Source: a virus
Lineage: Duplodnaviria > Heunggongvirae > Uroviricota > Caudoviricetes
Reading direction: 5' to 3' (one strand)
Virus record (IMG/VR): IMGVR_UViG_2740892270_000010
DNA length: 4,574 bases
Shown: one piece after another, positions 1 to 4,574 of the stretch
How the letters are laid out: each line of letters begins with the position of its first letter
Numbering within the stretch: the stretch's first letter is position 1
The notes under the pieces: generated by a model
What the model was told of the DNA's origin: nothing
The model's input: the letters and a program-made list of their open reading frames with translations, nothing else
Database searches by the model: none
Program-made: the position numbers and the translations under genes

Positions 1-172
1 GAGCACTTATAAATAACAGCCGTTAATATAAATTGGCTAATAGATTTATTTTTATTCAGTCAAGAGCCATGAATAGGATTCGATAGAAAAAAGTTCAGAT
101 AAAAATAGAGATCTACTTCACAAATCAAACGAGAAACCAAAACTTACATCTTGAAATAATCACATTGATTAG

Positions 173-1249
173 ATGAATATTTATCGCGCAATGACATCAT
201 TTTTTAATAATATGATGGCGATGTCTGCTCAGGCAGCTGAAATTTATAATAAAGACAGTAACAAGCTGGATCTGTACGGGAAAGTTAATGCTAAGCACTA
301 CTTCTCCTCTAATGATGCAGATGATGGTGATACTACTTATGCCCGTCTTGGCTTCAAAGGTGAAACCCAAATCAACGATCAACTGACTGGTTTCGGTCAG
401 TGGGAATATGAATTCAAAGGCAACCGCGCTGAATCTCAAGGTTCCTCCAAAGATAAAACCCGTCTTGCCTTCGCTGGCCTGAAATTCGGTGACTACGGCT
501 CCATCGATTACGGCCGTAACTACGGTGTAGCATACGACATCGGTGCGTGGACTGACGTCCTGCCAGAATTCGGTGGTGACACTTGGACTCAAACAGATGT
601 GTTCATGACTGGTCGCACCACTGGTGTTGCAACTTATCGTAACAACGACTTCTTTGGTCTGGTTGATGGTCTGAACTTTGCTGCTCAGTATCAGGGTAAA
701 AATGACCGCACTGACGTAACTGAAGCTAATGGTGATGGTTTCGGTTTCTCCACTACTTATGAGTATGAAGGATTCGGTGTAGGTGCAACCTATGCTAAAT
801 CTGACCGCACTAATAATCAGGTTATCTACGGTAACAACAGCCTGAATGCATCTGGTCAAAATGCTGAAGTATGGGCAGCTGGTCTGAAATATGATGCGAA
901 CAACATCTATCTGGCTACCACCTATTCTGAAACCCAGAACATGACTGTTTTTGGTAATAACCATATTGCCAACAAAGCACAAAACTTCGAAGTAGTTGCA
1001 CAATATCAGTTCGACTTCGGTCTGCGTCCGTCCGTTGCTTACCTGCAATCTAAAGGAAAAGACTTGGGTGCGTGGGGTGATCAGGACCTGGTTGAATATA
1101 TTGATGTAGGTGCAACCTATTACTTCAACAAAAATATGTCCACTTTTGTTGATTACAAAATCAACCTGATTGATAAGAGCGATTTCACGAAAGCATCTGG
1201 CGTTGCTACCGATGATATCGTTGCTGTAGGTATGGTTTACCAGTTCTAA
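173..1249 (+). CDS. nmpC: OmpC/NmpC/Lc-family outer-membrane porin (prophage moron); N-terminal signal region atypical, possibly 5'-rearranged
   Basis: 358-aa ORF. From about codon 15 ([14 protein letters not shown]...) to the C-terminal ...VGMVYQF it reads as a classical 16-strand enterobacterial porin of the prophage NmpC/Lc type, with a C-terminal Phe. The first ~14 codons ([14 protein letters not shown]) do not match the canonical MKKLTVAISAVAAS... signal peptide as I recall it. There is an in-frame TAG immediately upstream (170-172) and no good Shine-Dalgarno. Confidence 0.85.
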
Positions 1250-1258
1250 TTTGATTAC

Positions 1259-1298
1259 TAAAAGATATGTTGCGGGAGGCTTTGCCTCCCCAACATAT
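1259..1298 (-). terminator. Candidate rho-independent terminator for leftward (minus-strand) transcription, tR'-like
   Basis: Long imperfect hairpin: ATATGTTG-(C bulge)-GGGAGGC / loop TTT / GCCTCCC-CAACATAT (1265-1298). On the minus-strand RNA it is followed directly by a C + UUUUU tract (plus-strand A run 1259-1263). Confidence 0.5.
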
Positions 1299-1385
1299 AA
1301 GTGGCTCCCTCAAGCCACTTCCTTTAGGAGCACAACCTTGCTTCTAACTATATAAACCTTCTGTTATATATTACCCTTTATTTTT

Positions 1386-1412
1386 GGGGGCGTTGCAACG
1401 CCCCATTTTTAA
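1386..1412 (+). terminator. Candidate rho-independent terminator for the porin transcript
   Basis: GC-rich stem GGGGCGT/ACGCCCC (1387-1393 / 1398-1404) with loop TGCA, followed on the + strand by ATTTTTAATAATTTTT. On the minus strand the hairpin is followed by an A-run, so it is unidirectional. Confidence 0.5.
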
Positions 1413-1437
1413 TAATTTTTAGTAAACAATTGGCATA

Positions 1438-1821
1438 TTAATTAGAGTTATTAACAACGATATCCATCTCTAACCGGATATCTAATGCCATTAACATCCC
1501 TTCAATTATGCCCTCAGCCTTCTGTAACCTTTTCCCGATATAACCATCAGAGCAGCAATGCTTACCTGCCAGTGACATGAATGTCATACCGACTACATAA
1601 TAATCTACTAATAAATCGTGCAAATCGCTGTTGTTCTTTTTCAGACGGGCCATGCACCCGCAAATAATCATCGCGTCATCGTCACAACATTGCGGGCGAG
1701 ATTTTACTTTTGAAGTAATTAATCCCTTAAAACCGGCGGCAATGGACGACCAGGTCACATCTTCATGATTATTAGCCGCCCACGCTCCCCAACGCTCAAG
1801 AACCATCTGAATATCACGCAT
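1438..1821 (-). CDS. quuD: Late-gene antiterminator Q (phage 82 / DLP12 QuuD type)
   Basis: 127-aa product [24 protein letters not shown]...[16 protein letters not shown]...[12 protein letters not shown]... recalled as DLP12 QuuD / Q82 family with Cys-rich zinc-binding motifs. ATG at 1819-1821 (minus) has GGAG 7 nt upstream. The track ORF's TTG at 1834-1836 is treated as a spurious extension. Confidence 0.9.
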
Positions 1822-1906
1822 CAACTTACTCCACAAAAATCAGACCAGAACGCCAATTACAAGCAAAAATCAACAAAACAGTATTAGTTGATTGTTATCT
1901 CTGACT

Positions 1907-2047
1907 TCATACTCCTGCTCCTGTCAGGGTTTTGGCGTAATTCTTCAGTATTCGGTAATCGGTCAAAACAGAACCGGGGAAACGATATAAGCGCAGATGC
2001 CCCCAGCGGTGGCGAAGAAGTTCTGCCATATAAAACTCAAACATCAT
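1907..2047 (-). CDS. ylcG: Small 46-aa protein, YlcG-like (position and size match DLP12 ylcG)
   Basis: Hand translation of the minus strand gives [46 protein letters not shown]. Its ATG overlaps the rusA stop in an ATGA arrangement, with a GGGGAA Shine-Dalgarno-like element 5 nt upstream. Below the ORF-track length cutoff. Confidence 0.6.
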
Positions 2048-2406
2048 TCATTCCCCATTTCGGTGATGGTCAGTTCCAGCCTCCCACCTTTGGTAACAGG
2101 CATCTTCACAACGCGGTAATCAACGACCTGAGCATCATCCAGCCAGAAACCTGCTTTGGTGAGTGCGTCAAAAGCGGCTTTTTGCAGATTATCCAGGTCA
2201 CGGCGACGGCGATCCGGCATGTGGCACTCAATACGGATTTTCACTGGCATAGCCAGGCCGATATCCAGCATTGCGTTTTTAATGATTCGGGTGACGTTAT
2301 CGCGGTATGCCTGCCCTTCTGCGCTGATGTGTGTGCGCCCGCGATTATGGCGGTAATAGCGGTTATTGCTCGGAGGCCAGGGTAATGTGATGCTGTAGGT
2401 ATTCAC
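2044..2406 (-). CDS. rusA: Holliday-junction resolvase RusA (crossover junction endodeoxyribonuclease)
   Basis: 120-aa product [26 protein letters not shown]...[30 protein letters not shown]... is essentially the RusA sequence as I recall it. The start codon is GTG (reverse complement of 2404-2406), overlapping the ybcO stop as GTGA. Confidence 0.93.
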
Positions 2407-2693
2407 GCCTTAATAACCCCCTCTTTCAGCCAGATAACCTGCGTTCTCGCCATACCTTCCAGCGCGCATTCTTTTGCATACTCAGCATCGACAAAATATG
2501 TGCGGCGGTCGATTTCGTCGTGACAGGCAGAACATGCAATGGTGGCAATCAGGTCTGGCGGTTTGATACCGGTACCGCACAATCCAGCCAGCCGGATATG
2601 TGCCAGTACTGACGTTTCAGGATTGCCATTACATACGCCAGGGATTCTTACCTGGCATTCCCGACCACGCGCTGCTTTTCTCAAATCAGCCAT
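2403..2693 (-). CDS. ybcO: YbcO-family (DUF1364) Cys-rich putative nuclease of the lambdoid nin region
   Basis: 96-aa product [42 protein letters not shown]...[11 protein letters not shown]... matches DLP12 YbcO as recalled. ATG at 2691-2693 (minus) is preceded by AAGGAGG with a 4-nt spacer. The track ORF's 13-codon TTG-initiated extension is rejected. Confidence 0.9.
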
Positions 2694-2856
2694 GATTCCT
2701 CCTTGCTGCCAGTCGCAACCATTTTTTATCAACCAGGCTAGCGGTATATCCGAGCAGTGTTGGTATTTCGGATGGCTTCAGCTCAGGCTTACGCTTACGA
2801 CGATTTGATACTCTGTAGATGTGCCCGTTCATGACACGAATAAGCGGTGTAGCCAT
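2686..2856 (-). CDS. ninE: NinE-family small basic protein
   Basis: Hand translation gives [56 protein letters not shown] (56 aa), matching DLP12 NinE as recalled. Strong AGGAGG 4-5 nt upstream; its ATG overlaps the ybcN TAA as TAATG. Below the ORF-track cutoff. Confidence 0.8.
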   Translation of the reverse strand: MATPLIRVMNGHIYRVSNRRKRKPELKPSEIPTLLGYTASLVDKKWLRLAARRNHG

Positions 2857-3311
2857 TACGCCTCCTGCTTATCGCGCAGCTGCTGGTATTCACAGCTCTG
2901 CGGAATTGTCAGGTGGCAGCCGATATTCATCGCCCAGGCTTCGACTTTGCACAGGAAGATGTACATCTCGCCGGTTTCCAGCTCTGACGTATGGCGGAGG
3001 GATTGGACGGTGGTGACCTCGCCGGACACGACATCTACACGGTCTTTGCTTTCGTAGCCGAGATAGGTGTGCTTCATCGCGTCTTTGACCCACTCAGGCG
3101 TAGCGAAGGTCTTGCCGCGGGCGATGAGATATTCGCTGATCTCCGTGTACCACATGTGGCTGAGCGCGTTCTGCGACAGGCTGCGCTTCTCGCGCCACGG
3201 CTTAACCTGCAGGCGTAAGCATTGCCCGGCATCCAGCAATGGCTGAATCTGCTGGCCGATGGCCGCGAAGTTACCGCGATGGAGTTTGATGCCGTCTACT
3301 GGCAGAGTCAT
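2856..3311 (-). CDS. ybcN: NinB-family protein (YbcN-like; recombination mediator / DNA base-flipping protein)
   Basis: 151-aa product with the NinB-type motif ...WREKRSLSQNALSHMWYTEI... (compare lambda NinB ...RNRSLDQNRKLWA...). GGGAGG Shine-Dalgarno 4 nt upstream of the ATG at 3309-3311 (minus). Gene order ninB-ninE-ybcO-rusA-Q is canonical lambdoid. Confidence 0.9.
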   Translation of the reverse strand: MTLPVDGIKLHRGNFAAIGQQIQPLLDAGQCLRLQVKPWREKRSLSQNALSHMWYTEISEYLIARGKTFATPEWVKDAMKHTYLGYESKDRVDVVSGEVTTVQSLRHTSELETGEMYIFLCKVEAWAMNIGCHLTIPQSCEYQQLRDKQEA

Positions 3312-3403
3312 ACGGCCTCCCTAACGGAAACCGCAGAATGCAGAAAATCGCAGGTGCATTTCTGCATCTGTGACAAGGTGATGAGTTCAGATTGTGGTCG
3401 CAT
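3308..3403 (-). CDS. Possible 31-codon micro-ORF upstream of, and translationally coupled to, ybcN (YlcH-like position)
   Basis: Minus-strand ATG at 3401-3403 is preceded by AAGGGGA with a 5-nt spacer and an in-frame TAA just upstream. Product MRPQSELITLSQMQKCTCDFLHSAVSVREAV*; its TGA overlaps the ybcN ATG as ATGA. No homology claim possible. Confidence 0.3.
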   Translation of the reverse strand: MRPQSELITLSQMQKCTCDFLHSAVSVREAV

Positions 3404-3422
3404 TTAAGTCCCCTTAAATGCG
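3399..3422. repeat. Perfect inverted repeat: 10-bp arms with a 4-bp centre (CGCATTTAAG-TCCC-CTTAAATGCG)
   Basis: Read directly from the sequence. It spans the Shine-Dalgarno and start codon of the micro-ORF and lies in the leader of the ybcN operon. No adjacent U-tract on either strand, so it is not a canonical terminator. Confidence 0.6.
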
Positions 3423-3459
3423 CAGAAGTCACCGGAGTTGTTCAGGCTCCGATGAGAGG

Positions 3460-3488
3460 ATTATGGCGGATTGATTACGATAAATCAA
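3460..3488 (-). promoter_or_regulatory. Candidate sigma70 promoter reading leftward into the ybcN-ninE-ybcO-rusA-ylcG-quuD operon
   Basis: On the minus strand: TTGATT (3488..3483), 17-bp spacer, CATAAT (3465..3460). It sits at the GC-composition junction between phage backbone and AT-rich cargo. Confidence 0.35.
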
Positions 3489-3575
3489 AACTATCTTGAA
3501 GCCAAAACAGTGATCTTCGCTTTAAAAACCTTGTATACTTTCACCTAATCACAGCCAGAACTATGGATCTAACCA

Positions 3576-3953
3576 ATGACCAACAAAGAAAACAAAGATA
3601 AATATATTAACAAGTTCAAGAAAGAGCTTTCAAAATATATACAACCAACTGCTGGAGTGGACATTCAATTATTTAACTCTAAGGATGGTGGTGGTGTAAT
3701 TAAAGCCACTTTGAATAGAAGTGGAAAAAGAAAATCATCTATTGCTGGTAATTTTACTAAATTAGGTGAGGCAATTACCTCGAGTGGGCAGAGGGTTTTT
3801 GGTGGTGATCTATCAAATGTGAATTTTTACGGAACAAATACGATTTTTGATGGAGATACAATATTTTTAATTAAATCACCTGATTCAGAGGAGTGGTCAT
3901 CACAAAAAGCTTCCAAAGACGTAGAGGGCATCGTATTTGGAGGGAAAAAATGA
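3576..3953 (+). CDS. Hypothetical 125-aa Lys/Gly-rich soluble protein (AT-rich cargo gene A), function unknown
   Basis: 378-nt open frame in DNA of roughly 25-30% GC, where random frames are dense in stops. ATG start; no signal peptide or transmembrane segment; no family I recognise. A TATACT -10-like element lies at 3534-3539 upstream. Confidence 0.6.
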   Translation: MTNKENKDKYINKFKKELSKYIQPTAGVDIQLFNSKDGGGVIKATLNRSGKRKSSIAGNFTKLGEAITSSGQRVFGGDLSNVNFYGTNTIFDGDTIFLIKSPDSEEWSSQKASKDVEGIVFGGKK

Positions 3954-4035
3954 TTAACATTACTACTAAGGATGCACTCAAGTCAGTGGTGAAGTAAGAG
4001 ATCTAGTAATTCTTCTTGAAACTGATGGAAAAACG

Positions 4036-4377
4036 GTGTCTGATTATTTGCAGCCAATCCCTCCCAAAAAAGATACACACTGGAGCATGATTTTCATTCC
4101 GGTAGCAATTTATATACTACTTAATCTTGTATACATTATTGCTCACCCATTATTTCCTGAAAAATATCTAAAAACATCAACATCTATATTTCTATTCATT
4201 TCCTTCATATTAAGTGCAATAGTAGCATATTTTGTTTTCCATAAGCATAAATCTGCCACTCTATCCATATGCAGCTTAGTGTTCTTAGTGTTAATTGTAG
4301 GTGCTAACGTAGGGTTTATCAGTTACAGCGACCTAACACAAAAAGCGACGCAAAAATTAGATAGTTTGTCTAAATAA
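4036..4377 (+). CDS. Hypothetical small integral membrane protein with three predicted transmembrane helices (AT-rich cargo gene B); start codon uncertain
   Basis: Open frame in AT-rich DNA. Three hydrophobic stretches of about 20 residues (IFIPVAIYILLNLVYIIAHPLF; SIFLFISFILSAIVAYFVF; LSICSLVFLVLIVGANVGFI) separated by short charged loops. First start in frame is GTG at 4036; an internal ATG at 4087 would give 96 aa. Same strand as gene A, 82 bp downstream. Confidence 0.6.
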   Translation: MSDYLQPIPPKKDTHWSMIFIPVAIYILLNLVYIIAHPLFPEKYLKTSTSIFLFISFILSAIVAYFVFHKHKSATLSICSLVFLVLIVGANVGFISYSDLTQKATQKLDSLSK

Positions 4378-4484
4378 TTATGTTGCCATGCGAAGTATGC
4401 ATGGCTGCATGTCTGCCTTCCATTTAAAATGGGCTAAGACCTATAACCCTAAATATTATTCTTTATTATCTTCTTTACCACTTC

Positions 4485-4574
4485 GGTGATGCTGCCAACT
4501 TACTGATTTAGTGTATGATGGTGTTTTTGAGGTGCTCCAGTGGCTTCTGTTTCTATCAGCTGTCCCTCCTGTTC
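4485..4574 (+). mobile_element. IS1 insertion sequence, left terminus (IRL) and first 90 bp; continues beyond the window
   Basis: GGTGATGCTGCCAACTTACTGATTTAGTGTATGATGGTGTTTTTGAGGTGCTCCAGTGGCTTCTGTTTCTATCAGCTGTCCCTCCTGTTC is the IS1 left end as I recall it, including the ~23-bp terminal inverted repeat. Confidence 0.9.
4540..4574 (+). CDS. insA: IS1 InsA (transposition regulator), N-terminal 11 codons only; truncated by the window edge
   Basis: GTG GCT TCT GTT TCT ATC AGC TGT CCC TCC TGT translates to MASVSISCPSC, the InsA N-terminus. Confidence 0.8.
   Translation, partial: MASVSISCPSC

Follow-up and report, generated by a model that had tools for sequence, protein, structure and literature searches.

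The described genes closest to the one analysed here are lc of phage PA-2 (J02580) and nmpC of prophage DLP12, which are the same gene in the same position: the nmpC/lc lysogenic-conversion porin gene lies between Q and the lysis cassette and is antisense to both. Annotators also use the names OmpD or 'OmpC' for porins of this type. The native signal peptide has 23 residues (MKKLTVAISAVAASVLMAMSAQA; sig_peptide 1492–1560 in the PA-2 record). Several states of the gene are on record: (i) an IS5 close to the 3′ end ('IS5 insertion after codon 346') inactivates the K-12 and phage 434 copies, but not the gene analysed here; (ii) strain ETEC1731 has an intact allele (P0016, WP_000737275.1; named OmpD, OmpC or LC); and (iii) the complete genome CP060117.1 (locus L007) carries a copy that is untranslatable from its native start. 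Outside this gene family, the lamB and malE signal-sequence mutants associated with Emr, Silhavy and Bassford reportedly have a lost or interrupted hydrophobic core, a cytoplasmic precursor and no export.

We compared these systems with a stretch of 4,574 nt (hereafter the window; Table 1), which carries what is left of a cryptic, DLP12-like lambdoid prophage in Shigella sonnei. The gene order (i.e. Q, RusA, YbcO, NinE and NinB) is that of a DLP12-type prophage and recurs in H10407 and ETEC1731, and the syntenic loci (i.e. H10407, 434, CP060117.1 and ETEC1731) have holin, endolysin and spanin genes immediately to the left of the part that the window covers. The product of the 358-aa porin ORF is CSG30077.1 (Shigella sonnei; GenBank name 'putative outer membrane porin protein C precurser'), and the sole contig that carries it is CWUG01000251.1 of draft assembly GCA_001254715.1. 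An Rfam scan of the window (e.g. for porin-regulating sRNAs) gave no match at E-values up to 1.

The porin gene of the window shares with PA-2 Lc/NmpC the antisense position between Q and the lysis genes, the signal-peptidase junction AQA/AEIYNK and an upstream region of 212 nt that is 98.6–99.1% identical, but it lacks 66–68 bp and has a different mature allele (88–89% DNA identity). The mature protein of 337 residues and the neighbouring genes are identical or the same, respectively, in ETEC1731, which, unlike the window, keeps 67 nt with the Shine–Dalgarno sequence, the ATG and the full signal peptide. In CP060117.1 the gene has likewise lost translation from the native start, through an A7 slip and not through a deletion; C60 and G191 are ancestral there, and a further IS1 lies upstream. 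The lamB and malE mutants resemble the window in that the hydrophobic core is hit in an otherwise intact exported protein. However, they were made or selected in the laboratory and keep the Shine–Dalgarno sequence and start codon, whereas the allele of the window is natural or an artefact and has lost its start.

Table 1. Features of the 4,574-nt window (positions in nt; + is the strand shown).
Feature	Position	Strand	Remarks
Native nmpC/lc upstream DNA (promoter region and most of the 5′ UTR)	1..212	+	Colinear alignment; retained
C-to-T substitution, rare	60..60	+	Absent in 12/12 comparator loci
CRP-type site, putative, retained	105..125	-	TGTGAagtagaTCTCT; carried over from PA-2 J02580 misc_binding 1363–1383, with PA-2 nt 1259 = window nt 1
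In-frame TAG bounding the accidental ORF extension	170..172	+	Also in canonical loci
Porin gene, nmpC/lc type	173..1249	+	ORF, 358 aa
5′ UTR read as codons 1–13 and the first base of codon 14	173..212	+	Accidental in-frame extension
G-to-A substitution, in-frame GTG to ATG	191..191	+	Unique to CWUG01000251.1
Deletion junction, 66–68 bp lost	212..213	+	Alignments to canonical loci
Signal-peptide coding remnant	213..235	+	Last two bases of codon 16 and codons 17–23 (MAMSAQA)
Mature porin coding sequence	236..1249	+	337 residues and stop codon; intact; Pfam Porin_1
Q antiterminator	1438..1836	-	Lambdoid prophage gene
YlcG	1907..2044	-	Gene call
RusA	2044..2406	-	Prophage gene downstream of Q
YbcO	2403..2732	-	Prophage gene downstream of Q
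NinE	2686..2856	-	Prophage gene downstream of Q
NinB/YbcN-type protein	2856..3311	-	Prophage gene downstream of Q
Two AT-rich ORFs		+	Function unassigned
IS1, first 90 nt	4485..4574		Right end of the window; sole IS sequence in the window

Alignment of nt 1–330 to E. coli H10407, the PA-2 lc record and phage 434 places the lesion between nt 212 and nt 213. Relative to H10407 and phage 434 the missing piece measures 66 nt; it is 67 nt long relative to PA-2 and ETEC1731, and 68 nt relative to CP060117.1. The size varies because the lengths of two A-runs differ among the comparators. The lost sequence reads GTTC-A(7–8)-GGGCTCACG-ATG-A(6–7)-TTAACAGTGGCAATTTCTGCTGTAGCTGCATCAGTAC and consists of the last 20–21 nt of the 5′ UTR, including the Shine–Dalgarno sequence AAGGG, the ATG, codons 1–15 and the first base of codon 16. 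It appears as a discrete gap in otherwise near-identical alignments, which would not be expected of a chance pattern. There is no microhomology at the junction (AATAATA/GTTC... versus ...CAGTAC/TGATGG), and the joining of the two sides generates a new in-frame A/TG at nt 212–214. The n-region of the signal peptide is lost together with most of its hydrophobic core, and nt 1–212 are joined directly to the last seven codons of the signal peptide, which are followed by the intact coding region of the mature porin. The first-pass annotation had seen a textbook porin from 'about nt 212' onward and had suspected a breakpoint inside the signal-peptide coding region; both points agree with the alignments, in which similarity to the canonical coding region resumes at nt 213.

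Upstream of the junction, the DNA is that of the native locus. The identity of nt 1–212 is 99.1% to phage 434 and Chlobot and 98.6% to the PA-2 lc upstream region, with two to three mismatches against PA-2 lc, phage 434, H10407 and ETEC1731, and the only differences from H10407, 434, CP060117.1 and ETEC1731 are T60 and A191. Both substitutions are scarce: an exact match to window nt 25–95, which spans T60, was found in 2 of the 1,114 matching complete E. coli genomes, and an exact match to nt 142–212, which spans A191, in none of 2,324. Position 191 is G in all 11 comparator loci that cover it and is deleted in a twelfth (L010). A sigma-70 consensus scan of nt 1–1450 returned no promoter-like site, and a literature search on the nmpC promoter or transcription start site found nothing specific.

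Downstream of the junction, the porin itself is complete. The 358-aa product contains a full-length 16-strand porin domain, with a Porin_1 (PF00267) match of 510.6 bits that covers profile positions 1–337 of 337 and residues 27–358. It reads as a 21-residue N-terminus followed by AEIYNKD at the mature start, and the A-X-A cleavage motif is kept (AQA at nt 227–235, before AEIYNK from nt 236). The DNA of the mature region is 100% identical to CP060117.1 and 88–89% identical to H10407, PA-2 lc and phage 434 nmpC. The same 337 mature residues behind a canonical signal peptide form a 360-aa protein that occurs on at least 1000 contigs. That protein goes under the names 'outer membrane porin protein LC / porin OmpD'.

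We then considered whether the remaining 5′ end could support translation and export. The Shine–Dalgarno sequence and start codon that precede the signal peptide in the canonical gene both lie inside the missing 66–68 nt. Five in-frame ATGs are available (at 173, 191, 212, 215 and 221), and none of them is preceded by a Shine–Dalgarno pairing; the anti-Shine–Dalgarno duplex energy is +0.4 to +1.8 kcal/mol at these ATGs versus −4.4 kcal/mol at the canonical start. With at most eight leader residues and no signal peptide, products from ATG212, ATG215 or ATG221 would remain cytoplasmic. Those from ATG173 or ATG191 would have a leader, but one whose polarity would keep it from engaging the Sec machinery. 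The best 10-residue Kyte–Doolittle mean of that leader is 0.71 with either start, compared with 2.27 for the native NmpC/Lc signal peptide, 1.9–3.1 for 13 well-studied signal peptides of E. coli and related bacteria and 1.4–2.0 for the export-defective LamB A13D, MalE M18R and MalE A14E; the hydrophobicity and Shine–Dalgarno measures are heuristics, of which the former leaves a large margin. In place of an uninterrupted hydrophobic core of 7–15 residues, the leader has a core broken by T-S and N-N. Its n-region has one arginine (R5) if translation starts at ATG173 and no basic residue if it starts at ATG191 or later.

Several elements of the first reading are borne out by these data, namely the TAG that abuts ATG173, the missing Shine–Dalgarno sequence and the Asn-Asn interruption of the h-region. 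An untranslated or export-defective porin, in effect a pseudogene, is the most likely outcome. The other outcome that it offered, a variant whose leader is novel, is very unlikely, given the lack of a Shine–Dalgarno sequence and the polar leader. The porin gene is best read, from its sequence, as a null allele, and it would be null by its 5′ end alone because the mature coding region is intact. Against this reading, AT-rich leaders sometimes allow Shine–Dalgarno-independent initiation.

The apparent novel leader is translated 5′ UTR that chances to be in frame. Nucleotides 173–212 align upstream of the true ATG in H10407, PA-2 and 434, and an ATG equivalent to that at nt 173 is present in the native 5′ UTR, where it is already in frame with the porin in the A7/A6 alleles (A-run lengths before and after the true ATG); the H10407 translation from it begins MNIYRAVTSFFNNSSKKGLTMKKLTV.... 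This explains the 380-aa 'LC porin' call P0011. In CP060117.1, the ATG173 ORF is out of frame with the porin. The deletion in the window keeps the ATG173 frame, so that a 358-aa ORF appears, with 13 UTR-derived codons ahead of the last seven signal-peptide residues, and this ORF has been annotated as a porin precursor.

The occurrence of the junction points to a very narrow distribution. A 70-nt junction probe found no place with at least 80% coverage in 5,426 complete E. coli genomes, in which matches stop at the junction, and the junction 24-mer is absent from the GTDB species representatives, IMG/VR and the JGI metagenomes. A 358-aa product with Val7, which would represent the deletion without G191A, is not on record. 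The closest locus is that of CP060117.1, which is 99.98% identical over nt 213–4574, including the IS1 junction, but keeps 68 nt with an A8 run and ATG-A7 (+1 relative to A6), and its native frame is closed by a stop codon after 24 codons. Shigella sonnei is one of the species names attached to its product (P0001). Among E. coli loci, those of porcine ETEC strains come nearest, with 99.5% identity over nt 1–4485 and an intact 360-aa gene; the intact 360-aa product is also present in some S. sonnei records. The deletion would be private to one strain, or possibly an assembly error, because the junction occurs on one contig only and the CP060117.1 locus keeps the stretch. As that locus is already frameshifted, the deletion here is most likely a secondary and neutral lesion in a gene that was already dead, where the parental state (frameshifted or intact) is taken from one complete genome, CP060117.1, and the species label from product names. 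Ordinary decay of a Shigella genome, through a real deletion that leaves a null allele, is a probable account of the whole.

This account has to be weighed against three others. The deletion is known from a single draft assembly, and the isolate may have the CP060117.1 form (68 nt, A8 and ATG-A7), with the stretch dropped in the draft or during gap closing. We regard such an artefact as rather unlikely, although several observations are consistent with it: the junction and the 358-aa product are confined to one draft contig; two more rare or unique base changes lie no further than 152 nt from the junction, in contrast to a downstream stretch of 4,267 nt that matches another S. sonnei contig without a difference; the missing stretch is very AT-rich and contains two homopolymer runs; and short-read contigs of S. 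sonnei drafts are broken nearby by the presence of two near-identical nmpC alleles, which first differ at a SNP at nt 274. However, a false de Bruijn or overlap join would require sequence common to both sides of the junction, of which there is none, and the contig contains no Ns. Its right end runs 90 nt into IS1, which corresponds to a k of about 91, and the SNP at nt 274 would then put the start of a node near nt 184 and not at nt 213. The contig starts at 210–221 in other assemblies are partly a matter of selection, as products that start there were searched for. The deletion is quite probably real, and the locus is a pseudogene either way, since in the case of an artefact the gene would still be a pseudogene through the frameshift instead of the deletion.

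A second alternative is functional resurrection, in which a frameshifted nmpC was reactivated by in-frame fusion to a leader encoded in the 5′ UTR. G191A would then supply a new ATG, C60T would alter expression, and the leader would act as a novel, weak or non-classical export signal; selection for this might arise upon loss of OmpC or OmpF, and it was in ompC ompF mutants that NmpC was first found, as an activated porin. It is in keeping with this idea that a single 358-aa ORF is restored where the CP060117.1 locus is out of frame, that the in-frame ATG made by G191A is unique among 2,324 genomes, that the regulatory and 5′ region holds a cluster of three changes, and that the leader still has the AQA cleavage motif and a basic residue, R5. 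We nevertheless consider resurrection, including its proposed roles for the two substitutions and the leader, very improbable: every start is without a Shine–Dalgarno sequence, the T-S and N-N interruptions leave the core with a score below those of known export-defective mutants, an A7-to-A6 slip would restore the native gene by a far likelier route, and a single isolate is involved, with no sign of spread. The third alternative, that the 5′ end was replaced by foreign DNA (e.g. an IS end or another moron) through recombination, was the suggestion of the first-pass annotation, which noted that the N-terminal 14 codons and the AT-rich upstream DNA are unlike the canonical signal sequence. The upstream DNA is indeed AT-rich, but BLAST against phages and E. 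coli returned the native upstream region as its source, with two to three mismatches in 212 nt, colinear with the lc/nmpC upstream regions of PA-2, 434, H10407, ETEC1731 and CP060117.1, and the IS1 at the right end is the only IS in the window. Nucleotides 1–212 are the gene's own promoter and 5′ UTR, from which a piece was lost and into which nothing was inserted, so no recombination with another element is needed, and the alignments refute a replacement. Genome decay by a real deletion leaves one pattern aside: T60, A191 and the deletion are clustered within 212 nt, and identity to another S. sonnei contig is complete over the 4,267 nt that follow. Such clustering would not be expected from simple neutral decay.

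Related contigs in other assemblies were also inspected. Products of 345 aa from S. sonnei, whose start would be the junction ATG, were candidates for carriers of the same deletion in 16 more assemblies, and were rejected: the (T)ACTGATGG that opens their contigs is canonical sequence truncated by the contig end, with CTG read as a start. The recurrent contig starts at 210–221 were likewise considered as a sign of IS insertion or artefact. This was largely rejected, as the two nmpC alleles are identical upstream of nt 274 and fork assembly graphs about one k-mer upstream of that SNP position, and such products were the ones searched for. Partial products of 356, 352 and 334 aa indicate contig breaks at other positions as well.

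Contigs with the identical mature protein carry six different kinds of 5′ lesion: the 66–68-bp deletion (the window contig), an A6-to-A5 slip (L004 and L008), an A6-to-A7 slip (L005, L006 and L007), ATG changed to ATA (L009 and L011), a different, 88-bp deletion (L010) and an IS2 insertion directly before codon 19 (L020); this sample was retrieved via truncated products, has no denominator and bears species names mostly as labelled. The 5,426 complete E. coli genomes contain no full-length exact copy of the A5, A7 or ATA alleles; the exact canonical 71-nt 5′ segment occurs there in about 2,389 records. The idea that the A-run after the ATG is a general slippage hot-spot in E. coli is unsupported, given the absence of the exact A5, A7 and ATA alleles from complete genomes. 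It is conceivable, but doubtful, that the nmpC/lc 5′ end is a recurrent target of inactivation in Shigella-type lineages through pathoadaptive or phage-driven loss, for which the loss of ompT and cadA offers a comparison; the deletion in the window would then be one among many hits of independent origin. Neutral decay accounts for the six lesions equally well. A literature search on nmpC pseudogenes in Shigella found nothing specific.

In brief, the lesion is an ordinary one in a known prophage porin gene, with no new leader, no replaced 5′ end and no new kind of element. CSG30077.1 is almost certainly not a porin precursor, and a pseudogene flag is warranted. Four starts have been called at this locus and its relatives, giving products of 358, 345, 344 and 342 aa, and these calls inflate the apparent diversity of porin N-termini. 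Predictions of the S. sonnei outer-membrane repertoire (e.g. phage receptor, antibiotic permeability and antigen) should omit the CSG30077.1 copy. A new question would be opened only if the 5′ end of nmpC/lc were indeed inactivated recurrently. Otherwise the locus adds one more case of prophage cargo-gene decay in Shigella, and its main value lies in the correction of the annotation.

Among nmpC genes whose mature product is identical, the comparator loci L004–L011 and L020 carry independent 5′ lesions (listed in the table with the other features); the stretch concerned lies ∼70–100 nt 5′ of the 344-aa gene call in L004–L011 and at positions 300–450 in L020. The lesions include changes in the length of the A-run that follows the start codon (six A residues, A6, in the canonical gene), loss of the start codon itself, a deletion and an IS2 insertion. 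Of 5,426 complete E. coli genomes, none contains an exact copy of the A5, A7 or ATA alleles.

Features of the window and of nmpC comparator loci (L handles)
Feature	Location	Remarks
GC-rich hairpin	window, about 1268–1300	3′ of porin stop, porin–Q intergenic region
Strong terminator-like hairpin	window 1387–1404	GGGGCGTTGCAACGCCCC, then T-run; porin–Q intergenic region
AT-rich ORF	window 3576–3953 (+)	PHROG 18061, function unknown
AT-rich ORF	window 3950–4377 (+)	PHROG 16940, function unknown, membrane-protein-like
IS1 left end, first 90 nt	window 4485–4574	begins GGTGATGCTGCCAACTTACTGATTTAG...; contig terminates inside IS1
nmpC 5′ lesion	L004, L008	A6 to A5
nmpC 5′ lesion	L005–L007	A6 to A7
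nmpC 5′ lesion	L009, L011	ATG to ATA
nmpC 5′ lesion	L010	88-bp deletion, 5′ UTR into codon 11
nmpC 5′ lesion	L020, 300–450	IS2 insertion immediately 5′ of codon 19

In alleles with an A7 run in the 5′ UTR and an A6 run after the ATG, a 5′-UTR ATG shares its frame with the true start (L001 3173–3310, equivalent to window 173 onward), and in L001 it opens a reading frame of 380 aa (MNIYRAVTSFFNNSSKKGLTMKKL...). The protein collection includes a 380-aa 'LC porin' (P0011), which is probably an over-extended gene call and not a longer precursor.

At the new deletion junction a short inverted repeat has arisen (window 195–217, CATCAT ... ATGATG), which could pair and hide the in-frame start codons ATG212 and ATG215 within a hairpin; folding of nt 160–260 gave no gain in stability over shuffled sequence (z = −0.48). 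Two DNA alleles of the porin gene occur in draft contigs labelled S. sonnei (window 213–1249 versus L012, L015, L016, L017 and L022), with ∼98.4% DNA identity, the same mature protein and a first SNP at window nt 274. Each lies in a different nin-region context, AraC-type and PBP-family genes following allele 2. Short-read contigs break at nt 210–221 because the two alleles have a common 5′ part.

Downstream, the porin–Q intergenic region (window 1250–1437) is where we would expect IpeX, the porin-regulating sRNA of DLP12, as well as the late promoter (PR′) with its terminator. An Rfam search of the window returned no match at E-values up to 1.

Beyond the NinB/YbcN gene, which flanks them on one side (replication gene P being on the other in E. 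coli), the two AT-rich ORFs run opposite to the neighbouring nin-region genes and look like a moron cassette; the two PHROGs are their sole matches, with no Pfam family above the cut-off. Relative to L007, the nearest locus, a single G is absent at window 3973 (GGATG-GCAC), which shortens the 142-aa PHROG 16940 ORF to one of 113 aa (4036..4377); the syntenic position in E. coli ETEC1731 holds an annotated ORF of 429 nt (142 aa). Because L013, another S. sonnei contig, carries the same frameshift, this ORF is probably a real second pseudogene. L007 contains another IS1 copy (6794–7561), which separates the holin gene from the region upstream of nmpC. At the position equivalent to the window's IS1 junction, ETEC1731 runs on into gene P, and the S. 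sonnei prophage is therefore truncated or interrupted by IS1 at window 4485.

Follow-up and report, generated by a model that had tools for sequence, protein, structure and literature searches.

The stretch of DNA analysed here (the window, 4,574 nucleotides) as a whole belongs to a decaying lambdoid prophage of Escherichia coli of the DLP12/PA-2 type, and together with its spacer it shows an overall identity of 98–100% to DLP12-like prophages, to K-12 and to phage PA-2. In the gene order that had been claimed in an earlier note on this DNA, two genes converge on a spacer at positions 1250-1437. The plus strand carries at 173-1249 a porin gene of the nmpC/lc type, recognized by its match to Pfam Porin_1 (E 3e-153) and by the porin annotation of its relatives; the minus strand carries at 1438-1821 the gene of QuuD, a Q antiterminator of 127 aa that matches PF06530 over its full length (E 3.5e-53) and is annotated as quuD in relatives. 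The lysis genes sit to the left of the window, as the same note had stated. The spacer is 98% identical to the nmpC-quuD spacer of DLP12 in K-12 and 97% identical to the sequence downstream of lc in phage PA-2, and it is identical or nearly so to the copies carried by intact, plaque-forming phages. Among the IMG/VR loci whose Q is 100% identical, 78 of 80 carried the spacer in full, as did 36 of 36 phage matches; since nearly all the copies examined keep it whole, the porin-linked and the Q-linked halves are not separable.

In the window the porin gene is truncated at its 5' end. Alignment with ETEC1731 and K-12 places a 67-bp deletion at 214/215, so that the gene has lost its ribosome-binding site, its ATG and the greater part of its signal peptide, and the ORF start listed at 173 is fortuitous. 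Further lesions of the prophage are one frameshift and one IS1, and nmpC of K-12 is also disrupted. The porin promoter and its start site are still present (138-189, the start being position 189 by homology to K-12), and the K-12 promoter is active, given that 331 reads were assigned to the start site that equals window position 189 (PMC3415461 supplement, Kim 2012 table). The 3' ends of the porin gene and quuD are inverted copies of each other that include the last codons, the stop codon and about 20 bases beyond. This imperfect inverted repeat (left arm 1200-1269, right arm 1412-1480) was found by means of a repeat search and local alignment, and its consensus is GATATCGTTG ... TCTAATT ... 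TG(A/T)TTACTAAAA(G/A)(A/T)TAT. A gap-tolerant local alignment of the arms gave a score of 44.5, compared with 26.8 ± 4.1 for shuffled sequences (0/2000), and under a stricter gap model the value was only p ~0.045.

The three hairpins that the earlier note had listed in the spacer are present, with folds that far exceed those of dinucleotide shuffles; the list nevertheless fell short, since two more hairpins on the plus strand and a closing helix had been missed. Hairpin 1 (1265-1298) has 15 pairs and one bulged base (1273) and folds at −22.2 kcal/mol on both strands, with a z-score of −7.15 on the plus and −6.47 on the minus strand. Hairpin 2 (1299-1320) consists of the 8-bp stem AAGTGGCT/AGCCACTT and a 6-nt loop (−10.4 kcal/mol, z −4.41), and the plus-strand hairpin at 1387-1404 is formed by GGGGCGT/ACGCCCC (−12.5 kcal/mol, z −3.11). 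The hairpins that had been missed belong to both the MFE and the centroid structures of the plus strand; hairpin 3 (1324-1347) has nine pairs and the loop CAACCU, and hairpin 4 (1349-1370) is a weak 7-bp A/U stem with the loop AACCUUCU (1356-1363), which bears an anti-Shine-Dalgarno motif. The closing helix of the plus-strand RNA joins 1255-1263 to 1417-1425. Taken as a whole, the plus-strand RNA of 176 nt folds at −66.9 kcal/mol, compared with −34.1 ± 4.1 for shuffles (z −7.95), and the minus-strand RNA from 1362 to 1245 folds at −43.0 kcal/mol (z −4.48).

Across 27 distinct homologous spacers, 97.6% of the cells pair and two pairs change on both sides; given that these spacers are too alike (~95% identical), the evolutionary support for the pairs is weak. 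A common G/A polymorphism at 1328 exchanges a G-U for an A-U pair in hairpin 3 (AU 18, GU 9), and the stem of hairpin 2 is reduced to 6 bp, without compensation, in the E. coli 536 and Lambda_4C10 variants. In E. coli 536 the bulge of hairpin 1 is shifted, and in the diverged copy of E. coli E7-1N7 an insertion opposite this bulge turns it into a base pair. Two hairpin loops differ in bases from K-12.

As the earlier note had pointed out, a T run is found on the plus strand only after 1387-1404 and on the minus strand only after 1298-1265, and one terminator had been proposed for each convergent unit. For the plus strand this proposal holds: 1387-1404 with its U-tract is a canonical intrinsic terminator, which ends the transcript of the porin gene and of the small RNA IpeX discussed below. 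The element (1387-1423) comprises a 7-bp stem with six G-C pairs, a 4-nt loop and, beyond the stem, AUUUUUAAUAAUUUUU, the T run being ATTTTTAATAATTTTT and the terminator tail ATTTTTAATA. It was the sole terminator-like site flagged in the spacer by the scan, and its stem is the same in 26 of the 27 distinct spacers, the remaining one changing a G-C to a G-U pair; the loop is variable (TTGC, TCTC, TTTC or TTCC). For the minus strand the proposal is plausible only, given that the hairpin is strong but bulged and its U-tract is shorter. The tail that follows 1298-1265, CUUUUAG at 1264-1258 (C, UUUU and then AGU), reads CTTTTAGT in the window and CTTTTTCGT in K-12, that is, four U in the former and five in the latter. 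The terminator scan left this hairpin unflagged, probably because of the bulge. The hairpin and its CUUUU(U) are the likely, predicted intrinsic terminator of the quuD operon. Transcription coming from the quuD side is reported to stop short of the IS5 in nmpC, which suggests one or more terminators on that side (PMC11677980); the supplements of the eLife 3'-end paper have no entry for the K-12 spacer.

The 3' untranslated region of the porin gene, which begins with the first base behind the stop codon and ends shortly past the U-tract of the terminator, extends from 1250 to 1416 and is exactly 167 nt long. For the existence, length and targets of IpeX we rely on the literature, in which ipeX is a 167-nt RNA of DLP12 made within the porin transcript (PMC12197685; PMC5069750) that represses ompC and ompF (PMC12197685; PMC5069750; PMC3333887). 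The region of the window likewise lies between an nmpC/lc stop codon and the Rho-independent terminator of the porin gene in a DLP12/PA-2-type prophage, and given that the locus, the position and the 167-nt length are the same and the identity is 97–98%, the plus strand of the spacer is, judging by its sequence, the already described IpeX region, with hairpin 1 as the 5' stem-loop of the RNA. The locus as such is already known: it is a described sRNA locus, accompanied by two terminators, in a cryptic prophage that is among the most thoroughly studied. The window differs from the described system in that the porin start is deleted here; the seed presented below comes from our own computation. 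Since the ribosome-binding site, the start codon and the signal peptide of the porin have been lost, production of IpeX from this particular prophage is uncertain, and the RNA is perhaps not made, as Rho may cut the long untranslated transcript short. IpeX is comparable to StxS and to the lambda 6S RNA, which start at pR' and end at tR', in that it is short, structured, ended by a terminator, encoded beside Q and directed to a regulatory role in the host; unlike them, it is transcribed toward Q from the porin promoter, has no pR' origin and is no by-product of antitermination.

The uncertainty about IpeX production bears on the alternative that the spacer is just a pair of back-to-back terminators with stabilising hairpins, and that this prophage, its porin gene being dead, makes no trans-acting RNA. 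The loss of the porin translation start and the frameshift and IS1 elsewhere in the prophage would agree with it, as would the likely targeting of an untranslated 1-kb transcript by Rho and the result of an Rfam scan of the whole window, in which no family was matched at E <= 1. Nonetheless, the promoter and start site of the porin gene have been kept, the spacer is nearly identical to that of intact plaque-forming phages, the seed block is almost unchanged in diverged copies, and IpeX activity has been documented for the K-12 sequence, where nmpC is disrupted too; we consider this alternative unlikely.

From modelling of RNA–RNA pairing we infer that IpeX may act by base pairing through positions 1355-1383 of the plus strand. 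This predicted seed is complementary to the initiation region of ompF and to the ompC leader, with which it could form two paired stretches, of 15 bp at AUAUAACAGAGGGUU and of 9 bp at AAAUAAAGG. Parts of the seed are CCUUCU (1358-1363) and CCCUUUAUU (1375-1383), and the segments of the ompC leader opposite to it are AUAUAACAGAGGG and AAAUAAAGG. Alignment of the minus strand with the ompC leader gave a score of 32, compared with 16.8 ± 2.6 for shuffles (0/1000); for the ompF leader the figure was 27/1000 shuffles, and the two negative controls, the ompA leader and the porin's own leader, gave no significant match with the minus strand. Pairing between IpeX and its targets was scored by cofold net energies, since full-length duplexfold produced unrealistic full-length duplexes. 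The net energy with ompC was −17.2, compared with −4.6 ± 2.6 for seed-shuffled controls (0/200), and the same controls gave 7/200 for ompF and 49/200 for ompA. In the cofold the loop and the 3' arm of hairpin 4 pair with the ribosome-binding region of ompC. As a prediction only, the in-silico pairing is consistent with the reported pattern, in which OmpC and OmpF are repressed and OmpA is not. The block 1354-1393 is variable only at singleton positions (1379 and 1385), even in diverged copies; the 29-nt core has no wider phylogenetic footprint, given that a search of species-representative genomes matched only three E. coli records. To our knowledge, the published description of IpeX includes no base-pairing seed. 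The abstract of the original ipeX paper reportedly denies any complementarity to ompC, a statement at odds with the ompC pairing predicted here.

Bases 1363-1383, GTTATAT[ATTA]CCCTTTATT, resemble the 5' seed of MicC, GTTATATGCCTTTATT; they agree with MicC at 15 of its first 16 bases once an insertion of 4 nt is allowed for. MicC is an Hfq-dependent chromosomal sRNA that represses ompC, and the stretch of the ompC leader that it targets, upstream of the ribosome-binding site, is the same. IpeX is unlike MicC in the insertion, in that its seed lies within the RNA, on a hairpin loop plus linker, and not at the 5' end, and in that its complementarity runs over the Shine-Dalgarno sequence; outside the seed the two RNAs have no homology, and one is a 3' UTR whereas the other is an independent gene. 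A tentative and rather speculative extension is that IpeX, reportedly described as a regulator that needs no base pairing, is a phage-borne mimic of MicC; its core (1355-1383) would descend, in inverted form, from an ompC-type leader and would pair directly with the ribosome-binding region of ompC and with that of ompF. The sense copy would then sit on the complementary read-through RNA of the quuD operon, and at induction IpeX, perhaps together with MicC, could be neutralised by early lytic transcription.

A related proposal moves the functional product to the minus strand, where the quuD operon would release its 3' UTR (1437 to ~1259) as an sRNA, or this UTR would be a perfect antisense partner or a sponge of IpeX, and its sense copy of the ompC leader could titrate MicC. 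This RNA is structured (z −4.48) and ends in a hairpin and a U-tract in the manner of 3'UTR-derived sRNAs, its ompC-leader-like block matches the complement of the MicC seed, and the example of StxS indicates that short RNAs of antiterminated phage units can regulate (PMC7547250). Its terminator, however, is weaker than that of the plus strand, lysogens express the nin/Q operon poorly, the ybcQ start having 3 reads (Kim 2012 table, PMC3415461), and all the reported phenotypes have been assigned to the porin-sense RNA, which makes a minus-strand product very unlikely.

By comparison with phages of the 82/DLP12 type, the earlier note had expected the minus strand of the spacer to hold pR' (the late promoter), the Q-utilisation site and tR'; Q-modified polymerase would from there cross the porin gene in antisense direction on its way to the lysis genes. 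The comparison class was mistaken: from Pfam profile matches, QuuD is a PF06530 protein of the Q21/933W family and the Q of phage 82 belongs to PF06323 (E 6.4e-95), the assignment of the Q families to these two profiles being that of PMC9388147. With a different Q family, a comparison with pR' of phage 82 is moot, and the phage 82 record X92588 goes no further than the stop codon of Q. The match between QuuD and the solved Q21 structures 6jnx/6p18 is distant (E 7.6e-7), and the Q of the Stx2 phage Sp5 is 78% identical to QuuD.

The position of the spacer is nevertheless the one in which a late promoter would be sought, given that in lambda, in phage 21 (annotated record) and in the Stx phages pR' begins no more than ~25 nt from the Q stop codon. 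The minus strand offers −10-like hexamers, TAATAT/TATAAC (1373-1363) and TATAGT (1352-1347), which are spaced approximately as a promoter −10 and a sigma-dependent pause, as well as a −35-like TTGCAA/TTGAGA (1398-1393) behind an A/T tract, and a hairpin with a U-tract follows downstream. However, a promoter scan of 1250-1437 on both strands reported no sigma-70-like promoter at the scan threshold, and the best pair of hexamers chosen manually, TTGCAA and TAATAT, requires a non-standard spacing of 19 bp. The −10-like hexamers TAATAT, TATAAC and TATAGT all fall inside the ompC-leader-like block and are better explained as part of it; TATAGT, the candidate pause element, has no start site by which it could be placed. 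The hairpin and U-tract on the Q strand equally fit a plain operon terminator. The Kim 2012 table of K-12 start sites, which covers gene-associated starts only and is weak evidence in this respect, has no minus-strand start in the spacer.

Reading the sequence past the Q stop codon, we found, after 11 nt, the minus-strand element GTTTAC-TAAAAAT (1415-1427), which resembles the −35 region of Stx pR' and shares words with the pR' −35/palindrome GTTTACG(TA/AT)CGTAAAAAT, with the central five bases missing. It is followed by no −10 at the right distance, GGGGCG being found there instead, and it is not kept in the Q-less relative E7-1N7; it is possibly a vestige and would not be a functional promoter. 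With the regions downstream of Q in H-19B, Sp5 and 1H12 the spacer has only short words in common (GTTTAC, TAAAAAT and ATATAACAG). A 9-mer common to the spacer and phage 1H12 was dropped as promoter evidence, as it is near chance (~0.1 by a rough estimate). Q21 binds a direct repeat; between the candidate hexamers of the spacer, inspection by eye revealed no convincing Q21-like tandem 8-bp direct repeats. Compared with the pR'-QBE-SDPE-tR' cassette of phage 21 and of the Stx phages 933W, Sp5 and H-19B, the spacer is alike in adjoining a PF06530 Q gene and in having a hairpin and a U-tract on the Q strand, and it differs in lacking a promoter, the Q-binding palindrome and any homology to the mapped leader.

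The pR' start of the Stx2 phage Sp5 has been mapped (PMC7547250), and two constraints from that work, a distance of 258 nt to the 3' end of tR' and GU/AUU at +173, fix it at position 946 of the Sp5 locus (L007). In a 99.5%-identical relative (L001), the Sp5 segment comprising pR', leader and terminator has a single significant match, at 5864-5782 (blastn E 8e-9), which covers 83 nt with 77% identity; the identity is 74% over 85 columns and 80% from the −35 to +12. This homologue lies beyond the porin gene, ~140–230 bp to the left of the window; it has the porin promoter on one side and essD, 169 nt downstream of it, on the other. With the window itself the same segment gave nothing better than E 1.8, and it had no match in the spacer. 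An alignment that puts pR' elsewhere is what the earlier note had named as a refutation, and this one places the mapped leader beyond the porin and nowhere in the spacer; every close relative examined has a pR'-leader-terminator homologue in that position.

The −35 of the mapped Sp5 promoter is overlapped by a 14-bp palindrome, TTTACGNNCGTAAA, which occurs exactly once per locus in 85 of 100 loci examined from Escherichia, Providencia and Arsenophonus. The 85 loci take in 76 of the 80 from IMG/VR whose Q is 100% identical, and in these it always lies on the far side of the porin, ~1.6 kb past Q. The spacer lacks it even when two mismatches are allowed, and its one 2-mismatch match in the window is at chance level and falls inside the porin coding region. 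Its position and co-occurrence suggest that it is a putative QuuD-binding site. The palindrome upstream of essD, the putative QuuD site, is TTTACGTACGTAAA. QuuD is reported to control the lysis cassette of DLP12 (Rueggeberg 2013, as cited in PMC7918800). A layout with the same order of Q, moron and pR' and with another moron was found at one further locus (L094). Given that the pR' homologue lies between the porin and essD, and that the spacer never contains the palindrome, late transcription does not run through the porin gene; a late promoter in the spacer, contradicted by the alignment, the promoter scan, the Q family and the position of the palindrome, is highly improbable, and so is the antisense reading of the porin gene that was derived from it.

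A small protein encoded on the minus strand from the ATG at 1296, which the public records of PA-2 and 434B list as ORF1 and CPT_434B_68, respectively, can be practically discounted, given that its frame, which stops after 12 codons in the window and has no counterpart in the window ORF list, lies inside hairpin 1 antisense to the porin 3' end and is not conserved, a common single-T indel (46 vs 35 sequences) shifting it between variants.

The explanation that we favour, with a probability of roughly 0.8 as a whole, is that the spacer is the common 3' end of two convergent transcription units, with IpeX and two opposed terminators, that it is no control region of the late genes, and that pR' lies beyond the porin. 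On the plus strand, the porin mRNA would run for ~160 nt through four stem-loops and end at 1387-1404 and its U-tract. Its 3' UTR would be IpeX, which lowers the synthesis of OmpC and OmpF, so that a lysogen with the phage porin would make less of both; the loop of 1349-1370 and the single-stranded stretch before the terminator (within 1355-1383) would be the part complementary to the Shine-Dalgarno region of the two mRNAs. On the minus strand, transcripts leaving quuD would meet 1298-1265 and its CUUUU(U), where unmodified polymerases would most likely stop before the porin gene. The Q-responsive late promoter, the putative Q-binding palindrome and the first terminator would be placed beyond the porin moron, upstream of essD and outside the window, and Q-modified transcription would never cross the porin gene. 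The RNA ends predicted from this explanation are a plus-strand 3' end at 1405-1412, a minus-strand 3' end near 1258-1262 and, for the late promoter, a 5' end at the A equivalent to L001 5829 (K-12 NC_000913.3 ~577229), whose short RNA would stop at about L001 5780 unless QuuD is present.

For this type of prophage the map is corrected, in that a porin moron with its own promoter, sRNA and terminator lies between Q and pR'; with the moron in this position, the lysogenic-conversion gene would be insulated from late transcription rather than read antisense by it. For IpeX, a concrete base-pairing model is now at hand. For the 933W/DLP12 branch of the Q21 family, the 14-bp palindrome over the −35, as opposed to the direct repeat of Q21, provides a testable candidate Q-binding site, which bears on the control of Shiga-toxin expression.

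Chromosomes of E. coli match the 4574-base window at 98-99.5%, with 98% of its length covered, and the genes annotated in its best relatives and in K-12 identify it as part of a DLP12-type lambdoid prophage, flipped in orientation with respect to K-12. According to the annotation of these relatives, a porin gene of the nmpC/lc type ends at 1249 on the plus strand and faces quuD (Q; 1438-1821, minus strand), which is followed on the same strand by ylcG, rusA, ybcO, ninE and ybcN, in this order; two plus-strand ORFs of unknown function are annotated beyond ybcN. The lysis genes that were expected to the left of the window are indeed there in annotated relatives (essD-rrrD-rzpD). The spacer at 1250-1437 is 98% identical to the nmpC-quuD spacer of K-12, and 36 phage records, among them PA-2 (3' of lc) and several plaque-forming lambdoid phages, have it at 93% identity or more.

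This region is the already described ipeX, or porin 3' UTR. The ipeX RNA of the cryptic prophage DLP12 is 167 nt long, is transcribed together with the porin from the porin promoter and processed from this joint transcript, and represses ompC and ompF (PMC12197685; PMC5069750; PMC3333887). The stretch from the porin stop codon to just beyond the terminator U-tract, 1250-1416, is also 167 nt; none of the Rfam models matches it. Castillo-Keller 2006 reportedly assigned ipeX to the interval from the nmpC stop codon to a predicted Rho-independent terminator of that gene, and reportedly noted the identical sequence 3' of lc in PA-2.

The three hairpins proposed for the spacer (1265-1298, 1299-1320 and 1387-1404) all fold as stated, with energies far below those of shuffled sequences, and the asymmetry of the U-tracts between the strands is as the earlier note described. 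The plus-strand RNA forms two extra hairpins, 1324-1347 and 1349-1370, plus a closing helix; the fold of 176 nt has an energy of -66.9 kcal/mol (z -7.95), and the minus-strand RNA is likewise structured (z -4.48). The structures in the spacer are real and non-random. With about 95% identity among the 27 distinct homologous spacers, covariation adds little: 97.6% of the cells pair, and both sides changed in only two pairs. The clearest evolutionary hint comes from the bulge of the first hairpin, which is shifted in the E. coli 536/Lambda_4C10 variant, and where an insertion makes a base pair in the Q-less strain E7-1N7. The reading of the spacer as two opposed terminators is reasonable, strong for the plus strand and plausible for the minus strand, on which the hairpin 1298-1265 followed by CUUUU(U) likely ends the quuD operon ahead of antisense entry into the porin gene. 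Adding a strong terminator to the nmpC-quuD spacer changed nothing, from which it was concluded that transcription coming from quuD stops short of the IS5 in nmpC even without it (PMC11677980). A minus-strand ORF starting at 1296, in the first hairpin, is annotated in the records of PA-2 (ORF1; L005 2637-2428) and 434B (CPT_434B_68; L004 3046); it appears unlikely to be a gene, given that a common single-T indel breaks the frame between variants and that here it stops after 12 codons.

The earlier note also expected the late promoter pR' and the Q-utilisation (qut) site in this spacer, with Q-modified transcription running antisense through the porin gene. In the Stx phage Sp5, the pR' start has been mapped 258 nt upstream of the 3' end of tR', with an RNase E motif GU/AUU at +173 (PMC7547250); position 946 of the Sp5 locus (L007), 22 nt past the Q stop, fits both constraints. 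This promoter has the -10 TATCAT and the -35 GTTTAC, embedded in the palindrome TTTACGATCGTAAA, and the same -35/palindrome/-10 block lies 3' of Q homologues in Providencia and Arsenophonus. A blastn search with the Sp5 pR' segment against the 16.5-kb locus of a relative 99.5% identical to the window (L001) gave a single significant match (E 8e-9), the pR' block, and none in the spacer nor elsewhere in the window; the block is absent from the interval separating Q and the porin, lies instead in that separating the porin promoter from essD, and aligns at 74% over 85 columns and at 80% from -35 to +12. As read from the minus strand of L001, it comprises the -35 GTTTAC (5864-5859), the palindrome TTTACGTACGTAAA (5863-5850), the -10 TATGCT (5841-5836), a predicted start at A5829, the shared GAGTGGTTAC 3' of this start, and a terminator AAACCCGCCGTCGAGCGGGTTTTTCCATTTTTT (5805-5773), 169 nt separating the promoter homologue from essD (ATG at 5660). 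The cassette corresponds to about 577194-577285 of K-12 (NC_000913.3) and, in window coordinates, to about -137 to -228, i.e. about 140-230 bp left of base 1. The DLP12 lysis cassette is reportedly under QuuD control (Rueggeberg 2013, as cited by PMC7918800), and the position of the pR' cassette upstream of essD is consistent with this.

Therefore, Q and pR' are separated by the porin moron, which has a promoter, an sRNA and a terminator of its own; at locus L094, too, a moron separates Q from the palindrome. We conclude that the late promoter and the qut site are not in the spacer, and that late transcription begins downstream of the porin moron, without crossing the porin gene. On the minus strand of the spacer, a promoter scan finds no promoter-like site and published data yielded no mapped RNA ends; the K-12 start-site table, which covers gene-associated starts only, has none in the spacer. 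The sequence GTTTAC-TAAAAAT, 11 nt past the Q stop on this strand, echoes the -35 region of pR'; it is devoid of the five central bases of the palindrome, has no -10 at the right distance and is decayed in E7-1N7.

The 14-bp palindrome, with the consensus TTTACG(TA/AT)CGTAAA, overlaps the -35 and is a candidate Q-binding element; in contrast, the Q21 site is a direct repeat. Of the 100 loci then fetched, 85 have it exactly once, among them K-12, PA-2, 434B, Lambda_4C10 and 76 of the 80 IMG/VR loci whose Q is 100% identical; its position is always about 1.6 kb beyond Q, whereas the window holds just one chance-level match with two mismatches, inside the porin coding region. Nor is the Q system of the 82 type: QuuD matches PF06530 across its full length (E 3.5e-53, Pfam), a family also matched by Q of Sp5, phage 21 and phage 1H12, whereas phage 82 Q matches PF06323, these being the Q21 and Q82 families, respectively (PMC9388147). 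The nin region is common to phage 82 and DLP12, and was probably the source of the phage 82 assignment. QuuD shares 78-81% identity with Q of 933W/Sp5 and H-19B, and is only distantly related to Q21 itself.

Several additional observations were made on this Q subfamily, which is accompanied by the palindrome, one copy per locus, in Escherichia, Providencia and Arsenophonus. The palindrome is present where the presumed recognition helix of Q reads GK(R/K)L(Q/H)K, and absent, within the flanks fetched, where Q has GRMLQK, GRLLQK or GKRLYK. In phage 1H12 (L009 2879-3034) and locus L092, which lack the porin and have a Q about 85% identical, the next element after Q is a terminator in the Q direction, AGCCAGCCTCCCCAAAGGCTGG plus U8, closely like the Stx tR' hairpin, and then comes a different convergent moron, the lipocalin Blc; TTTACGNNCGTAAA was not found within the flanks fetched. 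In Stx phages the words of the pR' spacer recur in part, as TAAAAATC-GCATAT followed by TAAATA, about 130 nt into the StxS leader (L007 1066-1103 in Sp5; L003 about 3064-3100 in H-19B); this incomplete second copy may represent the internal start close to the 5' end of the short StxS form, to which PMC7547250 refers. All Q subtypes share a common sequence up to ...LEMD (QuuD residue 120), followed by unrelated C-terminal tails and downstream DNA (window 1438-1460; L007, L009, L092-L097), a break that marks a recombination joint where the Q core ends. The two convergent genes end in imperfect inverted copies of each other, 1200-1269 and 1412-1480, that include both stop codons and about 20 bases beyond (chain score 44.5 vs 26.8 +/- 4.1 for shuffles, 0/2000), and the sequence of QuuD past ...LEMD may have arisen from the porin 3' end, copied in inverted orientation.

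This copy of the prophage carries several lesions. Compared with ETEC1731 and K-12, a 67-bp deletion at 214/215 (L001 about 6215-6281) removed the ribosome-binding site, the ATG and most of the signal peptide of the porin, which is therefore a pseudogene in the window; its promoter and start site are retained (138-189 by homology, start about 189), and the ORF start at 173 is fortuitous. Primer Pdlp12Fw (PMC7918800) is the reverse complement of 221-240, and the fragment is described there as -121 to +650, after Rueggeberg 2015; the lysis-cassette start of that work therefore maps to about 185 of the minus strand, so that it and the plus-strand porin start at 189 (Kim 2012) stand back to back, and the deletion takes out about -30 to -96 of this reported promoter. 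The two AT-rich plus-strand ORFs belong to PHROG families of unknown function, phrog_18061 (3576-3953) and phrog_16940 (3950-4377), the latter frameshifted by the loss of one G after 3973 (vs ETEC1731); neither has a significant Pfam match, with two below threshold for the second. Where ETEC1731 has the replication gene P, the window ends in an IS1 terminal inverted repeat (from about 4486, to 4574; GGTGATGCTGCCAACTTACTGATTTAGTGTATGATGGTGTTTTTGAGG...).

Regarding the function of the spacer RNA, a diverged copy of the segment of the ompC leader immediately 5' of the start codon occupies 1386-1345 on the minus strand (aligned stretches AAATAAAGGGTAATATATAACAGAAGGTTTATA and AAATAAAGG----CATATAACAGAGGGTTAATA; score 32 vs 16.8 +/- 2.6 for shuffles, 0/1000). 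The ompF initiation region gives a weaker match (27/1000), and by the same test ompA and the porin's own leader give none. The plus-strand RNA is therefore antisense to the ribosome-binding regions of ompC and ompF. This block explains the -10-like hexamers that could not be fitted into a promoter. Net cofold energies were -17.2 kcal/mol for ompC (seed-shuffled controls -4.6 +/- 2.6, 0/200) and -16.8 for ompF (-11.0 +/- 2.7, 7/200), and were not significant for ompA (49/200) or the porin's own leader (23/200). In the predicted fold the pairing bases are exposed: hairpin 1349-1370 presents CCUUCU in its 8-nt loop, and UUACCCUUUAUUUUU is single-stranded 5' of the terminator. The block at 1354-1393 varies at singleton positions only (1379, 1385) in the spacers compared, and 1363-1383 agrees with MicC at 15 of its first 16 bases, allowing for a 4-nt insertion. 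The 2006 ipeX abstract reportedly described ompA as unaffected and found no complementarity to ompC, which conflicts with the predicted pairing. The specificity predicted by the model fits the reported targets, ompC and ompF (PMC5069750), and direct base pairing may be how IpeX works.

Follow-up and report, generated by a model that had tools for sequence, protein, structure and literature searches.

A conserved, promoter-like leader module ahead of the nin-Q genes on a lambdoid prophage contig

A promoter-like motif, TTGATT-17-CATAAT, lies on the minus strand of the 4,574-bp stretch of DNA analysed here (the window). It is best read as the ancestral head of a conserved module that opens the ybcN/ninB-type nin-Q operon and that may act as a weak or repressed promoter; we assign this reading a probability of roughly 0.6. 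The window is the complete draft contig CWUG01000251.1 (assembly GCA_001254715.1), which terminates within IS1, and it originates from a lambdoid prophage, in reverse reading. The module is present in many lambdoid phages and prophages. Its position, ancestry, conservation, RNA structure and leader ORF are shown here; promoter activity, palindrome-mediated repression and any attenuation are properties that we infer for it. The putative promoter as such is already known, since it is annotated in the phage 82 record X92588. A motif made by insertion, which the sequence-only reading had considered possible, would have shown a cargo cassette rewiring the late-gene control of a prophage; this idea is incorrect for the window. 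The motif is instead a putative promoter of long-standing annotation, within a widespread, sharply bounded leader module that precedes recombination genes and Q in many enterobacterial prophages. As a by-product, there is a clearer picture of this conserved leader, in which a palindrome and two covarying hairpins are combined with a coupled micro-ORF. The activity of the motif would decide whether rusA, ybcN and Q can be expressed from cryptic prophages in the absence of pR, and also how N-less lambdoid phages switch on their late genes. The coordinates of all features are collected in Table 1.

Table 1. Features of the window around the promoter-like motif and of its surroundings (positions in the window).
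Feature	Position	Strand	Remarks
-35-like hexamer TTGATT	3483..3488	-	4/6 to TTGACA
-10-like hexamer CATAAT	3460..3465	-	5/6 to TATAAT (A2 and T6 present); 17-nt spacer to the -35
Predicted transcription start (A)	3453	-	7 nt past the -10; placed by geometry; base of hairpin 1
Palindrome TTGATT-N6-AATCAA, 18 bp	3471..3488		operator-like (putative); overlaps the -35 and the spacer
True backbone/cargo junction	3490..3491		end of homology with cargo-free prophages; alignment breaks after AAATCAAA
Hairpin 1	3429..3455	-	9-bp stem UCAUCGGAG/CUCCGGUGA, invariant loop CCUGAACAA; folding, covariation
Hairpin 2	3399..3422	-	10-bp stem, GGGA loop; folding, covariation
Leader micro-ORF (ylcH/orf33 family)	3308..3403	-	31 codons, MRPQSELITLSQMQKCTCDFLHSAVSVREAV; TGA overlaps the ybcN ATG (ATGA)
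Terminator-like hairpin and U-rich tail	3340..3366	-	TGCAGAAATGCACCTGCG ATTTTCTGCA; pattern scan; inside the leader ORF
Stretch of non-coding appearance	3312-3490		between ybcN and the cargo ORFs
ybcN (NinB/Orf family)	2856..3311	-	first large gene of the nin-Q operon; PF05772 NinB, E = 3.6e-5
nin-Q genes quuD (Q), ylcG, rusA, ybcO, ninE, ybcN		-	
nmpC/ompC-type porin gene	173-1249	+	
TATACT, candidate cargo -10	3534..3539	+	36 nt upstream of the ORF1 ATG; no usable -35
Two-gene AT-rich cargo cassette	3576..4378	+	ORF1 (125 aa) and ORF2
Replication gene P, last 9 codons and stop	4456..4484	-	cut by IS1; coordinates transferred from the ETEC1731 prophage
IS1, left end (GGTGATGCTGCC...)	4485..4574	+	up to the contig end

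The motif, its ancestry and its surroundings

The arrangement of TTGATT, a 17-nt spacer and CATAAT is present at 3488..3460 of the minus strand, as had been claimed. Its description as near-consensus is apt for the hexamers and for the spacer length, which falls within 16 to 18 nt, but the score is 9/12, and motifs of this quality are no commoner than chance; specifically, the window contains 10 of them, compared with 10.0 ± 3.4 in shuffled sequences. Given this chance-level frequency, the motif by itself is of no weight. The reported drop in GC content was reproduced as well, with values falling from approximately 0.54 to 0.39 across positions 3300-3600 and an onset at approximately 3470-3480. 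The local fall begins within the AT-rich promoter/palindrome segment itself.

In the sequence-only reading, the motif straddled the junction between cargo and backbone, with the -35 in the former and the -10 in the latter. A 501-base query (window 3200-3700) matched 2778 E. coli genomes, and nearly all of the matches among those listed ended at base 290-291 of the query, i.e., at window 3489-3490. Homology with cargo-free prophages reaches 3490, past both hexamers, and the motif accordingly does not straddle the junction; the placement of the -10 in the backbone stands, whereas that of the -35 in the cargo fails, since the homology covers positions 3460-3490. The cargo-free contexts aligned with the window were K-12 DLP12 (with ybcM on the far side), EDL933 (with ybcK), O104:H4 and XJ5.2. 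Throughout these, the hexamers, the spacer length and the inner TTGAT are invariant, and similarity ends abruptly after AAATCAAA at 3490; in six- and eight-way alignments with unrelated left-hand contexts, both hexamers and the spacer length were likewise unchanged. The motif was found in K-12 DLP12, EDL933, O104:H4, XJ5.2, phage 82, phi80 and HK639, all of which are without this cargo. Consequently, the -35 is backbone DNA, the cargo adds nothing to the motif, and the backbone ancestry of the motif is certain; the notion of an insertion-created promoter is contradicted by the cargo-free prophages, in which both hexamers stand in register. The AT-rich cargo would have been inserted or swapped in directly to the right of the module, at 3490/3491.

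A further premise, the absence of the replication genes, could not be upheld. The contig stops in IS1, and the content beyond it is therefore not readable from the window; the apparent absence reflects an assembly break. In relatives without IS1, the cargo is followed immediately on its right by P, O and the immunity region, with cro and cI. The window coordinates of P are based on the gene at 16524-17237 in the ETEC1731 prophage (L001). The IS1 element is located approximately 1 kb from the motif, its transposase gene is directed away from the nin-Q operon, and the IS1 junction of the window was found neither among complete E. coli genomes nor in an exact scan of genome contigs. Insertions of IS1 exert polar effects in either orientation; were O, pR and the remainder of P located on the far side of the element, input from pR would be reduced and a local promoter would gain in importance, which is conjecture, as is a dependence of Q expression on this motif. 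A terminator-like hairpin is positioned on the P strand just 3' of the P stop codon (4431-4449, minus strand), and would therefore be met by pR transcripts before their antisense passage through the cargo.

The window also carries other lesions. Relative to the ETEC1731 prophage, the porin gene has a 67-bp deletion at window 212/213 that takes away the ribosome-binding site (RBS), the start codon ATG and the greater part of the signal-peptide sequence. The 358-aa porin ORF on the list thus represents a truncated gene, and its start, with an odd N-terminus, is spurious. Cargo ORF2 (3950-4378) encodes 142 aa and is intact in relatives, whereas in the window it is frameshifted by a 1-nt deletion near 3973. 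The porin deletion, the frameshift in cargo ORF2 and IS1 together show the decay of this prophage copy. Between the convergent porin and Q genes, there is a strong terminator-like hairpin on the plus strand (1387-1404), composed of GGGGCGTTGCAACGCCCC and a T-run.

To the right of the junction, TATACT is present on the plus strand at 3534-3539 without an acceptable -35, as stated in the sequence-only reading; neither a -35 nor an extended -10 accompanies it. A consensus scan did not call the hexamer. Its proposed role as the -10 of the cargo receives modest comparative support from homologs. Cargo copies from IMG/VR with 92% protein identity keep AACCTTGTATACTTTC, with changes in the neighbouring bases, and in a 76% homolog from an unrelated context the TATACT columns read TATGAT, approximately 36 nt before the ATG. 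Judged from these comparisons, TATACT might be the -10 of a -35-independent cargo promoter, a plausible assignment that nevertheless falls somewhat short of being probable.

Among complete E. coli genomes, 46 carry the cassette, flanked by P and ybcN and as part of a seemingly intact prophage in which O, P, cro-like and cI-like genes are present. Over window positions 3491-4483, identity among these 46 genomes is nowhere below 99.5%, whereas the adjoining nin genes are approximately 93.6% identical in many of them; hence, the E. coli copies are uninformative on TATACT, and the cassette is of more recent origin or greater mobility than the DNA on either side. The cargo ORFs match phrog_18061 and phrog_16940, both of unknown function. 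PADLOC gave no hit for the cargo, and the sole Pfam match, to 7TMR-DISM_7TM in ORF2, remained below threshold; the ORF2 product looks like a small membrane protein. Hairpins past ORF2 were detected by pattern scan only.

In several phage contigs, two copies of the module are located 2 to 4 kb apart and bracket inserted genes, among them antirepressor-like and antisense ORFs. The module thus delimits a hot spot for cargo that separates the replication from the nin genes, and the cassette of the window is situated at the standard edge. The paired copies lie at 505-569 and 2968-3032 in contig L151 and at 10378 and 12689 in L129, with further pairs in L049, L042 and L111; the genes inserted between them also include a pair of small sense ORFs.

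RNA hairpins and micro-ORF of the leader

Folding of the leader RNA, when compared with that of shuffled sequences, gave a z value of -4.5. IMG/VR was scanned with the core pattern and, separately, with the downstream anchor; a covariance model was built from ten gap-free seeds, and 68 matches were realigned. In hairpins 1 and 2 together, 97.3% of the alignment cells were paired, compared with 27 to 40% when the partners were slid, values to be read with the caveat that the alignment was fitted to the model. Changes on both sides of the stem were observed for 17 of 19 pairs, and the observed values were reached by no shuffle. Taken singly, hairpin 1 showed such changes in 8/9 pairs with 95.5% of the cells paired, and hairpin 2 in 9/10 pairs with 99.1% paired. 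Entire stems are replaced (CGGAG/CUCCG, GUCAG/CUGAC, GUGG/CCAC and GCCGCCGG/CCGGCGG), and the loop core UGAAC remains constant. G·U pairs are plentiful on the nin-sense strand, which is therefore the folding strand. By the measure of this covariation, hairpins 1 and 2 are real RNA structures.

Hairpin 1 begins at the predicted +1 position. Its two outermost pairs lie upstream of that position and retain slight covariation, which requires part of the functional RNA to have a start upstream of the predicted one. Rfam contained no family matching anywhere in the window at E ≤ 1, and a search of the window for a partner site of the invariant hairpin-1 loop returned nothing above chance. In one IMG/VR contig (L130), three tandem hairpins, each with a CCTGAACAA/CCTGAACAG loop, are located 3' of the core motif, suggesting that the hairpin-1-type loop is a recognised unit open to multiplication.

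The GGGA loop of hairpin 2 is the Shine-Dalgarno (SD) sequence of the leader ORF, the AUG of which is placed within the 3' arm of the same hairpin. The leader ORF was detected in 37 leaders out of a diverse set of 51; among these 37 ORFs, 34 combine a length of 31 to 33 codons with an ATGA or GTGA overlap with whichever gene follows, and the core LSQMQKCTCDFLHSA is common to all leader ORFs detected. It is annotated as orf33 in phage 82 and as ylcH in K-12, and it has no match to a Pfam or PHROG family. For the terminator-like hairpin inside this ORF, the sequence block is invariant and the site is kept in a relative; the U-tract varies between types.

Promoter activity and alternative readings

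The motif had been put forward as a candidate promoter for the nin-Q operon. Its conservation in register and the phage 82 annotation support this, but the K-12 copy shows no Cappable-seq start at the predicted site, and we regard the motif as a reasonable candidate promoter for the ylcH-ybcN-ninE-ybcO-rusA-ylcG-quuD operon. Conservation was assessed in 79 distinct homologs, a set defined by the downstream anchor alone and hence unbiased for the hexamers. The -10 is CATAAT in 72 of them, the variants being AATAAT, TATAAT, TATGAT and CAATAT, and A2 and T6 are retained in all but one (78/79). The -35 is TTGATT in 72/79 and begins with TTG in 75/79; TTGATT is invariant across 8 different genomic contexts. 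The less critical hexamer positions and the right palindrome arm vary more, with AATCAA in 52/79. Homology sets in exactly at TTGAT, upstream of which 64 different 20-mers were counted. Where an unrelated block is located upstream, a promoter appears in the same register, the examples being TGtTATAAT, TTGAAA-17-CAATAT and TTGATT-17-TATGAT. Conservation and same-register replacement speak for a real promoter, one that is probably weak or repressed.

In the K-12 DLP12 copy, the closest relative with experimental data, the hexamers are identical to those of phage 82, with the -35 at 572284-572289 and the -10 at 572307-572312. Cappable-seq data for K-12 from one growth condition contain no start at the expected positions 571540-571543 (U00096.2), where a 5'-terminal hairpin may hinder capture; the only start is a weak one at 571565 (U00096.2), inside hairpin 1. 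This weak start (NC_000913.3 572342) corresponds to approximately window 3430, in the 3' arm of hairpin 1; it lies between the predicted +1, approximately 23 nt upstream, and the ylcH ATG, 26 nt downstream, and its would-be -10 position is occupied by the invariant loop CCTGAACAACT. When loop and motif were compared by eye with the consensus sequences for sigmaE, sigma32, sigma54 and sigma28, no convincing match was noted. The SMRT-Cappable-seq supplements contain no entry for the genes of this operon. K-12 rusA has been described as 'normally quiescent', its transcription requiring an IS2 or IS10 insertion upstream, and according to Curtis et al., this operon requires an added active promoter if it is to be expressed adequately.

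Genes upstream of the element have the same orientation in 35 cases and the opposite orientation in 11, with 36 unclear. Terminators just upstream of it were found in 5 of 82 cases, compared with 0 to 4 in controls, i.e., without enrichment. Co-oriented upstream genes and the lack of terminator enrichment make read-through from pR the default supply. On the same two grounds, the element was rejected as the start of an independent transcription unit.

The palindrome arms are invariant in the aligned contexts, and across the 79 homologs the left arm is the better conserved of the two. Promoter function does not account for the conservation of the ATCA in the spacer, which suggests a factor bound at the palindrome. 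A second perfect TTGAT-N8-ATCAA lies in the immunity region of the ETEC1731 prophage (L001 19036-19053), with its centre at the cro-like start codon, and may be due to chance; HK639 has no second copy, including at the equivalent place. The palindrome was considered as a repressor operator and set aside, the operators of the ETEC prophage resembling ATTGCAAT repeats and a second copy being missing from HK639.

On balance, we lean slightly towards the motif being a genuine but weak or repressed internal promoter. A wholly functionless chance match to the consensus would agree with the 10 hits of this quality against 10.0 expected in the window, but the hexamers and their spacing are near-invariant in dozens of divergent homologs with unrelated flanks, and we consider such a match very improbable. 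Even harder to sustain is a hybrid promoter made by the cargo insertion that would have taken over the expression of Q as a consequence of the loss of pR and the replication genes. The onset of the GC fall at approximately 3470-3480 would suit it, as would a window with IS1 on its right and no O, P or pR inside. Yet the hexamers stand in register in cargo-free prophages and phages, the break is at 3490/3491, and the draft contig simply ends in IS1, with P, O, cro and cI past the cargo in IS1-free relatives; this leaves the hybrid virtually no credibility.

A rather unlikely reading, though one to be taken seriously, dispenses with the promoter altogether. The palindrome and CATAAT would then be a protein-binding or module-boundary (recombination linker) site, nin-Q would be transcribed wholly from upstream, and the hairpins would act only in the pR read-through RNA, on its stability, on ylcH translation or on termination/antitermination. 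K-12, with its silent rusA and no start found at the predicted site, is in line with this, and so are the mostly co-oriented genes upstream of the element, the paired copies that flank inserted cassettes in several phage contigs as a recombination boundary would, the covarying outer pairs of hairpin 1 upstream of +1 and the conserved ATCA of the palindromic spacer. The conservation is asymmetric, however, and fits sigma70 rules (A2, T6, TTG) better than a symmetric binding site; moreover, unrelated replacements re-create the promoter in register, the spacer is fixed at 17 nt, and hairpin 1 is located at +1. It is also conceivable, if distinctly unlikely, that the block is an autonomous device gating N-independent entry to the nin genes and Q by means of a repressible promoter, the hairpins and YlcH with its terminator-like hairpin. 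The palindrome would serve as the operator of such a device, followed by a 5' hairpin with the invariant UGAAC loop and an SD-presenting hairpin, and its output would be translation-dependent attenuation or a short leader RNA. If true, this could explain access to Q in N-less lambdoid phages such as HK639 and the silence in cryptic DLP12.

In the preferred reading, that of an ancestral promoter that is weak or repressed, the module runs on the minus strand from the palindrome over the -35 through the -10, a hairpin at the 5' end of the predicted transcript and an SD-displaying hairpin to the leader ORF, which with its 31 to 33 codons encloses the terminator-like hairpin and is translationally coupled to ybcN. 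A weak or repressed sigma70 promoter of this kind would allow the leader and the nin genes to be transcribed to some extent independently of pR, whereas read-through from pR would remain the source of most Q expression in lytic growth.

Comparison with known systems

The closest known system is the orf33-orf151 promoter of phage 82, together with its homolog in DLP12, which shares with the window TTGATT, CATAAT, the 17-nt spacer, the inverted repeat and a small ORF coupled to ybcN. Record X92588 lists a 'minus_35_signal' at 50-55 (TTGATT) and a 'minus_10_signal' at 73-78 (CATAAT), which occupy alignment columns identical to those of the window motif, and further a 'possible regulator-binding site' at 82-110, an RBS and orf33 overlapping orf151 (ybcN). 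The record is reportedly linked to the rusA work of Mahdi, Sharples, Mandal and Lloyd. The site labelled in 1996 as possibly regulator binding corresponds to hairpin 1 and behaves in this analysis as an RNA hairpin, with covarying stems and a fixed loop, rather than as a duplex operator. In phi80, the second inverted repeat, i.e., hairpin 2, is annotated as IR4. The window differs from phage 82 and DLP12 in spacer and discriminator bases (TTATCGTA, CCTCTC); its hairpin 2 is of the 'ATTTAAG' type, whereas that of phage 82 and K-12 is of the 'TAAACG' type; and its left neighbour is the antisense cargo cassette, which replaces the phage 82 or DLP12 sequence.

The leader is carried by 29 phage records, including phage 82, phi80, HK225, HK639 and Enterobacter and Klebsiella phages; none of these 29 records is lambda or P22. 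Delayed-early transcription in lambda proceeds from pR, with N antitermination, past tR2 to tR4 in the nin region and then into Q. The gene order from replication genes to nin genes to Q is the same in lambda, and the terminator-like hairpin at the nin entry of the window occupies the position of lambda tR2; to our knowledge, no promoter or leader ORF has been described at this point in lambda. In contrast to lambda, some carriers of the module, e.g., HK639, are without an N gene, and only a left-operon put RNA is annotated. How Q is reached is thus a question in HK639 in particular, with no N gene and only a put-like RNA of the left operon annotated; there, an annotated right-operon terminator is located upstream of the module and ninB-Q (L211 41560-41586, 42241-42400).

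The IS2- or IS10-activated rusA of K-12 concerns the same locus and the same question, namely how the nin genes are driven without pR input, and differs in that neither hexamer of the window comes from inserted DNA. With leader-peptide attenuators and HK022 put, the module shares a likeness of layout only, i.e., a promoter, two hairpins, a short ORF and a terminator-like hairpin. Morons are promoter-gene-terminator cassettes inserted between the genes of lambdoid phages. The cargo of the window differs from them in that it matches only PHROG families of unknown function and its promoter and terminator are putative; it is moron-like in its AT-rich composition, its opposite orientation, its candidate -10 of its own, the hairpins past ORF2 and its location at a hot spot where other phages bear different cassettes.

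Follow-up and report, generated by a model that had tools for sequence, protein, structure and literature searches.

What is the AT-rich, two-gene insert that lies beside the nin region of a lambdoid prophage, and what might its genes do? The stretch analysed here (the window, 4574 bp in full) is a DLP12-like lambdoid prophage remnant. A first-pass annotation, made from the sequence alone, had marked positions 3470-4484 as an island carrying a candidate accessory module for defence, exclusion or toxin immunity. We found the AT-rich insert to be a real, horizontally mobile two-gene cassette that is unnamed in databases. Its genes are referred to below as A and B.

The cassette in a decaying prophage

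GC-content is 34.1% in the interval 3470-4484, compared with 50.1% for the block from quuD to ybcN, and GC3 is 26% in gene A versus 76% in ybcN. The abrupt compositional shift described in the first pass is real, although the island was put at 25-30% GC instead of about 34%. Compared with DLP12-type prophages that lack the island, the breaks in homology lie at about 3490 (left) and about 4484 (right), very near the limits originally drawn. The flip in gene orientation, the 125-aa ORF (3576-3953) and the IS1 end at 4485 were all seen as described.

The position beside the nin region was also confirmed in complete genomes. The cassette occurs at ≥99% identity in 46 of 5426 complete E. coli genomes, in every case on the chromosome and between ybcN and replication gene P. 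In intact annotated relatives, ybcN is followed by a pair of oppositely oriented hypothetical genes and then by the genes for replication protein P and O. According to the definition of a moron as an insertion between genes adjacent in related phages, with a differing base composition, the cassette was found to have both properties. Its interpretation as horizontally acquired cargo agrees with what was observed, namely a unit of roughly 1 kb and foreign composition that runs antisense to the early-right operon in mosaic lambdoid prophages, where the replication and nin modules meet.

The surrounding prophage is decaying: its porin gene has a 5' deletion, P is cut by IS1 and gene B is frameshifted. 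The porin deletion comprises 67 bp and takes out the ribosome-binding site, the start codon and most of the signal peptide. The junction between the island and IS1 was found in no complete E. coli genome. The IS1 part of the query had a median of 10 matching places per E. coli genome, and the same element is annotated as IS1A in a sister strain.

The second gene of the cassette had been taken for an ORF of about 113 aa. Its native product is 142 aa long and starts at an ATGA overlapping the stop codon of gene A (position 3950), as annotated in intact copies; the 113-aa ORF is a frameshift remnant. Alignment to the intact strain A7 places a premature stop at 3995-3997, after 15 codons of B. The remnant lacks residues 1-36, the most conserved stretch of B in the family alignment. 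The exact 113-aa product was found on about 100 contigs, all labelled Shigella sonnei, indicating that the frameshift is an allele of this lineage and not a read error. Because the 1-bp deletion costs B its N-domain, the copy of the module in the window is almost certainly inactive. The initial description of a soluble protein paired with a three-helix membrane protein thus captured the architecture but misread the anatomy of gene B, and the pseudogene went unnoticed. Given the frameshift, a clone of positions 3490-4420, as proposed in the first pass for phage challenge, would carry a broken module. With the porin gene, gene B and replication gene P all inactivated, the locus provides a further case of prophage and accessory-gene decay in Shigella sonnei.

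The ribosome-binding sites had been described as weak. This is true of gene A, which is preceded only by GGA (3565-3567, 8 nt upstream), but not of the native start of gene B (Table 1). The proposed promoter of the module's own is a weak candidate: the -10-like hexamer upstream of gene A is conserved in position, aligning with TGaTATAgT in the Klebsiella copy and in loci L003, L004, L006 and L008, but its flanks are unconserved, no -35 element was recognisable, and a consensus promoter scan of the window did not list the hexamer. The hairpin that follows gene B has an invariant stem and a variable loop in the window and the same four loci. It has no U-tract and may serve as a 3' end stabiliser or weak terminator. 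No Rfam family was found in the window. Lying antisense to the pR operon, the pair would be opposed by lytic transcription that reads through; its orientation would fit expression from a repressed prophage.

Table 1. Annotated features of the 4574-bp window.
Feature	Position	Strand	Description
Porin gene	173-1249	+	5' deletion
quuD, ylcG, rusA, ybcO, ninE, ybcN	1438-3311	-	nin block
ybcN (DUF1367)	2856-3311	-	Left flank; first gene of the nin block; transcription points away from the cassette
Mobile cassette (~995 bp, 34% GC)	3490-4484		Promoter region, A, B, 3' hairpin and last 29 nt of P
Candidate promoter, -10-like hexamer TATACT	3534-3539	+	~36 nt upstream of the ATG of A
Gene A	3576-3953	+	Intact; 125-aa cytoplasmic protein; WP_000182282 type; phrog_18061
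Shine-Dalgarno sequence GGAGGG	3939-3944	+	Strong; 5 nt upstream of the native start of B; read from the sequence
Gene B (pseudogene)	3950-4377	+	Native product 142 aa; WP_000608370 type; phrog_16940
Frameshift site	3974	+	One G of a GG pair absent relative to all 46 E. coli copies
Remnant ORF of B, GTG start	4036-4377	+	113 aa; transmembrane part of B kept, conserved N-domain gone
Hairpin GCCATGC-gaagtat-GCATGGC	4385-4405		Directly after the stop codon of B
Replication gene P remnant	4456-4484	-	Last 9 codons and stop; from strain A7 annotation and alignment
IS1 terminal inverted repeat and inner sequence	4485-4574		Cuts P exactly at the right mosaic boundary of the cassette

Genes A and B as a unit

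Judged by their conservation, A and B are real, constrained genes. Comparison of the enteric versions, those of E. coli and Klebsiella among them, gave a dN/dS of 0.077 for gene A and 0.076-0.13 for gene B, with dS saturated for both. The length of A is constant at 125 aa and that of enteric B at 142 aa, with B-type proteins ranging from about 125 to 145 aa family-wide. A profile of A, searched against 1.84 billion representative proteins, identified 111 clusters at E ≤ 1e-3 and 30 at E ≤ 1e-10. Nearly all of the matches were full-length proteins of 120-135 aa.

Protein A has no signal peptide and no transmembrane segment. Its conserved positions are Y10, G39, F84-x-G86-T87, K100, W107 and D115, and no catalytic or ligand-binding motif was recognisable in it. 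The AlphaFold2 model, built on a shallow alignment (pLDDT 58.5), consists of a helix, two strands, a helix, two strands and a final helix. Residues 1-25 are basic across the family, with a mean charge of +3.9. In one family member (P0104), the A domain is fused to an HNH endonuclease domain. This fusion suggests a sensor or adaptor role for the A domain, which could be combined with different effectors.

Two apparent relatives of A were discarded. A lead to pentapeptide-repeat proteins came from P0013, a lone chimeric product (from a 1.1-kb contig) in which the similarity is confined to the last 50 residues; neither PF00805 nor PF13599 (pentapeptide repeats) matched gene A or its 68 relatives. 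The 1251-aa protein P0130 was a spurious match with cadherin-like repeats.

Protein B comprises an acidic, conserved cytoplasmic N-domain of about 35 aa, three transmembrane helices and a short periplasmic tail. The N-domain of B-type proteins follows the pattern MK.G..EGTPEE[IV]..F...G[LF][DN]...Y...P, then Trp, and is acidic across the family (mean charge -2.8). The loop between the second and third helices is basic (RFK or HKHK). The positive-inside rule predicts a cytoplasmic location for the N-domain and basic loop and a periplasmic one for the C-terminal tail. The AlphaFold2 model (pLDDT 72.5) shows three long helices and a small N-domain of low confidence.

Gene order and overlap indicate that the A-B pair is an obligate, translationally coupled unit. 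Even for A relatives of 28-35% identity, the next gene is of B type, encodes 125-128 aa and overlaps A by 4 nt. An A-centred scan of one genome per species together with IMG/VR yielded 32 loci, representing at least 10 phyla. Of the 30 loci that could be tested, 28 have a full-length B-type gene immediately after A, in most cases overlapping it by 4 nt; in the two exceptions, B is N-terminally truncated in one and degenerate in the other. In a B-centred metagenome scan, A was directly upstream of B in 17 of 19 testable loci. Loci L063 and L068 are intact orphan B genes with no A upstream. Pairwise identities among A proteins correlate with those among B proteins (r = 0.75), a value reached in none of 2000 Mantel permutations. 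The complementary charge of the two proteins suggests direct contact between the basic N-terminus of A and the acidic N-domain of B.

A constant third gene was looked for among the neighbouring ORFs, and none was found. A 309-aa ORF upstream of the pair in L019 was considered as a further module member and rejected, being a plasmid Rep protein. Decayed copies of the module are present in the window and in L032, L042, L048 and L072, the last with a frameshifted B. In E. coli CV839-06, A is disrupted by IS1 and B is intact.

The first-pass annotation recognised neither protein, and database searches gave the same result. No significant Pfam or NCBIfam match was obtained for A (69 members scanned), B or distant members, and in PADLOC-DB v2.0 no family matched ten proteins of both families at E ≤ 1. 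Sequence-profile searches of the PDB with three alignments returned chance-level matches only, and fold searches recognised neither protein. Sub-threshold Pfam, NCBIfam and PADLOC matches were to generic transmembrane families only. PHROGs contains full-length families for both proteins, listed as "unknown function". The literature contained no mention of the accessions, the PHROG identifiers or a matching architecture and reported no phenotype; neither accession is present in the DefensePredictor supplements.

Genomic contexts and candidate functions

The pair was found in Nitrospirota, Gamma-, Beta-, Alpha- and Deltaproteobacteria, Cyanobacteria, Bacteroidota, Acidobacteriota, Gemmatimonadota and Saganbacteria, with cross-phylum identity of up to 73%. 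In Enterobacteriaceae, it is flanked by the replication module on one side and by ybcN/DUF1367 or NinB on the other, and is antisense to the early-right operon. The enteric host prophages are mosaic, with replication, nin, lysis and packaging modules that all differ, while the position and orientation of the pair are constant.

The reading as mobile cargo also fits the settings outside lambdoid prophages, which include plasmid cargo slots, a phage and chromosomal islets of distant phyla. A 42%-identical version is located directly after rep in a 4.8-kb Col(Ye4449) mobilizable plasmid. The same slot in sister plasmids holds DUF4231 (a SLATT-type membrane domain) with TIR, a DEAD-box helicase, an AAA ATPase, an acyltransferase or two other small genes; elsewhere the plasmid backbone carries a RelE/ParE-NadS toxin-antitoxin system. 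One pair lies between the early and lysis genes of a phage. In a Bacteroides genome, the pair is placed between mod and res of a Type III restriction-modification operon. Further single cases include an islet after smc-zipA-ligA that adjoins an MbcA/ParS antitoxin, a toxin-antitoxin-rich islet with BrnA, Gp49/HTH, GNAT and Ymh genes, a pair adjoining the PADLOC candidate family PDC-M49A, and L003, where the pair is near DndB and a colicin-like gene with an immunity-like partner. No tblastn match for either protein was found among INPHARED phages, nor any match for P0031 among PLSDB plasmids; the family is accordingly seen in prophages, metagenomes and one plasmid contig outside PLSDB.

A survey of homolog neighbourhoods, suggested in the first pass as a check for enrichment in prophages or defence islands, produced a mixed picture. 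It recovered prophage, plasmid, restriction-modification and toxin-antitoxin contexts, but most immediate neighbours in non-enteric genomes were housekeeping genes. Among 150 ORFs, drawn from 28 loci by taking the three closest to the pair on either side, matches to restriction-modification (Type I/IIG), MADS and integrase genes were a minority. The association with defence genes is modest, and is suggestive rather than demonstrated.

We read the module as a mobile conflict pair serving defence or exclusion, in which B is the membrane effector and A the cytoplasmic sensor or regulator, and regard this reading as evenly poised between right and wrong. It is drawn from context, including the position inside the Type III restriction-modification operon, the plasmid slot shared with TIR and SLATT genes, the toxin-antitoxin-rich islet and the fusion of A to HNH. 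In lambdoid prophages, the module is carried as cargo between the replication and nin genes and would be expressed from the repressed prophage. A would bind the N-domain of B and act as its sensor or regulator. B in turn would be the membrane effector, either permeabilising or depolarising the membrane in abortive infection or blocking entry.

The broader proposal that the pair constitutes a new, widespread anti-phage family is more tentative. Here A would provide a novel sensor/adaptor fold, and the effectors would be mostly the three-helix membrane protein and, in one or more fusions, an HNH nuclease. Such a family would have escaped island-based discovery, being tiny and often standing alone among housekeeping genes or travelling as prophage or plasmid cargo.

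The main rival reading, which we consider unlikely, is a toxin-antitoxin or addiction module. B would be a membrane toxin and A its co-translated proteic antitoxin, the pair would stabilise its carrier, and defence would be secondary. A soluble gene upstream with a 4-nt overlap is the typical layout of type II systems, the pair occurs on small mobilizable plasmids and in a toxin-antitoxin-rich islet, and the repeated decay of copies resembles that of orphaned toxin-antitoxin loci. However, a type II toxin would not be expected to persist without its antitoxin, and L063 and L068 have intact B genes with no A upstream; in CV839-06, B is intact beside the disrupted A, though polarity of IS1 could silence B in that strain. 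Moreover, A lacks an HTH, RHH or AbrB DNA-binding domain according to Pfam; more generally, no antitoxin DNA-binding or toxin family of Pfam or NCBIfam was detected in A (69 members) or B. The Col plasmid backbone, for its part, already has a toxin-antitoxin system.

In the window, it is the putative toxin B that is broken and not the antitoxin A; this observation does not discriminate between the models.

Superinfection exclusion without killing appears quite unlikely. P22 SieA, T4 Imm and HK97 gp15 block genome entry, and B could act likewise at the inner membrane with A as a cofactor or chaperone. The orientation suited to prophage expression, the accessory position in lambdoid prophages and the build of B, which is small, crosses the inner membrane several times and has a periplasmic tail, are consistent with such a role. 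Against it, the pair is common outside phages, in islets by housekeeping genes and in a restriction-modification operon, while the conserved cytoplasmic partner, the conserved N-domain of B and the A-HNH fusion point to intracellular sensing.

We regard as improbable, ranking it below exclusion, an accessory function outside conflict, for instance in envelope or stress physiology or as a small transporter with its regulator, that hitch-hikes on mobile elements. The many housekeeping neighbours and the lack of any match to a defence model would agree with it. The phyletic distribution, in contrast, is patchy and driven by horizontal transfer, copies are often lost or decayed, and the pair occupies prophage and plasmid cargo slots that elsewhere hold TIR/SLATT genes, as well as the interior of a restriction-modification operon. 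Finally, chance ORFs in AT-rich junk DNA, which the base composition, the weak ribosome-binding site of gene A and the absence of family annotation might have suggested, are refuted by a dN/dS of about 0.1, the 111 homologous clusters that align full-length, the synteny kept across phyla and the full-length PHROG families of both proteins.

If an intact pair does protect against phages, it would represent a compact defence family of less than 0.9 kb without recognisable domains. Such a family would span Proteobacteria, Bacteroidota, Cyanobacteria, Nitrospirota and others while being invisible to current annotation tools. The lambdoid replication-nin junction and the post-rep slot of small Col plasmids would then be cargo positions worth mining. 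The finding is not surprising in kind, as it is now common to find small candidate systems without annotation at cargo positions of prophages.

Comparison with known systems

Two known classes of membrane protein were considered for B and rejected. A class I holin also has three transmembrane helices; B has no holin match in Pfam, its predicted topology is N-in/C-out rather than N-out/C-in, and it lies outside the lysis cassette. As for an immunity protein to a pore-forming colicin, B does not match PF03857 (Colicin_im), and the colicin-like and immunity-like pair of L003 is a separate neighbouring unit.

The cassette resembles the lambdoid morons bor, lom and HK97 gp15 in being an insert of foreign composition between phage genes, in an orientation that allows expression from the prophage. 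It differs from them in having two coupled genes, whose promoter and terminator are only candidates, and in occurring outside phages as well. With toxin-antitoxin systems that employ membrane toxins (GhoST of type V; Hok and TisB of type I), the module shares a small, possibly toxic membrane protein, an upstream partner and mobile carriage. In contrast to those toxins, B is larger, has three transmembrane helices and a conserved cytoplasmic domain, and exists as intact orphans; A is neither an RNase nor an antisense RNA, consistent with the Rfam result for the window. SLATT modules (DUF4231 with TIR) occupy the same Col(Ye4449) cargo slot and follow a similar logic of a soluble partner with a small transmembrane effector, but B has no DUF4231 or SLATT match in Pfam, and A is not a TIR or other known enzymatic domain.

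The closest parallels in logic are pairs expressed from prophages. In RexA/RexB of phage lambda, a cytoplasmic protein is held to activate a small multi-pass inner-membrane protein, which depolarises the cell. The present module shows the same architecture, a prophage-borne pair of a cytoplasmic protein without transmembrane segments (A) and a membrane protein with three (B). Neither protein nor any distant member matched RexA or RexB in Pfam or in PADLOC, which we take to include Rex models. The mycobacteriophage Butters proteins gp30 and gp31, likewise a cytoplasmic and a multi-pass membrane protein expressed from the prophage, act jointly against heterotypic phages. They share with A and B the pairing and the prophage carriage, whereas their sequences and hosts are unrelated to those described here, the comparison having been made through negative PADLOC and PHROG scans. 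In logic, the A-B module is an analogue of RexAB and gp30/gp31, not a homolog.

Probable decay of the porin gene, and the porin-quuD intergenic region

Compared with the E. coli A7 prophage, the porin gene of the window carries a 67-bp deletion at ~212/213, through which the ribosome-binding site and start codon have been lost, along with most of the signal peptide. The 358-aa ORF that can be read from an ATG at 173 consequently lacks a functional N-terminus, and S. sonnei probably has this porin gene only as a pseudogene. Porin and quuD are convergent, and the space between them contains two GC-rich hairpins, both of which look like terminators.

Features of the porin-quuD region
Feature	Window position	Description
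Porin gene	173-1249	nmpC/ompD type; labelled 'ompC' in relatives
Hairpin 1	within 1262-1410	GGGAGGCTTTGCCTCCC
Hairpin 2	within 1262-1410	GGGGCGTTGCAACGCCCC, then ATTTTT

IS elements at the cassette

The insertion point of IS1 in the window (4484/4485) matches the right mosaic boundary of the AT-rich cassette within a base or two; this boundary is the point at which homology to other P genes resumes (10015-10018 in L001, the E. coli A7 prophage). The match may be a coincidence, or it may reflect a shared fragile or recombinogenic site. An independent IS1 was observed within the same cassette in E. coli CV839-06 (L002, 6107-7258), where it lies inside gene A, the gene for the soluble protein, whereas the membrane-protein gene B is uninterrupted and intact. 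A further IS element of the CV839-06 prophage is an IS3 in rrrD.

Matches to gene A and contexts of the A-B pair

P0104 (447 aa, encoded on a 1.7-kb Logan contig) has the gene A domain at residues 1-120 fused to an HNH endonuclease domain at 191-231, followed by an uncharacterised C-terminal region of ~200 aa. P0013 (127 aa, from a 1145-bp ENA contig) is chimeric, with a pentapeptide-repeat N-terminus and the last 50 residues 100% identical to gene A; it is probably an artefact, produced during assembly or by recombination. In an uncultured Bacteroides genome (L046, 3966-9919), the A-B pair is inserted between mod and res of a Type III restriction-modification operon, on the same strand.

Other cargo in prophages and plasmids

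Further cargo was found at the replication-nin junction of another cassette-bearing prophage (L003, 7665-9348 and 11118-12971), which encodes a colicin-like protein (377 aa, weak PF01024 match) paired with a colicin-immunity-like protein (174 aa), together with DndB-like and HNH genes. With this gene content, the junction looks like a multi-cargo hotspot. In the intact E. coli A7 prophage, additional accessory cargo consists of an ImmA/IrrE metallopeptidase gene and a DUF4411 gene adjoining the repressor (L001, 13444-15092), and of iss close to the lysis genes.

In small mobilizable Col(Ye4449) plasmids, the position directly 3' of rep is a slot for exchangeable cargo (L020, 1600-2326; L021, 300-1594). 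This slot is occupied by DUF4231 and TIR in pCP8-3-ColYe4449; in a K. pneumoniae plasmid its occupants are an unannotated 89-aa zinc-ribbon-like gene and a 154-aa gene. Helicase, ATPase and acyltransferase genes are among its other cargo.

Follow-up and report, generated by a model that had tools for sequence, protein, structure and literature searches.

Gene A, carried by a 4,574-nucleotide stretch of viral DNA (IMG/VR record IMGVR_UViG_2740892270_000010; the window), is a real gene under strong purifying selection, and together with the gene that follows it, B, it forms one two-gene unit co-inherited across phyla. In enterobacteria this unit is an accessory ('moron') cassette inserted antisense in the P-ninB slot. 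The pair is here read as a two-component phage-exclusion or abortive-infection module, in which A would be the cytosolic sensor or regulator and B the membrane effector; we put the chances of this reading slightly below even. A fuller claim holds that A-B is an undescribed, widespread two-gene anti-phage system in which A, a protein of new fold (K100, GTN, D115, QxxFGGxL), would control either a B with three transmembrane (TM) helices or a fused HNH nuclease, and which the carrier lambdoid phage would turn off through its antisense wiring when lytic; taken jointly these points are possible, with the balance clearly against their all being right.

The window comes from a DLP12-like lambdoid prophage of E. 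coli or Shigella. Its features are given in Table 1, followed by the A-B loci of special context found elsewhere. From about position 3500, G+C content is 34-35% in the A/B cassette versus 51-56% in the flanking phage genes; both cassette genes, on the plus strand, are antisense to the phage early-right operon. No structured RNA families were found in the window.

Table 1 Positions of features in the window, and A-B loci of special context in other genomes (locus handles in the second column). TA, toxin-antitoxin; R-M, restriction-modification; ICE, integrative conjugative element.
Feature	Position or locus	Strand	Remarks
Prophage porin gene (OmpC/NmpC-like)	173-1249	+	
quuD (antiterminator Q)	1438-1836	-	
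rusA	2044-2406	-	
ybcO	2403-2732	-	
ninE	2686-2856	-	
ybcN (NinB-like)	2856-3311	-	
Two stable hairpins between cassette and ybcN	3313-3370	-	z = -4.0; on the phage early-right strand
Candidate -10 hexamer TATACT, preceded by TTG	3534-3539	+	Found by eye; 37 nt upstream of A start
Gene A, 125-aa cytosolic protein, first of cassette	3576-3953	+	ATG start; WP_000182282.1, phrog_18061
GGAGGG Shine-Dalgarno sequence for B	3939-3944	+	Inside A 3' end, 5 nt before B ATG
Gene B, pseudogene here	3950-4377	+	Relatives: 142-aa inner-membrane protein, WP_000608370.1, phrog_16940
Stable hairpin just 3' of B stop	4380-4410	+	z = -2.9 for 4375-4460; no U-tract
IS1 element, terminal part (89 bp)	4486-4574		Runs to window end
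A-B in a non-lambdoid, unrelated phage	L014/L015		
A-B in an islet with BrnA, Gp49-HTH and Hypoth_Ymh	L018		
A-B in ICE cargo	L051		Beside Peptidase_C14 (caspase-like) and DUF4238
A-B between methylase and Res of a type III R-M system	L040		Bacteroides
A-B directly 3' of HsdM-HsdS	L032		
A-B adjoining HsdM-HsdS	L037		
A-B between Lon-like protein and SNF2 helicase	L020		Nitrospira

The frame of gene A is present exactly as the sequence-only reading had described it, and the peptides quoted there (MTNKENKDKYINKFKKELSKY, VIKATL, NVNFYG and TIFDGDTIFLIK) all occur in its translation. The Lys- and Gly-rich composition was confirmed (K, 17 of 125 residues; G, 15; S, 13; N, 9; T, 8; pI 9.5), as was the basic N-terminus, with seven K/R versus three D/E in residues 1-21; this basic first helix is kept across the family, at a median net charge of +3. 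The protein had been called soluble, with neither TM segment nor signal peptide, and the maximum Kyte-Doolittle 19-residue mean of 0.43, with no hydrophobic segment, agrees. That the frame is real, rather than a chance ORF, is borne out by purifying selection and by family membership: the protein is identical to RefSeq WP_000182282.1, its DNA differs from that of E. coli strain 317 by three synonymous and zero non-synonymous changes, dN/dS is 0.08 against a 76%-identical homologue, and the phrog_18061 HMM (function unknown) is matched end to end (E 9.3e-85; residues 1-125 on profile positions 1-125 of 125). Gene A is carried by 48 of 5426 complete E. coli genomes (~1%), chromosomally in every case.

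A word-indexed search with A gave only 13 close enterobacterial clusters. An HMM search had been proposed as a check on the protein; run exhaustively in HMMER with the profile of these 13 clusters, it returned about 111 representative clusters, almost all of 120-135 aa and from many phyla. Two apparent relatives were discounted as spurious or chimeric: P0130, which has 1251 aa and six weak repeat matches, and the pentapeptide-repeat chimera P0013. Conserved residues were read from an alignment of 79 family members: K100 is invariant; Y10, G39, F84, G86-T87, W107 and D115 are near-invariant; further conservation is seen at N88 (completing G86-T87-N88) and in the loop Q72-x-x-F-G-G-x-L. Because family pI spans 4.7 to 9.9, with 17 of the 79 relatives below 6, the Lys-richness noted for A is local and AT-driven, largely a trait of the AT-rich enterobacterial copies.

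The absence of a nameable motif in A, as first reported, was upheld in Pfam, NCBIfam and PADLOC (PADLOC-DB v2.0.0, 2023), where no family was matched. The 79 relatives gave no Pfam domain except one XPD_arch match (E 0.0018), and in PADLOC-DB v2.0.0 four scattered matches of one member each (best E 0.002). Searches of the PDB by single sequence and by profiles gave chance-level matches only. Structure prediction and structural search, likewise proposed, were successful in part: the AlphaFold model is confident (pLDDT 92.4), but no informative structural neighbour was obtained, the only match in BFVD being an uncharacterised siphovirus protein (E 1e-3), and, as regards the DNA/RNA-binding role first guessed for A, no nucleic-acid-binding fold was recovered in the structural comparisons. 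The small beta-rich fold suggested earlier holds for the strand part (~30%), but with ~33% helix the model is mixed alpha/beta. In tblastn, A found no homologue among 50,697 deposited phage genomes; IMG/VR proviral contigs do carry it.

Gene B starts in intact relatives at ATG 3950, overlapping the stop of A as ATGA (3950-3953), and GTG 4036 is thereby excluded as its native start. The window lacks one G at 3973/3974 (GGATGGCAC has become GGAT-GCAC), and the native frame therefore ends at 3995-3997, after 15 codons. What is left open is a GTG-started remnant of 113 aa (4036-4377) that retains the TM region and matches phrog_16940 at E 2.2e-74 over profile positions 30-142 of 142, the first 29 positions being missing because of the frameshift. 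The deletion occurs in none of the 48 A-carrying complete E. coli genomes; among IMG/VR loci it is found only in L058, which shares the IS1 junction as well and from which the window itself probably derives. It might be a sequencing error. With B frameshifted, the A-B module of the window is probably dead. The earlier reading was right in linking A functionally to a neighbouring membrane gene but missed that this neighbour is here a pseudogene. Its suggestion that A could be a small toxin is without support: A is intact in the window although its partner is frameshifted, and A alone therefore appears to be tolerated.

An independent IS1 insertion was seen in E. coli CV839-06 (L002, 6177-7034), splitting A after about residue 45 and leaving B intact; it seems, therefore, that IS1 targets the cassette recurrently or that the locus is dispensable.

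Full-length B has a soluble N-domain of about 44 aa, with the shared pattern MKxGxxEGTxEE...F..NGL...Y, and three hydrophobic segments predicted to be TM helices; its dN/dS is 0.08-0.13. Since the most basic loop (HKHK or RFK) follows TM2, lying between TM2 and TM3, an N-in topology is favoured, which would place the conserved N-domain in the cytoplasm alongside A. Pfam and NCBIfam yielded nothing informative for B either, and six full-length B proteins gave no match in PADLOC-DB v2.0.0 at E <= 0.5. A phage holin was considered and set aside: B has no holin Pfam match, the prophage has its holin gene essD and lysis genes elsewhere, and the cassette is also present in non-phage chromosomes.

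B lies directly after A in all enterobacterial loci inspected. Behind metagenome relatives of A (~30% identity; marine and other), the downstream protein aligns to B at 17-27% identity. A scan of one genome per species, with a reduced A alignment as query, found the pair in Nitrospira, Neptuniibacter, Nitrosomonas, Syntrophaceae, and other Delta- and Alphaproteobacteria; in Acidobacteria, Synechococcus (Cyanobacteria), Saganbacteria and Myxococcales; and in Gemmatimonadota and Bacteroidota. A B homologue of 117-154 aa follows A in 20 of 22 parsed genome loci, the two exceptions being a contig end and a decayed copy, and the 4-nt ATGA overlap is present in 13 of the 22. A Bacteroidota ICE carries a long form of A (220 aa), and here too the next gene encodes a 3-TM protein. 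Identities of A (76/67/32%) compared with those of B (66/66/26%) show A to be at least as conserved as its partner.

One cluster (P0104; contigs of ~1.7 kb) has, in place of a 3' B, an HNH endonuclease (PF01844, E 1.3e-12) fused to the A domain, and the effector accordingly looks exchangeable between a 3-TM protein and a fused HNH nuclease, as judged from these sequences. With the co-inherited, overlapping pair and this fusion, a sensor or adaptor for the membrane partner is the best-fitting of the three roles first guessed for A. The metagenome contigs L046/L047, too short to include neighbour genes, encode at 246-1589 a 447-aa protein in which an A-like N-domain is combined with an HNH endonuclease motif and, at the C-terminus, with an uncharacterised domain of ~200 aa.

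In every enterobacterial case the cassette is antisense and has the replication genes on one side and ninB/DUF1367/ninE on the other, although the carrier prophages differ in replication module (O/P versus DnaB), Q type and lysis genes; in the lambda gene order P-ren-ninB its slot is the position of ren. Farther afield, A-B is embedded in or adjacent to R-M genes in three unrelated lineages (L032, L037 and L040), and other TA genes lie near it in L018 and L010. Most of the 24 genome loci have ordinary housekeeping genes flanking A-B, and most are not R-M-associated; the association with defence and conflict genes is accordingly a suggestive one, short of statistical proof.

The L040 locus (Bacteroides sp. 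UMGS1534, 353-10916) reads SNF2 helicase, two genes of ~220-230 aa, N6_N4 methylase, A-B, and type III Res with RE_endonuc, an apparent defence island. A DUF4391 protein is also among the pooled neighbour matches, with no locus given. In a prophage of GCA_030132385.1 (L009, 5665-7348), a colicin-like gene (377 aa, weak PF01024) adjoins A-B in the same nin-region slot and has a convergent immunity-like gene (weak PF03857), another conflict cargo.

The cassette may be transcribed from a promoter of its own: its candidate -10 hexamer has a poor -35 and was not reported by a consensus scan, which lists no better plus-strand site upstream. Translational coupling of A and B is suggested by the ATGA start/stop overlap at 3950-3953. 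The hairpin behind B faces the 3' end of gene P, which in relatives is convergent to the cassette; it may serve the cassette's 3' end as a weak terminator or a stabiliser. On the other side, the two hairpins between cassette and ybcN, the second of which overlaps the ybcN ribosome-binding site (GGGAGG), are the boundary of the antisense insertion slot; they are at the position of lambda tR2.

We infer contact between A and B, their sensor and effector roles, a defence phenotype and an antisense switch. A would be positioned, in a lysogen, at or close to the cytoplasmic N-domain of B; when another phage infects, a cue sensed by A would switch B to a state that damages the membrane or blocks entry. 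When the prophage itself grows lytically, N-antiterminated pR transcription would, given the antisense placement, collide head-on with the cassette and could silence it, a plausible switch for self-immunity. The coupling of prophage defence to the life cycle via an antisense 'noncontiguous operon' has been described for Tha/Ith of Staphylococcus (PMC11087260). The invariance of A's conserved polar residues across phyla speaks against this reading, as it fits a conserved partner or ligand better than the recognition of fast-evolving phage proteins.

The layout of the cassette (a small soluble gene first, a 4-nt overlap, a small second gene) is also the classic one of type II TA systems, and these are likewise mobile, patchy and near other TA genes. 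An addiction module of this kind, with B as membrane toxin, A as the upstream, coupled antitoxin and the pair stabilising prophage or island without sensing phage, would be consistent with the islet-like distribution of the cassette and its TA neighbours in L018 and L010, and the decay seen in the window (B lost, A intact) is in the order expected for toxin and antitoxin. We nevertheless consider it unlikely. No recognised toxin or antitoxin domain is present in A or B, and B falls in no known toxin family; its being a polytopic membrane protein is unlike the second gene of type II systems, and the confident model of A has no DNA-binding fold (HTH, RHH or AbrB) such as type II antitoxins have. 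Antitoxins usually diverge faster than toxins, whereas A is conserved at least as well as B; CV839-06 is viable with A split and B intact, though B may then be without a promoter; and the HNH-fused A domain fits a sensor better than an antitoxin. More doubtful still is superinfection exclusion in the manner of T4 Imm or P22 SieA, where DNA entry would be blocked at the inner membrane with no suicide and A would be an assembly or stability factor. B is small, prophage-borne and located in the inner membrane, the site where injection is blocked; the orientation of the cassette and its candidate promoter suggest expression in the lysogen; and a membrane-bound defence active during genome injection provides a precedent (PMC13190303). 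The conserved cytosolic A, the A-HNH fusion and the R-M embedding in distant non-phage chromosomes point instead to intracellular sensing. Known Sie proteins are, moreover, typically single genes.

There is, finally, a small chance that A-B has no part in conflict and hitch-hikes on mobile DNA as an accessory: a transporter or channel regulator, an envelope-stress factor, or a modulator of lysogeny or lysis of the carrier phage. The housekeeping nature of most neighbours in the 24 genome loci and the lack of a match to any known defence model would be in keeping with this; so would the weak similarity of B to generic membrane-domain families (7TMR-DISM_7TM, E 1e-4), but these Pfam similarities are below the gathering thresholds. 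A patchy, strongly constrained distribution over more than eight phyla is unusual for a physiological accessory, and the recurrent phage, ICE and R-M locations and the fixed antisense orientation in lambdoid prophages also argue against it.

For the exclusion or abortive-infection reading, the best analogy is with lambda RexA/RexB, likewise a prophage two-gene operon, in which the gene of the soluble protein precedes that of a small polytopic inner-membrane protein (144 aa in RexB, 142 aa in B) and which is placed for expression in the lysogen; its logic, a cytosolic sensor gating a membrane effector, is that proposed for A-B. Homology was rejected for both proteins by hhalign (79-sequence A profile versus RexA, probability 0.04%, E 0.89; B profile versus RexB, probability 0.5%), and A-B is best regarded as analogous, not homologous, to RexAB. 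The two also differ in the size of the soluble protein (A, 125 aa; RexA, 279 aa), in the membrane protein (three predicted TM helices plus a soluble N-domain in B; RexB is described as 4-TM) and in location: Rex is in the immunity region, co-transcribed with cI, and A-B antisense in the P-ninB slot. The function of Rex has been demonstrated, whereas that of A-B is a proposal.

PrrC, in the type Ic prr locus, is a small defence or abortive-infection gene embedded in an R-M operon. A-B resembles such genes by its location between or next to R-M subunit genes in L032, L037 and L040 ('guilt by embedding'); PADLOC and Pfam show no homology to PrrC or other embedded systems, and PrrC is an anticodon nuclease whereas the putative effector of A-B is a membrane protein. 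With Tha/Ith (PMC11087260), A-B has in common an accessory unit oriented against the main phage operon, so that a change between lysogeny and lysis could turn the two transcription states in opposite directions. The Tha/Ith arrangement places the defence gene in the cI operon and its inhibitor on the antisense strand; in A-B, with no homology, the whole candidate defence cassette is antisense in the lytic early-right operon.

As far as libraries and literature show, the architecture of A-B, a mobile pair of sensor and membrane effector, is known and its parts are new, neither family having been named, modelled or described. Literature searches by accession, PHROG identifier and topic gave no description of A or B, and their accessions are absent from the DefensePredictor supplements; a recent description is possible, because PADLOC-DB v2.0.0 dates from 2023. 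If A-B is a defence system, it is a compact one (~800 bp), built from two families without annotation or structural relatives and ranging from prophages of E. coli, Klebsiella and Enterobacter to Bacteroides, cyanobacteria and Nitrospira. Its P-ninB ('ren') slot would then be flagged as an antisense cargo site for mining, and its small size, invariant residues and apparent effector swap would make it an easy model for a sensor gating a membrane effector. Otherwise A-B remains a mobile and conserved pair of genes in ~1% of complete E. coli genomes. The family is well worth testing by experiment.

For the window itself the message is more modest: the copy is degenerate, and A is an intact orphan. 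Compared with E. coli strains 317 and A7, about 67 bp are deleted from the porin gene at ~212, taking the ribosome-binding site, the ATG and the first 14 codons (signal peptide MKKLTVAISAVAASVL); the remaining ORF is fused in frame to an upstream ATG. Export of the prophage porin is probably lost in this copy, since the signal-peptide start has been replaced by a non-signal N-terminus. In replication gene P, IS1 replaces all except roughly the last ten codons. From the B frameshift, the loss of the porin start and the IS1 truncation of P it follows that the prophage is decaying, and with all three genes damaged A is probably an orphan within it. The combined lesions are typical of IS1-rich, Shigella-like genomes. 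A partial protein identical to A (P0002) is annotated from Shigella sonnei.

Follow-up and report, generated by a model that had tools for sequence, protein, structure and literature searches.

A probable pseudogene fragment for a three-helix membrane protein in a lambdoid prophage and the two-gene cargo module to which it belongs

The two-gene units RexAB of phage lambda and gp30/31 of phage Sbash comprise a soluble sensor and a small membrane protein encoded directly downstream, and they are proposed to act through a membrane channel that is activated by the sensor, leading to depolarisation and aborted infection (PMC6426596). Gp30/gp31 of mycobacteriophage Butters is an interacting two-component system of prophage defence, represented by a non-membrane protein and a transmembrane protein of the adjacent gene (PMC7542560). 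SieA of phage P22, an inner-membrane protein of 162–164 aa with three predicted transmembrane (TM) helices, is encoded in a lambdoid prophage, is expressed in the lysogen (PMC10883804) and is sufficient on its own (PMC10883804).

The stretch of DNA analysed here (the window; 4,574 nt, IMG/VR record IMGVR_UViG_2740892270_000010) contains gene A, encoding a soluble protein, and a frameshifted allele of gene B, encoding in its intact form a three-TM protein; the pair is referred to as A-B. Like lambda RexA/RexB and Sbash gp30/gp31, A-B is a prophage unit of two genes whose expression does not depend on the lytic programme, and in which the soluble gene comes first and is followed by the gene of a polytopic inner-membrane protein of about 140 aa. 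However, RexA (279 aa) and Sbash gp30 carry the DUF4747 motif, whereas the 125-aa protein A has no Pfam match, and RexB has four TM helices, whereas protein B has three and an N-terminal soluble module; comparison of profiles by hhalign gave probabilities of 0.3% for gene A against lambda RexA and 1.7% for gene B against lambda RexB. The rexAB genes are located in the immunity region together with cI, whereas A-B lies on the opposite strand within the nin region and is carried by plasmids as well. The Butters pair is similar to A-B in combining a non-membrane protein with a transmembrane protein from the adjacent gene, but it belongs to an unrelated host phylum, shows no sequence similarity and differs in the number of TM helices. 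Protein B corresponds to SieA as an inner-membrane protein with three TM helices encoded in a lambdoid prophage, but SieA is encoded in the immI region and contains the motif FxRYPxEAxxFNK, which is absent from protein B by direct reading, and gene B is always found beside gene A; the hhalign probability for the gene B profile against P22 SieA was 0.2%. Immunity proteins of pore-forming colicins (Colicin_im, PF03857; E1-type) are similar to protein B in size and TM count, but have no sequence relationship to it and lack its additional conserved soluble N-terminal module. Colicin E1-type immunity proteins are of approximately 113 aa and have three TM helices. As two small overlapping genes on mobile elements, A-B also resembles type II toxin–antitoxin systems.

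The original prediction described a gene at 4036–4377. An ORF from GTG 4036 to the TAA ending at 4377 (113 codons) is indeed present in the window, but it is incomplete: with high confidence, it is the 3' part, namely the last 113 codons, of the 142-codon gene B, which starts natively with ATG at 3950 and has been inactivated by a 1-nt deletion. Intact gene B (142 codons, WP_000608370.1), starting at the ATG equivalent to position 3950 of the window, was found in 46 of 5426 complete E. coli genomes; equivalent ATG starts are annotated for WP_000608370.1. In the window, this ATG overlaps the TGA stop codon of gene A (ATGA) and lies 5 nt past the Shine–Dalgarno sequence GGAGGG (3939–3944, plus strand), located inside the C-terminal codons of gene A (GGKK) and read from the sequence TTTGGAGGGAAAAAATGA. 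Alignment to the intact locus L001 showed that the native GAT GGC ACT is GAT GC ACT in the window, with a single G at position 3974 (plus strand) in place of the GG of intact alleles in native codon 9 (GGC, Gly). The frame opened at 3950 ends after 15 codons (residual ORF MINITTKDALKSVVK and a stop codon, 3950–3997, plus strand), and the native frame is picked up again at 3976.

What remains of gene B in its native frame (3976–4377, plus strand) comprises codons 10–142 and the stop codon; tblastn aligned it with residues 10–142 of the query at 100% identity to E. coli WP_000608370.1, and no further lesions were found. The ORF at 4036–4377 is the part of this remnant beyond the first in-frame start-type codon. 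Both starts considered originally, GTG 4036 and ATG 4087, proved to be internal codons, native Val30 and Met47, respectively, and the apparent ambiguity of the start site arose because a pseudogene fragment was read. Initiation signals of the remnant are poor: GTG 4036 is accompanied by a weak GGA, and ATG 4087 has GGAG 1 nt upstream; when read from GTG 4036, the remnant is devoid of residues 1–29 of the N-terminal module. The ORF matches positions 30–142 of the 142-position profile phrog_16940 (E 2.2e-74); the match does not extend over the full profile, residues 1–8 being in another frame than residues 10–142. Judging from these matches, the window carries a frameshifted member of the gene B family, not an intact one. 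The A-B module in the window is most likely dead, with the native start giving a 15-aa peptide; low-level translation of the remnant by reinitiation may take place. Rescue of the S. sonnei allele by programmed frameshifting is unlikely, as direct reading revealed no slippery heptamer at 3971–3977. A sequencing error was rejected as the cause of the frameshift, the same allele being present in IMG/VR locus L021 and in at least 100 contigs of Shigella sonnei.

The window copy is very probably of the S. sonnei type and belongs to a DLP12-like prophage undergoing decay. Annotations of precisely this 113-aa ORF exist for at least 100 S. sonnei contigs, and locus L021 has an identical frameshift allele. 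Convergent with gene B, the last nine codons and the stop codon of the replication gene P (RSGKEDNKE; 4456–4486, minus strand) are followed by the end of an IS1 element inserted in gene P (4487–4574), which agrees in 88 of 88 bases with the terminus of the IS1A annotated in locus L002; the same junction of IS1 and gene P is present in L021. Decay of the prophage is indicated by this insertion together with a 67-bp deletion in the start of its porin gene. The lysis cassette of the prophage (essD/rrrD) is located away from A-B. Expansion of IS elements and accumulation of pseudogenes are known features of S. sonnei (PMC7373316).

The three hydrophobic helices proposed for the region 4036–4377 were confirmed by Kyte–Doolittle analysis and AlphaFold2, and the loops PEKYLKTSTS and HKHKSAT and the polar C-terminal tail are as described originally. 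Each of the three hydrophobic segments in the ORF has a peak above 2.4 (19-residue window). Since at least three such segments arose in 77 of 2000 composition-preserving shuffles, hydropathy alone is only moderately unusual. AlphaFold2 places helices at residues 46–68, 71–100 and 103–141 of the intact protein (pLDDT 85–92). TM1 (native residues 47–66; 4087–4146, plus strand) has a conserved face of P51, Y55, N59 and Y62, of which N59 is invariant even among members with 34% identity. TM2 (residues 79–98; 4183–4242, plus strand) is followed by the invariant cytoplasmic-type loop K99-H100-K101, and TM3 (residues 106–124; 4264–4320, plus strand) contains the invariant GANVG motif with the intramembrane N120. 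Accordingly, the intact protein consists of an almost invariant acidic N-terminal module of about 45 residues (a beta-hairpin and a helix), followed by three TM helices with the invariant intramembrane residues N59 and N120 and an amphipathic C-terminal tail. The most probable topology is N-in/C-out by prediction; the positive-inside rule is not clear-cut for this protein, the C-terminal tail likewise carrying a net positive charge.

Among homologues, dN/dS (omega) of the whole gene B is 0.07–0.19, which, on comparison of the sequences, is stronger evidence for a real coding sequence than hydropathy. In the first 45 codons dN is 0.010 versus dS of 0.93, and the N-terminal 36 residues are nearly invariant; by these measures, no part of protein B is better conserved than the N-terminal module. 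Gene A and intact gene B are strictly conserved as a pair and under strong purifying selection.

Gene A (3576–3953, plus strand), intact in the window, encodes a soluble basic protein of 125 aa (pI 9.5), is the obligate partner of gene B and matches phrog_18061 (E 9e-85); residues G122, G123 and K124 are invariant. For gene A and nine homologues, no Pfam match was found at E up to 1, and Pfam scans revealed no recognisable DNA-binding domain (HTH, RHH, AbrB) in gene A. Gene B was treated singly in the original prediction, but it always occurs with the coupled gene A: the two genes are adjacent in 30 of 30 loci, including the 34–35%-identical plasmid pair and the pair of locus L030. From the arrangement of the genes, gene B is translationally coupled to gene A and never found without it; the window retains intact gene A, the ATGA overlap and the GGAGGG sequence. 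Gene B is inactivated by four independent lesions, namely, the window allele, L025, P0033 and P0035, and this repeated natural loss is consistent with a costly effector. The only lesion seen in gene A is an IS1 insertion, which would also block the expression of gene B by polarity.

A-B is present as opposite-strand cargo in a variable slot of lambdoid prophages (nin region, P–ninB junction), and in small Klebsiella Rep/Rop plasmids the cargo slot is occupied by a version with 34–35% identity. In a 3.5-kb Klebsiella plasmid, A-B is the sole cargo and the pair overlaps rep by 7 nt, implying co-translation with rep; a sister plasmid contains the toxin DarT with its NADAR antitoxin in the same slot, and sister plasmids replicate with other cargo. 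The nin slot of locus L008 holds a colicin-pore gene with an immunity gene and also DndB. In DLP12 of K-12, the slot is filled by different cargo, including the non-defence genes emrE and ybcL, and in Klebsiella-type prophages several unrelated ORFs separate A-B from the replication genes.

Both families are tiny and were found in Enterobacteriaceae only, so comparative power is low. When 1.84 billion representatives were searched exhaustively by HMM with the gene B profile, seven proteins were returned, all of them family members or fragments and counted as representatives at 50% identity, together with P0036; the latter, a 571-aa repeat protein similar to the N-terminal module of protein B (E 3e-5), was set aside as uninformative, its Pfam matches being weak and inconsistent. 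No relatives were detected in a scan of species-representative genomes, among INPHARED phages by megablast or tblastn, or among PLSDB plasmids, for which the E. coli and the Klebsiella forms each served as the tblastn query. A literature search by accession and by context returned nothing on the proteins of genes A and B. Phrog_16940 and phrog_18061 are both annotated as 'unknown function', and PHROG membership therefore names the family, not a mechanism.

In PADLOC-DB v2.0.0, there was no significant match to either gene; the best one for gene B was '4TM effector' (E 0.17), and none was obtained for gene A. PADLOC also found no match for ten additional members of the family, among them the most divergent ones. 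Sub-threshold matches to generic TM regions (7TMR-DISM_7TM, YfhO, ECF_trnsprt) in scans of Pfam, NCBIfam and PADLOC were discarded as matches of hydrophobic composition. No fold match was found for gene B or gene A. A known transporter family had been named as the finding that would contradict the original prediction; no significant match of gene B to such a family was found, the best Pfam scores being below the cut-off. A class I holin, also with three TM helices, was rejected for gene B: no holin match was found in Pfam, matches to holins in BFVD had E of at least 0.67, and the gene is not located in the lysis cassette.

Our best guess, offered tentatively and by inference, is that A-B is a two-component conflict module of a soluble partner and a membrane effector, acting by abortive infection or exclusion. 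The conflict-cargo reading is suggested by the content of the same slots, DarT with NADAR on the plasmid and colicin, immunity gene and DndB in L008; such guilt by location is weak, since cargo slots also hold non-defence genes, e.g., emrE and ybcL in DLP12. Cytoplasmic protein A would bind or control the conserved, cytoplasmic N-terminal module of protein B; upon a trigger, e.g., infection by another phage, protein B would oligomerise via its polar intramembrane face, and the oligomer would compromise the inner membrane, so that infection is aborted or excluded. Such a mechanism would be functionally similar to that of lambda RexAB or of gp30–gp31 of Sbash and Butters, without relation to them. 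For this explanation as a whole, anatomy and mechanism taken together, our confidence is a little short of even. That intact A-B represents an unrecognised two-gene anti-phage family, with a 125-aa sensor and a 142-aa three-TM effector, unrelated to RexAB, SieA and catalogued systems, is a possibility regarded with some doubt. The idea of an exclusion or abortive-infection membrane effector put forward originally survives in part: gene B encodes a three-TM protein of phage cargo, for which this function is the best current guess by inference; no sequence or fold relation to RexAB or SieA was found.

The small size, overlap and co-transcription of the two genes, with the soluble one first, are also expected of a toxin–antitoxin (addiction) system, in which protein B would be a membrane-damaging toxin and protein A a protein antitoxin, or the reverse, and which would mainly stabilise the prophage or the small plasmid. 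The presence of the pair on both types of replicon, the bona fide toxin–antitoxin pair DarT and NADAR in the same slot of the sister plasmid and four independent lesions in gene B versus one in gene A, itself polar on gene B, point in the same direction. Many toxin–antitoxin modules also abort phage infection, and this explanation therefore overlaps with the preferred one. It is nevertheless unlikely, because an antitoxin DNA-binding domain could not be recognised in gene A and the putative promoter shows no obvious palindromic operator. In addition, plasmids of the Rep/Rop type, being high-copy, hardly require addiction, and conservation of protein B is strongest in its soluble N-terminal module and not in the membrane part, a pattern suggestive of regulated signalling more than of plain toxicity. 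Superinfection exclusion of the SieA or HK97 gp15 type, with protein B blocking DNA injection by an incoming phage and protein A as an accessory factor or chaperone, would agree with the size class and predicted three-TM topology shared with P22 SieA and with a moron arrangement that would allow expression in the lysogen. We consider it quite unlikely: besides the negligible profile similarity and the missing motif noted above, SieA acts alone, whereas gene B never occurs without gene A, which argues against protein B acting singly; the best-conserved part of protein B is probably cytoplasmic, and a phage-specific injection blocker would be odd as the sole cargo of a 3.5-kb Klebsiella plasmid. 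A colicin or microcin immunity protein, the second function suggested originally, is hardly credible and already largely refuted. E1-type immunity proteins are similar in size and have three TM helices, and in L008 a colicin pore-domain gene lies about 1.2 kb from A-B, but a Colicin_im gene of its own lies beside that colicin-like gene, and the hhalign probability for gene B against the Colicin_im product is 0.1%. No match to colicin or microcin immunity families was found in Pfam at E up to 0.1, no cognate bacteriocin gene is present in the window or in 29 of 30 loci, and the true protein B is of 142 aa with an additional soluble domain.

A role outside conflict, as a membrane-anchored factor of replication or maintenance, or as a small transporter or stress protein benefiting the host, would explain why the pair adjoins replication genes in both contexts (convergent with P in prophages and sharing 7 nt with rep in the plasmid) and would be in line with the non-defence genes emrE and ybcL of the DLP12 slot. 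This role is improbable, however, since the replicons do not need A-B: only 46 of 5426 E. coli genomes carry the pair, and sister plasmids with different genes in the slot still replicate; in prophages, A-B is on the strand opposite to the replication genes, from which several ORFs separate it in Klebsiella-type prophages, and significant matches to transporter families are absent. Very improbable is the reading of the original prediction as an intact gene, namely that S. sonnei has retained the 113-aa ORF itself to encode a working membrane protein shortened at its N-terminus. The allele is found widely in this species, gene A is intact, and the 133 downstream codons are fully identical to those for the E. 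coli protein, but this identity reflects a recent lesion, and the N-terminal module, the most constrained part (dN 0.010), is lost or uncoupled. Moreover, the initiation signals at 4036 and 4087 are poor, and the surrounding prophage is decaying in a species that accumulates pseudogenes (PMC7373316).

As far as the window is concerned, the analysis chiefly corrects the original prediction: what was described as a gene is a fragment of a pseudogene, and the Shigella prophage around it is decaying. Intact A-B is a compact, strongly conserved and horizontally mobile module in slots for toxin–immunity, toxin–antitoxin and defence cargo. If it serves defence or addiction, it would be a very small (about 0.9 kb) system of a sensor and a membrane effector in clinically relevant E. 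coli, Klebsiella and Enterobacter, and small cryptic Rep/Rop plasmids and the P–ninB junction of lambdoid prophages would be places to seek such cargo. Should the anti-phage reading hold, A-B would be common to nin-region hotspots of prophages and to plasmid slots, and S. sonnei would have lost it by frameshift. Only a modest impact is expected, because the pair has a limited distribution (46 of 5426 E. coli genomes; seven representatives) and modules of this kind are already known in large numbers.

Upstream of gene A, a putative −10 region, TTGTATACT (3531–3539, plus strand; TATACT at 3534–3539), is located 37 nt from the ATG of this gene. It is the only upstream motif kept across divergent prophage lineages (GTATACT / GTATAAT / GTATGAT), the rest of the intergenic region being unalignable; a consensus promoter scan did not report it, and no palindromic operator is evident at this putative promoter. 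Rfam search of the window revealed no RNA family. Homology between lineages spans from about 45 nt upstream of gene A to a hairpin after gene B, and the A-B region has a GC content of 34% versus 52–56% in the flanking nin genes. From its borders and composition, A-B, together with the −10-like element and the closing hairpin, appears as a self-contained low-GC moron transcribed against the early-right operon of the phage. The hairpin (4379–4411, plus strand; core GCCATGC-N7-GCATGGC at 4385–4405) folds with dG of −16.6 kcal/mol (z −2.7) and is kept in every prophage lineage; the change seen in L022 is compatible with G.U pairing. It has no T-run after it, and no canonical intrinsic terminator follows gene B in prophages, whereas in the plasmid form a canonical terminator is found in place of the hairpin.

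The window is the late-regulatory/nin region, 4574 bp in length, of a DLP12-like lambdoid prophage. It contains the gene of an nmpC/ompC-like porin (173-1249, +) and, on the minus strand, the Q antiterminator gene quuD (1438-1836), a YlcG-like small ORF (1907-2047), rusA (2044-2406), ybcO (2403-2732), ninE (2686-2856) and NinB-like ybcN (2856-3311). These are followed by gene A (3576-3953, +), the ORF originally predicted as gene B (4036-4377, +), the last nine codons plus the stop of replication gene P (4456-4486, -) and the IS1 end that cuts it (4487-4574), identical to annotated IS1A in 88 of 88 bases. GC content is 34-35% in the A-B island to the right of the nin genes versus 52-56% in the nin genes. 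On the early-right transcript, ybcN is immediately preceded by two terminator-like hairpins with T-tails (3331-3366, -); this is the expected place for a lambda tR2-like nin-region terminator, and the A-B moron, a self-contained cargo unit, is inserted directly beside it.

The original prediction of a small membrane protein gene starting at GTG 4036 or ATG 4087 described an ORF that is present but is not a gene by itself and has the wrong boundaries: PHROG family 16940 has 142 positions, of which the ORF covers only 30-142. Of 5426 complete E. coli genomes, 46 contain the same DNA (99.6-99.7% identical), annotated there as two genes, encoding a 125-aa protein and the 142-aa WP_000608370.1, with the second ATG overlapping the first stop (ATGA). 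This native ATG, at 3950, has GGAGGG ahead with a 5-nt spacer. In alignment, one G is missing from the window at 3974 (native GAT GGC ACT to GAT GC ACT), and translation from the native ATG yields only MINITTKDALKSVVK*, a 15-aa peptide. The native frame picks up at 3976, and from there residues 10-142 match the E. coli protein at 100% identity; accordingly, both candidate starts are internal codons, Val30 and Met47.

Prophage lineages of E. coli, Enterobacter and Klebsiella whose proteins are 65-90% identical give dN/dS values of 0.07-0.19 (gene B) and 0.07-0.11 (gene A). In the first 45 codons of gene B, dN is 0.010 versus a dS of 0.93 (E. coli vs Enterobacter), and the N-terminal 36 residues are nearly invariant in 17 clusters. 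These comparisons indicate that the selected frame is the 142-codon one, and the frameshift therefore uncoupled the most constrained part of B.

Gene B in the window is most likely a pseudogene, its native start giving only a short peptide. The remnant has lost its coupling to A, along with most of the constrained N-terminal module, and its possible restart codons are in poor ribosome-binding context. No slippery site was found at the lesion, which makes programmed frameshifting unlikely. The frameshift is real and lineage-wide: IMG/VR contig L021 carries both an allele and an IS1 junction identical to those of the window, and at least 100 contigs of Shigella sonnei have the very same 113-aa product annotated, as a hypothetical protein. 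The window is therefore very probably from S. sonnei, in which IS elements are known to have expanded and pseudogenes to have accumulated (PMC7373316). Two further lesions are present in this prophage copy, namely, IS1 in P and, at 212/213, the loss of 67 bp compared with E. coli references, which deprives the porin gene of its RBS, its ATG and most of its signal-peptide sequence. The listed porin ORF start is spurious. The deletion is absent from L021, otherwise identical to the window, and is therefore very recent.

The three predicted hydrophobic segments are real, with Kyte-Doolittle 19-residue peaks of 2.49, 2.52 and 2.41 and three long helices in the AlphaFold2 model (pLDDT 85-92). Residues 1-45 of intact B form an acidic module (pI 4.9), ending in invariant DYLQP and modelled with low confidence (pLDDT ~56) as a beta-hairpin plus helix. 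In TM1 (residues 47-66), P51, Y55, N59 and Y62 make up a conserved face; the net charge of loop 1 ranges from -1 to +1; TM2 spans residues 79-98. Loop 2, K99-H100-K101, is invariant in the 17-cluster alignment, with a net charge of mostly +2 (range +1 to +2), and the most divergent members keep only K99. TM3 (residues 106-124) contains the motif GANVG and is followed by an amphipathic C-terminal tail. Residues N59 and N120 are still invariant in members at just 34-35% identity; conserved intramembrane Asn is typical of helix-helix oligomerisation or a polar pathway. The loop charges favour, not decisively, an N-in/C-out topology.

Gene A adjoins and overlaps gene B in each of the 30 retrieved loci, which include E. 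coli and Enterobacter prophages, five different Klebsiella-type prophage backbones, IMG/VR contigs and metagenome fragments. The two genes form an obligate pair, coupled in translation, that encodes a soluble protein and a small polytopic membrane protein. The invariant C-terminus GGKK of A is encoded by GGAGGGAAAAAA (3939-3953), which doubles as the Shine-Dalgarno and spacer of B and is thus under dual constraint, as coding sequence and translational signal. Homology among divergent prophage lineages starts with a -10-like GTATA(C/A/G)T, ~45 nt ahead of A, and stops at the hairpin GCCATGC-N7-GCATGGC, ~10 nt past the B stop, preserved in locus L022 by a G.U-compatible change. The neighbours vary (NinB-like or DUF1367 genes at one end; P, Ead/Ea22, HNH or unknown ORFs at the opposite end), and flanking genes in prophages are on the opposite strand in every case. 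Accordingly, A-B is a discrete moron whose transcription runs counter to the early-right operon.

The pair is self-contained, is under strong purifying selection and moves horizontally between prophages and plasmids. The most divergent full-length B, P0032 of Klebsiella pneumoniae (WP_130949283.1, 34% identity), is encoded on contigs of ~3.5 kb together with only a PF03090/PriCT_1 replicase, Rop and a 128-aa homologue of A (35% identity, E 1e-22). On the plasmid, rep and the diverged A' and B' genes overlap (7 and 17 nt), with a canonical terminator after them; the backbone is of the small Rep/Rop type that is abundant in Enterobacteriaceae. In sister plasmids the slot after rep contains unrelated cargo, including DarT with a NADAR antitoxin. 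In one of these sisters, Klebsiella sp. PO552 plasmid p6 (L032, CP037447.1; 655-2440), DarT (PF14487) lies just after rep, with the DarT1-associated NADAR antitoxin (PF22397, E 2.7e-87), which suggests that tiny 'cryptic' Rep/Rop plasmids exchange conflict modules at this position. The nin-region slot of another prophage (L008, GCA_030132385.1; 5297-6980) contains, beside A-B, a gene for a 377-aa colicin pore-domain protein (PF01024, E 3.6e-7) with its own convergent Colicin_im gene (PF03857), a prophage-borne bacteriocin-like toxin/immunity pair; a DndB homologue is nearby. The slots that A-B occupies also serve toxin-immunity and TA/defence cargo. The corresponding slot of K-12 DLP12 carries ylcH-ybcM-ybcL-ybcK-ylcJ-emrE.

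Pfam, NCBIfam and PADLOC gave nothing significant for A, B or their divergent relatives. No solved structures related by sequence were found, and fold searches for A and for B gave no significant match. An exhaustive B-profile search yielded only seven representatives among 1.84 billion proteins; B was found neither in INPHARED isolated phages nor in PLSDB plasmids, and no literature mention of the A/B accessions was found. Direct profile comparisons were negative for kinship of B with lambda RexB (hhalign probability 1.7%) and of A with lambda RexA (0.3%).

The originally proposed role of a phage-borne membrane effector is plausible for B, but the frameshift leaves the gene not intact in the window. 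Tentatively, the most likely mechanism is that of a two-component conflict module, in which A would sense or gate, acting via the conserved cytoplasmic N-terminal module of B, and B, the effector, would oligomerise through its polar intramembrane face and compromise the membrane, thereby aborting or excluding infection. RexAB and Sbash gp30/31 (PMC6426596), as well as Butters gp30/31 (PMC7542560), have been proposed to follow this logic, although A-B has no homology to any of them. Four independent natural lesions are present in B: the window allele, a frameshift near codon 53 in locus L025 (8157-8161), and, in E. coli/Logan assemblies, a frameshift at the A-run after PPKK (P0033, 58 aa) and a truncation (P0035, 33 aa). 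The one lesion in A, a separate IS1 insertion at codon 48 in E. coli CV839-06 (L002), is polar on B. The lesions in B fit a costly effector, although they are few.

A pure addiction TA module, for which the DarT-NADAR cargo of the plasmid slot offers a parallel, is a less likely explanation. A block of DNA injection like that of P22 SieA seems unlikely, and the profile comparison of B with SieA was negative (0.2%). An accessory role outside conflict is quite unlikely. That the annotated 113-aa product is a functional truncated protein in S. sonnei is improbable, given the lost N-terminal module. Bacteriocin immunity, the other role originally proposed, is highly improbable: a colicin-like gene does adjoin A-B in L008, but it has its own immunity gene, the B profile compared with a Colicin_im protein gave 0.1%, and Pfam yielded no significant immunity family for B. 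The A-B family, a real, uncharacterised module of narrow range, can reasonably be considered a candidate new defence or TA system of small size.

The N-terminal module of B weakly matches (E 3e-5) a 571-aa protein of the representative library (P0036), for which Pfam gives only inconsistent weak matches. The matching region (~290-440) comprises four tandem repeats of ~36 aa (NVRDLVKKFENEGLTVEDYL...) and is located after a sigma-70 region-4-like HTH.
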